Shown here one piece after another: positions 1 through 64,000 of a stretch of DNA of 64,000 nt (position 1 is the first letter of the stretch; every line of letters starts with the position of its first letter). Where the stretch lies: NCBI GenBank assembly GCA_963745835.1, contig CAVUZH010000005.1:128001-192000 (forward strand), given 5' to 3'. A program made the position numbers and the translations under genes. A model generated the notes under the pieces. It did no database searches, was not told the origin of the DNA, and saw only the letters and a list, made by a program, of their open reading frames with translations. Source of the stretch: an uncultured delta proteobacterium. Its GTDB lineage: Bacteria > Desulfobacterota > Binatia > UBA9968.

Positions 1-217
1 CCAGGGTGCCTTCGCGATATCGACGCTGGATCTGTCGAGTCGCGCTTGCCGGAGAGATTAACCAGCGGCCATGATCTTCACTCCCGAGCAGCGCCGAGAA
101 ACAGGCGCCAGAATCGAAACGCGGAAAGCAGAGCCAATCTATCGAGCCATTGCGCGCCACCAAAGCGGCGGTATGGCAGTCGCCTATCAATGCGTAATCT
201 TCAATCGGTACTGACAT
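1..217 (-). CDS. Glycoside hydrolase family 15 (glucoamylase/trehalase-like), N-terminal part; runs off window
   Basis: Manual translation from ATG at 217: [45 protein letters not shown], the typical GH15 N-terminus; absent from the ORF track. Confidence 0.85.
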
Positions 218-929
218 CAATTCTCCCGCTGCCTCTGTTCCTTCTGCCTGATGAGAAAGCCCGAGCTAGCGATTGCTCTGAGGTATTGATCAATGTTGCG
301 CTCAGCCGTGTTCCGTTTCGTGTTCGTTTCAATTCCGATCAGGTGTCCTGGAGCGGCCGTCGCCTAAGAACCTTAAGATCCTTTGGAGCGGGTTGTTAAA
401 GTTTCTGTGAAAAAGTTGCTCCGTTTATGTCTGCTTAGATTGTGCTTGCTAACAAGATAGCGTCCAAGATGCGTATTTTGAAGATGTGAACCTGAAACTG
501 GGATCAATGTTTGAGGATGATGTAGACGCTGGTGATGCCGGGAACATAGCCTAGCACCGTAAGCAAAATATTCTGCCGGAATTGCCTCGTGAGTCCCACT
601 TCGAGGAACACGCCCAGCGCGGCAAGACGACAGCCAAGATGATCTTCAATGGATCTGTAGCAGTAAAGGATGTGGCGCGTCGACAGTTCGTGCTGGCGGT
701 TGCCGTCACCGTGCTAACTCTCACGATACTGCGTGGCGTGGAGTTCCTAGAACGCCGAATTAACAAGTCGACAGATGAACGATAACTCTAGGTGATTGTT
801 AAGCTCGGTATGTTCGACCGGAGGTGTGGTGCAGTGTTGCTCACGCAGTCACTACACCACTCCAGCCGGTAAGATCTCGTCTCGTTACTTCTTGCGGCCC
901 GCCAGAACAATCTCGCGTCGGGCAACTGA

Positions 930-2432
930 TCAGCCCGGGCTTTTACCGTCAGGATTTTTCAATGCGACAAAGACACTGTTGCCGCCGCGCTGGATCAAGA
1001 AGAGCAGGTTCGCGCCCGGCTTGGCTTGATCGAGAGCCTTGCGCAATTCAGCGGCGTTGCCGATCTTCCTGCGATCTACTTCCAGAATCACGTCACCGCG
1101 CTGAAGACCAGCCTCAGCGGCCGCGCTTTGCGGTTCAACCGAGCTGATAACCACTCCGTCGGCGCGGTTCAATCCCAGAGTCTTGGCTAATTCGGGCGTC
1201 ATGTTCTGGACGGTCATGCCTAAATTCCCGGATTGCGGCGCGGAAGCAACCACTTCCTCCTCTTTCAACTCCGCAATCTTGACGCTGAGCGGCATGCGCT
1301 GCTTATCTCTCAGGACCGTCATATTCACGTTTTTGCCTACCTCGATGCGAGCGACAATAGCGGGCAGCTTACTGGAATCGTCGATCCTTTCTCCGGCAAA
1401 CTCGACGATCACGTCGCCCGCTTGCACGCCGGCCTGAGCCGCAGGACTACCCTCGACCACGCTCGAGACCAGCGCCCCCTGGTTCTTTTCCAGTCCAAGA
1501 GCTTGAGCGATCTCCGGAGTGACTCTCTGAATGCTGACTCCCAACCAACCGCGAGTGACTTTTCCTTTCTTGATCAATTCAGGCAAGATCTCTTTCGCCG
1601 TGTTGATTGGAATGGCAAAGCCAATCCCGAGATTGCCTCCGGTACGGCTGAAAATCGCCGTGTTGATGGCGATCACTTCGCCGCGCAGGTTGACCAAAGG
1701 CCCGCCCGAATTTCCAGGATTGATCGAAGCGTCGGTTTGAATGAAATTATCATAAGGGCCGGCGCCAATCTGCCTGCCTTTGGCGCTGACCACACCCGCT
1801 GTCAAGGTATTATCCAAACCGAACGGACTGCCCATCGCAACCACCCACTCGCCCACTTCAAGCCGGCTCGAATCGCCTAAAGGCGCTACTGGAAGGTTTC
1901 CCTTTCCTTCGGTGACCTGGATCACCGCTAGATCGGTTTTTGGATCCCGACCCACTACTTTGGCGTCGAACTCCCGTTGGTCCGAGAGTTTCACGGTGAT
2001 TTTATCCGCGTTCTCGACAACATGATTATTGGTCAAAACCAATCCTTTCTGGTCGATGATAAAACCGGAACCGAGACCCCGGCGCGGAGCTGTTTGCGGA
2101 CCTCCAGGCGCGCCAAACTGATCGCCGAAAAACCGACGCCAGAACTCGCTGAAGGGATCGTTTCCACCGAAGGGCTCCTGTCCGCCGAAGGGATCCGGGG
2201 ACGGAGACGGCTGCCCGCGAGTTGGTCCCTTGGGAGCCCCCTGTGTTGTCGAAATATTGACGACAGCCGGCGCTAATTTTTCCGCTAGCTGCACGAAATC
2301 AGGTAACCCGGTTTGTTTGGCAGTTTGTGCCTGAGCTGCTGCTGCGCCGTACGCTGTCGATCCAGCCGGGCCGAGCAAGCAAAACAAGCCGATAGCGCTC
2401 GATATGATTTTGGTTCTGCGATACGAAAACAT
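930..2432 (-). CDS. DegP/DegQ (HtrA) periplasmic serine endoprotease with two PDZ domains
   Basis: Signal peptide; LTNNHVV, DPKTDLAV and NPGNSGGPL catalytic motifs; two PDZ-like segments. Confidence 0.95.
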   Translation of the reverse strand: MFSYRRTKIISSAIGLFCLLGPAGSTAYGAAAAQAQTAKQTGLPDFVQLAEKLAPAVVNISTTQGAPKGPTRGQPSPSPDPFGGQEPFGGNDPFSEFWRRFFGDQFGAPGGPQTAPRRGLGSGFIIDQKGLVLTNNHVVENADKITVKLSDQREFDAKVVGRDPKTDLAVIQVTEGKGNLPVAPLGDSSRLEVGEWVVAMGSPFGLDNTLTAGVVSAKGRQIGAGPYDNFIQTDASINPGNSGGPLVNLRGEVIAINTAIFSRTGGNLGIGFAIPINTAKEILPELIKKGKVTRGWLGVSIQRVTPEIAQALGLEKNQGALVSSVVEGSPAAQAGVQAGDVIVEFAGERIDDSSKLPAIVARIEVGKNVNMTVLRDKQRMPLSVKIAELKEEEVVASAPQSGNLGMTVQNMTPELAKTLGLNRADGVVISSVEPQSAAAEAGLQRGDVILEVDRRKIGNAAELRKALDQAKPGANLLFLIQRGGNSVFVALKNPDGKSPG

Positions 2433-2786
2433 TTTGTCTCCTCCGTTGTCGATCTAGTCTATGAATTCAACTTGGCAATGAACCACACCATCGACGCGCC
2501 ACTAAGTCTGGCTCCTAGACACGCAGCCAGCATTGGTCGTCTTGTCGCGTGGGCTCGGTAAAACATTTCACGCCGCCGCAGATGGAACAAGAGATGACGC
2601 AGCAGTTTTAGACTAGCAGACAGGTTAGAAATTTACAGGCCGCGCGAGATTTCAGTTTGGACGCGCCCGAGGGCTCCCTTCAGATCCTTTCAGTGATTGA
2701 ATTTTTGCCGATCCCTGGCATATACCAAAGCTAACCTTCGAGGTTCATGGCTCTTCTGCTTTGACTCCTCAGAAGGAGAATACCTC

Positions 2787-3020
2787 ATGACCGGCACCTA
2801 CAAATTGCACCTCATCACATCGACGGCCCAACTTGATCCGAAAACAAGGAGATCTAACCCCAAAGTTTCAATCCTTTGTCCGAGCGAACGGGGCAAACAA
2901 CTCATGAAGAGAGTCATGTTAAAAAAAAGCTTTGAAACACCAGAAGAGGCAGAACGGGAGGGTGTGGCGTTTGCACAGAAATGGATCGACGACGGCAAAC
3001 CCGATCTTCCGCAACCATAG
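2787..3020 (+). CDS. Small hypothetical protein (77 aa)
   Basis: AAGGAG RBS before ATG 2787; C-terminus FETPEEAEREGVAFAQKWIDDGKP. Confidence 0.6.
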   Translation: MTGTYKLHLITSTAQLDPKTRRSNPKVSILCPSERGKQLMKRVMLKKSFETPEEAEREGVAFAQKWIDDGKPDLPQP

Positions 3021-3095
3021 ATCAACCACTAACCGAAGGAGCGACATCCGCGCCGCGGCCTCGGACTTGGCATCATGGATCCACGACTCTGCTGG

Positions 3096-4355
3096 CTATC
3101 GCGCCGCAGGTTCAGCGGCCGACCTGAGCGATCCATAGTACGCAGTCACGTCGCGCATCTGCTGCGGCGTTAGCCGGCCGGCAACCCGATGCATAATGTG
3201 AGCGTAAGGCGTGCCGCCGCGGCTTTGTTTGTTGAACAGTTCGAGCTGCAGAGCGAGGTATTCTGAATGTTGCCCGGCGAGCTCGGGGTAAATTGGGTTT
3301 CGCCGAAGACGGTTGGGACCATGACAGGCGCTGCATGCGGGAACCCGCCGGCTCGGGATGCCGCGCATGGCGATCTCTCTGCCGCGTTCAATAGCCGGGG
3401 CGATTTCCTCCGACACCGGCGCTGGAGGCGGCGCCGGTAAGTTGCCATAGTACTGCGCGATCTCGCGCATGTCTTTCGCTGTCAAGCTGGCGGCAAGCGG
3501 CTGCATAATTCCGCTGTGACGCTCGCCGCGTGCGAATGCCAGAAGCGACGCAAAGAGGTAATCTGTTCGCTGCCCCGCAAGGATCGGAAACACGCTCAAG
3601 TCCCGGGTGCGATTATCGACAATGTGACAGCGCGCGCAGTTATCAGTGATGATGCGAGGCGCTTGTTTCGACTCGGTCAGATCGTCAATAGTTGCGGCTG
3701 GCGCCTTCAAGCTGCGCGCCACCTTCAGATACTCTTGCGCGGTGAGTTTGGGAATTTTCAGCAGAAACGCGACCACGGCCCAGACTTCGTCATCGCGCTG
3801 TTGCGCCGGCCATGCCGGCATCCCGGTAAATTTGACGCCATGCTTGACGATATAAAAGAGCTCCTCCGGCTGCCATTTGGGAATCTCCGGCGGCAGGTGC
3901 GGCGGGTGCGGCGTCATATGACCTGCGATGACCGGTTGGGGCAGATGCGGCCCGCCATGGCACGGCCGGCAGCCAAATTCATAATGAGTCGCGCCTTTAG
4001 CGACGAGAGCGGCGTCATCAAGTTTTGGAGCGTTCATGCCGAGAGAATGGGTGATAACGGAACGGCGCATGGTGAAATTCAGCAACCATGCGGTGATCGG
4101 CCAGTGCCCGGAGCTGGCCTTGATCGGCATGATTCCTGATGCGGCGAACAAGAAGCCGCCCAAGGCGGCGACCACGGCGAATGCAATAGCTTTAAAAACC
4201 CAATGCTTTGCCTTATGACCGGGTCGATCTTTCAGCGCCTCCGTACTTCCGGCGCTCATCGAGGGCGCGGCGTCTCTGTGTAAGAATTGAACCAGCGTGA
4301 TTACCGCCGCGGCAACGAACGCGCAGATCAAGACGGTGTTCCTGAATAACTGCAT
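3096..4355 (-). CDS. Membrane-anchored multiheme c-type cytochrome (c553/c4-like, 3 hemes)
   Basis: CRPCH, CARCH and CSACH motifs; LAGQ c4 motifs; start overlaps ctaG stop (TAATG). Confidence 0.85.
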   Translation of the reverse strand: MQLFRNTVLICAFVAAAVITLVQFLHRDAAPSMSAGSTEALKDRPGHKAKHWVFKAIAFAVVAALGGFLFAASGIMPIKASSGHWPITAWLLNFTMRRSVITHSLGMNAPKLDDAALVAKGATHYEFGCRPCHGGPHLPQPVIAGHMTPHPPHLPPEIPKWQPEELFYIVKHGVKFTGMPAWPAQQRDDEVWAVVAFLLKIPKLTAQEYLKVARSLKAPAATIDDLTESKQAPRIITDNCARCHIVDNRTRDLSVFPILAGQRTDYLFASLLAFARGERHSGIMQPLAASLTAKDMREIAQYYGNLPAPPPAPVSEEIAPAIERGREIAMRGIPSRRVPACSACHGPNRLRRNPIYPELAGQHSEYLALQLELFNKQSRGGTPYAHIMHRVAGRLTPQQMRDVTAYYGSLRSAAEPAAR

Positions 4356-4987
4356 TAAGAAGGCTCCACCGGCGCGAGCATAGGTTCGCGCAGCAAACGA
4401 ATGGTCAGCCACAGACCGCCGAGCAGATACGAAAGGCCGCCGACAAGCAGCATGATCGCGCCGCCGAGATGTTGGTCATCGATAGCCGTAAGCCCGGAGA
4501 ATTCTCCGGCATGGGCATAAAGCGGACGTGGGCTGAGCGCCAGCAGCGCGCCCAGCAAGGTCATGTGCATGGCGGTGAGCAGGAGAGCGACCAGTCCGGC
4601 GGCGCTGCGGTTGCTCCGGCGCGCGGAGTTGCCGCCGAATGCCGATAGCCAGACAAAAACACCGGCGACGAAAAACATTCCTTGCTCGATGATCAACACC
4701 ACCGTGTGGTGACGCGCCGCATGGTGCAACGCCGGCGCATGCCAAGCCCAGACCACAACAAGCTCGAGAATAGATGCGGGGATCGGGGCGAACAGCCGTG
4801 GAGCCTGCCGGGTTGCATCGAAGCGACCGCCGGCGATACCCAGTGCAAGCACGGGCGCGGCCACGGCGACCACGCCCATGTGCATCAGCATGTGCGCAAA
4901 GAACGCCTGGCGCGCGAGCTGCGGCAGCGGCCCCAGCCAGACGGCAGCCAGGATCAACAATCCGCCGGCTATGACACCGCGGCGCAT
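4355..4987 (-). CDS. ctaG: Cytochrome c oxidase assembly factor (Caa3_CtaG family)
   Basis: HMLMHM, WAWHAP and DQHLGGAIM motifs; hydrophobic; within cox operon. Confidence 0.8.
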   Translation of the reverse strand: MRRGVIAGGLLILAAVWLGPLPQLARQAFFAHMLMHMGVVAVAAPVLALGIAGGRFDATRQAPRLFAPIPASILELVVVWAWHAPALHHAARHHTVVLIIEQGMFFVAGVFVWLSAFGGNSARRSNRSAAGLVALLLTAMHMTLLGALLALSPRPLYAHAGEFSGLTAIDDQHLGGAIMLLVGGLSYLLGGLWLTIRLLREPMLAPVEPS

Positions 4988-5373
4988 CAGTAACAGCTCC
5001 GGACGAATACCGCGACCAGTGCCGCGTAGACGACAGCCACCGCGCTCAGCGCCGACAGCAGCAGGGTGGCAAAACCCAGGAAACGGTGCCGGTCCTCGGG
5101 CGTGTCATCATCGTGCGGCAGGTTAGCCTGGCCGAAGCTATGCCTATGATGGCCATTCCAACCAATGACCCCAATGGCAGCGAGTGCCAGCGCGGTGTAG
5201 ACGCCAATGGCGATGCGCGCGCTGTCCAGCGGACCGCCGAGCCCGACAACCTTGGCGCACCACACCGCGGCGGTGCCGTAGCACAGCAGGAAATGCGCCG
5301 CCCAAATCACCGGCGAGGCGGTGAGCAGCCACAGGCTTTCTTTTGCTTCAGGCAGCTCTTTTCGAGTGGTCAT
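4987..5373 (-). CDS. Hypothetical membrane protein of cox cluster
   Basis: Three TM segments, IWAAHFLLCY motif; translationally coupled to ctaG. Confidence 0.75.
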   Translation of the reverse strand: MTTRKELPEAKESLWLLTASPVIWAAHFLLCYGTAAVWCAKVVGLGGPLDSARIAIGVYTALALAAIGVIGWNGHHRHSFGQANLPHDDDTPEDRHRFLGFATLLLSALSAVAVVYAALVAVFVRSCY

Positions 5374-5389
5374 TATGATCTACAGAGCA

Positions 5390-5650
5390 ACAGTTCAAAT
5401 CGTTCAATCGCATTTGCTCTGTTCAATCGCTCTGCTCCGTTCAAGCCGTGCTCCACGTATTCCGATTGTTCCAGCCAACCGAGGGCAACGTTTAGCTTTC
5501 CTGCGACGAATAGCTGGATGCTTGGCCTCTTGCCTTTACGAGTGAACTCCGTTGTCCTGAGTTTGCGCTAGCTTTGTGGTGCTTAACTCTCCGCGCGATC
5601 TTCTCTGCAACGATTTGAACGACTGGAACTGCTGGAACTGTTTGAACGCA
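5390..5650. repeat. 9-nt-period GTTC(A/C)A repeat element: inverted arms around a unique spacer
   Basis: Left arm gttcaaatcgttcaatcg...gttcaatcgctctgctccgttcaag; right arm ttgaacgactggaactgctggaactgtttgaac. Confidence 0.7.
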
Positions 5651-5656
5651 TTTACT

Positions 5657-8191
5657 TTAGGTTGCCAGCGGAAAACCGGCGATTACAGCGATCGTGATCG
5701 CAGCGGTCAGCGCGGTGAAATGCCAGTAAAGCGCCACGTTGCTGATGTCGCTGTCATAGCGGGCCGTCATTCGTCCGGCGATCCGGCGCGCCAAGCAGTA
5801 CAGTTGCATAATCACGCCTACCAAAACTTGAGTCGCGGTCCAGATCACAAGTATCCACACGGTCGCCGGATAGACATGACTCGTCGGATCGAGCCCGGTG
5901 AACCACGGCGCTGCGATCAGCGCGGCTGCGCCGGCTATGGCCAAGCCAACGGCGATTAACACGCTGCCGTAAAAGCCAACCGCGCTATCATTTCTATTCC
6001 AGCGACGCGCCAGCAACGTGAGCAGCCAGGCTCCCAGCAAAAGGACCGCCGCCAGTCCCGGCCAGAACACGCCGGGCCCCGGCGCCGGCTTCGGCGGAAA
6101 GTCGGTGCGCACCGTCCAGAAGAAAAAATAGCCGAACACGAGCGACATGAATGCGCTTAGCATCGCCAGCATCGTGATGAACATCGCCCACCATCCGACC
6201 GATTCGCGCCCCGACATATAGAGCGGCAAGGTTAGGCCCAGACCGACATCCTTTTTTTCTTTTTCAGGAATGAGCGCTGTCCCGGTCCATAACCAGTAAA
6301 TGATGACGCAAAGCGCCAGCGCCAGGCTAAGCATCGCCGGCCACCACCAGTGATAGGTGCCGAAGATGAAAAAGCCGCCGGTCGTCAGAGCGGCCCAAAG
6401 AGTGATGAATGATGAACCGGGAAGCCTGGCGCATTGCTGGGGCTGCGCGTCGATGACCGAAGTGATGATGGTTTCCCGTCTCCCTTCTTCGGCATCCGGC
6501 AAATAGAAGCGGCCTTGATCGATGTCGCGCACAAAATTCGCTTGATCCCAGAGCGGGTAGCGGCTGTCAATCTCCGGAATGGAGCGAATACCCCAGGACT
6601 TGCCGGGCATCTCTTGAGCCCACTCAATCGTGCCGGCCTGCCACGGATTGCGCGCCGCGTAAGGCTGCTTCTTCTTTGGCCGCACGATGTCCCAGAAAAC
6701 GACGCCAAGACCGGCGGCAAGAATGAAAGCGCCGATCGTAGTCGTCAGGTTGAGCGCGTCAAATCCGAGACCGGCCGGATAGGTGAAAACACGCCGTGGC
6801 ATGCCGCGCAAGCCGGTTATATGCATCGGCAGAAAGGCGATGTTGAAGCCGGTGAACGCCAGCCAGAAGGCGATCTTGCCGAGTTTGTCCGAGAGCATTT
6901 TGCCGTTGATCAGTGGGAAGAAATAATAACAACCAGCGAGAATCGGGAAGAGCGCGCCGCCGATCAGGACGTAGTGGAAGTGGGCGACGACGAAAAAGGT
7001 GTCGTGCGCCTGAAAATCAAACGGCGCCACCGCAACCATCACGCCGGTCAATCCGCCGAGCACGAAAATCACCAGGCTGCCGAAGGCGTAAAGCATCGGT
7101 ACCGAACGGACCACACGCCCCGCCGCCAGGGTCGCGATGAAGCAGAAAATCTGCACGCCGGTGGGCAGCGCTACCGCCTGAGAAGCGGCGGCGAACAAGC
7201 CGATCGAGATTCCCGGAAGCCCGGTCGTGAACATGTGATGCACCCACAGTCCAAAGCTTAGAAAACCCGTGCCCACCGCCGCCAGCACAATCCAGCTGTA
7301 GCCGATGATCGGCCTGCCCGCGAAGGTCGGCACGATCATCGCAATCAGCGCGACCGAGGGCAGAAAGATGATGTAGACCTCCGGGTGACCGAAGAGCCAG
7401 AAGAGATGCTGCCACAGCAGCGGGTCGCCGCCGCCCGCGGGATTAAAAAATGGCCAATGAAACGCTCGCTCGACTTCCAAAAGCATGCTGCCGGCAATAA
7501 GCGGCGGAAACGCGAAGACGATCATCGCCGCCGCCACCAGGACGTACCAGACATAGAGCGGGACGAGGTTGATGCGCATCCCCGGAGGCCGGGTTTTGAG
7601 CGAGCCAACCACCATCTCGACGGCGGCGGCAATGGCGGCAATTTCGATGAACGAAAATCCCAACAGCCAGATATCCGCGCCGATGTCCGATTGATAAGTC
7701 GAAGTAAGCGGCGGGTACATGAACCAGCCGCCGCGCGGCGCGGCGTTGAAAAAGATCGAACCGCACAAAAATATCCCGCCCAATAAGAAGCACCAGAAGC
7801 CGAAGGCCGACAAACGCGGAAAAGGCAGGTCGCGCGCGCCCAGCATCTGCGGCAGGAACAATACGGCTATCGCCTCGAAGATAGGTATCGCAAAAAGAAA
7901 CATCATCACCGAACCGTGAACGGTGAACGCCTGGTTATAAAGCTCGGCGGAGAGAAAGTCGTTATTGGGCACCGCTAATTGAATGCGCATGAGGAGCGCC
8001 AGCACACCGCCAAAAAGCAGAAACAGCAAGGTCATGCCGGTATACCAAAGCCCGACGTCCGAATTGTTGACCGAGGACCAGTAGCGAAAACCTGACGGTG
8101 TTTCCCACGTTTTCTCCAGCCGCTGCGCCTGCGCCCGCTGGATCTCGTCGGCCGGCGCCACAGCGAGAGGTTCGATGTCGGATTGGTTCAT
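5657..8191 (-). CDS. ctaD: Cytochrome c oxidase subunit I fused to subunit III-like domain
   Basis: GHPEVYI, WVHHMF and VAHFHY heme-copper ligands; 844 aa with C-terminal LYWHF subunit III motif. Confidence 0.93.
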   Translation of the reverse strand: MNQSDIEPLAVAPADEIQRAQAQRLEKTWETPSGFRYWSSVNNSDVGLWYTGMTLLFLLFGGVLALLMRIQLAVPNNDFLSAELYNQAFTVHGSVMMFLFAIPIFEAIAVLFLPQMLGARDLPFPRLSAFGFWCFLLGGIFLCGSIFFNAAPRGGWFMYPPLTSTYQSDIGADIWLLGFSFIEIAAIAAAVEMVVGSLKTRPPGMRINLVPLYVWYVLVAAAMIVFAFPPLIAGSMLLEVERAFHWPFFNPAGGGDPLLWQHLFWLFGHPEVYIIFLPSVALIAMIVPTFAGRPIIGYSWIVLAAVGTGFLSFGLWVHHMFTTGLPGISIGLFAAASQAVALPTGVQIFCFIATLAAGRVVRSVPMLYAFGSLVIFVLGGLTGVMVAVAPFDFQAHDTFFVVAHFHYVLIGGALFPILAGCYYFFPLINGKMLSDKLGKIAFWLAFTGFNIAFLPMHITGLRGMPRRVFTYPAGLGFDALNLTTTIGAFILAAGLGVVFWDIVRPKKKQPYAARNPWQAGTIEWAQEMPGKSWGIRSIPEIDSRYPLWDQANFVRDIDQGRFYLPDAEEGRRETIITSVIDAQPQQCARLPGSSFITLWAALTTGGFFIFGTYHWWWPAMLSLALALCVIIYWLWTGTALIPEKEKKDVGLGLTLPLYMSGRESVGWWAMFITMLAMLSAFMSLVFGYFFFWTVRTDFPPKPAPGPGVFWPGLAAVLLLGAWLLTLLARRWNRNDSAVGFYGSVLIAVGLAIAGAAALIAAPWFTGLDPTSHVYPATVWILVIWTATQVLVGVIMQLYCLARRIAGRMTARYDSDISNVALYWHFTALTAAITIAVIAGFPLAT

Positions 8192-8204
8192 GACATTAAA
8201 TTAC

Positions 8205-8320
8205 GTTGAAGCCGTTCAACTGCGTTGCTCAGTTCAATCGCTATGCTCCGTTCAAATCGCCGGAATCCCTAAGACGCTTTGAATGCGTTGAATGATTTGA
8301 TCGATTTGAACAAAACGTTT
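8205..8320. repeat. 9-nt-period GTTCAA repeat element (inverted arms)
   Basis: gttcaatcgctatgctccgttcaa ... ttgaatgcgttgaatgatttgatcgatttgaac between coxB and coxA. Confidence 0.65.
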
Positions 8321-9298
8321 TCACTCGAGTCCTTTCAAGTACACCGCCATGGCTTGCAGTTCTTCTTTCGGCAGCATGCCGAATTGCGGCATGAGCACTC
8401 CCGGTTTGGTGTGTTCGGTGCGGGCGATCCACTGAACCAAAGCATCGACATCGTTCGGCAAAGTGCCGGCGCCGATGCTCAGCCGCCCGCCCACATGGGT
8501 AAGATCGGGTCCTACCACTCCGTTGGCCGGTGTGCCGCGGACCATGTGGCAAGCGCCGCAGCCATTGGCGAGAAATAGCTCTTCACCTCGCGCCGCCAGC
8601 GGCGCGTTGGGTGATTGCGCCGGCGCCGATTGGTGCGCCAGCCAACGGGCGAAGTCCTCCTTCTCGTGGACGACAACGTCGAAGCTCATCAACGCATGCG
8701 AAGTGCCGCAGTATTCGGCGCACGCGCCGCGAAAAACACCGGTTTTGGTCGGCGTCAAAGCAAGCCGTGTCAACCGTCCGGGGATCATGTCGATTTTGCC
8801 GCCTAGCGAGGGAATCCAAAAGGAGTGAATGACGTCCGGGCTTTCCAGATGAAACTCCACCGGCTCTCCGACCGGCAGGCGGATCTCGTTGGCCAATATT
8901 ACCGGTTCGCCGGCCGATAATTGATAGCGTACCCGCCACCACCACTGCTCTCCGGCCACGGCAATTTTCAGGCTGCCTTCCGGCGCCGGCGCCAACAACG
9001 CTGGTAGCGGAGCTAAACCATAGACAAGCAGGGCGGTCAACGCGATCGTCGGAACAATCGCGCCGCCGCCGATGATCAATAAATTGGACCGTCGCTGGTT
9101 ATGCGTTTCGGGGGAGGCGCCGACTGCCCATATCGCCAAGGCGATTACCGCGATCCAGATCACAGTGCCAGCGATCGTCATCCACCAGAAGATTTCGGCA
9201 ATGCGCTGAGCGGCGGGGCCTGCCGGATCGAGCGTCGATTGCGGACCGGCGCACCCCGCGAGCAACAGCATGCATATCAGGACGATACGCCGAGCCAT
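8321..9298 (-). CDS. ctaC: Cytochrome c oxidase subunit II with C-terminal cytochrome c (caa3 type)
   Basis: Lipobox LAGC; QWWW; DVIHSFW; CuA motif CAEYCGTSHALM; CGACH heme motif. Confidence 0.93.
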   Translation of the reverse strand: MARRIVLICMLLLAGCAGPQSTLDPAGPAAQRIAEIFWWMTIAGTVIWIAVIALAIWAVGASPETHNQRRSNLLIIGGGAIVPTIALTALLVYGLAPLPALLAPAPEGSLKIAVAGEQWWWRVRYQLSAGEPVILANEIRLPVGEPVEFHLESPDVIHSFWIPSLGGKIDMIPGRLTRLALTPTKTGVFRGACAEYCGTSHALMSFDVVVHEKEDFARWLAHQSAPAQSPNAPLAARGEELFLANGCGACHMVRGTPANGVVGPDLTHVGGRLSIGAGTLPNDVDALVQWIARTEHTKPGVLMPQFGMLPKEELQAMAVYLKGLE

Positions 9299-9551
9299 GT
9301 CATTAGCGCCGTGGTAGCTGATGCGAGTGGGAAGAAGGTCGATGGCGGGATGCCTTTCGATTACGCTTGAGCGCCGATCCGAGCTGCGATTACGAAATGG
9401 ATTTTTGTATCAAAAGCGAGAAACGGTTCCAACGTAAAATCCAGCTTTGGGACGATCATTTTAGAACGTTGCTTTAAGGTCTCAGGATCGCTCTTAGTAT
9501 CGCGTGTGCCGGATAACTTTCCGTGGCGAGTACATATCGCAACGTGCATCG

Positions 9552-9567
9552 AGCAAGACATGTTCCA
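9552..9567 (-). promoter_or_regulatory. Candidate sigma54 (-24/-12) promoter for cox operon
   Basis: Minus strand TGGAACATGTCTTGCT = GG-N10-GC with TTGC. Confidence 0.5.
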
Positions 9568-9615
9568 GAATCTGTCAACTCACTTTACGATTCTGGCGGA
9601 ATCAGGCTTGAACGG

Positions 9616-9631
9616 CGGCATAAGCATTGCT
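9616..9631 (+). promoter_or_regulatory. Candidate sigma54 promoter for TIGR02587 operon
   Basis: CGGCATAAGCATTGCT = GG-N10-GC, about 50 nt upstream of start 9682. Confidence 0.6.
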
Positions 9632-9681
9632 CTGAGTAGCCGAGCGAATTCTGCTCTTCAATAAATAACTGGAGAGATGCC

Positions 9682-10534
9682 GTGGGTGTTCAGCGCAGCC
9701 AATCAATATCGCCTGAAAGAATTGCCGCCCAGTCCTTCTTCATCGGACTGGCGCGTGCCTTTGGCGGCGCCCTGATTTTTTCTTTACCGATTCTGATGAC
9801 AATGGAAATGTGGTGGCTGGGGTTTTCCATCGATGAGTTCAGGCTCGCCTTGTTGCTGTTGTTGAGCATCCCTCTATTGATCGGCCTCTCTCATTACATG
9901 GGTTTCGAGGACACCTTCGGTTTCAAAGATGACGCGCTTGATGCCTTTGTCGCTCTAGCGGTGGGCTTCGTCACCGGCGCAGTGACGCTCAGCCTTTTCT
10001 CGGTCATCGGATTTGACATATCGGCTTCCGAGTTCATTGGAAAAGTTTCTATCCAAGCGGTTCCCGGCAGCATCGGTGCGATGTTCGCGCAGAGCGAGCT
10101 GGGCGGCAAAGAAGGAAAGAAGGAAGAGAAAAGACGTCACGCGGGTTATGGCGGTGAAATATTTATCATGGCTGCGGGCGCTCTATTCCTTGCTTTCAAT
10201 GTTGCCCCCACCGAGGAGATGATTTTGATCGCGCACCAAATGAGCATCGGGCACTCGATCGCACTCGTCGTAGTCTCACTGCTGATCATGCATGCGTTTG
10301 TTTATGCCCTGGAATTTCAGGGAACGGCGTTGCTACCGCCTGGAACTCCGTTCTGGAGCGTCTTTCTTCGCTTTACCATCGTCGGCTACGCCGTTGCGCT
10401 GATGATGAGTCTCTACATGCTTTGGACTTTCGGACGCACCGAAGGTTTGGCTTTCCACCAAACGATATCGATTCTAGATCGTGCTCGGGTTTCCGGCCGC
10501 TGTTGGCGCGGCCGCGGCAAGGCTGATACTCTAG
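9682..10534 (+). CDS. TIGR02587 family integral membrane protein (frameshift near 10476)
   Basis: LPILMTMEMWWLG and NVAPTEEM motifs; conserved tail IVLGFPAAVGAAAARLIL* lies in another frame ending 10534. Confidence 0.85.
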
Positions 10535-10546
10535 CAAGGATCAACA

Positions 10547-11020
10547 ATGGCAGCGCGCACCGATCACACAGCTAAGGGGAGACAAGGTTCCAAGATGCCG
10601 GCGCTTGCTCAGGCGCGATCCGCTTCTCAGGAGCAGCAAGAGAAGGAGGCCATTCCGATCTGGGAATGGATTGTCGCCGGAGTTGGTTTGGTGTTGGTGG
10701 CCGGCGTGATCGGCTTTTTGATCTATGAAGCTTTCAGCCGCGATCGGGTGCCGCCCGATGTAAAGCTCTCAGTGGATTCGGTGGTTGAGACCCGAAACGG
10801 CTATCTAGTTAAAATCATCATAATTAATGAAGGCGGCATGACGGCAGAGGGCGTCGACATTGAAGGGGAGCTCAGGAGAGGCACAGAGCCGGTCGAACGA
10901 AGCCGGACAACGATCGATTATCTGCCGCCGCGCTCAGAGAAGAAGGCCGGTCTATTCTTTACGCGAGATCCTCGGCAGCTCGACCTTCAGGTGCGTTCTT
11001 TGGGGTATGAAGAACCTTGA
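10547..11020 (+). CDS. TIGR02588 family protein
   Basis: WEWIVAGVG TM; IDYLPPRSEKKAGLFFTRDP; usual partner of TIGR02587. Confidence 0.85.
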   Translation: MAARTDHTAKGRQGSKMPALAQARSASQEQQEKEAIPIWEWIVAGVGLVLVAGVIGFLIYEAFSRDRVPPDVKLSVDSVVETRNGYLVKIIIINEGGMTAEGVDIEGELRRGTEPVERSRTTIDYLPPRSEKKAGLFFTRDPRQLDLQVRSLGYEEP

Positions 11021-11318
11021 AACCTAGAGCGTGTTTAGCGTTAGTTGCCGCAACCGCACTTATTCGGATTATCAACTGGGTTTAGTTTATTAGACAAGTA
11101 GCCTTGCCGGCCATTGTAATCATGAAGGCGAGCTAAGTGTCGATAGGCGGCTTCTCGATGTGATCTTTGGTCAATTCGGCTCGAATCATATCTTCATCGA
11201 GGCATAATCGCTGTCCGGTAAAAACAGAACTTCCTGAACCTGGGATGAATATCCTAGGGCTAACTGCCGCCGGTGGGCTGTCAGTGCGAGGAGACCAAAA
11301 AAATTGGAAAGAGGCAAA

Positions 11319-12317
11319 ATGGACAAGGCTGAAGTGGTGGTGATTACCGGTGCATCGGCGGGAGTTGGGCGGGCAACGGCGCGCGCCTTCGCCCAACGCG
11401 GAGCAAAAATTGGATTAGTAGCGCGGGGTCGGGATGGCTTGGAAGGCGCGCGCAGGGAGATCGAGAAGGCAGGCGGCAAAGCCTTGGTATTGCCCACCGA
11501 TGTTGCCAGCCCGGAGCAGGTCGAAGCTGCTGCACAAGCCGTGGAAGAAAACTTCGGGCCCATCGATATCTGGATCAACAACGCCATGGTTTCAGTTTTT
11601 TCGCCGATCAAAGAAATGACTCCGGAAGAATTTAAACGGGTCACGGATGTTACTTATCTTGGCGCTGTGCATGGAACTTTATCGGCGCTGCGGCGCATGT
11701 TGCCGCGCGACCGCGGCGTCATCGTCGAAGTCGGTTCCGCTCTGGCATATCGCGGTATCCCGCTGCAGGCTGCCTATTGTGGCGCCAAGCACGCCTTGCA
11801 GGGATTCGTTGATTCTTTGCGCTGCGAACTACTGCACGATCAAAGCCGTGTCCGGGTGACGATGGTTCAGCTGCCGGCGCTCAACACGCCGCAGTTCTCG
11901 TGGGTTAAAAGCCGGCTGCCGCGCAAACCGCAACCAGTGCCGCCGATTTTTCAACCTGAAGTTGCCGCTGATGCGATCGTCTGGGCAGCGCTTCATGATC
12001 GTCCCGAGCTTTACGTCGGCTGGCCGTCGGTGAAAGCCATCGTTGGCAATAAGATTGCGCCGCGCTTGGCCGACTGGTATCTGTCACGGCAGGGCTATGA
12101 AGCGCAACAAACCGACGAGCCGGTCGAATCGGGGCGCGTCGATAATCTATGGCAGCCGGTTGCCGGCGATCATGGTGCGCACGGAGATTTCGACGCCCGC
12201 TCCAGCTCTTCAAGTTGGCAGTTTCAGCTCGCCAAGCATAAGACCAGCTTCGCTTTAGCGGGGCTGACAATTGCCGCCGCTCTGCTGGCGTTTGCTAAAG
12301 GCAGTCGCCGAGCATGA
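11319..12317 (+). CDS. SDR family oxidoreductase
   Basis: TGASAGVG, INNA and YCGAK motifs. Confidence 0.92.
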   Translation: MDKAEVVVITGASAGVGRATARAFAQRGAKIGLVARGRDGLEGARREIEKAGGKALVLPTDVASPEQVEAAAQAVEENFGPIDIWINNAMVSVFSPIKEMTPEEFKRVTDVTYLGAVHGTLSALRRMLPRDRGVIVEVGSALAYRGIPLQAAYCGAKHALQGFVDSLRCELLHDQSRVRVTMVQLPALNTPQFSWVKSRLPRKPQPVPPIFQPEVAADAIVWAALHDRPELYVGWPSVKAIVGNKIAPRLADWYLSRQGYEAQQTDEPVESGRVDNLWQPVAGDHGAHGDFDARSSSSSWQFQLAKHKTSFALAGLTIAAALLAFAKGSRRA

Positions 12318-12357
12318 CTAAGTAGCGAAAACTGCCGCGGACGAATTTGGAGAAATC

Positions 12358-13527
12358 ATGAAACCAGTTTTGCTAATTAGCCTACTTGCTTGTTTCTTGT
12401 TCGCTTGCGAAAAAAAGGAAGCTAAAGCCCCGACGCCGCCAGAGGCCACGCCGCCGGCAGTTGAGGAAAAGAAAACGGTCTCTGCTGAACGACCGCCGCC
12501 TGCCGCCGGACCGGGATCGTACGCCGATGTGGTCGAGCGCGCCGGTCCCGCCGTTGTCACAATTCGCGCCGCCAAACGCGCGCGCGCGCCGCAACAGCAC
12601 CCGTTTTTTAACGATCCGCGATTTCGTGATTTTTTCGGCGGCATTTTTCCTGGAGCCGCCGACACCCCTCCGAGAATCCAGATGGGGTTGGGTTCGGGAG
12701 TCATCGTCTCACCGGACGGCACCATCCTGACAAACCATCACGTCGTCGACGGCGCTCAGGAAATTCAGGTCGAGCTCACCAACCACCGCTTATTTAGTGC
12801 GAAAGTTGTCGGCTCCGATCCGCCGAGTGATCTCGCCGTTTTGAAAGTCGATGGAAAAGATCTGGCTGTGTTGCCCTTAGCTGATTCGGATCGCGTGCGG
12901 GTCGGCGATGTCGCTCTCGCCATCGGCAATCCGCTGGGCGTAGGTCAAACTGTGACGGCGGGGATTATCAGCGCCAAAGGACGCTCCACTGGTCTGAGCG
13001 ACGGCAGTTTCGAAGATTTCTTGCAAACCGATGCGCCGATCAACCAGGGTAATTCGGGTGGGGCACTGATCAACACCCGGGGCGAGTTGGTCGGCATCAA
13101 TTCGCAAATCTTGTCACCCTCAGGCGGCAACATCGGTATCGGCTTTGCCATTCCGTCAAATATGGCCCGCAACGTCTCGGAGCAGTTGATCAAGACCGGA
13201 AAGGTTCGCCGCGGTCAGCTCGGTGTCGCGATTGAGCCGGTGACCCCGGAGTTAGCCTCTAAGCTCGGTATGAAGGAAGTTCGGGGCGTGATGGTCGGTG
13301 CCGTGAGTCCTAACAGCCCAGCGGCACGGGCGGGAATTCGCGAAGGCGACGTCATCTTAGCGTTTAACGGAACGCCGGTGACAGATGGAAATACTCTACG
13401 AAATCGGGTTGCGAGCACGCCACCGGGAAATGCGGTAAAACTCACGACATCGCGGGAGGGTCGCGAGCAAGAGGTGGAGGTCACCCTAGGCGAGTATCAG
13501 CCGGCCACGGCACAACGCCGCAGGTAG
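12358..13527 (+). CDS. Do/DegQ family serine protease, lipoprotein, single PDZ
   Basis: LFAC lipobox; LTNHHVV; NQGNSGGAL. Confidence 0.92.
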   Translation: MKPVLLISLLACFLFACEKKEAKAPTPPEATPPAVEEKKTVSAERPPPAAGPGSYADVVERAGPAVVTIRAAKRARAPQQHPFFNDPRFRDFFGGIFPGAADTPPRIQMGLGSGVIVSPDGTILTNHHVVDGAQEIQVELTNHRLFSAKVVGSDPPSDLAVLKVDGKDLAVLPLADSDRVRVGDVALAIGNPLGVGQTVTAGIISAKGRSTGLSDGSFEDFLQTDAPINQGNSGGALINTRGELVGINSQILSPSGGNIGIGFAIPSNMARNVSEQLIKTGKVRRGQLGVAIEPVTPELASKLGMKEVRGVMVGAVSPNSPAARAGIREGDVILAFNGTPVTDGNTLRNRVASTPPGNAVKLTTSREGREQEVEVTLGEYQPATAQRRR

Positions 13528-13680
13528 TTGTTTCTGCACGCGTTGAAAAAAGTTTGTGCGGCGCGCAGCCCGGATTGTGCCGCCAAGATTTGAGTACGGA
13601 TGTTTGAAGTGGTCTCTGATAACGAGTTGAGTTGTGCTTGTTGTCGGCTGGATTCGAAGGCCAGAAGTCGTCTTACCGAT

Positions 13681-14049
13681 TCAAGCGTTAAGAAGAGCCT
13701 TCAATTGAGAAGTGTCCACCGGCTTGCGAAGGAAATGGTGGAATTCGGATCCGGTTTGTTTTTGCCGGGCGGTCTCTTCTTCGAACCCGGTAAGGGCGAT
13801 AAACTTCGTCGTCTGCAGTTCCTTAAATTGTTTGAGTCGATTCAGTAGCTCATAACCGCCGATATCCGGAAGTCCAATATCGAGGATGATGATGTCAGGC
13901 GAAAACTCACCGGCGACTTCTATGGCTGTGCGACCATTGAAAGCCGTTCGAACCTTGTAGCCGGACATCTCCAGCAAGATCGCCGTCGACTTACAGGCCA
14001 CCTGTTGATCGTCGACTAAGAGGACCTTACGGATGGCTGTGTCTTTCAT
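13681..14049 (-). CDS. Single-domain response regulator
   Basis: LLVDD, ILDIGLPD, LTG and KP receiver motifs. Confidence 0.9.
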   Translation of the reverse strand: MKDTAIRKVLLVDDQQVACKSTAILLEMSGYKVRTAFNGRTAIEVAGEFSPDIIILDIGLPDIGGYELLNRLKQFKELQTTKFIALTGFEEETARQKQTGSEFHHFLRKPVDTSQLKALLNA

Positions 14050-14251
14050 ACATTTGGCCTTCCCTACCCGTGCTGTTCATCACGGATTCGAATGGTTCCT
14101 GAAACAACCTTCCTGTCGAATGTAATTTGTGTCCTGATTTTCGGATTGCAAGTCCCATTCGTAGCTTTTTTTAAACAGTTATACTACGCGCTCACAACGC
14201 TATCAGGTGAATTTGGCCTTAACCATGCGCTCTGAAAAAAAAGGAATTCAG

Positions 14252-14267
14252 TGGCATACGCCTTGCT
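14252..14267 (+). promoter_or_regulatory. Candidate sigma54 promoter for SRPBCC gene
   Basis: TGGCATACGCCTTGCT, near-consensus TGGCAC-N5-TTGC. Confidence 0.65.
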
Positions 14268-14338
14268 CAAATTTTGGCCCATCAGGTATGAGCCTGAGCG
14301 TCGTGCTTGGCTTAGCTTTAGCTATGAGGAGAACCACA

Positions 14339-15118
14339 ATGACAACCGATACCGAAGAGTACAACCACTACTCGTCCGCAGCTCTTGATCAGGATCGGCG
14401 GGGCGCCAGATCTCAGAACATAAGTGAAACCGAGCGTTGGGTGTCGCTCGTCATCGGTGGCGGGCTCCTAGCCCTCGGACTAAAGCAGGGAATTCGCGAA
14501 CGTCTGATGCTTGCCGTCACTGGCGGTGCATTACTCTACCGCGGCGCAACAGGGCAGTGTCCACTGTATAAAGTTGCTGGAATCGATACCTCGACAAGTC
14601 GTCCGCGCCATGGCGTCAGCGTACCGCACGGACGCGGCGTGAAGGTCGAGAATGCCGTTCTCATCAACAAATCACCGGAGGAGTTGTATCGCTTCTGGCG
14701 CCAATTCGAGAACCTACCGAGATTTATGGATAATCTGGTTTCCGTAAAAACCGAAGATGGCCAGCGCTCCCACTGGGTTGTCAAGGCGATTGGTAACGCA
14801 GAGATCTCCTGGGATGCGGAGATTGTTAACGACGTACCCAATGAGCTAATCGCCTGGCGTACAGTGGAAAATTCTGACGTTGATCACGCCGGTTCGGTTC
14901 GCTTCGAAGGGACCGAGCGGGGCACCAGAGTCAAAGTGACCATGGAATACCGGCCACCCGCAGGCAAGGTAGGAGTGGGTCTGGCAAAACTCTTTGGTCA
15001 AGAACCGCGGCAGATGATTGAAAGCGATCTGCGACGCTTCAAACAGCTGGTGGAATCAGGTGAAGTGGTGTCCGTTGAAGGACAGTCTCACGGTGGGAGC
15101 GTCGATCGCAGCATATAG
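14339..15118 (+). CDS. SRPBCC/polyketide cyclase family protein with N-terminal DUF2892-like segment
   Basis: NISETERWVS...GATGQCPLY; LYRFWRQFENLPRFM; DLRRFKQ; GAGGAG RBS. Confidence 0.88.
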   Translation: MTTDTEEYNHYSSAALDQDRRGARSQNISETERWVSLVIGGGLLALGLKQGIRERLMLAVTGGALLYRGATGQCPLYKVAGIDTSTSRPRHGVSVPHGRGVKVENAVLINKSPEELYRFWRQFENLPRFMDNLVSVKTEDGQRSHWVVKAIGNAEISWDAEIVNDVPNELIAWRTVENSDVDHAGSVRFEGTERGTRVKVTMEYRPPAGKVGVGLAKLFGQEPRQMIESDLRRFKQLVESGEVVSVEGQSHGGSVDRSI

Positions 15119-15273
15119 ATCGACCTGTAAACGGCTGCGTCAAGCCGACTAGCAGATCCTTTAATGCGCCATCGCCGCTGAGGGCGGCAAATGTAACCGC
15201 GAGTAAGGTTCCAGAGGAACAGATTAGCGAGCGGTGACCGCCATCAAACATTCGTTGAGCGATCATCTTGTTT

Positions 15274-15521
15274 TAATCCCGAATTCCGCAGTTCAGGGTG
15301 AGACAGCGATCAAGGGACGAACCCTCCGGAACGAAGGCAATAGGTCTGTGGCTGATAGTGGCCTGCAAGCTCCAGTCCTTAGCGGACGCTTGAGAAATTG
15401 CCAGCCCAGGGCCAAGCACCATAGACGGCATTGAAATTATTCGCCTCTGTGCCTTCGCTCCTCCGTGCTCGCCCCTTGATCACTCTGCAGGGATCCATCT
15501 CGACTGCGGAATCCGGGTTAA
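15274..15521. mobile_element. MITE family A, copy 1 (about 250 bp)
   Basis: Inverted ends aatcccgaattccgcag / ctgcggaatccgggtt; homologous to 50041-50280. Confidence 0.7.
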
Positions 15522-15562
15522 TTCTTGCGCTTCGTAACTAGCGCGTGATCACGAATCTCTTC

Positions 15563-15716
15563 AGCCAGGTGCTGAAAAAAGCCTTTTGCAGGCTGCTCAA
15601 AAAGATCCAGGTGCGAGGCGCGCGAAAATCGACGAGCGGAGGCATACTTACAGTACGTTGCAGCGAGGCGATTGAGCGTCAACGAAGCATATGGGTCTTT
15701 TTCAACAGCCTGCTAG
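15563..15716. mobile_element. MITE family B, copy 1 (about 150 bp)
   Basis: End tttttcaacagcctgctag; inverted homolog at 43230-43383. Confidence 0.7.
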
Positions 15717-17137
15717 GCACTGGCGTTTGCAGGGCGGCGCGTGTGCCAATCGGTCCCGTTCTGGAATGCCAACGCTAGGTTCAGAACGGTTTGATCAGCG
15801 AACCAACTGCCGATCAGTTGCATGCCGATCGGCAAGCCCTCGATATTAATGCCGCAGGGAATTGAGCAGCCCGGCAAGCCGAGCATGCTCGGAAAGCGCA
15901 GAAGATTGGAATGATTGTAGCTGGCGTGGCGCGTGTCGTCGCCGTTGCCTTTTACGCCGTCCGCTATCAGCGGCGCGGCCCTGGCCGTGGTCGGCGAGGC
16001 GATGATAGCCACCTGCTCGTAAGCCGTTCGCAGCGCTTCACGAATTCGCTGCCGGGCACGCTGTACCGTGAGATACTCGGAGGCGGTGATGGTCATTCCC
16101 ACGGCGATGCCGCGGCTCACGTGCGGCACAAAGTCCTGATGCCGCTCGCGAAACCAGCGTCGGTTAATCCCGGCGCTCTCGGCCGAGCTGGTCATCATCG
16201 AGGTCATCGCCGCGTAGCTTACCTCAGGAACGTTCAACTCGACGATCTCGCATCCTGCGCCGGCAAAGACTTCAAGTCCTGTGTCGAATGCCTGCCTCAC
16301 TTCATGATTGACGCCTTCGAGAAAACGCCGGAGGATGCCGATTCTAAGTTGCTTGACGTTGGCGTCGAGCCGCGCCGTATATGCGGCGGTATCTTGGTGA
16401 ACGCTGGCCGGATCACGCGCATCGAAACCGGCCACCGGATCCAGACCCAGCGTAATATCCTTTACTGAACGCGCGAACAGGCCAACGTGATCCTGGCTCC
16501 AGGCGCCGCGAAACGAACCGGTCCGGCTAATGATGCCGAAGGTCGGCTTGAAACCGACGATGCCGCAGTACGATGCCGGTCGGCGCACTGACGAGCCGGT
16601 CTCGGTGCCGTAGGAGAGCGGGCCGATGCCGGCCGCAACAGCAGCTGCCGAGCCGCCGCTGGATCCGCCGGCAATATGCTCGATGTTCCAGGGATTATGA
16701 ACCGGCCCGAAATGGGATAACGTCGATGTCCCGCCGTGGCCGAACTCGTCCAGGTTTGTTTTTCCGATGATGATCGCTCCGGCTGCGCGCAGGCGCTCTA
16801 CCACAGCTGAGTCCGTTTCGGGAACCCAATCAGCCAAGATTTTCGAACCTGCAGTCGTGCGCACGCGCGCCGTCGCAAATAAGTCTTTGATCGTCACCGG
16901 TACCCCATGAAGAGGACCTCGATAGCCCCCGCGAGCGATTTCCTCATCGGCTTTCTTCGCTTCGGCAATGGCCTGCTCGCCGGGGACGGTGATAAAGGCA
17001 TTGAGCTTGCTCTCCAATCGCTCCAAGCGGTTCAGAGCCGCATTGACTGCTTCCGACGATGACAGCTCGCGAGTCGCAAGAAGCTCGGAAAGTTCGGTCA
17101 GATTCAATTCGCAAATATCAGCGACAGGCATCATCAA
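15713..17137 (-). CDS. Amidase signature family protein
   Basis: HGVPVTIKD, GGSSGGS and GTETGSSVRRPA motifs. Confidence 0.92.
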   Translation of the reverse strand: MMMPVADICELNLTELSELLATRELSSSEAVNAALNRLERLESKLNAFITVPGEQAIAEAKKADEEIARGGYRGPLHGVPVTIKDLFATARVRTTAGSKILADWVPETDSAVVERLRAAGAIIIGKTNLDEFGHGGTSTLSHFGPVHNPWNIEHIAGGSSGGSAAAVAAGIGPLSYGTETGSSVRRPASYCGIVGFKPTFGIISRTGSFRGAWSQDHVGLFARSVKDITLGLDPVAGFDARDPASVHQDTAAYTARLDANVKQLRIGILRRFLEGVNHEVRQAFDTGLEVFAGAGCEIVELNVPEVSYAAMTSMMTSSAESAGINRRWFRERHQDFVPHVSRGIAVGMTITASEYLTVQRARQRIREALRTAYEQVAIIASPTTARAAPLIADGVKGNGDDTRHASYNHSNLLRFPSMLGLPGCSIPCGINIEGLPIGMQLIGSWFADQTVLNLALAFQNGTDWHTRRPANASA

Positions 17138-17322
17138 GCCTTACTCGTGGTTGGTTGAAGTTGCTGCGAAACCCATGGAGTGCCTTGAGCGAACTCTTCC
17201 AGCTCGGCGACGATTCTGTCGAGATCCTCGATTTCGGCGGCGATTGCATCCAGGTAGACTTGAGAAAGATCCACGCCGGCGAGAAGCGCCAAACGATGGG
17301 CGATTTTTTCTGTGGTTTTCAT
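17134..17322 (-). CDS. Small GatC/AtzG-like amidase partner protein (62 aa)
   Basis: ATGA-coupled to amidase; LALLAGVDL followed by acidic helix. Confidence 0.6.
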   Translation of the reverse strand: MKTTEKIAHRLALLAGVDLSQVYLDAIAAEIEDLDRIVAELEEFAQGTPWVSQQLQPTTSKA

Positions 17323-17433
17323 GTCCTAGTCATTTTCGGTTTGCTAAAACAGCGCGGTAGAGCATCATCTCACTTATCTAGCCACGAGGCACGAAGAGCA
17401 CGAAGTAAACTCACCAATCCGTTATCCTTCGTG

Positions 17434-17653
17434 AACTTCGCATGCTCCTTCGAAATCGCGGCTGAGGTGAAGAGATGCGAGTCCACAAGACCGTCACCCC
17501 GGATGTTTTAATCGGGGGTCCAGTCCGAATTCCGCCTGGATTCCCGCTACAAGCATGCGGGAATGACAGGCTCGTCCGAGAATTAGCGACTTGAAGGACG
17601 TACTTCATTGTCATTTTCTGTGGGCGAGCGGAAGATCATGAATCCACTTCGTG
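17434..17653 (+). repeat. About 220-bp dispersed repeat C, copy 1, containing ATTCCCGC...GCGGGAATGAC palindrome
   Basis: Highly similar to 19671-19890 in the same orientation. Confidence 0.85.
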
Positions 17654-17701
17654 ATGAAACTTTTCCCGTTCTCTTATAGGAAGGCGGTCTGCCGAAATCG
17701 G

Positions 17702-19552
17702 CTATTTCTTTCCGACAGCCGCACGCTGATCCGGTCCGGCATCGGCATAGCCCGGCTGTACCAACGAATCGATGAAATAGCGCCCGCCGTTGGCGACGAT
17801 CTCAGCGCCGCGCTTTAGCGCTGCTGACAGAGCCTCCGGCGTCGATACCGGCTCTTCGCTTTCGAAGCCTTGCGCCCGCGCCATCGCCACCAAGTCCACT
17901 CGAGGGTTATCGATGCGCTGGCCGATCCAGCGATTTTGCGGCGGCCGGTCGCGCATCTGCGCAACCCGCTCCTGATGCATTTCGTCGTTGTAGTATGACC
18001 GGTTATCGGCGGCCACGATCATCACCGGAATCTCGAAATGGGAAGCAGTCCAAAGCGCGTTGACTCCCATGAGATAGTCGCCATCGCCGATCACACCGAC
18101 GGTGATGCGATCACTATCTTTGAGCGCCAGCGCCGCGCCGATGGTGTGCCCGGGTCCGGTACCGACGGCGCCACCGCCGTCATTCCCCATAAACGACAAG
18201 GGCCCGTCAAACTCGTAAGCTTCGCCGGGCCAGCCGATCGGCAGGCGCGCGAAGGTCACCGGTTTTCCTTTGGCGAATTCCCGGACAGTCATTGCCATGT
18301 CCCATAACGTCATTGGCTGCCCCGGCGCCGGTGAAGATTTTGATAAACTTGCATCGTTCCAGTGCGAGATCTCTTTCATCTCCGATCGGGGTTTGGCTTT
18401 GGGAGTTTTATTGGCGTCGAGGTCCTCGAGCATCTGCGCGACGAACTGATCGGGCTCTGCGAAAATTGGAATATCGACGGCTGCCAACGCCTGATGATCC
18501 ATGCTCCAACCATTGGTGCGAACGCTATCGAGAGAAACATGGATGATTGTTTTGTCGCTGGGAACCTGGGTTTGCGCATTGCCAAGGCTAAGACGAAACA
18601 CGCCGGCGAGATCGAGCCAATCCAAACTGATAATCAGGTCTGCCTTTTCAATGAGAGCGGTAGCGTCTTTGCTCGGGCGCAGGCACGGCGCGGCCAAGTG
18701 CAGCGGATGAGTAGTCGGAAAAGACGCCGGGTCGTTGCTGCTGGTCAGTACGGCGGCGCCAATCGTCTCGGCAAAGCGCACCCGGTTATCCCAGTCGGCT
18801 TGCTTGCGTGAAACCCGGCCCATGAGAATCAGCGGAAACTTTGCCTGCTTGATCGCCGTCAAGGCCTTCTGCAGGGATTCTTTGGGGACCGCGGGGCTCG
18901 GCGGGGCGGTGAACCGCGCCGCATCGGGAACCGCAAGCTCCTCGGTGAGCGGCGCCTCCTGCAGCCCGGCATCGAGACAAATGTAGACCGGGCCATAGGG
19001 TGGGGTCCGCGTTATCTGGTTCGCCCTTAGTACCGATTCCACAGCCGCCTGCGGTGAGGCCGGTTGATCATCCCATTTAGTATAGTCGCGAATGATCGAT
19101 GCTTGATCCTTGGCGGTGTGAATCCAGTCGATCCAGGGCCGGCGCCGATGGGCGTCCACGGGACCGGTGGCGCCGAAGATGATCATCGGCGTACGGTCGC
19201 ACCACGCGTTGAAGATCGGCATCGCCGCATGCATCAGCCCGACATTGGCGTGCAGCGCCACGGCCATTGGCTCCTCAGTGACTTTGCCGTACCCGTCGGC
19301 AATCGAAACGGCATGCTCCTCGTGCAGGCAAATGACCATCTGCGGATTGCTGTTGCCGAGATAGTTCACGATGCTGTCGTGGAATCCGCGATAGCTGGCG
19401 CCGGGAACCAGCGCAATATATTTCAGGTTCAACCTGCGCGTGACCTCAGCGACGACGTCGCTGCCCCACTTCATCTGCGGTTTGCCGAGATTCTCCGGCC
19501 GGTCGATGCCGGAGTCTTTGGATTGCCGAGTTTTGGTCGTTTCTGACTTCAC
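17702..19552 (-). CDS. Thiamine pyrophosphate-dependent enzyme (acetolactate synthase/benzoylformate decarboxylase superfamily)
   Basis: CLHEEHAV; TPP motif GDGD...DNRSYYND. Confidence 0.9.
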   Translation of the reverse strand: MKSETTKTRQSKDSGIDRPENLGKPQMKWGSDVVAEVTRRLNLKYIALVPGASYRGFHDSIVNYLGNSNPQMVICLHEEHAVSIADGYGKVTEEPMAVALHANVGLMHAAMPIFNAWCDRTPMIIFGATGPVDAHRRRPWIDWIHTAKDQASIIRDYTKWDDQPASPQAAVESVLRANQITRTPPYGPVYICLDAGLQEAPLTEELAVPDAARFTAPPSPAVPKESLQKALTAIKQAKFPLILMGRVSRKQADWDNRVRFAETIGAAVLTSSNDPASFPTTHPLHLAAPCLRPSKDATALIEKADLIISLDWLDLAGVFRLSLGNAQTQVPSDKTIIHVSLDSVRTNGWSMDHQALAAVDIPIFAEPDQFVAQMLEDLDANKTPKAKPRSEMKEISHWNDASLSKSSPAPGQPMTLWDMAMTVREFAKGKPVTFARLPIGWPGEAYEFDGPLSFMGNDGGGAVGTGPGHTIGAALALKDSDRITVGVIGDGDYLMGVNALWTASHFEIPVMIVAADNRSYYNDEMHQERVAQMRDRPPQNRWIGQRIDNPRVDLVAMARAQGFESEEPVSTPEALSAALKRGAEIVANGGRYFIDSLVQPGYADAGPDQRAAVGKK

Positions 19553-19670
19553 TGGATTCGTCTCCTTGTGGATTAAGCGAGCTTCTTGAAGTTGGTAATT
19601 AAATCTATGCTCTAAATGAATTTCTCACCACCAAGAATACGAAGCCACAAAGTTAAGACTTTATTATTTT

Positions 19671-19890
19671 AACTTCGTGATCTCCTTCGAAAATTGCGGC
19701 TGAGGTGAAGAGATGCGACTCCCCAAGATCGTCACCCCCGAATGTTTTAATCGGGGGTCCAGTCCGAATTCCGCCTGGATTCCCGCTAGAAGCATGCGGG
19801 AATGACAGACTCGTCCGAGAATTAGCGGCTTGAAGGACGTACTCCATTTTATTCTCTGTGGGCGGGTGTAAGCTCATGACACACTTCGTG
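19671..19890 (+). repeat. About 220-bp dispersed repeat C, copy 2
   Basis: Direct repeat of 17434-17653. Confidence 0.85.
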
Positions 19891-19945
19891 GCCTGGTGGT
19901 AAATATCTCGTCACGGTTAGGTGAGGGGCCGAGGTTGTCAAATCA

Positions 19946-20980
19946 TTATGCTTGGCCGCGGGTCTTTAGAGACTCAGCAAGCTCGCGTAGATATTCTTCC
20001 TGTTCTTTGCCCTGGTATAACGCCAGCGAACCGTTGTCTTTCAGCGGTATGCCGCCAAAAAAGTGAAACGCATGGCCGTCCCAATCGTAAAATTCATCGC
20101 CGCGCTGATAGATCTCCTTCCATTTGTAGCCCACCGGGCTGCGGTGTAAACCCGTTCGGGCCGGAAAGGCGTCTTCTTTGTCGCGCGAATCTTTGAGCGT
20201 CTCCTTCGGTCCTTCTTCTTCGGGTAATCCTTCCCACATGCGCCGGTAGTTGGGAAAGAACTCCTCTTCCCGAACCGTCAGCGCGGTATGCATGTCCCAC
20301 CACGGGCTGTGTCCGGCGATCCGCTCATCGACCTGCTCGACCAGCTTGTAAATCAGCCGAGCGCCGGCCCTTAGACGCAACACCAGCGTTCCCTCGGCAG
20401 CCCTGGCATTACGCTCCACTCCTACGCCGCAGTATTTTTCAAAGAAAGCTGCGGTTCTTGCTAGATCACGCGAGCCGTAAACAGCGTGGCTGATACGGCC
20501 GACTCTCTCTGAAGTGGCTATCTCCATGGCGCCTTCCGGCATATTCACAGGCGCCCAGAACTCATACTGATTACCGTCCGGATCGGCGAAATAGATGACC
20601 GTGCCTTCCTCCCCCTCGGCCGCTGTCTTAACCGGTTCGGTGTGAGGGATTTTGTGCTGATCAAGCCGGCGCAGGTGCAGGTCGATGTCTTCGTGACGAA
20701 TGTAGAAGCCGCACCGCGGAAGATCCTTGCCCAGTTCTTTTGCCGGCGGGTAAACCTCAGGCTGAAGGAACGCGCCGATGCGGCACGATCCGCCCTCCCA
20801 CCACATGAAGCAAAAGATCGGGGTGTTTTTCTTTCTCATGTTGGTGGTCAGGCCGTTGATTGGCCTGATGGGAAGGCCGGTGGCATTAAGCGCCCAGTGA
20901 GTCCACGCCGGCAGGTCATTGGTGCCGACGACGTAGTGATCGATCCAATGAACTGCGCCTTTCGGCTCATCGTTAGCCAT
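19946..20980 (-). CDS. VOC/glyoxalase-bleomycin resistance family protein
   Basis: IDHYVV, YFADPDGNQYE and ISHAV motifs; GGAGG RBS before ATG 20980. Confidence 0.8.
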   Translation of the reverse strand: MANDEPKGAVHWIDHYVVGTNDLPAWTHWALNATGLPIRPINGLTTNMRKKNTPIFCFMWWEGGSCRIGAFLQPEVYPPAKELGKDLPRCGFYIRHEDIDLHLRRLDQHKIPHTEPVKTAAEGEEGTVIYFADPDGNQYEFWAPVNMPEGAMEIATSERVGRISHAVYGSRDLARTAAFFEKYCGVGVERNARAAEGTLVLRLRAGARLIYKLVEQVDERIAGHSPWWDMHTALTVREEEFFPNYRRMWEGLPEEEGPKETLKDSRDKEDAFPARTGLHRSPVGYKWKEIYQRGDEFYDWDGHAFHFFGGIPLKDNGSLALYQGKEQEEYLRELAESLKTRGQA

Positions 20981-21065
20981 AAATCCTCCGTTACAAAAAA
21001 GCAGGTGTTTCAATCCGAGCGGTACTAGACTGAGAAAACGGTGTCAAGCGTTGCCGATAAACACG

Positions 21066-21170
21066 AACGTTCAACAGTTCAATAGTTCAACAGTTCAAGG
21101 TCCGATTAGCTGCGATGCTCGAAAGCCGTCAAATTCGATCCATTGAACTTTGAACGGTTGAACTTTAATG
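21066..21170. repeat. 9-nt-period GTTCAA repeat element (inverted arms)
   Basis: gttcaacagttcaatagttcaacagttcaa ... ttgaactttgaacggttgaac. Confidence 0.7.
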
Positions 21171-21182
21171 GCCAGCTTTCTT

Positions 21183-22313
21183 CTAAACTCCATACAGCGC
21201 CGCGGCGTTCTCGCGGATGACCTTACGCTTCATCTCCGGCGGCAAGTGAGCTGAGTCTTTCTCGATAAAATCCTTGGAAAACGGCCAGGTGCTGTCCGGA
21301 TGCGGATAATCCGAACCCCACATGATGTGACCGTCGCCGAAGAACTGGATCAAGTGCAGTCCCACCAGATCGGTCTGATAGGTTGCCCAAACTTGACGCT
21401 TGAAAATCTCACTGGGCATGTTCTTCAGAGGTATGTCTTCGGACTTCTTTCTTTCGAATTGTCGCTTGTAACGGTAATCCATTTCTTGCACGACGAACGG
21501 GATCCAGCCGATCGCGGATTCGGCAAGGCAGAATTTCAATTTCGGATGTCGTTCCAAAGTTCCGAAGTTGAACATGTTTACGAATGGATTAAAAAACGAA
21601 GTGGCGCCGTTGCTAAGACCCATATCGAACACGCCTTGGCGCTCGCCCGGTTTCACCGCATCGATGGTCGCCCGAACCGTTCCGGACTGCACGCTGCCGC
21701 CGACATGATAGGAGACGACGATGCCGGCTTCCTCGGCAGCGGCCCAGAATACATCCCACGGCTTCAGATTCATTTCGAGAGTGACATCATTAACCAGGAA
21801 GTTGGCTTCGCGAAATCCCAGCTTCGCCACCCGGACCACTTCATCCGCGGCGTCCTGAGGATCGACAGGAGAGAGCATGGCCACCGGGAAGAATCGCCTG
21901 GGCGCGGCTTTGCCGAATTCCAGCGCCCAATCGTTGTACGCTCGAACACAGGCATTTCTCAGCTCGGGTTCGCCGACCTGCATGGCGATAATCGGTGGAA
22001 ACATGAGCGAAGCTTCGACGCCGTCGCGATCCATATCGGCAAGCCGTTTCTCTGGCGTGGTAGGCCGGTGCGCCTCACCGACTCCGCCTCGATCCAGAGC
22101 CAGCCTGGTCCGGTTGGATTTGGCAAACCAGCGCTCGCCACGATACTCGGCCCAGGTCTCGCCGTCGCAAACCCAGTATTCGCCCTTTTCACCCCGATCT
22201 TCCACGTGGGGGCCGCGCTCGCGCAAAGACTCAGGCAGGCGCGCTGTCCAAAGGTCCCTGGGCAAGTATCCTAAATCGATATGATCGTCGGCTGAAATCA
22301 TCGTGTACGTCAT
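21183..22313 (-). CDS. Amidohydrolase family protein (Amidohydro_2)
   Basis: ISADDH, SYHVG and WGSDYPH motifs. Confidence 0.9.
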   Translation of the reverse strand: MTYTMISADDHIDLGYLPRDLWTARLPESLRERGPHVEDRGEKGEYWVCDGETWAEYRGERWFAKSNRTRLALDRGGVGEAHRPTTPEKRLADMDRDGVEASLMFPPIIAMQVGEPELRNACVRAYNDWALEFGKAAPRRFFPVAMLSPVDPQDAADEVVRVAKLGFREANFLVNDVTLEMNLKPWDVFWAAAEEAGIVVSYHVGGSVQSGTVRATIDAVKPGERQGVFDMGLSNGATSFFNPFVNMFNFGTLERHPKLKFCLAESAIGWIPFVVQEMDYRYKRQFERKKSEDIPLKNMPSEIFKRQVWATYQTDLVGLHLIQFFGDGHIMWGSDYPHPDSTWPFSKDFIEKDSAHLPPEMKRKVIRENAAALYGV

Positions 22314-22405
22314 GAGCTTTCTCCTTGAAACTGGCAGCGCACAGGGCGGCCCTCCTTAACCATTCAATTCGGTTTATCCGTTGTTTCGAATCATTGCCGT
22401 CCCTT

Positions 22406-23026
22406 CTATGGATTACCTGGCGGTTGATCTTGTGGCGAGTTCATCACGTGTTGAATCAAACGGTCCAGTTCTTCATAGGGCTGCGCGCCTACCATCAAAT
22501 AGCGGCCGGCAAGAAATGTCGGCACGGCATTGACACCGTAGGCGGCGCACCGGCGCCAGTCTTCATCCACTGCATCTTTGTAGGCGCGGCTTAGCAAAAC
22601 ATCGGTGGCTTCATCTGCCGGCAAGCCGTTTTCTGCCGCGATCTTAGCGAGAACGTCGGCTTTGCCGATATTCTTGACGTCGACGAAGTAGGCGCGGAAG
22701 AGAGCATCGGTGATCTTTTCTTCCATGCCTTTGGTTCCGGCCCATTTCGCCAGCTCCTGAGCCAAACGGCTGTTGTACGACATGTCACGATCAGGATTGA
22801 ACGGCAGTCCTTCGCGATCCATGTTCACTTTCATCTTGCGGTTTCGCGCAATGATCTCCGGCCCGCGTTGGTTACCTTCCACCGGAGTCTCGGGATGAAG
22901 CGGAAACTGAGTAAACTTGATTTTCAATCCATACTGATTTTTAAGTTTCTCGACACGCCCGGTGACGAGATAGCACCAGGGTCAGACAAAGTCGGAGAAA
23001 ACTTCGAGAACTAATGGATCGGGCAT
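22406..23026 (-). CDS. DsbA/FrnE-family thiol oxidoreductase, selenoprotein (UPWC; Sec codon 22982-22984)
   Basis: GAGGAGG RBS, then MPDPLVLEVFSDFV-TGA-PWCYLVTG in frame with track ORF 22406..22927; FSDFVCPWCY is the canonical FrnE motif; AVPTF cis-Pro. Confidence 0.88.
22948..22970 (-). promoter_or_regulatory. Candidate bacterial SECIS hairpin
   Basis: mRNA UCUCG-U-CAC-CGGGC-GUG-U-CGAGA starting 11 nt after UGA, G-rich apical loop. Confidence 0.65.
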
Positions 23027-23044
23027 AAGACCTCCTCTTCGGAT

Positions 23045-23320
23045 TCGTTCAACCGTGAGATTTCGTTCAACCGTTCAACGGTTCAATAGTTCAACGCCAG
23101 ATGGTTCGAACCGTTCCAACAGTTCCAATCGTTCCAACGGTTCCAAATGTTTCAGAGGTCATCAAGCCAATGCCGGCTCTTAGTGCGAGTGTAAACGTTT
23201 GAATTAGAGCGCCGGAATTCTCCGAAGTCTCACCAATCGAACAACTTGGCATCTGGAACATAAATCCGTTAAACATCCGGCCTTGGAACGACTGGAACCA
23301 TTGGAACCGGTGGAACTATC
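23045..23320. repeat. 9-nt-period GTTC(A/C)A repeat element: inverted arms around about 125-bp unique spacer
   Basis: ccgttccaa cagttccaa tcgttccaa cggttccaa ... ttggaacga ctggaacca ttggaaccg gtggaac. Confidence 0.8.
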
Positions 23321-23428
23321 GCTATATCGATTCTATGTTTGTTACTCCGTGGAAGTCAAAGCATCCGTGCGGAAAATCCAGGCGCAAGTTGACAATACTT
23401 CATATGCAGAGATAGTTTCCAGAACTGT

Positions 23429-24437
23429 ATGGCGCTACGGTTTTCTTTAGCGGGCAATGCCGCGGAGCGCAGTTTTAAGGATCAAGTGGAGCGCGCGGCT
23501 TTGATGGAAGAGCTTGGCTACCACGGGATCTTCTTTAGCGAATCGCTCATGAGCGGGCTCGATCCGTTCCAGGTCCTTGCGATTGCCGCGATGCGCACCA
23601 AGCGGATTAAGCTTGGTACGGCCATCATGACCATGACTTTTCGTGAGGCGGTGGTGCTTGCCAATCAGTCGGCGACCTTGAACGAGATCTCCGACGGCCG
23701 CGCTGTCCTCGGCTTGGGCACCGGCGACGGCACCACCTACACGATGGCGCGCACCGCCGTGCCGCTGGAGAAGTTTGAAGAGGGCACACGGATCATTCGC
23801 GAGCTGGTAAACGGCCGCACCATCCACATTCCTAAGGGCAAGGAACGGGAAGCCGGCGAAATTCCCCTGCGTGCCGGAAAATTTCCCGTGCCGATCTGGA
23901 TTGCGGCAGCGGGACCGCGCGCTCTCAGAGCCGCCGGGCGTGTCGCCGACGGTGTGATCCTAGGCTGCGGATTCGATCTCGGAGTCCTGAAGTGGGCGCG
24001 TGAGCAGATCACCCTGGGCGCTCGTGATGTTGGACGAGATCCTGAGGAAATCGAATATGTCGGCGCCGGAATCGCATGCGTCGACGAGAACGGTGACCAG
24101 CGCGCCGGAGACGGCTCGGAGCCGACTGGCCAACCGGGCGCATCAAAATTTTCGCTTTACGCTGGAAACGGTTCCGCCCGAAGAACGGCCGGGTGTAGAG
24201 AAATTCATGAAGCATTTCGATGTCACCAAAAAAATTGATCAACGTTCCGATCCTGCTCTGGTCACTGATTATTTAGCGCAAAGATTTGCCATCGCTGGCA
24301 CTCCGGAAGAGTGCGTCGAGCGGATTAAAGAACTCGAGCACGCGGGGATTGGTAATTTTTTGCTAACACTGCCGCCTAGGGGTTACTATGACGTTATGCA
24401 TAAATGGGCCCGGACAGTTGTGCCGCAATTCTCTTAA
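23429..24437 (+). CDS. LLM-class (luciferase-like) flavin/F420-dependent oxidoreductase (frameshift near 24100)
   Basis: RTKRIKLGT, SDGRAVLGLGTG and PIWIAAAGP motifs; C-terminus AIAGTPEECVERI in ORF 24000..24437. Confidence 0.85.
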
Positions 24438-24472
24438 AGCTACTTTCATTGGACTGGAGGCGTGAACGCTCG

Positions 24473-25267
24473 ATGCCTTTTGTGCAGATGGGTCAGATTG
24501 TGCATCATTTCGAGACCAAGGGGAGCAAGGACAAGTCTGCGCTGGTGTTTTCGAACTCCCTCGGCAGCGATTTGCGTATTTGGGATGCTGTAGCCGGCCG
24601 CTTGTCCGAGCACTTTCGCATCGTCCTCTACGATAAGAGAGGACATGGTCTCTCAGAGGCTTCGGAGCCGCCGTATTCTGCGAGTGATCTGGCTCGGGAT
24701 ATCGTCGGGTTGCTCGATTCATTGAAAATCGATCAGGCAGTGATTTGCGGGATTTCGGTCGGTGGCATCATCGCGCAAGCCATGGCATTGGATCATCCGC
24801 GCCGTGTGCGTGCTCTGGTGCTATGTGATACCGGGGCGCGAATAGGATCGGTAGATTCATGGCAGCAACGCATCGAGATGGTTCAGAGCGGAGGTATCCA
24901 ATCTCTTGAGACCATAACCATGGAACGCTGGTTCTCGCAGGGATTTCGCAAGCGCTGCCCCGCCGATGTGCGCGGCTATGCCAAAATGTTGCTTCAAACC
25001 ATGGTGCAGGGGTACGTCGGTACTTGCTGCGCGCTGCGCGACGCCGATTTTCGCGGGGACGTGTCCCGGCTTGAGCAACCGACGTTGGTGCTGTGTGGCG
25101 CGGAAGATATCGCGACCCCACCGGAGCTTGGACAGGAACTGGCTGGTTTGATTCCCCGCAGCCGATTTTCTTCGATTGCAAATGCGGGTCATCTGCCGTG
25201 CGTGGAACAGCCGGCGGCGGTTGTAGAATGCATGATGGATTTTTTTCGGGAGGTGCAAATTGTCTGA
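24473..25267 (+). CDS. pcaD: 3-oxoadipate enol-lactonase
   Basis: FSNSLGSD, YDKRGHG, GISVGG and GHLPCVEQP motifs; pca context. Confidence 0.9.
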   Translation: MPFVQMGQIVHHFETKGSKDKSALVFSNSLGSDLRIWDAVAGRLSEHFRIVLYDKRGHGLSEASEPPYSASDLARDIVGLLDSLKIDQAVICGISVGGIIAQAMALDHPRRVRALVLCDTGARIGSVDSWQQRIEMVQSGGIQSLETITMERWFSQGFRKRCPADVRGYAKMLLQTMVQGYVGTCCALRDADFRGDVSRLEQPTLVLCGAEDIATPPELGQELAGLIPRSRFSSIANAGHLPCVEQPAAVVECMMDFFREVQIV

Positions 25268-25646
25268 CGATCTATTTGATAAAGGCATGGCGGCGCGCAA
25301 GGCGGTGCTCGGTGCGGAATATGTCGCCCGGGCGGAAGCCAATAAGAGCCATTTTGACGCAGACTTTCAGCGCTACGTTACTGAGAACGCCTGGGGCGCG
25401 GTCTGGGCCCGTCCGGGACTCCAAAAGAATATCCGCAGTATGCTCACCATCGCCATGTTGGCTGCGCTGGGCCGGCATGAAGAATTGGGCGCCCATATCC
25501 GCGCGACACTCAATACCGGCGTAACTCGCGAAGAGGTCAAGGAAGTTCTGTTGCAAGTGGCGGTCTATGCAGGCGCGCCGGCGGCGAACAGCGCGTTTGC
25601 TATTGCCAAACGAATTTACGAAGAGATTGAAGAAGGAAAGAAATAG
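25260..25646 (+). CDS. pcaC: 4-carboxymuconolactone decarboxylase
   Basis: RKAVLG, AWGAVWARPGL and LLQVAVYAGAPAAN motifs. Confidence 0.92.
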   Translation: MSDDLFDKGMAARKAVLGAEYVARAEANKSHFDADFQRYVTENAWGAVWARPGLQKNIRSMLTIAMLAALGRHEELGAHIRATLNTGVTREEVKEVLLQVAVYAGAPAANSAFAIAKRIYEEIEEGKK

Positions 25647-25700
25647 TAAAAGGACAATAGCAACAGAGACACTCATTCTCGATGATCGGAACAGGTGATT

Positions 25701-26417
25701 ATGAAAATCCAACCATACAAACAGCGTGACTGGAAATCCCACCCGCCTTTCACGTTCGCGGCGTACGGCTCGTCGGTCAAGCGCGGACCGTTGCAAAAGC
25801 TCGTGCCAATAAACCAGACTTTGTCGGAGATTACCGGCCCATTGTTTAACGACATCAAACTCGAGAGTGGTGAGAATGATCTCACACGCAACCCGGAGAC
25901 TGGGAAAGAAGCACTGGGCGAGCGCATCATCGTGGTCGGTAGGGTGATCGACGAAGATGAACGACCGGTTCCGCATTCGCTGATTGAAATCTGGCAAGCC
26001 AATGCCGCCGGTCGTTATCGCCATCCGGTGGATCAGCACAACGCGCCGCTGGATCCGAACTTTATCGGCGCGGGACGCTGCGTCACCAATGAAAAAGGGG
26101 AATATCGCTTTTTAACCATCAAGCCGGGCGCCTATCCGTGGCTCAATCACGCCAATGCCTGGCGTCCGGCCCATATTCATCTATCGCTCTTCGGGCCGAG
26201 TTTCGTCACCCGTTTAGTTACGCAATTCTTTTTTCCAGGCGATCCTCTTCTGGACATGGATCCGATTCTAAATTCGATTCCCACTAAGGCGGCCCGCCAG
26301 CGGCTGGTTGCGGATTATGCTCACGATGTTACGGAGCCGGAATTCGCGTTGGGATATCGATTCGATATCGTCTTGCGCGGCCGTCAAGCCACTCCATTCG
26401 AGCAGAACCGGCGATGA
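25701..26417 (+). CDS. pcaH: Protocatechuate 3,4-dioxygenase beta subunit
   Basis: EIWQANAAGRYRH, PGAYPW and WRPAHIH motifs. Confidence 0.95.
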   Translation: MKIQPYKQRDWKSHPPFTFAAYGSSVKRGPLQKLVPINQTLSEITGPLFNDIKLESGENDLTRNPETGKEALGERIIVVGRVIDEDERPVPHSLIEIWQANAAGRYRHPVDQHNAPLDPNFIGAGRCVTNEKGEYRFLTIKPGAYPWLNHANAWRPAHIHLSLFGPSFVTRLVTQFFFPGDPLLDMDPILNSIPTKAARQRLVADYAHDVTEPEFALGYRFDIVLRGRQATPFEQNRR

Positions 26418-26659
26418 ACCCATATATCGCAGAAGAGGTCGACTGTGTACTGAGCGAGCGGCAAGCCTGGAGGAGCGAAGGCACAGAAGCGAACACTTTC
26501 AATGCCTTTTATGGTACTTGGTTTAGGGCTAATAATTTTTCCGGGAGCCCGCTCGAGCAACCGAAGATTGCAGGCCGCTACAAGCCACTGGCCCATTGTC
26601 TTATATTGAAGGGCTGCGCTCGATTGCAGTGTCATTTTGAACTGCGGAATCGTCGATGA
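26414..26659 (+). other. 81-codon ORF/insertion between pcaH and pcaG, ATGA-coupled on both sides
   Basis: Overlaps pcaH stop and pcaG start by ATGA; no recognisable motif. Confidence 0.4.
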
Positions 26660-27222
26660 AGCAAACGCCATCCCAGACAGTCGGGCCTTTTTACTCCATC
26701 GGCCTCACCGATCGAGCGATGAACACGCTAGTTGGCGAGAGTACTCAGGGCGAGCGCATTCGTATCGAAGGACGAATCATCGACGGCGATGGCAAGCCCG
26801 TGCCGGACGCAATGATTGAGATCTGGCAGGCCAATGCCGCCGGGCGCTACAATCATCCGGACGATAAACAGGAGAAACCATTGGATCAGAGCTTCACCGG
26901 CTGGGGCCGTTCGGGAAGCGAGCCGAGTGGGTCCTATTTCTTCGAGACGATCAAGCCTGGGCCGGTGCCCGCCTCGGACGAATCCGTCCAAGCGCCGCAC
27001 ATCAACATGACCGTATTTGCCCGGGGCATGCTGGTGCACGCCTTCACCAGAATCTATTTCAGCGACGAACCAGCCAACGAAACCGATCCGGTTCTAAATT
27101 CGATAGAAAAAGAGCGCCGGCAGACTTTGATCGCAAACCGCCGGGAAGAAAGCGGCAAAGTCGTTTACCGTTTCGACATTCGTCTTCAGGGTGAGAATGA
27201 AACGGTTTTCTTCGACATGTGA
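26656..27222 (+). CDS. pcaG: Protocatechuate 3,4-dioxygenase alpha subunit
   Basis: TPSQTVGPF, QAPHIN, RGMLVH and YRFDIRLQGENETVFFD motifs. Confidence 0.95.
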   Translation: MKQTPSQTVGPFYSIGLTDRAMNTLVGESTQGERIRIEGRIIDGDGKPVPDAMIEIWQANAAGRYNHPDDKQEKPLDQSFTGWGRSGSEPSGSYFFETIKPGPVPASDESVQAPHINMTVFARGMLVHAFTRIYFSDEPANETDPVLNSIEKERRQTLIANRREESGKVVYRFDIRLQGENETVFFDM

Positions 27223-27241
27223 CGTCCGCTAGCTTCGAACC

Positions 27242-28589
27242 ATGCGTGTGCTCGACTCAGCGATTTTCAGCCCGCTGTTTTCAGATGCGGAAATCTCCGC
27301 TGTGCTCACGGATGAGGCCTTTGTCAGCGCGCTGGTCGAAGTCGAAGTCGCGCTTGCTCGCGCACAAGCCAGGGTCGGGGTTATTCCTGCCGCTGCGGCA
27401 GAGCAGATCTCGAGAGTAAAAGCCGCCGACATCGATATCACTGCCCTGACAAAGGGAACGATTCGCTCCGGGTTTCCGATCATCGCCTTGGTGCAGCAAA
27501 TCCGCCGGCAGGCGGGTGAGGAAGCGGCGCCCTACGTGCACTGGGGCGCGACCACCCAGGACATCATGGATACCGCCTCTGTGCTGCAGATGCGCGCGGC
27601 TATCGAACTTTTCAAACCGGCGATTCTCAATATCATCCGACGTCTGAGCGAACTGGCGCAGCGGCATCGTACTACCGTGATGGCTGGGCGTACCCATGGG
27701 CAGCAGGCGCTGCCGATCACTTTCGGGCTGAAAGTCGCCAGCTGGATTGCGCCAATGCTTCGCCATATTGAACGCCTCGACGAGATTTTGCCGCGCCTGC
27801 TTGTTATCCAATTCGGTGGCGCGGCAGGCACCTTAGCGGCTCTGGGGGACAAAGGTCTGGCCGTTAGCGAAGCATTGGCAGACGAGCTCAAGTTATCCGT
27901 GCCGGTAATGTCGTGGCATGCTCAGCGCGACAGCTTGGTAGAATTCGGTGGTTGGCTCAGCCTGGTGACCGGATGCCTCGGGAAAATGGCGCAGGATGTT
28001 ATCCTGCTGGCCCAAACCGAAGTTGGCGAAGCAGCCGAATCAGGCGAGCAGGGCAGGGGTGGGAGCAGTACGATGCCGCAAAAAAGCAATCCGATCACCA
28101 GCGAGCTCATGCTCGCCGCGGCGCGCACCAATGCTTCCTTGCTATCCGCGCTGCATCACGCGCAAATCCAAGAGCACGAACGGGCGACTCACGGCTGGCA
28201 AGTCGAATGGCTGACTTTGCCGCAAATGATGATCATTACCGGGGGCGCGCTCAAGCATGCCCTCGATCTAGCGCAGAATCTGCAAGTGGATGAGGCGGCG
28301 ATGCGGGTTAATATGGTCCGGGCTAACGATGTTGTCCTTGCCGAGGCGGCGGTATTCGCGTTGGCCAAGTGCGATGCCGCGGGCTAAAGCGGAGGAGTTG
28401 GTTAAAAATGCCTGCGGCATTGCAATGTCTGAAGCTAAACCTTTGATCGACGTGATCAAAGAGACGGTGGCGGTTCCCGACGGCACAGTCGACTGGCAAG
28501 CGCTGGCAGATCCCGCCAATTACCTGGGTGAAGCGGAGAAGATTATCGACAGGGTTTTGGACCGCGCAAACGAACTTTTATCAAAATGA
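27242..28589 (+). CDS. pcaB: 3-carboxy-cis,cis-muconate cycloisomerase (frameshift near 28370)
   Basis: HWGATTQD and GGSSTMPQKSNP fumarase-family signature; tail DPANYLG in ORF 28290..28589. Confidence 0.88.
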
Positions 28590-30160
28590 AACATACTCCT
28601 CCCGCAACATTGAACGAGCTGCTTCAGAGCCGAGTCAAACAGCATCCCGAGAAACTGGCGCTGATCTTCAAAGACGAGCAGTGGAGCTATGCCGGATTTC
28701 AACGCGAAGTCGATCGGATCGCCAACGGTTTCATCCGGATCGGCGTCAAAAGAGGCGACCGGATCGCTTTCGTGCTGCCGAACTGCGCCGAGTTTCTGTT
28801 TGCGGTTTTCGCCGTGACCAAGATCGGCGCCGTGTTCGTGCCGCTCAATCCGCAGTACACCGCCGAGGAGGCGGAATATGTACTGCAGCATTCCGAAGCA
28901 TCGGTCGTTATTACGTCGCCGGAACTGTTGCCGCTGATCGATGCGGTGCGAGACAAGTTACCCGATCTGAGCCGAGTGATCGTTACCGGCGAGGGTGGCA
29001 CGGCGACATCGTTGTCGTGGAAGGATTTTCTCTCCGGGGCGCTGCGGATCACGATTTGAAGATCGCCATCGATCCCGAGGATCTCGCATCGATTACCTAC
29101 ACTTCCGGGACCACGGATCGTCCCAAAGGGGTGATGCTGTCCCAGTACGCCTACGCGTTTGCGCCGCGCATGCGGGCGCAGGGCTTGGGCTGGAATGAGA
29201 ACGACCGAGTGCTGTGCGTCCTGCCGCTGTTTCACGTCAATGCGCTTTGCCATACCTGCATCGCCATGCTGTCGGTCGGCGGCAGCATAGTGCTGACCGA
29301 GAAATTCAGCGCATCGCGTTTTTGGAGCGAGGTGCGCGAATACTCGATCACGACCTCGAGTATCATGCGCACGATCCCGCAGATTCTTCTGAGTCTTCCG
29401 GAGCGATCCGATGACGGCAATAACCCGTTGCGCTTGGTGGTGACTTTGCTGTCGCCCGAAATGCATTTGCGATTCGAAGAAAGATTTAAGCTGAAGGCGG
29501 TGCCGTCGTACAGTCTCACCGAGGATATTTTGAGTGTCATCGGACCGACCGATATGCCCACGGAAAAGCTCGGTAGTTGCGGCGTGCCGCTGGCGCCGGA
29601 AGTTCATAGCGTGGCGATTCACGATGAAGCCGGTCGTGCGCTCCCGCCCGGTAAGGCGGGAGAAATCGTTAAACGAAGCCCCACGGTGATGAAAGGCTAC
29701 TATAAAAATCCTGAAGCGTCGGCCAAGGCATTGAAAGACGGCTGGCTCTACACCGGCGATCTCGGTTACCTCGATCACGGACGGCTATCTCTACTTTGTC
29801 GACCGGGTCAAGGACATGGTCCGGCGCGGCGACGAAAACATTTCTTCGGAAGAAGTCGAGCGCGTGCTCAATTCCCATCCGCAGGTCGCCGAGTCCGCGG
29901 TGATCGCAGTGCCGGATCCGATTCGCGGTGAAGAAGTCAAAGCTTACATCGTGCTCAAATCGCCGGCGACGCCTGAAAGCGTGCCTCCAGAAAAGATTTG
30001 GGAATTTTGTAAACCGCATCTAGCGGCTTACAAGGTGCCGCGTTATCTCGAGTACCGAGGCGAGCTGCCGAAGACGCCAAGCTCCAAGGTGCAGAAAAAT
30101 ATTTTGCGCGACGAGAGCAAGCAACGGCAGTGCGACGAGTATTTGACCGCTTACGGAACT
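28586..30160 (+). CDS. AMP-binding acyl-CoA ligase (CaiC-like); frameshifts near 29040 and 29780, possibly 30130
   Basis: YTSGTTDRPKG, YTGDLG, RRGDENIS and LPKTPSSK motifs spread over three frames. Confidence 0.85.
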
Positions 30161-30563
30161 AGCATCCTAAACGAGACCGTCGTACGAAATTGCCGTTTGG
30201 GTTTCATGTTTCAATTGACAGCTGCTGAATGGGAAACCTGAAATCACAAATTGTGATTTCAAGTTGGGAGCGGTCCCCGTGGTGGAATTCAGGAAAAATT
30301 CTTTAAGGGAATGCGTTTGGACCAGAGCTACAAAGGCCAGCGACATTATTCCAGCAAGCAGAGCTGATTCGCTCTCGACTAAACAACAGAAGCCGTACTT
30401 CATTTCGACGTTTCGGGAATTCTCGAAACGTGGAAGTTCCCGCTCAGATTGTCTTCCTTCAAACTGATGAACGATTGAACCGTTGAACGGCTGCGATCTC
30501 CAAAGTGGGTAGTTCCAGGGGACCAGTGAATAACTCACGCCAGACCCTTATGACGCAACAAGA

Positions 30564-31138
30564 TCAGAGGCTTCGGATCACGCGACATGGATTTCCGGCA
30601 GTAACCACTCCGGCGGGCAGATCACGATCCACGACGCTGCCGGCTCCAACCGTAGTGTCGGCGCCTATACTTACCCCGGGACAGACAATCACGCCGCCGC
30701 CGAGCCAGACCGCGCGCCAATGTTGATTGGATAGGCTGACTCCGGCCCAGTCGCGCGTGTGGCCGCATCAGGTGGATGATCGGCGGTCAACAGCTGCACA
30801 TAGGGACCGAGTTGAGCTTGCTCGCCGATAGTTATTTGCGCCGAGTCCAAAAATACCGGGCCGAAATTTACAAACACTCCCGCGCCAAGCGTGATCTGCG
30901 TCCCGTAATCACAATAGAAAGGCGGCTCGATCGCGGCATCAGGGCCGGTATACCCGAGCAGCTCGCGCAGCAACGCAGCTCGACCACTACTGTCGGCAGG
31001 ATCACTCGCGTTGTAACGTGCAAACAGGCGCCGCGCACGCACCCGCGCGGCGACAAGCTCCGGGTCGATTGCCAAATACAGCTCCCCGCGAAGCATCTTG
31101 CTGCATTGGATCTGGACAGGGTTGGAGGTCTTATCCAT
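30564..31138 (-). CDS. Sugar (maltose) O-acetyltransferase (frameshift near 30712)
   Basis: KMLRGELY and IEPPFYCDYG; tail VWLGGGVIVCPGVSIG...AGNPCRVIR in a second frame. Confidence 0.8.
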
Positions 31139-31596
31139 AGAATCAAGTATAGCGACTGCGCCGGAAGATATCAGAAGAGCACGAGTTTTCAGGGGCTGGG
31201 CGCTCACGTAATCACTTGAGGTACTGGAACACATCGACCTGAAGTCTGATCAGCGGCTCGAATCATGGGCATTAAAATTTTGCCGACCTGGGTGAACCGG
31301 CCGCAGAACGACTTTATTGGGTCCGGACCGGATCTACAAAGACAAAGCGGAAACAAAGAGTTCCAAGCCGTCGCCGCCAGCCGGAAATAATTCGGCGGCA
31401 CGTCGCCGAAATGGAAGTACACGAGGTCGGATCAGCGTCTGCGTAAATTGGACGAGCGCAGTGTTTACGGTTTGCTCAGAGGATTCCGAACTGTTGCCGC
31501 GCATTTTTTGCAAGGCGCAACTGACCGCCCCACGCGTAAGAATCGACTCGGGCGAAATCGAAATGGCGGCTACTGACCTTCGGAGGTCGGAACCTT

Positions 31597-32604
31597 TTAC
31601 TGTGTGAAAAGTTTTTGAAACTCCTTTCGCTTTTCCGCATATTCGTTCTTACTAAAATCATCCATCGGAATAAATTGTATTTTGTCTGCTTCGGGCAGCG
31701 GCGGATAAATTCCTTTTCGGTTGACGAATTCGCCCATCTTCGCCAGGATCTTCATGCTTTCCTCACTCAGAAAATAGTCGATGAACGCCTTGCCCGCATT
31801 TGGATGGGGCGCTTTGTTGCTGAGTAGAACATAGTGCCCATCGCCCATCATCTTGCCCAATCTCACATAATCTACCGGCGCACCCTTTTGCGCGTAGGTG
31901 TAGGCGTAAATAACATAAGTGATAGCCGCCAGTGCCTCGCCTCCGGTGACCCGTTCGGCAGCGGGAATAAACGATTCGCCAAAGAGAGGTTTCATGCCCG
32001 CCAGACCGGGAATGAATTTGTCCGCTCTCTCTTTGCCGATGACTTTGTGCAGGCTGGCGAGCCACTGCGTGGTGGTCAAGTGTTGCGTCGGATCAGGCAT
32101 GGAGATCTTGCCTTTGAATTGAGGCTGCAGCAGATCTTCCAGGGATTTGGGTGCGGCTCCAGGTTTGAATGCGCTCTTGTTGTACACGACGCCTATGATC
32201 ACATTGCGGTAACTCGGACCGAGTACCGGATCGATCGATTCCTTCGCAAAATCGCCGGCGGCCGGGGAGTTATAGGTGGCCAGCATTCCTTCTTTGACGA
32301 CGAGCCGTGCAACATTTGCGTTGAGCAATAGCACATCATAGGCGGCCTTGCCGGCTCTATATTCACTTACCGCTCGATCCATGACCTTCGTACCCGAAGC
32401 GCGCCAGTATTCCAGTTCAAGTTGGGTTTTCTTTTGGAAAGCTGCTTTGATTGCGTCGAACGCTTCGGACTCCAGCGAGCCGTATGCGATGACCTTGCCT
32501 CCTTCCTTTTTTGCTTCTTCGATGAGGTTGGCACTTTGGCCAAAAGCCGCAGGGGAGTGAACCAAGGACAATACAACGATTACGGAGAATACAACCTGAC
32601 GCAT
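31597..32604 (-). CDS. ABC transporter extracellular solute-binding protein (Fe3+/thiamine-like class)
   Basis: Signal peptide; AKKEGGKV; APHPNAGKAFIDYFLS. Confidence 0.88.
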   Translation of the reverse strand: MRQVVFSVIVVLSLVHSPAAFGQSANLIEEAKKEGGKVIAYGSLESEAFDAIKAAFQKKTQLELEYWRASGTKVMDRAVSEYRAGKAAYDVLLLNANVARLVVKEGMLATYNSPAAGDFAKESIDPVLGPSYRNVIIGVVYNKSAFKPGAAPKSLEDLLQPQFKGKISMPDPTQHLTTTQWLASLHKVIGKERADKFIPGLAGMKPLFGESFIPAAERVTGGEALAAITYVIYAYTYAQKGAPVDYVRLGKMMGDGHYVLLSNKAPHPNAGKAFIDYFLSEESMKILAKMGEFVNRKGIYPPLPEADKIQFIPMDDFSKNEYAEKRKEFQKLFTQ

Positions 32605-32805
32605 AGCTCCTGCCCTCCTCTTCTCTATCCGGACTTTGACATCACGACAGCATCGGCTCGGCTCGGATCCTACCTTTTGGCCCAGCGATTTAGCAAATTG
32701 ATTTATCGCGGATGAAATCTCTTGCCGGGCGCACTCATCGCCTTGACATTCAGACCCATGTGCATTACCGACGGAACAGGAATCGAATCACAAGGAGGCT
32801 CCCCG

Positions 32806-33813
32806 ATGGATATCATCGATGCCGATGGTCATATCGTCGAAAAGGATTCCGATCTCAGGGGCTACCTGCCGGAGCCACATTCTAAACGCAGCGGTTCGCT
32901 TCTGCCTTCGGATGGGCAGGACAGTTTGATGGGTGGTCGCTTGGGCGGGCTGGAGGATAACGATATTCCCACACGCCTTAGTGACATGGACACGGAAGGA
33001 ATCGGGATCTCCGTTCTGTTTCCCACGACTAGCTTTCGCGTCAGCCAAGTCATGGAACGCGAGTATGCGCTTTCTTATTGCCGCGCCTACAATGATTTCA
33101 TTTCCGACGTATGTAAAAGAAACCCGCGCCTGAAAGGAATCGGCCTGGTTCCGTTTCAGAATATCTGCTTTAGCCAGTCTGCGGTGGTCGGTGAAGTTAA
33201 TCGCGCCGTTGCAAAGCTCGGCTTGGTCGGGATTGCGGTGTCCTGCCAAGGCCTCAAAGAACATCTTGGGTCGGAAATTTATTGGCCGATCTACGAGGAG
33301 CTTCAGCGCTTAGGTGTGCCTTTGTGCGTGCATAATCGTCACGCGCCGCCAGGCGAAAATATCTTCGATACCCTCCTTTTCAAACATGCCGTCGGCCGGC
33401 CGATCATGACAGCGATTCAGTTCGCGGGGCTTATGTACGGCGGAGTGCCTGAGAAATTTCCCAAACTAAACGTCGCGTTCCTCGAATGCGGCGTAGGTTG
33501 GCTGCCGTATTGGGTCGAGAGATTGGACGAGGAATATGAAAAGCGCTCTCCGGAAGCGCCGCTGCTCAAGGCTAAGCCCAGCGAGTATCTAAGAAACGGC
33601 AATTGGTTTTGTTCTACCGAGCCGGAGGAGCATGGCTTGCCCTATGTCATCGAGCAGTTTGGAGCGGATATGATCTTGTTCGCGTCCGACTATCCTCACT
33701 GGGATGGTCTATTTCCTCACGCGGTATCGACAATAATGCACCGCAAGGATATTACAGAGGACGCCAAGCAGAAGATCCTAAGCGACAACGCCAAAAGATT
33801 TTATGGATGGTGA
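32806..33813 (+). CDS. Amidohydrolase family protein
   Basis: IIDADGH, LCVH and FASDYPHWD motifs. Confidence 0.9.
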   Translation: MDIIDADGHIVEKDSDLRGYLPEPHSKRSGSLLPSDGQDSLMGGRLGGLEDNDIPTRLSDMDTEGIGISVLFPTTSFRVSQVMEREYALSYCRAYNDFISDVCKRNPRLKGIGLVPFQNICFSQSAVVGEVNRAVAKLGLVGIAVSCQGLKEHLGSEIYWPIYEELQRLGVPLCVHNRHAPPGENIFDTLLFKHAVGRPIMTAIQFAGLMYGGVPEKFPKLNVAFLECGVGWLPYWVERLDEEYEKRSPEAPLLKAKPSEYLRNGNWFCSTEPEEHGLPYVIEQFGADMILFASDYPHWDGLFPHAVSTIMHRKDITEDAKQKILSDNAKRFYGW

Positions 33814-34146
33814 GGGAGTCTGGCGGAGTTTTCTAACTACAAGCGGATTCTTATCGGATAAGGCGGAGCTCGAAGCGAGAACAAAGGTTCCAAGCCGCGG
33901 GCACCGCCGCCGGCATCAACGCTTCGACTAAACGCAAACTTCTAAATAGTCAAAAGTAAAGACCAGACGCTGTCGCCTCCTTGGCGGGGTACCGCCCTTT
34001 AGCCGATAGTTGGAGCGTGTATGATAACTCAGCCCGCAATCCAATATTATTGGAAAGATCGCCATGAAGCCAAAAGCCAAACTACAAACCAGTGAGGAAT
34101 TCTCCGCCGCCGTTGGGGCGAGCCCTGCGCCGCGCCGCAAAGTGCA

Positions 34147-34426
34147 GGGGATTCGGTGCCAGGCATGAGTTATTGACTAACTGGATAAACTAAAATAGAG
34201 AGGGAGAGAATCGATAAGGCTACACCGTATGCCGAGGCAGGCTAGACTGGATAGTCCCGGGACACTGCACCATGTGATGATCCGAGGGATTGAAAAGAAG
34301 CGGATCGTCCTTGACGAGCAAGACCGAAAAGACTTTGTGCGCCAATTGGGTTTATTAGCCGTGGAAACGAAGACGGCGGTCTATGCATGGGCGTTGATGG
34401 TAACCACGCGCATTTGCTGGTTTGCA
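34147..34426 (+). mobile_element. Y1/HUH (RAYT-like) element copy 1, 3'-truncated by copy 2
   Basis: MPRQARLDSPGTLHHVMIRG from 34229; variant left end cggtgccaggcatgagttattgactaactggataaac. Confidence 0.85.
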
Positions 34427-35115
34427 GGGAGGAAGCTGGGACGCTGTTGACTAACTGGACAAACTAGAATAGAGAGGGAGAGAATCGATAAGGGCTACAC
34501 CGTATGCCGAGGCAGGCTAGACTGGATAGTCCCGGGACACTGCATCATGTGATGATCCGAGGGATTGAAAAGAAGCGGATCGTCCTTGACGAGCAAGACC
34601 GAAAAGACTTTGTGCGCCGATTGGGTTTATTGGCCGTGGAAACGAAGACGGCGGTCTATGCATGGGCGTTGATGAGCAACCATGCTCATTTGCTGGTTTG
34701 CAGCGGGGCTGCGGGATTAGCCAAGTTTATGCGGCGGCTTTTGACCGGTTACGCGGTGAGCTATAACCTGCGCCATCGCCGCCATGGTCATCTTTTTCAG
34801 AACCGTTACAAATCGATGGTGTGCGACGGCGACAGCTATTTCACCGAGCTGGTGCGCTACATCCACTTAAATCCGTTAAGAGTGGAGCCGCGACCTGCAA
34901 GAAAGACGGCATATCGCTAACGGAACTCCGAAGCGGGAGCCGCCGTGGGAAACTGCCGGCCGTGAGAGTGAAGATCGTTCAGGGCCTAGTGGAGGATTAT
35001 GGCGTGCCCATCGCCGAGGTGGCTCGCCAAGTGGGTATCTCGACATCTGGAGTTTCAAAAATTCTGACACGAAGTTTGTCCAGCTAGTCAACAGCGTCCC
35101 CGCATGTTCCCCTCT
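34427..35115 (+). mobile_element. Y1/HUH (RAYT-like) element copy 2 with both inverted ends and an internal 385-bp deletion
   Basis: IR-L 34438-34464, IR-R 35074-35100; junction 34887/34888 lacks copy-3 segment 36536-36920. Confidence 0.88.
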
Positions 35116-35322
35116 AAGACCGCTACATGCAGCTTGCTCCAGGCGAAAGGGATCTCTGATATTCTAGCGTGCTCTCCCATCGGCCAGTTCTGGGCGATAG
35201 AAGTTAAGAAGCCCGGAGGCAAGCCTTCATCCGATCAGATAGCTTTCCTCAGTCGCGTCCGCGCCAATAAAGGCATCGCGATCCTCGCTTATTCAATCGA
35301 TGACGTAATAGATAAATTATGA
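35116..35322 (+). pseudogene. VRR-NUC (PD-(D/E)xK) nuclease fragment, phage-like, N-terminally truncated
   Basis: GISDIL...WAIEVKKPGGKPSSDQIAFL; begins right at element end. Confidence 0.75.
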
Positions 35323-35468
35323 ACGACGAACACGATCAATTCCTAGAAGATCACCTCAAAAAGCTGGAAAGCTTAAAGAAGATACTCAGAGGCGAACACC
35401 CAGACTCTGTCATTTTGACGGAGGCGTACGAGAGGCTATCGAGGCAGGGGGTAGACGTGAAACTGTAG
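35319..35468 (+). CDS. Small phage-like hypothetical protein (49 aa)
   Basis: ATGA-coupled to VRR-NUC; MNDEHDQFLEDHLKKLESLKKILRGE. Confidence 0.5.
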   Translation: MNDEHDQFLEDHLKKLESLKKILRGEHPDSVILTEAYERLSRQGVDVKL

Positions 35469-35634
35469 GTAGGCAGAAATTTAGACCACCTCTCCGGAGC
35501 GAGTTTTTCGTCGTAACTTCGTTCAAGTATTCATCCAGCAAAAACTGCGCTTCATCTTCTGAAATTATCCCCTCCTTCCGTGCAAAGGCTATAGACTTCC
35601 CCCAAATCCGGGCTTCAAGTTCTTTCCTATTCAC
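35410..35634 (-). CDS. Small hypothetical protein, phage-like, possibly truncated
   Basis: MNRKELEARIWGKSIAFARKEGIISEDEAQFLLDEY; AT-rich. Confidence 0.4.
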   Translation of the reverse strand: MNRKELEARIWGKSIAFARKEGIISEDEAQFLLDEYLNEVTTKNSLRRGGLNFCLPTVSRLPPASIASRTPPSK

Positions 35635-35670
35635 CAGTGTCCCCGATGTTGCTTTTCTACTTCCGTATAG

Positions 35671-35841
35671 TTAGCTATTTACCACAGCGTGGAGAATATC
35701 TTCTTCGGTTGCTCTCAGCCACTCTTCGGTACCGTCTTTTAGTTTTACTGGTGTAAGACCAATGTTGCTTCCACCTAGTATACAGCTGAAGTTGTAGCAA
35801 TTTATCTCAATACCACTGCCTTCCATGTTATAGAACCTCAT
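35671..35841 (-). CDS. Small hypothetical protein (56 aa), phage-like
   Basis: AAGGA RBS; MRFYNMEGSGIEINCYNFSC...HAVVNS*. Confidence 0.4.
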   Translation of the reverse strand: MRFYNMEGSGIEINCYNFSCILGGSNIGLTPVKLKDGTEEWLRATEEDILHAVVNS

Positions 35842-36071
35842 TGTGTTTCCTTTCGCTTTGGTAAGTCGTTTGTGTCAGTTGAAAACGCAAATTGTAATGT
35901 AAGCATGCCGTGCGGTGCAACTACAATTCGCCGTTACAAAAACTTCGTATTAGCTACACTGGGGTAATGGACGGTACAGAATTTACGACTGCAGCAACCG
36001 AGATAAACGGCGGCGCCTCAATAGGCGCGACGTTTCTTTTTCAGCTTGGAAATCTCGCCAAGAACCTCATT

Positions 36072-37150
36072 GGGGGAGGAAGCTGGGGACGCTGTTGACT
36101 AACTGGACAAACTAGAATAGAGAGGGAGAGAATCGCTAAGGGCTACAGCGTATGCCGAGGCAGGCTAGACTGGATAGTCCCGGGACACTGCACCATGTGA
36201 TGATCCGAGGGATTGAAAAGAAGCGGATCGTCGTTGACGAGCAAGACCGAAAAGACTTTGTGCGCCGATTGGGTTTATTGGCCGTGGAAACGAAGACGGC
36301 GGTCTATGCATGGGCGTTGATGAGTAACCATGCTCATTTGCTGGTTTGCAGCGGGACTGAGGGGTTAGCCAAGTTTATGCGGCGATTTTTGACCGGTTAC
36401 GCGGTGAGTTATAACCTGCGCCATCGCCGCCATGGTCATCTTTTTCAGAACCGTTACAAATCGATGGTGTGCGACGGCGACAGCTATTTCACCGAGCTGG
36501 TGCGCTACATCCACTTAAATCCGTTAAGAGTGGAGTTGGTAAAGGATTTGAGGCAACTGGAGAGATATCCCTATTGTGGACATGGAACAATCTTGGGAGC
36601 GCAATCAAACGCCTGGCAAGACCGCGACAGCGTGTTGGCCCAGTTTAGCCAACGCGAAGCGGAAGCGAAGGAGGCATACCGGCGCTATATTGCCGAAGGA
36701 GTCGTGCTGGGGCGGCGGCCGGAGCTGGTTGGGGGGAGTGGATCGGTTGGCGAATGGTTTGCGGTGAAATCGCAGCGGCGACGCAGGACTGAAGAGTCAA
36801 CTGATGAGCGGATTTTGGGCAGCGGAGCATTCGTAAAGCGTGTTCTAAAAGAAGCAGATGCGCGGACACTCCGGCAAAACGCCTTCAAGAAAACCAAACG
36901 CTATGCGGAGCGTGTCGTTGCCGCGACCTGCAAGAAAGACGGCATATCGCTAACAGAACTCCGAAGCGGGAGCCGCCGTGGGAAACTGCCCGCCGTGAGA
37001 GTGAAGATCGTTCAGGGGCTTAGTGGAGGATTATGGCGTGCCCATCGCCGAGGTGGCTCGCCAAGTGGGTATCTCGACATCTGGAGTTTCAAAGATTCTG
37101 ACACGAAGTTTGTCCAGCTAGTCAACAGCGTCCCGCATGTTCCCCTCTCG
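36072..37150 (+). mobile_element. Y1/HUH (RAYT-like) element copy 3, full length, 27-bp inverted ends
   Basis: IR-L GGGACGCTGTTGACTAACTGGACAAAC 36086-36112; IR-R 37108-37134 (26/27 identical). Confidence 0.9.
36152..37121 (+). CDS. REP-associated tyrosine transposase-like protein (Y1_Tnp domain plus C-terminal HTH); frameshift near 37020
   Basis: NHAHLL (HUH), GHLFQNRYKS and RYIHLNP (catalytic Tyr); C-terminus IAEVARQVGISTSGVSKIL as in copy 2. Confidence 0.9.
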
Positions 37151-37253
37151 AATTAAAACGTAAGCTGCGCGCCGCTCTCACTGACATGCTCGAGGATCTC
37201 GCGGCCTTGTCAGGAAGTGAACAGAGCAAGGTATTATTCCCGCAGCGTAACTG

Positions 37254-37535
37254 TCATGGTGACGGTGGCGGTGGGGTCCTTTCGCGTGATCGATTCTCCA
37301 GCTCCTCTATTTTCTTCGTCTGACGTGAAATTGACGATCTTCTTTTTACTATAGCGGGAATCGATATCAACAAAGTCACTAAAACTCCCAGGGCAAATGT
37401 TAATATCAGCACCAGAGCCAACGAGCCTTCAAATTTCCAAATAAAAAAAGTCACACCAACGGGAATAGGATTCTGCAGTGCAAAGATGACAGTTAAAATG
37501 GCTAACCCTAATGCGACGATCAGGAACAAGTGCAT
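37254..37535 (-). CDS. LapA family (DUF1049) small membrane protein
   Basis: IFALQNPIPV and SLALVLILTFALG motifs; coiled tail. Confidence 0.8.
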   Translation of the reverse strand: MHLFLIVALGLAILTVIFALQNPIPVGVTFFIWKFEGSLALVLILTFALGVLVTLLISIPAIVKRRSSISRQTKKIEELENRSRERTPPPPSP

Positions 37536-38147
37536 CGCAGAATCCTCCTTTTCAGGGGCTTCCTCATCTTGTCCAATTCTTGTGATCGGGACAATAGCTC
37601 CAAAAAACTCGTTCATGATGGTGTGACGACTTGGTTACCGGCGAGTCGAAGCAGAGAAAGTTATTGATCCAGTGCTATCAGTTTGCATATCGGCGCGCTT
37701 CGAGGCTTAGCCGAAGATTTTTTGGTGTGAAACGGACGCTCTGATGCACATGAAGCTCGTTCCAGTCGTTCCAACCGTTCAACCGCTGCGCTAATTTCAA
37801 AAACTTTTAGGACAGCGAATTTGCCGGCGAAATGATGCGCTAAGGCCAGAAAACGCGATCCCTTGGGACAAAGCTGTTGAAATGGCTAAGGCATAGCACC
37901 GTCGACCGTGAAGATTCCCCATGCTGACGCGCTTAAACTCCGATCGGAGAGTGATCGAGGATGAGAATCAATAGCTCGATGAACTCGCCGGCTATGTTAG
38001 AAGCCGGTTATGCCGGGAATACTCGTGGTCGACAAACCGACTGCGCCATAATCAACCGCGGCAACGGTCGTGCCGAGGTGTTTCATAAGAGCGAGCATTA
38101 CGTGTTCGATATCAAGCTACATGCTTTTTTGGCGGGGTTATGAGAAA

Positions 38148-38180
38148 ACAGGGAGGAAGCGCTTGGCTTTCCCCCCTGAG
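38148..38180. terminator. Probable intrinsic terminator downstream of hsp20
   Basis: cagggaggaagc-gcttg-gctttccccctg hairpin followed on minus strand by TTTT. Confidence 0.5.
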
Positions 38181-38206
38181 TATCTGTTTGACGGTTCTGC
38201 GATGAA

Positions 38207-38653
38207 TCAATTCAAGCTTATAGCGATTTGTCTCGGCTTGGCCTCATCGGCTTTGGGAACTTGTACTTCAAGTATGCCGTCCTTATAGGTCGCTTTGATG
38301 CCATCGGGGTTCACGGTTTGCGGCACGTGGAAGGATCGAGAAAATTTACCTGTAACCCGCTCGACCCGGTGGTACTCGACCCCACTGGCCGGCTCTTCAA
38401 GCTTTCTCTCGCCACTGAGTGTCAATATGCCCTCGTTTACTTCGGTTTTGAGATCCTCATTTCTCATCCCCGGCAGCTCGGCGCGAATGAGATACGAATC
38501 CTTACTTTCAAGAATGTCCACGGGAGGATACCAGACTCCAGCAGCAGCACTCTGTTGCGCCCGTGTACGACCCAACGCATCTTCGAATAGCTCGTTGATC
38601 CGGGACTGAATTCTGTTTACACCCTCAACCTGTTCCCATCTTACTAGTTCCAT
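38207..38653 (-). CDS. Hsp20/alpha-crystallin small heat shock protein
   Basis: WYPPVDI, AELPG, GKFSRSF and YKDGILEV motifs. Confidence 0.93.
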   Translation of the reverse strand: MELVRWEQVEGVNRIQSRINELFEDALGRTRAQQSAAAGVWYPPVDILESKDSYLIRAELPGMRNEDLKTEVNEGILTLSGERKLEEPASGVEYHRVERVTGKFSRSFHVPQTVNPDGIKATYKDGILEVQVPKADEAKPRQIAISLN

Positions 38654-38693
38654 AATTAGCACTCCTTTTTAAACCTTTTCTTAAACTGATGAG

Positions 38694-38722
38694 AAGGTAA
38701 GCACGGCGGGGCACTGTGTCAA
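38694..38722 (-). promoter_or_regulatory. Candidate sigma70 promoter for hsp20
   Basis: TTGACA-N17-TACCTT on minus strand. Confidence 0.5.
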
Positions 38723-38855
38723 GCGGAAGTAAAACTGCGGAGTTGGGTTAACCCCGACTTAACGGACGCGCCTGGATGAGACATTGAGGGGGAGCATTGA
38801 GGGTCAGGTTGAACGGAGTTGCTTTGCGCATCGCGACTTTCTTGCGGTCCGCTTC

Positions 38856-39098
38856 TCAGGCTTTGCTGGGGCCCGAGTTCTCAGTATCCGGCCAATAATT
38901 GAGGGCGTGCAGAGCGTCGCGGATCGGCTGTAGCAGTTTGGGTTGCGGGCCGGGCATGCCTTCTTCCTCCGCGACTTCCATCAACGTCGCTTCCTGTTCC
39001 CATCGCCCGAAGGATTTCAATTTTTTGCTGGCGCGACAGTTCTTGATTTGAAACCACTTCTTGAGGGCTCTTAAAAACGGCTGCGGGATTCAGCTTTG
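38856..39098 (-). pseudogene. Fragment of conserved hypothetical protein, 5' end lost at the adjacent repeat
   Basis: NPAAVFKSPQEVVSNQELSRQQKIEILR, then RWEQEATLMEVAEEEGM in a shifted frame. Confidence 0.55.
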
Positions 39099-39103
39099 CG
39101 GGT

Positions 39104-39545
39104 GGGAACCAGCGCCGGGTCGGACCGGAGTAAACTGTTTGATTAAACAAACGAACATGCAATAAATAGCGTCGTTTAAGGGCTTAGAGGCAGCTTTTTG
39201 ATGCCGAAAAGGGGTTTCTAAGGAAGACGATGCCACGCGCCAACCGCTATTTCCTGCCCGGATACGTCTGGCACATCACCACCAACATTGAAGCCAGTTC
39301 CAAAACGTTCCAACCGTTCAATCGCTTCGCTCCGTTCAAGACGTTCAAAGCCAGAACTCGGAGGCGAAGAAGCGCTTTGGACTTTGTGTGCTCGATTACA
39401 TTGTGACATCCAATCACATTCATCTTCTGGTCAAAGACACTGGAGAAAACGTCATCGCTGAGAGCATGCAGCTCATTAGAATACCGAAGCCCGTTCCAAT
39501 CGTTCCAGCCGTTCAACCGCTTCGCTCCGTTCAAGACGTTTCGGA
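39104..39545 (+). mobile_element. Remnant of a second RAYT/Y1 transposase element, interrupted by 9-mer repeat arms; contains empty IS110 target (core TCG 39120-39122)
   Basis: MPRANRYFLPGYVWHIT from 39230; EAKKRFGLCVLDYIVTSNHIHLLV (HUH); homologous to 40766-40785 plus 42343-42570. Confidence 0.8.
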
Positions 39546-39702
39546 CTACGACTGCCAGTATTGAGCGGATTCGCGGATCTCCATCAATGGCTGGAGCAGA
39601 AGCAGGTCCTCACGTCGCTCGACCTCAAACACGTACTGAGTTAGGTTTGAAAAACACACGAATGACTGCTGACAATCACAAAATAACGAAAGGAGCACGC
39701 GG

Positions 39703-40731
39703 ATGAATTATCTACGTAATGCATCGAAGAAGAGGAATTGGATCGCTGCATATCTATTCTCAGCATTGCTTCTCTCACCTTCACTCTATGCAGCTTCGGA
39801 TTCGAAGATCATTGAGGCGGCGAAAAAAGATGGCGAGTTGATGTTGTGGACCAGTAGCGATATGCGGACGGCAAGTCGCTTGGTGGAGCGTTTTGAGCAA
39901 AGATATCCGTTTGTAAAAGTTAAAATATTCAGAACCGGAACGGGTGCCCTCCATAACAAGGTCACGACAGAGGCGTTGGCGGGAAAGCACAACTGGGACG
40001 TGATGAACACGTTGATGCCCACGCGCGACTTAATCGAAAGAAAGTTGCTCGCTCCATACAGCTCTCCGGAAGCCGGAATGCTGTTGGACCAGAGCCTTCG
40101 AGACCCAACGGGATATTGGACCGCGATTTATGCGATCCCCTTTGTGTTGGGGTACAACACAAACCTGGTTAAACCTGCGGAGGCGCCTAAAAGTTATGGC
40201 GAACTTTTAGGCCCTCAGTGGAAAGGAAGCAAAATATCCATTGATCAAGATGGTTATGAGCTCCTCCAGGGTCTGATCCTTTCGTGGGGAAAAGAAAAAG
40301 CGGTGGACTATCTGAAGAAGCTTGCATCCCAGCAACCCGTCTCAAGACGTGGGAATTCGCTCCGTGTGCAGCTTGTTACGGCTGGCGAGCATCCGTTGCT
40401 CATCTCTATGGCGAGCCCCATTCAACTGGTTCGCCGCGATGGCGCACCAATCAATTGGATTCCCCTGGAACCCGTTCCGGTGAGCTTCCACGCGATAGCC
40501 CTGGCGGAACATGCTTCACATCCGAATGCCGCAAAGCTGTATATCGATTTTGTTCTTTCACCCGACGGCCAAGAAACTCTTCGCAGTGTCCAGAGAATAC
40601 CAGTGCGTAAGGACGTCGAAGCAGACCCACCGACCTTGTTCAAAGGATATAACCGGATTATGCTCCAGCCCATGAAAACCGAGGAATTTAACGAGATCTT
40701 GAGCCTTTACAACAACATATTTGGTCGTTGA
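39703..40731 (+). CDS. ABC transporter extracellular solute-binding protein
   Basis: Signal peptide; AAKKDGEL; SHPNAAKLYIDFVLS. Confidence 0.88.
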   Translation: MNYLRNASKKRNWIAAYLFSALLLSPSLYAASDSKIIEAAKKDGELMLWTSSDMRTASRLVERFEQRYPFVKVKIFRTGTGALHNKVTTEALAGKHNWDVMNTLMPTRDLIERKLLAPYSSPEAGMLLDQSLRDPTGYWTAIYAIPFVLGYNTNLVKPAEAPKSYGELLGPQWKGSKISIDQDGYELLQGLILSWGKEKAVDYLKKLASQQPVSRRGNSLRVQLVTAGEHPLLISMASPIQLVRRDGAPINWIPLEPVPVSFHAIALAEHASHPNAAKLYIDFVLSPDGQETLRSVQRIPVRKDVEADPPTLFKGYNRIMLQPMKTEEFNEILSLYNNIFGR

Positions 40732-40805
40732 GCGCGCGCTGAAAACAGCCAAGTAATCACTCGCTGTGGAACCGGCGCCGGGTCGCCCATTAGCAGGCAG
40801 GTCAA

Positions 40806-41243
40806 GAGGGCACAGACGTTCCTGTGAGAATTTTTTCTTATTCCCTTTTTCAACCCTCGCGGAATGTGTGATCGCTGATTGACGCGCCCCTGTTTTCAAT
40901 CAGTTGGTGTCGGATCGCATAGGTCCGCACCAGTCACCCATCAGGTTCAAGGCTTTGGAGCTGTCCCTACTGGGCAGTGATCTCCCGCCCCTGGCAATTT
41001 TCATTGCCCCAGAAAACTATCGGTACCACGCCGCGTCCAAGGTTATAGGATCACAGATCCTGTGGCTCTCCGTGTTCGGGGGCCAACCCTATTGTGGCTC
41101 ACGGCGTGGGCGTACCATCGAATCACAGCACCGCCGAGTTGTCGATATGTAAAGGGACGGGATAGCCGCCAATCGGACCATGTGGTTCTAAGCCAACCCG
41201 GTAATAGGCTCACTATCCCATCCCAACCGTTAAATGGATCTTG
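40806..41243 (-). ncRNA. Candidate bridge/seek RNA in the 3' non-coding end of the IS1111-type element
   Basis: About 440-nt non-coding region; stem 41154-41165/41213-41224 encloses CCGGGTTGG and GGTCCGA, matching both strands of the target. Confidence 0.7.
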
Positions 41244-42261
41244 CTAAGCAAAGGCCTTCGTGAGATCAAACGCCACCTGATCTTTGATAATGTAGTAACA
41301 AGCCCGGCAGAGCTTGTGCGCCACTGCTTTGATCCCCACAATCGCATTGCTCTTGGATTTCTTTTTCTGATAGAAGCTTTTGATCTTCGAATTAAACCGG
41401 ATCGCGAAGTTGGCCGCCTCCACAAAACGCCCAGGCCAAATACTTATTGCCGTTCTTGGTGTTGCCAGTTCCTTTACGCTTGCCGTTGCTGATCTTCTGG
41501 CTCCCCACACACCGGCAGTACGACGCGTAATTTCCGACACTGGCAAATCTCTCGATCTCTCCGGTCTCGAGCATGATAGTCAGCGCCAGGATGGGCCCGA
41601 TTCCGGGTACCGTCTTTAGAAACCTGAACTGAGAGCGCAGCTTGACTCGGTCTTGGACGGTTTTTTCCAGGATCTCGATCTGGGCATCAGCGCTGTTCAT
41701 CACCGCCAGATTGGCTTTGAGCGCTAGGACGAGATCCGGGTTGGGCAACACTCCATCGACGCGTTGGATATTGAGCGCTTTGATGTACTGGGCGCTGATC
41801 GTGTTCCCCGTGGTGCGGCTTATCAGACTCTGGATACTCAGAAGATTCGCCGTCCTTTGATGCACGAGCTGGCCCCGCTTACGCAACAAATCACGCAGCG
41901 CTCGCTCCTGCTTCGGATAGATGTAGCCCTCGGGTAAGACCCCGAGCCGGAGCAGATGGGCCAGCCACCGCGCATCGCTGTGGTCGTCGGTATACTTCAG
42001 CCCACTGTACTGCTGGATGGCCGCCGTGTTGGCGAGATGAAGTCGGTAGCCCTTCTCCATCAGTCCATCAACCAGCCAGTACCAGTTATAGGTAGACTCC
42101 ACCACGATGTCCTGAAGCGATCTCCGATAGGTTGACAGTTCCTGTGTGATCAACGAAAGATCGTTGGGCAAACGCTTCTGATACACCACTTGATCTTGCT
42201 CATTGATCACCACCGTCACGTTGTTGGTGGAATGCAAATCGATTGCTCCGTACAATTTCAT
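41244..42261 (-). CDS. IS110 family DEDD recombinase/transposase (frameshift near 41425)
   Basis: GAIDLH, VVEST, KYTDDHSDA; TVPGIG; KNGNKYL; tail AVAHKLCRACYY in ORF 41244..41546. Confidence 0.92.
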
Positions 42262-42342
42262 CCCGGTTCCTCCTTTGAGTGGGTGTGGGGTTGTTTCCCC
42301 GCACGTTACGGCCTCTCGAAGGACCCTGCTAGATGATTATCG

Positions 42343-42570
42343 GACCGGAGTAAACTGTGATTAAACAAACGAAGAGGCAATAAATAGCGTCGTTTACGGA
42401 CTTAGAGGCAGCTTTTTGATGCCGAAAAGCAAGTTTCTAAGGAAGACGCGATGCCACGCGCCAACCGCTATTTCCTGCCCGGATACGTCTGGCACATCAC
42501 CACCAACGCTGAAGCAAGTTCAATCGTTCAAACCGTTCAACCGCTTCGCTCCGTTCAAAACGTTTTACAA
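42343..42570 (+). repeat. Second copy of the RAYT-2 left-end remnant, ending in a 9-mer repeat arm
   Basis: Near-identical to 39123-39345, including ATGCCACGCGCCAACCGCTATTTC. Confidence 0.85.
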
Positions 42571-42630
42571 GCGAATACCAAAGCATTGTGATGTGATCGA
42601 AGCAGACAACATATCGCGAAGCCGCCTTTT

Positions 42631-43203
42631 CTACTGAAAGACGATCATATCCGTGCGGCTCAGGGTTGAGGCGTTGGCCTTCAGCGGTTCGTTGGTGGCG
42701 TTGGCGCTATTCTGATTCAGTATTTGGAATTGGCCGATCGCCACTTCGTAGTCCGTTGCGGCTAAGCTGGCATCTGTCGGTACAACGACCGTGTATCCCC
42801 GCAGTGTCGCTCCGACCGATGTATAGACCACCGAGCCGCTGACCTTCCAGCCGGTAAGAATCAGCGTCGTGATCCCCTTGGCCTTCAGCGTTTCGTCGAG
42901 ATCCGTGTTGTAGAATCGGTCCTGAGCATACGACTTGACCACAGGGTCGCCCGGAGCAGGAGCGACCTCCGGCATCCACTTCGAGCTCTCCGGCTCCCGG
43001 GTAGAGTACAGGACGAACACGCCGGCTTTTCGTGCCCGCGCCAGCAGCGAGGCGAGGGCCGGCACCATGACCCCGGTGCAATTCGGCTGGTTTTTGCAAA
43101 TACGATCGATCATGTCGAATACCAACAACGCCGTGGTCGCGGGTTGAAGGACAACTCTCACCGGGTCGGGAAGGGCCGGCATTTGCAGTGTCAGCATTGA
43201 CAT
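42631..43203 (-). CDS. Isochorismatase/cysteine hydrolase family protein
   Basis: TALLVFDM; FYNTDLDETLKAKGITTLILTG; RGYTVVVPTDA. Confidence 0.85.
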   Translation of the reverse strand: MSMLTLQMPALPDPVRVVLQPATTALLVFDMIDRICKNQPNCTGVMVPALASLLARARKAGVFVLYSTREPESSKWMPEVAPAPGDPVVKSYAQDRFYNTDLDETLKAKGITTLILTGWKVSGSVVYTSVGATLRGYTVVVPTDASLAATDYEVAIGQFQILNQNSANATNEPLKANASTLSRTDMIVFQ

Positions 43204-43229
43204 GGGGTTCCTCCGTAGAGCGCGAGCGT

Positions 43230-43383
43230 TAGCAGGCTGTTGAAAAAGGCCCACCTGCTTCGTTGCGCTCGATCGCTTCGCTCCAACGTATCAGTAAATA
43301 TGCCTCCGCTCATCGATTTCTCGCGCGCCTCGCATCTGGACCTTTTTGAACAGCCTGAAGTCAGGTTTTTCAACAAACGGCTC
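43230..43383. mobile_element. MITE family B, copy 2
   Basis: tagcaggctgttgaaaaa ... tttttcaacaaacggct; inverted homolog of 15563-15716. Confidence 0.7.
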
Positions 43384-43584
43384 TTCGAGTATCCGCCGAG
43401 CTCTGTATTGTAAATTTGAAACTTTATCTCTTGCGAAAGAAATATCGCCGGTGGGGAAAGGTGTCAACAGAATGTGGTGTTTGCTTGCCGTACAACTTGC
43501 AGCGACCTTTGCGGTAGATTCCCGTAATGACCAATGAAGCCGCCCGAAGCGGCTCAGGCTCGACAAGCGCCAATTGAGTTTTGA

Positions 43585-43939
43585 GGGACGTTGTTGACTA
43601 GCTGGAATAACTCTCGACGATGCCCGTCGGACTGGAAAATTTCCCCGGATTGCGGGAGGTGGTCGGCGGTTTGCTAAACCCTCATCTTGGTTTTTTTCCA
43701 AGGTAAATATCGAAGAACGAATGCAATCGTTGCTCGTTTGTAAACCTTCTCAATGAAGGAAGGAAGATGCGTCTCACCGTGAGATGAACGGGTAATCGAT
43801 TCAGCCCACGCACACGTAAGCACGAACACGACAGCTGGCCGGTCAGTCGTTTGGAACCATTGGAACTTTTGGAACCATTGGAACGAATGAATTCTCAGAC
43901 CGGCGACTTCAAGGTCGCAAGCTTTTCTGTCAGCTTCAT
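43585..43939 (+). repeat. About 355-bp direct repeat, copy 1: orphan RAYT-type end + intergenic DNA + 9-mer arm + 3' tip of an acetolactate synthase gene
   Basis: Starts GGGACGTTGTTGACTAGCTGG; near-identical to 46059-46420. Confidence 0.85.
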
Positions 43940-44142
43940 TGAGGACGCGTATCCGGTGTCAGCCTTGCTTAAGTTGCCTAACTAGATTCACTTCATACTA
44001 TTGTTTCGAGTTACTCATGATAGGCAAGTCCGATGGTAGACACGGACTCTCCGGCTTTCGACATCTCGCCCTGGATGGCGGGACGGCTCAACCGAGCTGA
44101 TGAATTTCTGTTAGCTTAACCGTGGCGGAACCGACATTCAAA

Positions 44143-44427
44143 TCAGGCGATTCTTCGCACCTTGATCTTGCCGGCATGTTTTTCGGCCTCGGCGAGATCA
44201 TATTCCATCTGGAGCCCAAGCCACACGTCCGGTTTGCTGCCGAAAGCTTTCGATAAGCGAATGGACATTTCCGGGGAAACACCGGCCTTGCCATTTATAA
44301 CATTGTTAAGAGCTTGTCGGGTCACACCCAGTCGTGCCGCCGCTTCTGTTATAGTCAGACCCAACGGTTCTATGCATTCCTGGCGGATAATCCTACCCGG
44401 ATGCGGTGGGTTTTTCATGCGTCCCAT
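44143..44427 (-). CDS. higA: HigA family antitoxin (HTH)
   Basis: PPHPG, LGVTRQAL and WLGLQMEYDL motifs. Confidence 0.92.
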   Translation of the reverse strand: MGRMKNPPHPGRIIRQECIEPLGLTITEAAARLGVTRQALNNVINGKAGVSPEMSIRLSKAFGSKPDVWLGLQMEYDLAEAEKHAGKIKVRRIA

Positions 44428-44462
44428 CTCTTCTCCTTTTGCCTATCCGGCCAAGGACAGGC

Positions 44463-44741
44463 TTAATGATAGTCGACCAAATTGACATCATACGCATCGC
44501 CATTCTTGAATCGAAACACTATGCGCCAGTTCGCCCGCACGATAACACTCCAGAACCCCTTCAGTTCTCCTCTCAGCGGATGCAGTCCAAAGCCGGGGAG
44601 ACTCATGTCTTCAGGTCCTTGGGCGCGGTTCAAAACAGCGAGAATGTTTTCAATCTTCGGAATGTGATCGGCGCTAACACCTCTGGTTTCGCCATCTTCA
44701 AATAGGCGTTTCAAGCCTTTGTGCTTGAAAGTTCGAATCAC
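44463..44741 (-). CDS. higB: HigB (RelE-like) toxin
   Basis: MIRTFKHKGLKRLF; LHPLRG; NWRIVFRF; VDYH; upstream of antitoxin. Confidence 0.92.
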   Translation of the reverse strand: MIRTFKHKGLKRLFEDGETRGVSADHIPKIENILAVLNRAQGPEDMSLPGFGLHPLRGELKGFWSVIVRANWRIVFRFKNGDAYDVNLVDYH

Positions 44742-44981
44742 GTGAGGTTGTTTTTACAGCTTTCCGTTTAGTATTATCTTATCTTATATTTCTATTGTTG
44801 CTCGTATTTACCATGACAAGTGGCACTTGTCAATTGTCAGAGAGGGTCTTAGGCGGTTCATCTCGACTGCCATTGGGCCATATCACTCGTAGATAATTCT
44901 CTTCAATTCCGCCTCGGCAGCCGTAGATTAAGAGCTGACCGGAGGGTCCACCGTTTAGCGCGTTTTCTTAAGGGGTGCCAA

Positions 44982-45077
44982 GGGGCGTCGTTGACTAGCT
45001 GGAATAAGTCTCGACTGCGATCATCGGACTGCGAGAGTCATCAGTGATTTATGGGAAGCGGTCGGCAGTTTGCTAAA
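44982..45077 (+). repeat. Third orphan RAYT-type end (about 95 bp), co-oriented with 43585 and 46059
   Basis: ggggcgtcgttgactagctggaataagtctcgac...ggtcggcagtttgctaaa. Confidence 0.7.
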
Positions 45078-45239
45078 TGGATCGTATGGGGTCAAGCGTG
45101 ACATCTGCTATTCTCAACAGCGGTTTGTCGAAAGAGTGGGGTCTGGTACAACAGCTTTTTGATGTTGACGCGAAGGTGAACACGACGCACGCTTGAAGAA
45201 TAGATAGCGGAAAAATTTGAACGGCTGATCTCGACTCCT

Positions 45240-45550
45240 TTTTCAAACTCACGCTTTTCCCGGACAAGATGGAAGCGGCGCCGAAGGTGAAAGGCAAAAA
45301 GGCGACCAGTAAGACGGGGAGCGACAAGGACCTGCGGACGAATCAGGAAGCCACTACACTTGACCGCGTGCATGCGGCGATGCTGTGCAAGCGAGCGGTC
45401 GGACGAATGGGTTGAGAGCTTGAGAAGGCCGAGCAGGAGCGCGGGCCGGATCTCCTTACGATTTGGCGAATGCGCTCTCGGCATTGTATCTAAGTAGAGT
45501 GAAGAGAAGCGAAGATGCTGGACTGCAAGATGTATGCTGGCTGCTGCGGC
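45240..45550 (+). pseudogene. Decayed C-terminal fragment of a DUF1156-type DNA methyltransferase
   Basis: Across shifts reads ATTLDRVHAAML...ASGRTNGLRA...KAEQERGPD...LANALSALY...EEKR; family recognised from memory. Confidence 0.55.
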
Positions 45551-46058
45551 GAGGTGATATGTCAATGTGAAACGGTCGCTGGGATGCCGTTAGGATACCA
45601 TTGTCGATGGCCGACAATGCGTAGCCAAACAGAAACACCCCGAAGACAGGTTCGAGGAACTCAAAGCGATAGCCAATCTCTCAGCTTCCCGAAGGGCCAG
45701 GGACAGACGCATGGGCGAAAGGGACTGGAGCGTTTGGCCATGAACGTGCGTGGCGACCGACTTTCAAGCTGGACAGAGAAAGCGGTCAAGTGGATCGCCC
45801 AGGACGCTGACGTCTGAAAATCTATAATCATTGCCGCTGGATACGGGCATTGGCCTGAATAATATCGGGCCGGCTTGCTCAATCTTTTTCTAGACGGAGA
45901 AGGTATTTTCACTCTTTACGCCTTTTCTCGGCGATGTTCTCAGTGAAAGTCGATGAAACATGTGCTCGGCCGTTGCGCCTCTGAGCGAGTTTTCGGGATC
46001 ACAATCTTCGCTGAGATGTGGTTAACGAAGTAGCGCGCACAGATTGATAAGCCGTAAA

Positions 46059-46420
46059 GGGACGTATGTTGACTAGCTGAGGATGATGACTCTCGACGAT
46101 GCCCGTCGGACTGGAAAATTTCCCCGGGATTGCGGGAGGTAGTCGGCGGTTTGCTAAATCCTCATCTTGAGTTTTTTTTCCAAGGTAAATATCGAAGACC
46201 GAATGCAATCGTTGCTCGTTTGTATACCTTCTCAATGAAGGAAGGAAGATGCGTCTCACCGTGAGATGAACGGGTAATCGATTCAGCCCGCGCACACGTA
46301 AGCACGAACACGACAGCTGGCCGGTCAGACGTTTGGAACCATTGGAACTTTTGGAACCATTGGAACGAATGAATTCTCAGACCGGCGACTTCAAGGTCGC
46401 AAGCTTTTCGGTCAGCTTCA
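46059..46420 (+). repeat. About 355-bp direct repeat, copy 2
   Basis: Near-identical to 43585-43939; continues further into the ALS fragment. Confidence 0.85.
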
Positions 46421-46547
46421 TGTTCTCCGAGTAGTCCACCGGACAATCGATAATCGCGACCGTGTCGTCGGCCAGCGCCTGCTTGAGCGTCGGCACTAAA
46501 TCGGCGGCGCGCTCGATCCGGTATCCCTTGGCGCCAAAGCTTTCGGC
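46377..46547 (-). pseudogene. 3' fragment of acetolactate synthase large subunit
   Basis: AESFGAKGYRIERAADLVPTLKQALADDTVAIIDCPVDYSENMKLTEKLATLKSPV*; no upstream gene body. Confidence 0.75.
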
Positions 46548-46562
46548 GGGACGTCCCTTCGG

Positions 46563-47091
46563 TTAACCGCGATAATAAATCTGGTTGCCTTCCAATTGCG
46601 CAAACGGCGGCAGCTTGTGCTCGTGACAACCGTTATCCATGATGTGACGGACTCTCCCATTCTCTCGCAAGAAAAGCATCCGCTAGCAACTGGCGGTGGC
46701 AGCGCCAGGGCACGGCTTCGGCGCACAGGAACGTGATCCGCCGAGTGTCTGCGAGCTCTCCCACTTCGGTCATGATCGTTTGGAATTCGGGAGTCAACAT
46801 GAAATCGGCATAGGCGCGAAACGCGCCGACTCTCCAGGCGGTATTCGGAGAATCAGGCGCCGGTTTACGAAATCCGCCAAGATCGCCGCGCCAGAGATAA
46901 TCGATTCTTGCCGTCTTCAACTCGGTAGTGAGCGATTCCCGATTGAAATGAGGCAGGCGCCGCGATGCCGGCCAGCGCCGCACGTCGACAACCGTCTCGA
47001 TATCGTGCGCTTTCAAAAGCTCAATGAGTACGCCGATGGTTCGAGTCGAATGGCCAATCGTATGAATCGTGTGTGGAGATTCGCAGCTCAC
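46563..47091 (-). CDS. DUF488 family protein (frameshift near 46655)
   Basis: TIGHSTR, VDVRRWPASRR and CAEAVPWRCHR motifs; tail RVRHIM...IYYRG* in shifted frame. Confidence 0.85.
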
Positions 47092-47168
47092 TGACTTTTC
47101 TCGCGATCTATTTCTAAATTAACCGACTCTTGGCTGTTCACCAACAAAAGGGATGCTATTCTTTTGCG

Positions 47169-48380
47169 ATGTGGCATTCGGTTCCGCTCACGCTTTTCTG
47201 GTTTACCTACATGGCATCTCTTGGGATTTATTTCCCTTACTTCAGTCTCTATCTGCGGGAGAACGCGGGTCTCTCCGGTACGCAGTTAGGGCTGGTGCTC
47301 GCGGTTCCTCCGCTCATTGGCATGGTGGCGCAACCTTTCTGGGGACAGGTGGCCGATCGCACCGGAGCACGGAGCCGGGTGCTGGCCTTTCTCAGTCTTG
47401 GGACGGCTGCCGGTTACCTGGCGCTGGGCTACGCTCAGGATTTCGACACCATACTTCTGGCGACAGTAGCGCTATCGATCCCTGGAACGGCGCTGTTCCC
47501 GATGATGATGTCGGTGACACTGGCGGTTCTGCGCGATGCCGGCCACCATGCATTCGGCCGAGTGCGGGTGTGGGGCACAGCCGGGTTTTTTATTCTGGTG
47601 GTTGGTTTCCCATGGATTCTTTCCCGCTATCGGATGCGTTATGGGTTAGAGGCTGCGACTCCCGCTGTCTCCCAGCCGGGGCTGGAAGTTATGTTCCCGG
47701 TGACGGCTGCCCTGGTATTCGCCGCCGCGCTAATCGCATTCTTCCTGCCGCAACATGGGGTAGTCGGGGTGCGCGCCGCGCGCGGCGACTGGCGCGAGCT
47801 TTTGCGCAATAACGGTTTTCTAAGATTTTTATTTTTCGCGCTCGTGGCTCACTTTCTTTTGCACGGCCCTATGTGGTTCTTTCCGCTTTTTGTGCGCTCG
47901 CGCGGTGGCGACCTCGATATGATCCGCGGCATGTGGATTTTGATGCTGCTCGTTGAAATCCCGCTGGTCTTTTCCACCGGCAGCGGGCTCAAGAGTTTGG
48001 GCGCGCGCGGCTTACTCACCGTCGGGGTTTTGGTCGGGGGATTGCGCTGGCTTCTTTCCGCATTGATCACGGATCATCATCTGCTGTTTGCGGTTCAGGC
48101 GCTGCATGGGGTGACTGTGGTCGGGCTCAATCTCGGCAGTCCGTTATATTTGGATACGGTAGCGCCGGAAAAGCTGCGCTCCACGGCCCAGGGAATTCTG
48201 TCGATGGTTGCGCTTGGGATCGCCGGCATTTCCTCGAATACGGCGGCGGGTTGGCTCGTCGATCAAGGCGGCACGGACAGTCTGTATCTAATTTGCGGAA
48301 TTGGCTCGCTCACCCTGGCGCTTCTGGCAGGATGGATTTTACCCGCGCCCAATTATCGCGCCGATGGCGGCTTGGCGTGA
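47169..48380 (+). CDS. MFS transporter (MFS_1-like/LacY-nucleoside group)
   Basis: YFPYFSLYL, WGQVADRTG and FGRVRVWGT motifs; about 12 TM. Confidence 0.88.
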   Translation: MWHSVPLTLFWFTYMASLGIYFPYFSLYLRENAGLSGTQLGLVLAVPPLIGMVAQPFWGQVADRTGARSRVLAFLSLGTAAGYLALGYAQDFDTILLATVALSIPGTALFPMMMSVTLAVLRDAGHHAFGRVRVWGTAGFFILVVGFPWILSRYRMRYGLEAATPAVSQPGLEVMFPVTAALVFAAALIAFFLPQHGVVGVRAARGDWRELLRNNGFLRFLFFALVAHFLLHGPMWFFPLFVRSRGGDLDMIRGMWILMLLVEIPLVFSTGSGLKSLGARGLLTVGVLVGGLRWLLSALITDHHLLFAVQALHGVTVVGLNLGSPLYLDTVAPEKLRSTAQGILSMVALGIAGISSNTAAGWLVDQGGTDSLYLICGIGSLTLALLAGWILPAPNYRADGGLA

Positions 48381-48463
48381 AACAATCAACGATTCTTCAT
48401 TTAGGTTCGACCAAGAAGGTTGTAATATCTTAAGCTAGTGAAATGTTCGAGTATCGGAGTTTT

Positions 48464-49120
48464 ATGTCGAAAGTCACCTGTCGGTCATGGATAATCCTTT
48501 TATTGGCCGGGTTCGTCTGCCTCTGTGCCGGTCGAGTTGGAGCGGCGCAAAGCTCTTCTTTGAAAGACATCTTAGCTTCTTTGGAAAAAGGGCCGGTATT
48601 GGGATTACCGAGCGCGCCGATAACCATCGTTGAATTTTCCGATTTTCGTTGCAGCTTCTGTAAGAAGTTTTGGGCCGACACCCTGCCAAAGCTCAAGAAA
48701 TCCTATTTCGAAAAAGGAACGGTGCAGTTTGTCTTTCGCCATTTTGCGATTTTAGGCAAACAGTCCGAACAGGCGGCGCTGGCCTCGGAATGCGCCGCCG
48801 AGCAGGGAAAATTCTGGCAATATCATGATAAGCTCTTTGCCAATCAAGCGACGTTAGGATTCGGCGAATCCAAGCTCAAGGGATATGCCGGCGAATTGAG
48901 CCTGCAGCAGGCGAAGTTCGACGGTTGCCTGGCGACGGGGAAATATAACTCCAAAGTAGAAAAGGAAACCGTGACCGCGGCTTATCTTGGCGGGCGCGGC
49001 ACGCCCATGTTTCTGGTCAACGATTGGCTCTTGGTGGGGGCGCAACCGTTTGAGACGTTTCAAAAGGTCATCGGTCAAGCGCTCGAGTTGAGCAAGGACA
49101 AACCTAAGCCGGAACGCTGA
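48464..49120 (+). CDS. DsbA family protein (Thioredoxin_4)
   Basis: APITIVEFSDFRCSFC; GTPMF; GAQPFE. Confidence 0.9.
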   Translation: MSKVTCRSWIILLLAGFVCLCAGRVGAAQSSSLKDILASLEKGPVLGLPSAPITIVEFSDFRCSFCKKFWADTLPKLKKSYFEKGTVQFVFRHFAILGKQSEQAALASECAAEQGKFWQYHDKLFANQATLGFGESKLKGYAGELSLQQAKFDGCLATGKYNSKVEKETVTAAYLGGRGTPMFLVNDWLLVGAQPFETFQKVIGQALELSKDKPKPER

Positions 49121-49196
49121 GTTCTCGGGATTGTTTAACTTTCGTTTAAAGTGCCTGGCGATGGATTATTACTTTCGTTCGCCGGCTAAAGAGCTC

Positions 49197-50042
49197 ATGC
49201 CCAGTCAGACCGACGCTGCAAATCGAGATCATACGGGCCAGCTTTTTTCACCTGATAGCATAATTTGGCAGGTCGATCGGGAGATGGCTTTGTTGTTAGC
49301 CGGTGGCCGCGCATTGCTGTTGCAGCTCGCGCATCCCAAAGTTGCCGCCGGTGTGGCGCAGTATAGCCGCTTTCAACAAAATCCTTTAGCCCGTCTGCAG
49401 CGCACCATGAGCGCAATGTGGTCGATCGGCTTTGACGAATCCGCAAAGGCCTTTGCCACGCTTGAGCGGGTCGGCAATATCCATAAGCGCGTTCACGGCA
49501 CGGTCGAGGACGGTGAGGCAGTGCCGCACGGCACTTCCTACGATGCCCGTGATCCGCAGCTATTGATGTGGGTTCATGCGACCTTGATCGATTCCGCGAT
49601 CATGGCCTACGATCTTTTCGTCAAACCTCTATCGATCCAGGAAAAGGCCCGCTATTACGAAGAGTCGAAAAAACTCGCCGAGCTTTTCGACATCCCTAAC
49701 GAAATCGTACCTGGGTCATTGGGCGAATTCAGCGCCTACTTCGATAAGATGATACAGGGCAACACGATTGCGGTGGGGTCGACCGCCCGATCTCTAGCGC
49801 ATGACATTGTCTATCCAACACCGTGGATTTTGCGTCCGGCGTCACCGCTGTTTCGGGTGGTGACGGCGGGATTACTGCCCGAGCGAATGCGCAGCGCGTA
49901 CGGTCTGAAGTGGAATGGACCTAGAGAAAAAGTTTTCTGGCTGTTTGCCAGGCTGTTCCGTCTGTTACTGCCGTTTATCCCGCGGCCCGTGCGAATTGTT
50001 CCCAATGCGCGCGCCGCGGAGAAGCGTCTGGGCTTGTCCTAA
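49197..50042 (+). CDS. DUF2236 / oxygenase MpaB family protein
   Basis: GGRALLLQLAHPKVAAGV; YDARDPQLLMWVHATL. Confidence 0.88.
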   Translation: MPSQTDAANRDHTGQLFSPDSIIWQVDREMALLLAGGRALLLQLAHPKVAAGVAQYSRFQQNPLARLQRTMSAMWSIGFDESAKAFATLERVGNIHKRVHGTVEDGEAVPHGTSYDARDPQLLMWVHATLIDSAIMAYDLFVKPLSIQEKARYYEESKKLAELFDIPNEIVPGSLGEFSAYFDKMIQGNTIAVGSTARSLAHDIVYPTPWILRPASPLFRVVTAGLLPERMRSAYGLKWNGPREKVFWLFARLFRLLLPFIPRPVRIVPNARAAEKRLGLS

Positions 50043-50280
50043 ACCCGGATTCCGCACTCCAAAGTGACACAGTGATCAAGCGGTGAGCCCTCCGGAGCGA
50101 ATGCAATGGGCCAGCGGCTTGTAGCGGTCTGCATTCTCCCGTACTGCGGCGCACTCACGGAAAAATTGCCAGCTCTGGACCGAGCACCCTAGACGACATT
50201 GAAATAGTTCGCTTCTATGCCTTCGCTCCTGCAGGCTCACCTCTTGATTGGTACAGAGGTGTCAATCTCTGCTGCGGGCT
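50041..50280. mobile_element. MITE family A, copy 2 (right end decayed)
   Basis: aaacccggattccgcac...; internal similarity to 15274-15521; between convergent genes. Confidence 0.65.
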
Positions 50281-51235
50281 AAACCGGCAAGCCGGTTTTC
50301 TCCGGCACGCCGAGCATTAGATTTAAATTCTGAATTGCCACTCCAGCCGCGCCTTTGCCAAGATTGTCGAGGCGGGCAACGAGCACCACATGCCCGGAAG
50401 GGTGTGTCAGCACGTGCAGAGAGATTCGATTCGTGTCGTTATGGGCTTGCGGATCGAAAGTAAATTCATCGGTATCGTTGGCATCGCTCAATGGCTCAAC
50501 CTGGACGAAGGCTTCACCGGTATAGCGCGCCGTGAGAGTTTCCCACATTGCCTGGCCGCCGCCGGATTTCGGCAAGGCTTTGGCGGGGATCATCACCTGC
50601 ACTCGCATGCCGCAGCGAAAAGGCCCGACCGCGGGGATGAACTGCGGCTCGTTGGTGAGTCCGCTCCAACGCATGATCTCGGGTATGTGCTTGTGGAGTT
50701 TGCCGACGCTGTAAGGCGCTTCGTACGGCAGGTTTCTCAACGGTCCGGTCGGGTTCTCCCACCGCTCGATCATCGAGCGACCGCCGCCCGAATAGCCGGA
50801 AAGAGCGTGGACCGAGAACGCCGCATCGGCAGCTATCAGACCGGCATCGACCAGCGGGCGCACCAGTAAGATCACCGCCGAGGAGTAACAGCCCGGGTTG
50901 GCGACGCGACGGGCCTGCGCAATGCGTTGGCGCTGGCCACTCGTCAATTCAGGCAAGCCGTACACCCAACCATCCGCTACGCGATGCGCCGTGCTGGCGT
51001 CGAGAATCCTTACGCGGGAGTCCGCCAGCCAAGCTGCAGCTTCTTTTGCGGCATCGTCGGGAAGGCAAAGCAGAACGATTTCCGCATTTCGCAGTGTCTT
51101 CTGGCGCATGGCCGGATCTTTGCGCAGTTCCTCGGGTAGGAGCATCACTTCAAGATCATCGCGGCCGGCAAGCCAATCGCGAATCCGTAGCGCTGTCGTT
51201 CCGGCTTGACCGTCAATAAATATTCGGGGCGGCAT
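50279..51235 (-). CDS. argC: N-acetyl-gamma-glutamyl-phosphate reductase (type 2)
   Basis: IFIDGQAGTTAL, ANPGCY, SGYSGGG and DNLGKGAAG motifs. Confidence 0.93.
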   Translation of the reverse strand: MPPRIFIDGQAGTTALRIRDWLAGRDDLEVMLLPEELRKDPAMRQKTLRNAEIVLLCLPDDAAKEAAAWLADSRVRILDASTAHRVADGWVYGLPELTSGQRQRIAQARRVANPGCYSSAVILLVRPLVDAGLIAADAAFSVHALSGYSGGGRSMIERWENPTGPLRNLPYEAPYSVGKLHKHIPEIMRWSGLTNEPQFIPAVGPFRCGMRVQVMIPAKALPKSGGGQAMWETLTARYTGEAFVQVEPLSDANDTDEFTFDPQAHNDTNRISLHVLTHPSGHVVLVARLDNLGKGAAGVAIQNLNLMLGVPEKTGLPV

Positions 51236-51367
51236 TGCAAATTCCTTCGTCGAACGGAAGAAGTTTACGACGAATTCTTAGGCTTAGCAAAACCGGCAGA
51301 TCCTTATCAGCAGCAAGGGCTTTGCCGAAGTTTATTCAGCGGTGTGACGAAAAGGCTTAACGGCTGG

Positions 51368-51913
51368 CTAGATCCCGGGCTCCTTCGGCGGCAGCGGCGG
51401 CTTGACGCTGTTTGTAGAAATCTCGTCAACATCCCACAGATTGGAGAACTTCATGGATCGCGGGCAATGGCTGTAGGCTTCATCGACATCAAGCAATAAA
51501 CCTTGCAGGATTTCGGCCTTCTGATCGGGATTTTGCACTTCCAGTTTTACGTCGGCCAACTCGGAGCGTTCGATGACTTTGACTCTGCCGTTTACTCGTA
51601 CGGTCTGGTTCAGACCAGGGATGAAAAAAACCAGCCCGGCTTTCGGGTTACTGTCGATATTTACATAGCCATGGAATAGCTTGTTTCCCGCCACGTCGGG
51701 AATGAATAGCTGCTTGTCATTGAGCACTTTGACAAAACCCGGCATGCCGCCTTTGGGCGAGGCGTCGCAATCGCCGTCGGCGTTGCTGGTTGCCAGAACA
51801 CAGAATGGCGACTTACTGATGAACTCCTGAATCCATGGAGCCATTTGAGACCTCACTTTGCCGGCGGTGCGCTCAATTGGATAGCCAAACTTTTCTTGGT
51901 AGCTGTTTTTCAT
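51368..51913 (-). CDS. Pyridoxamine 5'-phosphate oxidase-like FMN-binding protein
   Basis: DASPKGG, IPDVAGN, RVNGR and HCPRS motifs. Confidence 0.88.
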   Translation of the reverse strand: MKNSYQEKFGYPIERTAGKVRSQMAPWIQEFISKSPFCVLATSNADGDCDASPKGGMPGFVKVLNDKQLFIPDVAGNKLFHGYVNIDSNPKAGLVFFIPGLNQTVRVNGRVKVIERSELADVKLEVQNPDQKAEILQGLLLDVDEAYSHCPRSMKFSNLWDVDEISTNSVKPPLPPKEPGI

Positions 51914-51935
51914 ATAGATACTTCCGATTAACTTT

Positions 51936-53075
51936 CTAATGGTTTTTCGCTGTGTCTGCAGCTTCGTTGGGCAAGCCTGTTTTTAGATCGGCATGCAAAA
52001 GCCTGTGAAAGAGATGTTCGCCCGCTTCGCGCCGCACCGACAACCGGCCGGTCGAATATATGCGGGATGAAAGGCCGCGCTGCACGGATTCGCAGATCGC
52101 CACGTCTTCGTCTTGAATTCGCTCGCTCAGCGCAATGCTGGCAAGATTCTTCTCTCGGGCTTTGGCTGACACGTCGGTGAAATAATAGTCGAAGATGACT
52201 TCGGTTCTATCGGTGCCGTGCGGCACGACTAGGTTCGTGTCCATCACGCCTTCATACCAATTGATCATGAAGTTGGGATAGATCCAGTAGTAGAGAGCTT
52301 GTCCCTTGCGAGCTTGTGATGTCTGAGCATCGGCTTTCCCACTGACGATTGGACTCGATTGGAGACAGAAGCGATCGCCGCTTTCGATCGTGTACGCGCT
52401 GTAATCGAGAACGCTGTCCAAGGCGCCGTGAATGTGCGGCACGTGATAGCCGCCATCGAGATAGTTATCGATAAAGACTTTCCAATTGCATCTGACGGTA
52501 TAAGAGCGGCGCTCGAACCAAGAAAGTTGCTCAAGCTTCAATCTTTGAATTTGTCGAGTAAGATCTTCGCCGAGGAACTCTTCAAGTGCCGGACTGTTCG
52601 AGACGAGTTTTACGAAGACCCAGCCTTGCCAGATTGCCGTTTGGACGGGCGCCAGTCCGTTGTCTGATTTATCGAAATTGCATACGCCGCCGAACTCCGG
52701 TGTCACGACCAGCGCCCCCTCCAGGTTATAGGTCCACCCATGATAAGGACAGCGAAGATGCTCGGCGCGTCCTTGAGGCTCAGGCATCACTGCGGCGGCA
52801 TGGTGGCGGCAGACATTGTAGAATCCTCGTACAACACCGTCATGGCCTGTCACGAGCAACATCGGTTCGCCGGCAACGTCGCACGTAATGTATCGGCCCG
52901 GTTCGCGAAATTGCTCGGCGCGGCCGACCATTTGCCAGGACAGGGAGAAGACGGTCCGCTGCTCCAATTCGAGAACGCGTGGATCTGAGTACCAGAAACG
53001 AGGTGGCGTAGAAGCTTCGCTCAGCAGTAAATTGGGATCGTAGCTCTCGATGAGCTGCTTTAAAGAAGTTGCCAC
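51936..53075 (-). CDS. Rieske aromatic ring-hydroxylating oxygenase alpha subunit (choline monooxygenase-like)
   Basis: CRHH...CPYHGW Rieske motif; NWK..DNYLDGGYHVPHIH. Confidence 0.9.
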   Translation of the reverse strand: MATSLKQLIESYDPNLLLSEASTPPRFWYSDPRVLELEQRTVFSLSWQMVGRAEQFREPGRYITCDVAGEPMLLVTGHDGVVRGFYNVCRHHAAAVMPEPQGRAEHLRCPYHGWTYNLEGALVVTPEFGGVCNFDKSDNGLAPVQTAIWQGWVFVKLVSNSPALEEFLGEDLTRQIQRLKLEQLSWFERRSYTVRCNWKVFIDNYLDGGYHVPHIHGALDSVLDYSAYTIESGDRFCLQSSPIVSGKADAQTSQARKGQALYYWIYPNFMINWYEGVMDTNLVVPHGTDRTEVIFDYYFTDVSAKAREKNLASIALSERIQDEDVAICESVQRGLSSRIYSTGRLSVRREAGEHLFHRLLHADLKTGLPNEAADTAKNH

Positions 53076-53233
53076 ATTGAGCAGAGATTGTGCCTCATAG
53101 GGCGACTCATCGTTGGAAATACCTTAGATCCCGGTATGCTTCCGGTCTGCAATTTCGCGTTCGACTCAGCGAACTCACTTTAGAGCAGCGCTGCGACCGA
53201 AATCCCTTTGAATGTGTCCCGGCTTGGCTGAAC

Positions 53234-54046
53234 TCAGTCTGTCAAATCCAGCAATACTCCATCGGGATCAGAGATGGCGTGCTTACACAGCTTGCAGCCT
53301 TCCAAGTTTTTCTCGCGCACTTCGCCGTCCCGGCCGATGGCGATTTTTCTTGCGCCCGCTTTGGGCTCGTCAGCGGCGAGCGCTTCAAGATCTTTTTTAG
53401 TTTTGTCCAGGTCGTCAACCTTAAAACCAAAATGATCCAGGCCGGCCATCAAACCTCGATAAGCCACCATGTCCCATGGGCGAATTGCCAAACTCACTTT
53501 GCCGTCGCTCAAATAGTAGCTGTTATCGCTGGACATGCCTTCCACTGGCCTCAAGTCGAAAACCTTTTGGTAGTACTCGGCAATATAAGCGGGCCGGCCG
53601 CTGCGGATGCACACATGATTGATCCAGCGCGGTTGTTCCCAGCCGAATTCGACATAACCTTCGCGAACGTTGTCCATGCCTTTCTGCGAGAGATCGAATT
53701 GATTGCCGTCGGGGTCATGACTTCGCAAGCCGGCGAAGGGGACATGGCTCTGGCTTTGCGCTATGTAGACATCGGGGTAGTGCTGCTTTAGACGGTCACG
53801 CACTAACGGCACATCGTCTACCGCGAAGCCGAAGTGATCGAGGCCGGATCGGAATCCAGGTTGGCGCTGCAACAAAGCCAAGCCGATGACGCCATCGCTT
53901 AGATGCCCCCGGTCCTTATTGTAAGTGCCGGTTTCATCGGTCATGCCGTTGGTAATCTTCTTCATGCCGAAAATCGTCTGGTAGAATTTCGCCATCCGAT
54001 CCCAATTCTCAGTCATCACAGCAATGTGTCTGATGCTTGCAAACAT
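53234..54046 (-). CDS. VOC family protein (two domains)
   Basis: IRHIAV, LDHFGF twice, DPDGN. Confidence 0.85.
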   Translation of the reverse strand: MFASIRHIAVMTENWDRMAKFYQTIFGMKKITNGMTDETGTYNKDRGHLSDGVIGLALLQRQPGFRSGLDHFGFAVDDVPLVRDRLKQHYPDVYIAQSQSHVPFAGLRSHDPDGNQFDLSQKGMDNVREGYVEFGWEQPRWINHVCIRSGRPAYIAEYYQKVFDLRPVEGMSSDNSYYLSDGKVSLAIRPWDMVAYRGLMAGLDHFGFKVDDLDKTKKDLEALAADEPKAGARKIAIGRDGEVREKNLEGCKLCKHAISDPDGVLLDLTD

Positions 54047-54256
54047 GATCACGGCCCTCCTAATTGAGCGATTCTTCTCAAACCTGGGAGCGCCTGTCAA
54101 CCATTCGCATCCTTTGAAACCGCGGAGGCACAAAGTACATATAGATATTCCGAAACTCTCCGACTCAGCGTTCTCTGGATCCGTGCGGTGAATCAATCAG
54201 TGTTGACTTCTCGGAACCGGCAAGGATAGAAACATCACTGTGATTGAGGAAGCGTA

Positions 54257-55123
54257 ATGACGATCCGCTCATTTGAATTATTGCAACCGCGCTCGGTTGA
54301 TGAAGCCGTCAAACTGCTGGCCAAGCACGGCGATGAGGCCCGGCCCATAGGTGGCGGCACAACTTTAATCATCTTGATGAAGCAACGGGCGCTGCACTAT
54401 CCGTATCTCGTCGATCTACAGTCAGTCCCGGGACTAGATCAAATATTCAGAGAAAGCAATGGCGTGCGCATCGGCGCCTTGGCGACGCATCGCAGTGTGG
54501 AGCTCTCACCGCTGATTCGCCAGGAGTTCCCTGCGGTTGCGGAGGCGTTCAGCAAAATCGGCAATGTCCGGGTCAGGCAAACCGCATCAGTGGGCGGCAA
54601 TCTCGCTCATGCCGATTACCGTCTCGATCCACCGCCGCCGCTGCTGGTTCTCGGCACGGTGGTCAACGCCGTGGGACCTAACGGCTCGAGAAGCATACCT
54701 ATCAAAGATTTCTTTCGTGGCCTCTACGAAACCGCATTGGAACCCGGCGAGCTTATCGTCGATGTAAACATTCCTTTCATGCCGCCGGATAGCAAAGCGG
54801 TTTATCTCAGATACAGCTCGCTGTCCGGCAACGATTGGCCTTGTTTGGGAGTTGCGGCGCTGGCAATCCGACAAGACGGCCGTTTTCAGGAGCTCAGATT
54901 GGCGTTAGGCGGCGTTGCTGCGACACCGCTGCTCATCGAAGGATTGGATCTAGTAAAAGGTCAGTCAGTCGATGACAGCGTCATGGACAAGTTGCTCGAC
55001 GTTGTCGACGAGCAAATATCGCCTTCGTCAGACCTGCGCGGTTCCGAGTGGTACAAGCGCAAGATGGTTCGTGTGTTTGTCAAAAAGGCGATCCTGCAAT
55101 TAAGCGATCGCGTCTCTGTTTGA
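54257..55123 (+). CDS. Xanthine dehydrogenase family FAD-binding subunit (CoxM/CutM-like)
   Basis: GGGTTL, SVGGNLAHAD and DLRGS motifs. Confidence 0.9.
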   Translation: MTIRSFELLQPRSVDEAVKLLAKHGDEARPIGGGTTLIILMKQRALHYPYLVDLQSVPGLDQIFRESNGVRIGALATHRSVELSPLIRQEFPAVAEAFSKIGNVRVRQTASVGGNLAHADYRLDPPPPLLVLGTVVNAVGPNGSRSIPIKDFFRGLYETALEPGELIVDVNIPFMPPDSKAVYLRYSSLSGNDWPCLGVAALAIRQDGRFQELRLALGGVAATPLLIEGLDLVKGQSVDDSVMDKLLDVVDEQISPSSDLRGSEWYKRKMVRVFVKKAILQLSDRVSV

Positions 55124-55133
55124 AGGTGACTCA

Positions 55134-57461
55134 ATGGCGAATTTCGCAGTCGTAGGCCAATCAGTATTCCGCAAAGATGCAAGTCAAAAGGTGACCGGGC
55201 AAGTATTGCATGTCGGCAACATCGAAATGCCGGGCATGCTGCATGTGGCGGTTTTGCGCAGTCCGTATGCGCATGCGCGCATCACGCGCATCGACAAAAC
55301 CAAAGCCGAGGCAGTCAAAGGCGTGGCCGTCGTTCTGACCGGCGCCGATGTCGCCAGGATGCCGGGTGTCGATCCGCATTTTGGCCCGGCTTTTCGGGAT
55401 CAACCGATTCTCGCGGTCGAAAAGGTTTGTTACATCGGCGATCCGGTTGTGGCGGTTGCGGCGCAGGACCGGCGCACCGCGGAAGACGCCCTGGAGCTGG
55501 TCGAGGTCGAATATGAGCCGCTTCCGGCCGTGCTGGATGTTCTAGAGGCGGTTAAAGCCGGCTCACCGCTGGTGCACGAGCAGCACCGACCGGCGAAGGC
55601 TTTTGCCGATCTCGCCCATGTAAAATCCGGCAAGCAATCGAACATCTGCTATCACTTCAAATTAAGAACCGGAGATGTCGAAAAAGCCTTTGCCGAAGCG
55701 GACCGGGTATTTGAAGATACTTTTAGCTCGCCGCCGGCGCAGCACATGCCGATGGAGCCGCACGTCACGCTTGTTTATTTAGACGAGGGGCAGCGCATCA
55801 ATATCTGGACCGCCAGCCAGACGCCGTCGTATGTGCGCACTGAAATCTCCACTACATTCGGCGTTCCGATGAATCGGATTCGCGTGCGAATCCCCTACCT
55901 CGGCGGCGGTTACGGCGCCAAGCTTTACGCTAAATTGGAGCCGCTGGTCACCGCACTGGCGCTCGTCACCAAGAAGCCGGTTCGTTACGCTTTGACCCGG
56001 GAAGAAGAATTTCTGACGATCACCAAGCACAAAGTGATCACCAAAATTAAGAGCGCCATCAAAGACGGTGTGATCACGGCGCGCAAATGCGAAGTCTTCT
56101 GGGACACCGGCGCATACGCCGAGATCGGCCCGCGGGTCGTGCACAAATCGGGCTATACCTCGGCCGGGCCCTACCGGATTCCCAACGTCTGGATCGATTC
56201 GTATTGCGTGTACACCAATCACGTGCCCGCCGGCGCGTTTCGCGGTTTTGGCGTGCCGCAGGTGATTTGGGCTTACGATTCGCAAACCGACATGATCGCG
56301 CGCGCCATCGGCGCCGATCCGGTGGAGTTTCGCCTGCAACAAGCGTTGAATGAAGGCGAGGCCTTCGCCACTGGAACGCCGGTGAAATCCTTTGGCATCA
56401 AGCAGGCAGTGCGCGAAGCGGCCAACGCCATCGAATGGTCCAAACCCAAACTCAAACAATCCGGCGTCAAGCTGCGCGGTAAAGGCATCGCCGCCGGCGT
56501 CAAAGCTGTGCTCACACCTTCGATCTCCGGCGCCATCGTCATTATGAACGCCGACGGCACAGTAAACGTGCTCAGCAGCACCGTGGAGATGGGGCAGGGC
56601 TCGGAGACGATGATGGGCCAGATTGTCGCCGAAGAGCTTGGTGTTTCATTCGACCAGGTGCATGTCGTGCAACCCGATACCGATATCACTCCGTACGATA
56701 CCATCACTGCGGGCAGTCGCTCGACTTACCATATGGGTAATGCCGTTCGCATGGCTGCCGGCAAGGTCAAAGCCGAACTGTTTCAAGTCGTCTCGAAAAA
56801 ATTGGAAGTGAATGCCGACGACCTGGCGGCCGGTGGCGGGCGCATCTTCGTGCGCGGCACGGAGGAGCGGGGCATGACGATCAGCGAGGCGTTTCTCGCC
56901 AAGTTCGGCAGCCTGGGCACGACACTCACCGGCGAGGCGATCTGCCAACCCGAGGCGATTCCCATGGACCCGGAAACCGGGCAGTCGGAGAAATGCACCG
57001 AGTACTGGTTTCCCTCGGCGACCTCGGCTGAGGTCGAGGTCGATACCGAGACCGGCCGCGTCAAAATTCTTCAATTCTTTAGCGTCGGCGATACCGGCAC
57101 TGCGATCAATCCGAAGCACTGCGAGCAGCAACTGCTCGGCTCGGCGATCACCCACTTGGGCTTGACACTTTTCGAAGAGATGATTTTCGACGAAGGACAG
57201 CTGGTGAACGGTTCTTTGCTCGATTACCAGGTCGCTTCTTTCAAGGACCTGCCGGAATCTTTTCAGCCGATTATCGTCGAGGTGCCGCACGAAACCGGTC
57301 CGTTCGGCGCCAAAGGCGTCGGCGAAACCGGCACCTTGACGGTCTCGTCGGCTGTCGCCAACGCCATTGAGGATGCGGTCGGCGTTCGCATTCGCGATCT
57401 GCCGATCACGCCGGAAAAAGTTTTGCGCGCGCTTTCTCAGCGGCAAGCCAATCGAGGGTAG
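55134..57461 (+). CDS. Xanthine dehydrogenase family molybdopterin-binding subunit
   Basis: GGGYGAK, AFRGFG, EMGQG and GAKGVGE motifs. Confidence 0.92.
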   Translation: MANFAVVGQSVFRKDASQKVTGQVLHVGNIEMPGMLHVAVLRSPYAHARITRIDKTKAEAVKGVAVVLTGADVARMPGVDPHFGPAFRDQPILAVEKVCYIGDPVVAVAAQDRRTAEDALELVEVEYEPLPAVLDVLEAVKAGSPLVHEQHRPAKAFADLAHVKSGKQSNICYHFKLRTGDVEKAFAEADRVFEDTFSSPPAQHMPMEPHVTLVYLDEGQRINIWTASQTPSYVRTEISTTFGVPMNRIRVRIPYLGGGYGAKLYAKLEPLVTALALVTKKPVRYALTREEEFLTITKHKVITKIKSAIKDGVITARKCEVFWDTGAYAEIGPRVVHKSGYTSAGPYRIPNVWIDSYCVYTNHVPAGAFRGFGVPQVIWAYDSQTDMIARAIGADPVEFRLQQALNEGEAFATGTPVKSFGIKQAVREAANAIEWSKPKLKQSGVKLRGKGIAAGVKAVLTPSISGAIVIMNADGTVNVLSSTVEMGQGSETMMGQIVAEELGVSFDQVHVVQPDTDITPYDTITAGSRSTYHMGNAVRMAAGKVKAELFQVVSKKLEVNADDLAAGGGRIFVRGTEERGMTISEAFLAKFGSLGTTLTGEAICQPEAIPMDPETGQSEKCTEYWFPSATSAEVEVDTETGRVKILQFFSVGDTGTAINPKHCEQQLLGSAITHLGLTLFEEMIFDEGQLVNGSLLDYQVASFKDLPESFQPIIVEVPHETGPFGAKGVGETGTLTVSSAVANAIEDAVGVRIRDLPITPEKVLRALSQRQANRG

Positions 57462-57466
57462 ATCGA

Positions 57467-57952
57467 ATGACACGCGAAATTAGTCTCCGCCTCAACGGCC
57501 GCGAGGAAAAGTTTACCATCGACGACGCCGATACTTTGCTCGAGGTGCTGCGCGATCGCTTCAAATTGTGGAGCGTGCGGGAAGGCTGCGGCGTTGGCGC
57601 TTGCGGCACCTGCACCGTGTTGCTCGACGGTAAACCGGTCAGTTCGTGCTTCCTGTTGGCGGCGCGCGCCGCGGACCATGAGATCGTCACCCTCGAAGGC
57701 CTCGGCGACGGCGGGACACTCCATTACATCCAAGAGGCATTCGTCAGCCAGAGAGCTTTACAGTGCGCCTACTGCACTCCCGGTTTCGTTCTTTCGGTCA
57801 AAGCGATGCTCGATGAGATTGCCAATCCTTCGGATGACGATATTCGCGAATACCTGTCGGGTAACCTGTGCCGCTGCGCCGGCTACGCCGATATCCTACG
57901 GGCCGTCCGCGTCGCGCAAGACAAAAAAAAGAGCCTCAGCACTAGCCCTTGA
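57467..57952 (+). CDS. (2Fe-2S)-binding subunit (CoxS/CutS-like)
   Basis: GCGVGACGTC, QCAYC and NLCRC motifs. Confidence 0.92.
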   Translation: MTREISLRLNGREEKFTIDDADTLLEVLRDRFKLWSVREGCGVGACGTCTVLLDGKPVSSCFLLAARAADHEIVTLEGLGDGGTLHYIQEAFVSQRALQCAYCTPGFVLSVKAMLDEIANPSDDDIREYLSGNLCRCAGYADILRAVRVAQDKKKSLSTSP

Positions 57953-58170
57953 TCTGCTACGAGACTGTTTCCGGCAGATTCGCCTAAATAATATGTACAC
58001 TGCTGCGGCGACAAATTTGTCCCCATTTGTTGTAATTTGTCCATTTCAGACCGGAGACGGTTAAAAGCCGTCGCGCAACTCGCCGATCTTATGTAACAAA
58101 CTGAATGGATGATACAAAACAAGCCGTTATAGAACATGGCATATAATGTGCACCCATAAGGAAAGAGCTT

Positions 58171-60063
58171 ATGGAGATTGCACAAACGATCAAATCCGCT
58201 GCGTTCTTGCCCAACCTTCATAATCTCGACCAATTGTTCGAAACCCCGCAGAAGAAGACTGTCGTTCAACTGCGCTGGCCGCTGGTCATTCTCTCTTGCT
58301 ACCTTCTACTCTATTCGCCGGGCGATTGGCTTTACGGATCGCAAATTCAGGCGATTGTAGTCTTCTATCTACTCACCAATGTGACGCTATATTTCGTTGC
58401 TGAGGAATACTTCAACTGGCCGCGGTTTTATGGCCCGCTGCTGCTATTCGATACTTTCTTCCTTGCGCTTACGCTGGGACTGAGTGGCGGAACCACCCCT
58501 GACCTGGTCGTCGCTTGCCTTGTCACCTTAATACTCAGTTGCGTTTGCAACGACCCGCGCGGTTTATTACTCATCACGTTTTTGGCTCCTGTGGTTTACG
58601 GATACGTTGTGCTTGGCGGGTCGATGACCGACGATCCCAGTATTTATTTGCGTTTGCCGATGCCGCTGGTGATCTCGATCTTTTACGGTTACTTCGCCCA
58701 GGTAGAGCGGCAGAAACAGGTTGCCATCGACAAAGAGCAACGAGCCGAGAAAGAGCGTAAGACCGCCGAAGAACTCCGAATACAGGGCGCGCGCCTCGAG
58801 GTACTTCATCAAACCAATCCGGCGCTCATCCGCGATGTAGGATTAGGCAAGATTCTCGATGAAGCTTTACAAACGGCACTGAGTCGTTTGCCCTATGCGG
58901 CGGCCGTGGTCACGCTGCGAAATCCTGAAACGGGCATACTCCGAACAGCGGCCAGCAAAGGTTTTCTCCATCGAAAATCAGATGCGCTGGTCAATTCATT
59001 CTCATCTGTCGACGCGGTTATAAAAAAAGAGACCACGCTAGCTATAAGAAATATCTATGAAGACCCGCGCGTTCAGGATGCCGGCCCTTTAAGCGATGAG
59101 CGCGTGGTTGCGTTTCTCGGGACGCCGCTGCGCGCCAAAGGCGGGGTTTTCGGCAGCTTAGCGTTTTTCACACGCTGGCAGTACGATTTCACCACGGAGG
59201 AACGGGAGTTTGCTGCGACATTAGCGGGCCACTTGGCAATGGCCATCGAGCAGACTCGCTTGCACGAGCAAATCGAGCGCCAGGCCAACGAATTACGCGA
59301 TGCCAATAAACTTAAGGACGAATTCTTGGGCGTTGCTTCGCATCAGTTGAAAAGCCCGCTCAACATTCTGGCGAGAAATACCAACATGTTGATCGAAAGG
59401 ACGCTTGGCGATATCAGTCCGATTCAGGAGAAATCTCTCGAAATGATGATGCGTCAGTGTAAAGAACTTCATGCGGTAATAACCAGCATGTTGCAGGTCA
59501 ACTTCATCGAATCGAATCTGGTCGAGCCGGAGCTGCACGAAACCAACTTGTGGGAGTTTCTTTACGACCTGAGATTGTCCTATGATTCTCAGTTGACAAA
59601 AGACATCAAATTGATCTGGGAGTTTTCTCCCGACTTGCCGCTACTCGAGGCCGATCGCGGCAAGTTAAAGCTGATTCTGCAACACGTCATCGACAACGCC
59701 GTCAAATTCACCGAGCATGGCTATGTCAGGGTTTCAGCGCACTACCTGACCCACCGAAAGGTGATGGAATTCGAAGTCTCGGATACCGGTATCGGGATTC
59801 CCGCCGACGAGCTGCCCATGATCTTTGAAAAATTCAGCCGACTCGAGAGTTCAGAATCCGAAAAATACAGCGGCGCTGGTTTGGGGCTCTATATCGTCAA
59901 GCGGATCGTGCACCTGCTCGATGGGAACATTGACGTGCAAAGTAAAGTAGGGCAGGGATCGACAGTGACTATTCGCATTCCGGCGCGGCGACGAAAGATG
60001 CCGCCGATGCACGAGCAATTGGCTTTTGCGATGGAAGAAGGTTCCGGAAGCGGACTGGTCTGA
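58171..60063 (+). CDS. Membrane sensor histidine kinase with GAF domain
   Basis: N-terminal TMs; GAF; SHQLKSPL H-box; NAVKF, DTGIG and GAGLGL boxes. Confidence 0.9.
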   Translation: MEIAQTIKSAAFLPNLHNLDQLFETPQKKTVVQLRWPLVILSCYLLLYSPGDWLYGSQIQAIVVFYLLTNVTLYFVAEEYFNWPRFYGPLLLFDTFFLALTLGLSGGTTPDLVVACLVTLILSCVCNDPRGLLLITFLAPVVYGYVVLGGSMTDDPSIYLRLPMPLVISIFYGYFAQVERQKQVAIDKEQRAEKERKTAEELRIQGARLEVLHQTNPALIRDVGLGKILDEALQTALSRLPYAAAVVTLRNPETGILRTAASKGFLHRKSDALVNSFSSVDAVIKKETTLAIRNIYEDPRVQDAGPLSDERVVAFLGTPLRAKGGVFGSLAFFTRWQYDFTTEEREFAATLAGHLAMAIEQTRLHEQIERQANELRDANKLKDEFLGVASHQLKSPLNILARNTNMLIERTLGDISPIQEKSLEMMMRQCKELHAVITSMLQVNFIESNLVEPELHETNLWEFLYDLRLSYDSQLTKDIKLIWEFSPDLPLLEADRGKLKLILQHVIDNAVKFTEHGYVRVSAHYLTHRKVMEFEVSDTGIGIPADELPMIFEKFSRLESSESEKYSGAGLGLYIVKRIVHLLDGNIDVQSKVGQGSTVTIRIPARRRKMPPMHEQLAFAMEEGSGSGLV

Positions 60064-60090
60064 GTCGGTGTCAATGCGGAAGGCGAGCGC

Positions 60091-60918
60091 TTACTGAGGA
60101 ACGTCCGAGAGCGCGCGGTTTTCGCGCCGCAAATACATCCTCACCCAAATGTCATACAAGTTGTCCGGTCGAAAAACTTCGATCTCTCGTTTTCCCTGTG
60201 CGGTTTCAATTACCACGCAAATCGAAATGTCACGCCATGAAATCGCCAGCAACCGCTGATTTCGCTGGTAAGCCAAAGAGCCGATGGTCCTGAGCAGCTG
60301 CGATAAGCTGTGCCCATTGGCAAAACCACTCCTCGGATCGCGGTGAATTCTCGCGGCCAAGTCCATGCGCGCAAGATCGTCTAGAGAGTATTCGAATCGC
60401 GCATGGCCGCCCGGCTGGCGGCTCTGATAGCCGTCGGGCGCCTGATGCCTTAGACCCCACCAGTTCTCGAGTCGATTGCTAAAGTTGAAAAGCGATCGGT
60501 TCGGCCATGTCACGGTACTGGCGCGGGTCCAAACTGCGTACCGATCTCCGCGACATTGCAGGTTGAAACTATCGATCCCCTCCTGTTGCAGGTGCTGGCC
60601 GATGGCGCGCAGGTGACGGCTATAGGTTTCCGGGGGAATGATGCGGTTGTTGGTCCCCGGGCCGAGGCTTGACGGGTCGTCGCGCGAGTCCGACCGCCGG
60701 TCGTCTGGAAAACTATTCGCAAGCTTTAGCCGGCGTCGTCCCAATTTGGCTGTGGCTCGTCGGAAACCATTCATGACAGTATGAATGGGAAGTCGATAGC
60801 TGCAGTTCAAGCAGAAACTAATGACGCCGACTTCTTTGTCGCTGGCAGGCATTTTCGTGACGGAAAATCCTAAGAAGAAGCGACAGTTGGGACAGATCCG
60901 CGCGCGGTATTTAGCCAT
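60091..60918 (-). CDS. Hypothetical protein with N-terminal CxxC...CxxC zinc ribbon
   Basis: CPNC and CLNC; internal repeat LRAIGQ / LRTIGS. Confidence 0.7.
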   Translation of the reverse strand: MAKYRARICPNCRFFLGFSVTKMPASDKEVGVISFCLNCSYRLPIHTVMNGFRRATAKLGRRRLKLANSFPDDRRSDSRDDPSSLGPGTNNRIIPPETYSRHLRAIGQHLQQEGIDSFNLQCRGDRYAVWTRASTVTWPNRSLFNFSNRLENWWGLRHQAPDGYQSRQPGGHARFEYSLDDLARMDLAARIHRDPRSGFANGHSLSQLLRTIGSLAYQRNQRLLAISWRDISICVVIETAQGKREIEVFRPDNLYDIWVRMYLRRENRALSDVPQ

Positions 60919-61177
60919 AGTCGACGTCCATTGGCCGCTTCATTATTCCTAACCAGTCGCGATGTCAAGGACGCATGCGGCTAATCGCGAGCCGGCGCCG
61001 AATTGAACATTTTCCCCGCATAGAACTGCCGTCGAAGGTAGTTGGTTTCTTCTTTTGACGATCTGTTAAAATTATGAACAGGTGCAAAATCTAGATTGCC
61101 GCAGCCGAAGCCCGTCTATTTTCGCCGGCTAGTTATCTGTGTTAAAAAACGACTCAAGAAATAAAAAGTTGGAGGCC

Positions 61178-62263
61178 ATGATGGCAGAAAATATTAGCGT
61201 GTTTGATTGTGACGGTCACATCATCGAGTCGATTCCGGAAATGGTGCCATTTCTTGATCCGATAGATCGCGACATCGCCTTGAAACCGACGCGCAACCGG
61301 CAGGGAGTATTCGCCGGTCTGGACGCGATTCACTATCCGCGCAACATCCAAAAGAGCGGCGAGGTTGAAGAGCCGCGGCGGCGGCGCATCGATGCCAGCG
61401 ATCATCGCAAAGGCTCAGGCGAGGATTGGGTAGAGTTTCTCAACAAAGCCGGTGTTACCGAGTCGGTATTGTTTCCTTCCGAAGGCCTTTCGGTGGGATT
61501 TTTTCAACAAACGGACTATGCCGTGCGAATCTGCCGCGCCTTCAACGATTATGTTTCGGAACGCTATCGAAAAGTCGATCCGCGGCTCTATCCGATGGGC
61601 TTGATCGCGATGCAGGATGTCAAACAAGCAGTGAAAGAGTTGCGTCGTTTAGTGCTTGACCTGAAGCTTCCCGGAGCGATGTTGCCGTCGCGCGGCTTGC
61701 CGCTTCATCTCGGTCACGATTACTATTGGCCGGTGTACGAGGAGGCGGCTAATCTTGGTTGTGCCCTGGGCATTCATGGCGGCTCGAGCCTTGGGCTGGG
61801 CGCCGACAGCTTTACCGATGCCTGGGCTGCGCGGACGTTGCGCCATCCGGTGCCGCTAGCGCTGGAGTTTGTTTCTCTGGTTTATCACGGCGTCTTCGAT
61901 CGCTATCGCGATCTGCGCGTCGGCTTTTTCGAAGGTGGCTGCGCCTGGATTCTTCTTCTTAAAGACCGGATGGACCGGGACGAGAGCATTTACACGACCA
62001 GCACCGGCAAACAGCGCAGCCTCAACGATTACCTTTCGAGCGGTCAAATCCTGATCGGTTGCGAAGGCAACGAGTCGATCTTGCCCTATGTCATCCAGCA
62101 GGTGGGTTACCAATGTTTTTCGTATGCGTCGGATTATCCTCATGAAGTCGATTTGGTTGCAGCCAAGCAGATGATTCACGAAACCGTGGAACGCACCGAT
62201 CTGACCTACGCGCAAAAGGCCGGCGTGTTGGGGGAGAATGCCAAACAATTTTTCCGGCTCTAA
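61178..62263 (+). CDS. Amidohydrolase family protein
   Basis: FDCDGH, GIHGG and ASDYPHE motifs; GGAGG RBS. Confidence 0.9.
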   Translation: MMAENISVFDCDGHIIESIPEMVPFLDPIDRDIALKPTRNRQGVFAGLDAIHYPRNIQKSGEVEEPRRRRIDASDHRKGSGEDWVEFLNKAGVTESVLFPSEGLSVGFFQQTDYAVRICRAFNDYVSERYRKVDPRLYPMGLIAMQDVKQAVKELRRLVLDLKLPGAMLPSRGLPLHLGHDYYWPVYEEAANLGCALGIHGGSSLGLGADSFTDAWAARTLRHPVPLALEFVSLVYHGVFDRYRDLRVGFFEGGCAWILLLKDRMDRDESIYTTSTGKQRSLNDYLSSGQILIGCEGNESILPYVIQQVGYQCFSYASDYPHEVDLVAAKQMIHETVERTDLTYAQKAGVLGENAKQFFRL

Positions 62264-62524
62264 AAAATCTGAGTTCAAGCCGTCTAAATCAAAAGCGGCG
62301 AATTATATCTCCAGCTTTTATGGCCGCGCTGGAATTTCTCTCATTCGAACAGAATCAACTTCGTCATGTTTGCCGAGGGCACCGCATGGCTGAACGGCCC
62401 CTTAGAAGAGGGGGAGACAAAAAGAGGGTGACTGAATTGCCAACGGATGCGGTAAGACGATGAAAGAGGAAGAAGAGAGCTTCGTTGCGTAGCCTTACTT
62501 GTGCATGAAAGCCCTGAATTTAAC

Positions 62525-62590
62525 CCGTTGAAGGTCTTGAACGCCTGGAACGGTTTGAACGGCTTGAACCAGTTGACGGGTTGAACCTTT
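62525..62590. repeat. 9-nt-period (T/C)TGAAC repeat arm
   Basis: ttgaacgcc tggaacggt ttgaacggc ttgaaccag. Confidence 0.7.
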
Positions 62591-62593
62591 TTC

Positions 62594-64000
62594 TCAATCG
62601 TTCACCGATGCGGGGAAGATCAGCGATTTGATCACCACCGGCACCGATCCTGACGTGGGAATCAGAGCGCCGATATCGATGTAATCGAAATCGCTCAGCG
62701 AAATACCGTCGATCGATATGATCGGATTTTCAATCCGCAACTCCTCCTGAAAGTGCAGCCCGACGATGCCGCCGATATCGCCGTCATTGATTAACGTCAA
62801 CGGATGGCGCTTGGCCAAGATCTCTTGAAGTCCCTCGGCGACGCCGCCGCAAAAAGATTTTAGCCGGGCGAAAGTCGCTGAGCCGCGCCATTGGAACGAT
62901 AACGCCACCGGTTGTTTGCCGCTGAGCAGGTCCAATCTGCGCAGCGCATTTTGTACCGCCAGGACGATGGCTTTCTGATCGATGTCTTCGCCGTCGAAAT
63001 CGAATTCAGGCGCAACCACCGGGATATTGCGAACTGGCACGGCATCTTCCGGTGAAATGAAAATCGTATTGCCGCTGACCTGGATCGTATACTGGGAGGC
63101 GCCGATTACGGTGGCGCGAATCCGCGCGGCTGGTTCCATGACGAGCAGGCCCAATTCAGGCATGCGCCGGTGAATCTCTTCGGCGATCAACGGCCCGAGA
63201 TCGCCGAAGCTGGTTTTTTCGCGATTGTAGATAAATTCCGAAACGCCGCCTGAAAACATCAGCGAATCGATTTCGCCGCGGTAACTAAGCGGCGGCAGCC
63301 GCAGGAGGCCTTTGGTATCTTCGGAGAGGGGCCCGGGCTTGAGTAGGGTGAAGAGCTTTTCAATCATACCCGAGACCATCAGCCGCAGATTATCCTGGGA
63401 GATCTTTTGACCGAGCTCCACTTCGATCCCGGCCCAGCGCGCATGCTTACGACCGGCTTCCTCTATGCGCACTACGGCGCTGTCCTGATCGAAGGCGAGC
63501 AGGCGCGCGCCGACATCGATGGCCGTGACTTCCTGGACCTTGCCGTTGTTGCATAAGGCGAATTTGCTGGTGCCGCCGCCGACGTCGATATTGAGGACCA
63601 CGCCGCCGGTCTTGGCCGAATGCGCCACAGCTCCGGAGCCGTGTCCGGCCATGGTGGCCTCCAGGCCATCTCCGGCGCTCACGGCGACGAACTTGCCGGC
63701 TTCCTTGGCGAACAGCTCGGCAATCGCGCGCGCGTTGCGACGCCTGACCGCCACCCCGGTTAAAATCAGCGCGCCGGTGTCGACATCGTCGCGCTTGATG
63801 CCGGCCTGCTTGTATTGCCGGTTGATGAAGGCCTCCAGCGCTTCGACGTCGATCCTGGTCTCATCGACATAGGGGGTCAGAAGAATTTCCGATTCCTTTA
63901 AAACCTCGCGGCCGGTCACGCGATAGCGCGTCCCTTCGAGGTGGAGCTCGAGCCGGGAAAAAACCAGATGCGTGGTCGAGGAGCCGATGTCCACACCGAC
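62594..64000 (-). CDS. eutA: EutA-like reactivating factor (ASKHA ATPase); 5' end outside window
   Basis: VGVDIGSSTT, NIDVGGGT, FSGGV, IRATVIGA and VPVVIKSLIF motifs. Confidence 0.8.
   Translation of the reverse strand, partial: VGVDIGSSTTHLVFSRLELHLEGTRYRVTGREVLKESEILLTPYVDETRIDVEALEAFINRQYKQAGIKRDDVDTGALILTGVAVRRRNARAIAELFAKEAGKFVAVSAGDGLEATMAGHGSGAVAHSAKTGGVVLNIDVGGGTSKFALCNNGKVQEVTAIDVGARLLAFDQDSAVVRIEEAGRKHARWAGIEVELGQKISQDNLRLMVSGMIEKLFTLLKPGPLSEDTKGLLRLPPLSYRGEIDSLMFSGGVSEFIYNREKTSFGDLGPLIAEEIHRRMPELGLLVMEPAARIRATVIGASQYTIQVSGNTIFISPEDAVPVRNIPVVAPEFDFDGEDIDQKAIVLAVQNALRRLDLLSGKQPVALSFQWRGSATFARLKSFCGGVAEGLQEILAKRHPLTLINDGDIGGIVGLHFQEELRIENPIISIDGISLSDFDYIDIGALIPTSGSVPVVIKSLIFPASVND

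Follow-up and report, generated by a model that had tools for sequence, protein, structure and literature searches.

An IS1111-type insertion sequence from soil whose 3' non-coding end very probably encodes a target-specifying seekRNA

The window (the whole stretch of 64,000 nucleotides that was analyzed) carries on its minus strand an IS110-family element of the IS1111 type, 1557 bp long (42339-40783; Table 1). Because the 3-nt core CGA stands at each IS junction, and once in the empty site described below, the ends of the IS are uncertain by up to 3 nt. A second genomic copy (G000:C15, hereafter the C15 twin) was 99.87% identical to the window copy over 1574 aligned positions, and the alignment of both copies revealed two differences only. 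The T run at 41427-41424 is one T longer in the window copy than in the twin, and the window copy has one C fewer at 41201-41200, just 5' of the first of the two guides. The transposase gene of the window copy is frameshifted because of the extra T, and this copy, as it reads, would be unable to make a full-length transposase. The C15 twin encodes an uninterrupted transposase of 338 amino acids, within the range of the IS1111 group (330 to 350 amino acids), and could provide the enzyme in trans for the window copy. Pfam searches identified the N-terminal, RuvC-like DEDD domain (PF01548; E = 1.4e-14) and the C-terminal domain (PF02371; E = 6.8e-13), and the intact twin scored 178 bits against the NCBIfam model NF033542, 'IS110 family RNA-guided transposase', for which the cut-off is 140. 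The stretch of the twin that would correspond to the IS1111 motif GL-P----S(t)G is CRCVGSQKISNGK, in which an N stands between S and G. A first-pass annotation of the window had proposed a natural, perhaps reprogrammable triple of recombinase, guide, and target; its guide and target were recovered, the recombinase of the window copy is broken, and the working triple is more likely to be that of the intact twin.

The element has 78 nt of non-coding DNA 5' of the start codon and 461 nt 3' of the stop codon, so that the longer non-coding region lies 3' of the transposase gene, a trait of the IS1111 group. The first-pass annotation was right in calling this end long but set its limit at 40806 rather than at 40783. 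The subterminal inverted repeats TAGCAGG and CCTGCTA are 7 bp long and perfect and begin 9 nt from each end; for the IS1111 group, the criterion is subterminal repeats of 7 to 17 bp. Moreover, the repeats covary between the two ends, with 5.31 of 8 positions complementary compared to 3.62 (standard deviation [sd], 0.19) after shuffling (42 unique end pairs). At the right end, the TTGAC hexamer and CTAATGGG.GA are conserved across the family, and in most loci a C precedes the hexamer.

Read in the sense of the IS, the target consists of GGTCCGA followed, across the insertion point, by CCCGGCGC. Both genomic copies occupy the same 16-bp site, and their identity starts at GGTCCGA on the left and stops at CCCGGCGCC on the right. 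A 16-mer at 39126-39111, which differs from the abutted flanks by one mismatch, is an uninterrupted paralogue of the insertion site; the left flanks of this 16-mer and of the IS share 92% identity. Among nine close copies (seven relatives with 91 to 95% protein identity and the two genomic copies, at different sites), GGTCCGA abuts the invariant left end TAATCATC in all nine, and the sequence further out differs. Since the same GGTCCGA is shared by copies whose outer flanks diverge, the guide specifies precisely this left half. The right halves of these copies vary (CCCGG, ACCGT, CCCGA, and CCCAA), and so does the 5' guide. Across the family, the left junction reads as a variable stretch ending in YGA and followed by TAATCATCTAG, and the right junction reads TTGAC-N-CTAATGGGYGA followed by CCC. 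Insertion at one specific sequence and in one orientation, as is characteristic of IS110/IS1111 elements, is borne out by the 16-bp site common to the two genomic copies and by the left half common to all nine close copies. A genome search for the 16-mer showed no enrichment, with eight matches at up to two mismatches compared to seven for a reversed control.

Table 1. Features of the insertion sequence, its non-coding end, and its target in window coordinates
Feature	Coordinates	Strand	Basis or remarks
Uninterrupted paralogous target	39111..39126	-	15/16 identical to abutted flanks; 16-mer search and left-flank alignment
Right target half CCCGGCGCC	40774..40782	-	Flank; common to both genomic copies, continues the empty site
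Whole insertion sequence	40783..42339	-	Identity with second copy, divergence of flanks outside, and empty paralogous site
Right end: -35-like TTGACC (40805-40800), subterminal repeat CCTGCTA (40797-40791), terminal extension ATGGGCGA (40790-40783)	40783..40805	-	
Module 3, predicted multiloop closed by GUUUU / AAAAC (41017-41013 / 40896-40892)	40892..41017	-	Three inner helices and an invariant single strand
CUGAUGGGUGA, copy of right end and core, candidate left-donor guide	40934..40944	-	Contains the first-pass string ATGGGTGA (40941-40934)
Module 2, second internal loop, of module 1 design	41022..41116	-	9/11 predicted pairs compensatory, 48 sequences
Module 2 parts, in order: outer stem; GAGCC; GGGUUGG; inner hairpin; CCAC; conserved GGAUCUGUGA; UUGGAC	Stem 41109-41101 / 41034-41026; GGGUUGG 41089-41083; GGAUCUGUGA 41060-41051		
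Module 1, target-binding loop	41154..41224	-	RNAalifold consensus of 50 sequences; single-sequence fold
Module 1 outer stem	41224-41213 / 41165-41154		
Module 1 CC/GG clamp	41207-41206 / 41170-41169		
Module 1 inner hairpin UGG...CCA	41195-41193 / 41185-41183	-	Predicted
3' guide (U)GGUCCGA, pairs with target bottom strand	41173..41180	-	Covaries in family; top signals at 41176-41180
5' guide, pairs with target top strand	41193..41201	-	Covaries with right flank in family
Transposase remainder, other frame	41244..41427	-	ORF and comparison with twin; TAG stop at 41246-41244
Transposase, first frame, 289 codons	41392..42261	-	DEDD_Tnp_IS110 and Transposase_20 domains
Left end: 8-nt terminal extension TAATCATC, then subterminal inverted repeat TAGCAGG	42325..42339	-	Near-invariant in family; repeat covaries with right end
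Left target half and core, GGTCCGA	42340..42346	-	Flank; same 7 nt at left end of 9/9 close copies

The first-pass annotation had singled out four strings in the non-coding end, and all of them were found on the minus strand where it had placed them. Directly after the stop codon, some 80 nt form an internal loop with an enclosing stem of 12 bp, in which GGGATGGGATAG pairs with CTATCCCGTCCC (one pair being G.U). On its 5' strand, the loop holds the 9-mer CCGGGTTGG at 41201-41193, the RNA form of which, CCGGGUUGG, is complementary, with one G.U pair, to the target top strand CCGACCCGG across the insertion point, from the core into the right half. Written as CCGGG-UU-GG, this 5' guide reads positions 1 to 5 of the right half with CCGGG, the GA of the core with UU, and CC with GG. 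On the 3' strand of the loop, GGTCCGA at 41179-41173 is the top strand of the left half and core (UGGUC-CGA in the RNA), and with G.U pairs allowed and the preceding U included, this match grows to 8 nt, UGGUCCGA. The 9-mer ends in UGG, which hardly varies in the family and may be structural; a small inner hairpin between UGG and CCA is predicted. Another string in the loop, GCCUAUUA, would pair over 8 nt with the right end; it is absent from close relatives, and we attribute the pairing to chance. The 81-nt loop folded at -36.3 kcal/mol (z = -3.33), a value reached by 1 of 200 shuffles. In the RNAalifold consensus, 12 of 17 pairs were kept through changes on both sides; this alignment contained 50 of the 53 anchored sequences, three having been dropped for mis-parsed coordinates.

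Matches between so short a loop and its target might arise by chance, in which case the stem-loop would be a 3' structure of the mRNA, such as a stabilizer or a terminator. Its position directly 3' of the stop codon would suit such a role, and single matches of this length proved to be common when the non-coding region was resampled 1000 times with a first-order Markov model and G.U pairs were allowed: a top-strand match of at least 9 nt across the core was obtained in 163 resamples, and a bottom-strand match of at least 10 nt was obtained in 183. However, both matches occurred together in 26 resamples, and in the right order and within 40 nt of each other in only 4. Moreover, the stem is not followed by a T run, and a search for terminator-like sites revealed none there on the sense strand. 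The guide matches in this one sequence were therefore suggestive, and it was the comparison across the family that made the guide reading solid.

Two collection scans yielded 80 genome loci and 80 metagenome loci with 54 to 95% protein identity. When 162 sequences were parsed with regular expressions, the loop was found in 125, the left junction in 122, and the right junction in 68; those left out (37 without a loop, 40 without a left junction, and 94 without a right junction) were lost to contig ends or to differing downstream sequence. The first-pass annotation had proposed covariation of loop and target among homologous ISs as a check, and in these 160 homologous loci both guides did covary with the flanks. 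For the 3' guide, 102 parsed loci gave 96 unique pairs with 51 distinct 6-mers. The fraction of letters that were pairable, that is, identical to the left flank or G.U compatible, was 0.98, 0.91, 0.81, 0.89, and 0.69 at positions -1 to -5 and 0.34 at -6, and the mean contiguous run was 4.14 compared to 2.19 (sd, 0.13; maximum, 2.61) in 2000 shuffles. Mismatches at -1 to -7 comprised 65 G.U-compatible transitions (C or A in the flank and U or G in the guide) versus 31 in the reverse direction (binomial P = 7e-4). In an unbiased scan that compared all alignment columns with all flank positions (11730 tests), left-target positions -1, -5, -3, and -2 paired with columns 41176, 41180, 41178, and 41177 within the top nine (z = 5.0 to 3.2), and position -4 with column 41179 ranked 16th (z = 2.8), all five being in exact register.

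The 5' guide covaried with the right flank as well, with a mean run of 4.65 compared to 3.48 (sd, 0.12; maximum, 3.95) after shuffling (66 unique pairs). Four related loci that have been retargeted (L155, L163, L164, and L174) have the right half CTTTTCC and the guide GGAAAAG, and runs of 9 nt were found in L039, L054, and L159. Beyond the conserved GGG(G), this guide pairs irregularly, and 23 of the 66 pairs end at 4 nt (GGGG/CCCC). Among close relatives, its fit was partial, with runs of 5, 5, 4, 0, 4, and 3; the 0 belongs to L103, in the register used, and the 3 belongs to L024. Together, the comparisons give putative pairing rules of about 5 + 3 nt on the left and 4 to 9 nt on the right, with G.U pairs tolerated. 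Loop letters that follow the flanks of other genomes, in 96 and 66 unique pairs, would not be explained by a terminator, and we consider chance matching in an mRNA hairpin to be extremely improbable.

Very probably, then, what we describe here is the 3' non-coding end of an IS110 element of the IS1111 type, and this end encodes a seekRNA (bridge RNA). By its layout, which has the features given below for published IS1111 seekRNAs, the element belongs to the mechanism described in 2024. By analogy with the published IS1111 and IS621 systems, the RNA would be transcribed from a promoter formed when the excised element circularizes, the right end contributing the -35-like TTGACC and the left end beginning with TAAT. 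The seekRNA would bind the DEDD transposase, and its two guides would pair with opposite strands of GGTCCGA/CCCGG, directing insertion after CGA in one orientation. The other 380 nt or so contain two more conserved modules, a paralogous loop (module 2) and a predicted multiloop in which the right end is present as an invariant copy (module 3).

No sigma-70-like promoter was found inside the element, which agrees with ISEc11, for which the published account gives no internal promoter (PMC11187229). The hexamer TTGACC, placed 17 nt from the right terminus and conserved across the family in its TTGAC core, would fit the junction promoter described for IS1111 elements in that account. Parts of the element were present in 20 of the 24 listed runs, all labeled as soil or rhizosphere, and 14 DNA runs contained at least half of its sampled words. 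Contigs from RNA libraries (four libraries from four studies, at least 88% likeness) cover the transposase gene and, above all, 40814-41137, and one contig of 439 nt spans 40833-41225. These contigs come from relatives, do not show strand or ends, and may reflect carried-over DNA, and they give a weak hint that the non-coding end is transcribed. At 88% likeness, X15 and X16 left the loop 1 bin (41192-41245) uncovered, as expected for the variable loop of relatives.

With transcription of this end only weakly indicated, the guide might also be the element's own single-stranded DNA rather than an RNA, in the manner of IS200/IS605-type elements. Neither the covariation nor its G.T-compatible asymmetry separates RNA from DNA of the same strand. 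On the other hand, in four IS1111 members the non-coding RNA was reported to copurify with the transposase, to be RNase sensitive, and to be essential when supplied in trans (PMC11187229). Here, the enzyme matches the NCBIfam model of an RNA-guided transposase, and the compensatory changes in its conserved stems agree with a transcript that folds. A DNA guide is accordingly very unlikely in our estimation.

The published seekRNAs closest in layout are those of the IS1111-family elements ISEc11, ISPa11, ISKpn4, and ISPst6 (Siddiquee et al. 2024, PMC11187229). As described for these, the non-coding region lies 3' of a DEDD transposase of about 340 amino acids, the inverted repeats are subterminal, a stem-loop of about 80 nt directly follows the stop codon, the top-strand match stands 5' of the bottom-strand match with an overlap at the insertion point, and relatives have been naturally retargeted. 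The proposal of the first-pass annotation that the loop sequences are target guides thus agrees with the order published for IS1111 seekRNAs (PMC11187229) as well as with the covariation in the family. The targets of ISKpn4, ISPst6, and ISPa25 end in TTGA before the insertion point (published Table 1, via PMC13604230), compared to YTGA here. The end studied here, with its two further conserved modules, is 461 nt long, compared to 145 to 172 nt for the long forms of seekRNA in the published account, and its RNA, unlike the seekRNAs of PMC11187229, is predicted from DNA. The non-coding region had no detectable nucleotide similarity to complete Escherichia coli genomes and only two short matches to plasmids, and in these searches no sequence link to ISEc11 was found. 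No Rfam family matched window positions 39000-44000 at E values up to 1.

The element shares with IS621 and ISCro4 of the IS110 group (Durrant et al. 2024, PMC11208160; PDB 8wt6 and 9t56) an RNA-guided DEDD recombinase, internal loops that read both target strands around a short core, and a second loop of similar design. In contrast to that system as described, the RNA lies downstream and not upstream of the gene, the guides stand in the opposite order, the element has longer subterminal repeats, and its second loop has no donor match. The protein is remotely similar to ISCro4 (E = 8e-9) and IS621 (E = 9e-7), mainly in the C-terminal part, and the search of a PDB copy revealed no closer chain. 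According to the work on IS621, the RNA of IS1111 members lies in the right end, often with the donor-binding letters in a multiloop, and bridge RNAs were predicted in 93% of IS1111 elements (PMC11208160). The nearest named relative that was found, a plasmid copy at 51.6% identity (matches H11 and H14), is labeled 'ISGsu4 family', and its likeness to ISGsu4 is that of an NCBI annotation label only.

The first-pass annotation had raised the possibility of extra domains, and the 461-nt end does contain two further conserved, structured modules; among relatives with 55 to 94% protein identity, the non-coding end is conserved in blocks. Module 2 repeats the design of module 1. Its GGG(G) tracks lineage-specific changes of loop 1 (identity of the last 4 nt, 2.92 versus 2.42 ± 0.08), and its position 41056 tracks position -1 of the left flank (92% versus 61% expected; z = 4.4). 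The letters of module 2 follow the core-proximal part of the target only and not the distal, site-specific letters, and the run of its 5' strand against the right flank was not significant (2.82 versus 2.58; sd, 0.14). In module 3, 14 of 27 predicted pairs were compensatory (53 sequences), and GATGGGTGACTG was identical in 53 of the 53 sequences of its alignment (A2).

The single strand CUGAUGGGUGA of module 3 matches the right end CTAATGGGCGA over 11 nt with two G.U-compatible differences; in the bottom-strand sense, no other segment matched the joined ends as well. An exact GATGGGTGAC, which is the consensus right end of the family, was present in 86 of 140 homologous loci (those with at least 420 nt downstream). 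The donor candidate AUGGGUGA of the first-pass annotation lies inside this 11-nt match; its likeness to the donor was upheld, and it is stronger than the label 'weaker' had implied. Most likely, the right-end copy in module 3 is the guide for the right-end half of the donor, and of the donor's two halves, this one has the stronger support. A scan of the non-coding region against both strands of the joined ends brought out the right-end copy only and revealed no left-end guide at a consistent place, and where loci differed in their left ends, matches of at least 7 nt did not recur at a consistent place. For a donor-binding loop that would read both halves of the joined ends, there is thus a candidate for the right-end half only. 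Two strings were considered for the left end and rejected: CGAUAGUUUUCU (41022-41011), which resembles the core and left end, did not covary across left-end variants, and UGAUUG (40901-40896) occupies a position that is variable in the family, whereas the left end is invariant.

Module 1 alone might therefore be the guide, with modules 2 and 3 conserved as signals in the right-end DNA, such as sites for protein binding or pieces of a promoter, or for the regulation of transposase expression. Such a division would agree with the report that the 82-nt short seekRNA of ISEc11 is enough for transposition (PMC11187229), with the lack of a left-end guide in our scans, and with the nonsignificant match of the second loop to the right flank. 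It would not account as readily for the compensatory pairs in module 2 (9 of 11) and module 3 (14 of 27), which point to RNA structure, for the invariant single strand that equals the right end and core over 11 nt, or for the repetition of the module 1 design in module 2. We regard a guide limited to module 1 as a real possibility, though one that falls short of probable, and favor modules that are part of the RNA. A further step would be a tripartite guide RNA with a site-specific loop 1, a loop 2 concerned with core-proximal letters (left -1, the core, and right +1 to +4), and a multiloop with the right-end guide, a speculation that we consider doubtful. If the guide RNA of this widespread soil clade were tripartite, loop 2 could be a dedicated core loop or a handshake-type loop that holds the exchanged strands, or it could read the right junction during excision, and the logic of end recognition would be unlike both the two-loop IS621 model and the 82-nt minimal seekRNA.

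The locus and its relatives provide, from soil bacteria, the set of an intact enzyme (in the twin), a guide, an occupied site, and an empty site of an RNA-guided recombinase, together with about 100 relatives whose readable guides and targets yield pairing rules. The contribution is one of breadth and not of a new principle; the point of wider interest is the function of modules 2 and 3.

Fragments of related non-coding ends, 82 to 100% identical, also occur alone in genome G000 (C22:96724-97206, C5:21658-21873, C13:691428-691566, C13:679744-679765, and C15:34442-34495). The C22 fragment has kept the target loop with the same 3' guide and a different 5' guide and stands beside an inverted left-end remnant; both it and the C5 fragment break at IS position 1334. 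Solo copies are known from the IS110-family element ISPpu9 of Pseudomonas putida, which lies in a repeated sequence and has a small-RNA gene (Ssr9) 3' of its transposase gene, with extra solo copies of that small-RNA gene in the genome (PMC12288879). Unlike those copies as described, the fragments observed here look like decayed remnants. Six relatives (L110, L055, L059, L158, L171, and L084) have two tandem or nearby right termini (CTAATGGGYGA...), an arrangement that repeated insertion or abortive excision might have produced. In a 93%-identical relative (L105:3517 onward), unrelated sequence replaces the non-coding end from the middle of module 3.

The IS appears to be directed to one end of a different repeated element. 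A repeated gene family, most of it decayed, has products that begin with MPRANR(Y/H)FLPG, and the target of the IS lies about 105 to 125 nt 5' of its start codon; members of the family were seen in the window (39111-39564 and 42340-42640) and elsewhere in G000 (C20:75333, C22:281509, C22:96789, and C2:12782). A longer copy (L183:184-543) weakly matches Y1_Tnp (IS200-like; E = 0.0014; 19.2 bits, under the cut-off of 23), and the short ORF pieces that adjoin the target had no match in Pfam or NCBIfam. Short repeats of the GAACGG / TTGAACGG type interrupt the Y1-like gene remnants (window 39290-39400 and 42500-42560) and give ORF translations such as ERLERSEAIERLERF on one strand. The C15 twin and several relatives stand in a different shared context, with ACATAGCNT 5' of the site.

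Three more IS110-family transposase genes, only 26% identical to the one described here, are present in the genome (G000 C13:575857-576690, C22:70369-71169, and C19:502668-503459), and one of them has two in-frame TAG codons. Near the element, two small adjacent ORFs of 94 and 92 amino acids (window 44143-44741, minus strand) may encode a HigA-type antitoxin and HigB/RelE-type toxin pair.
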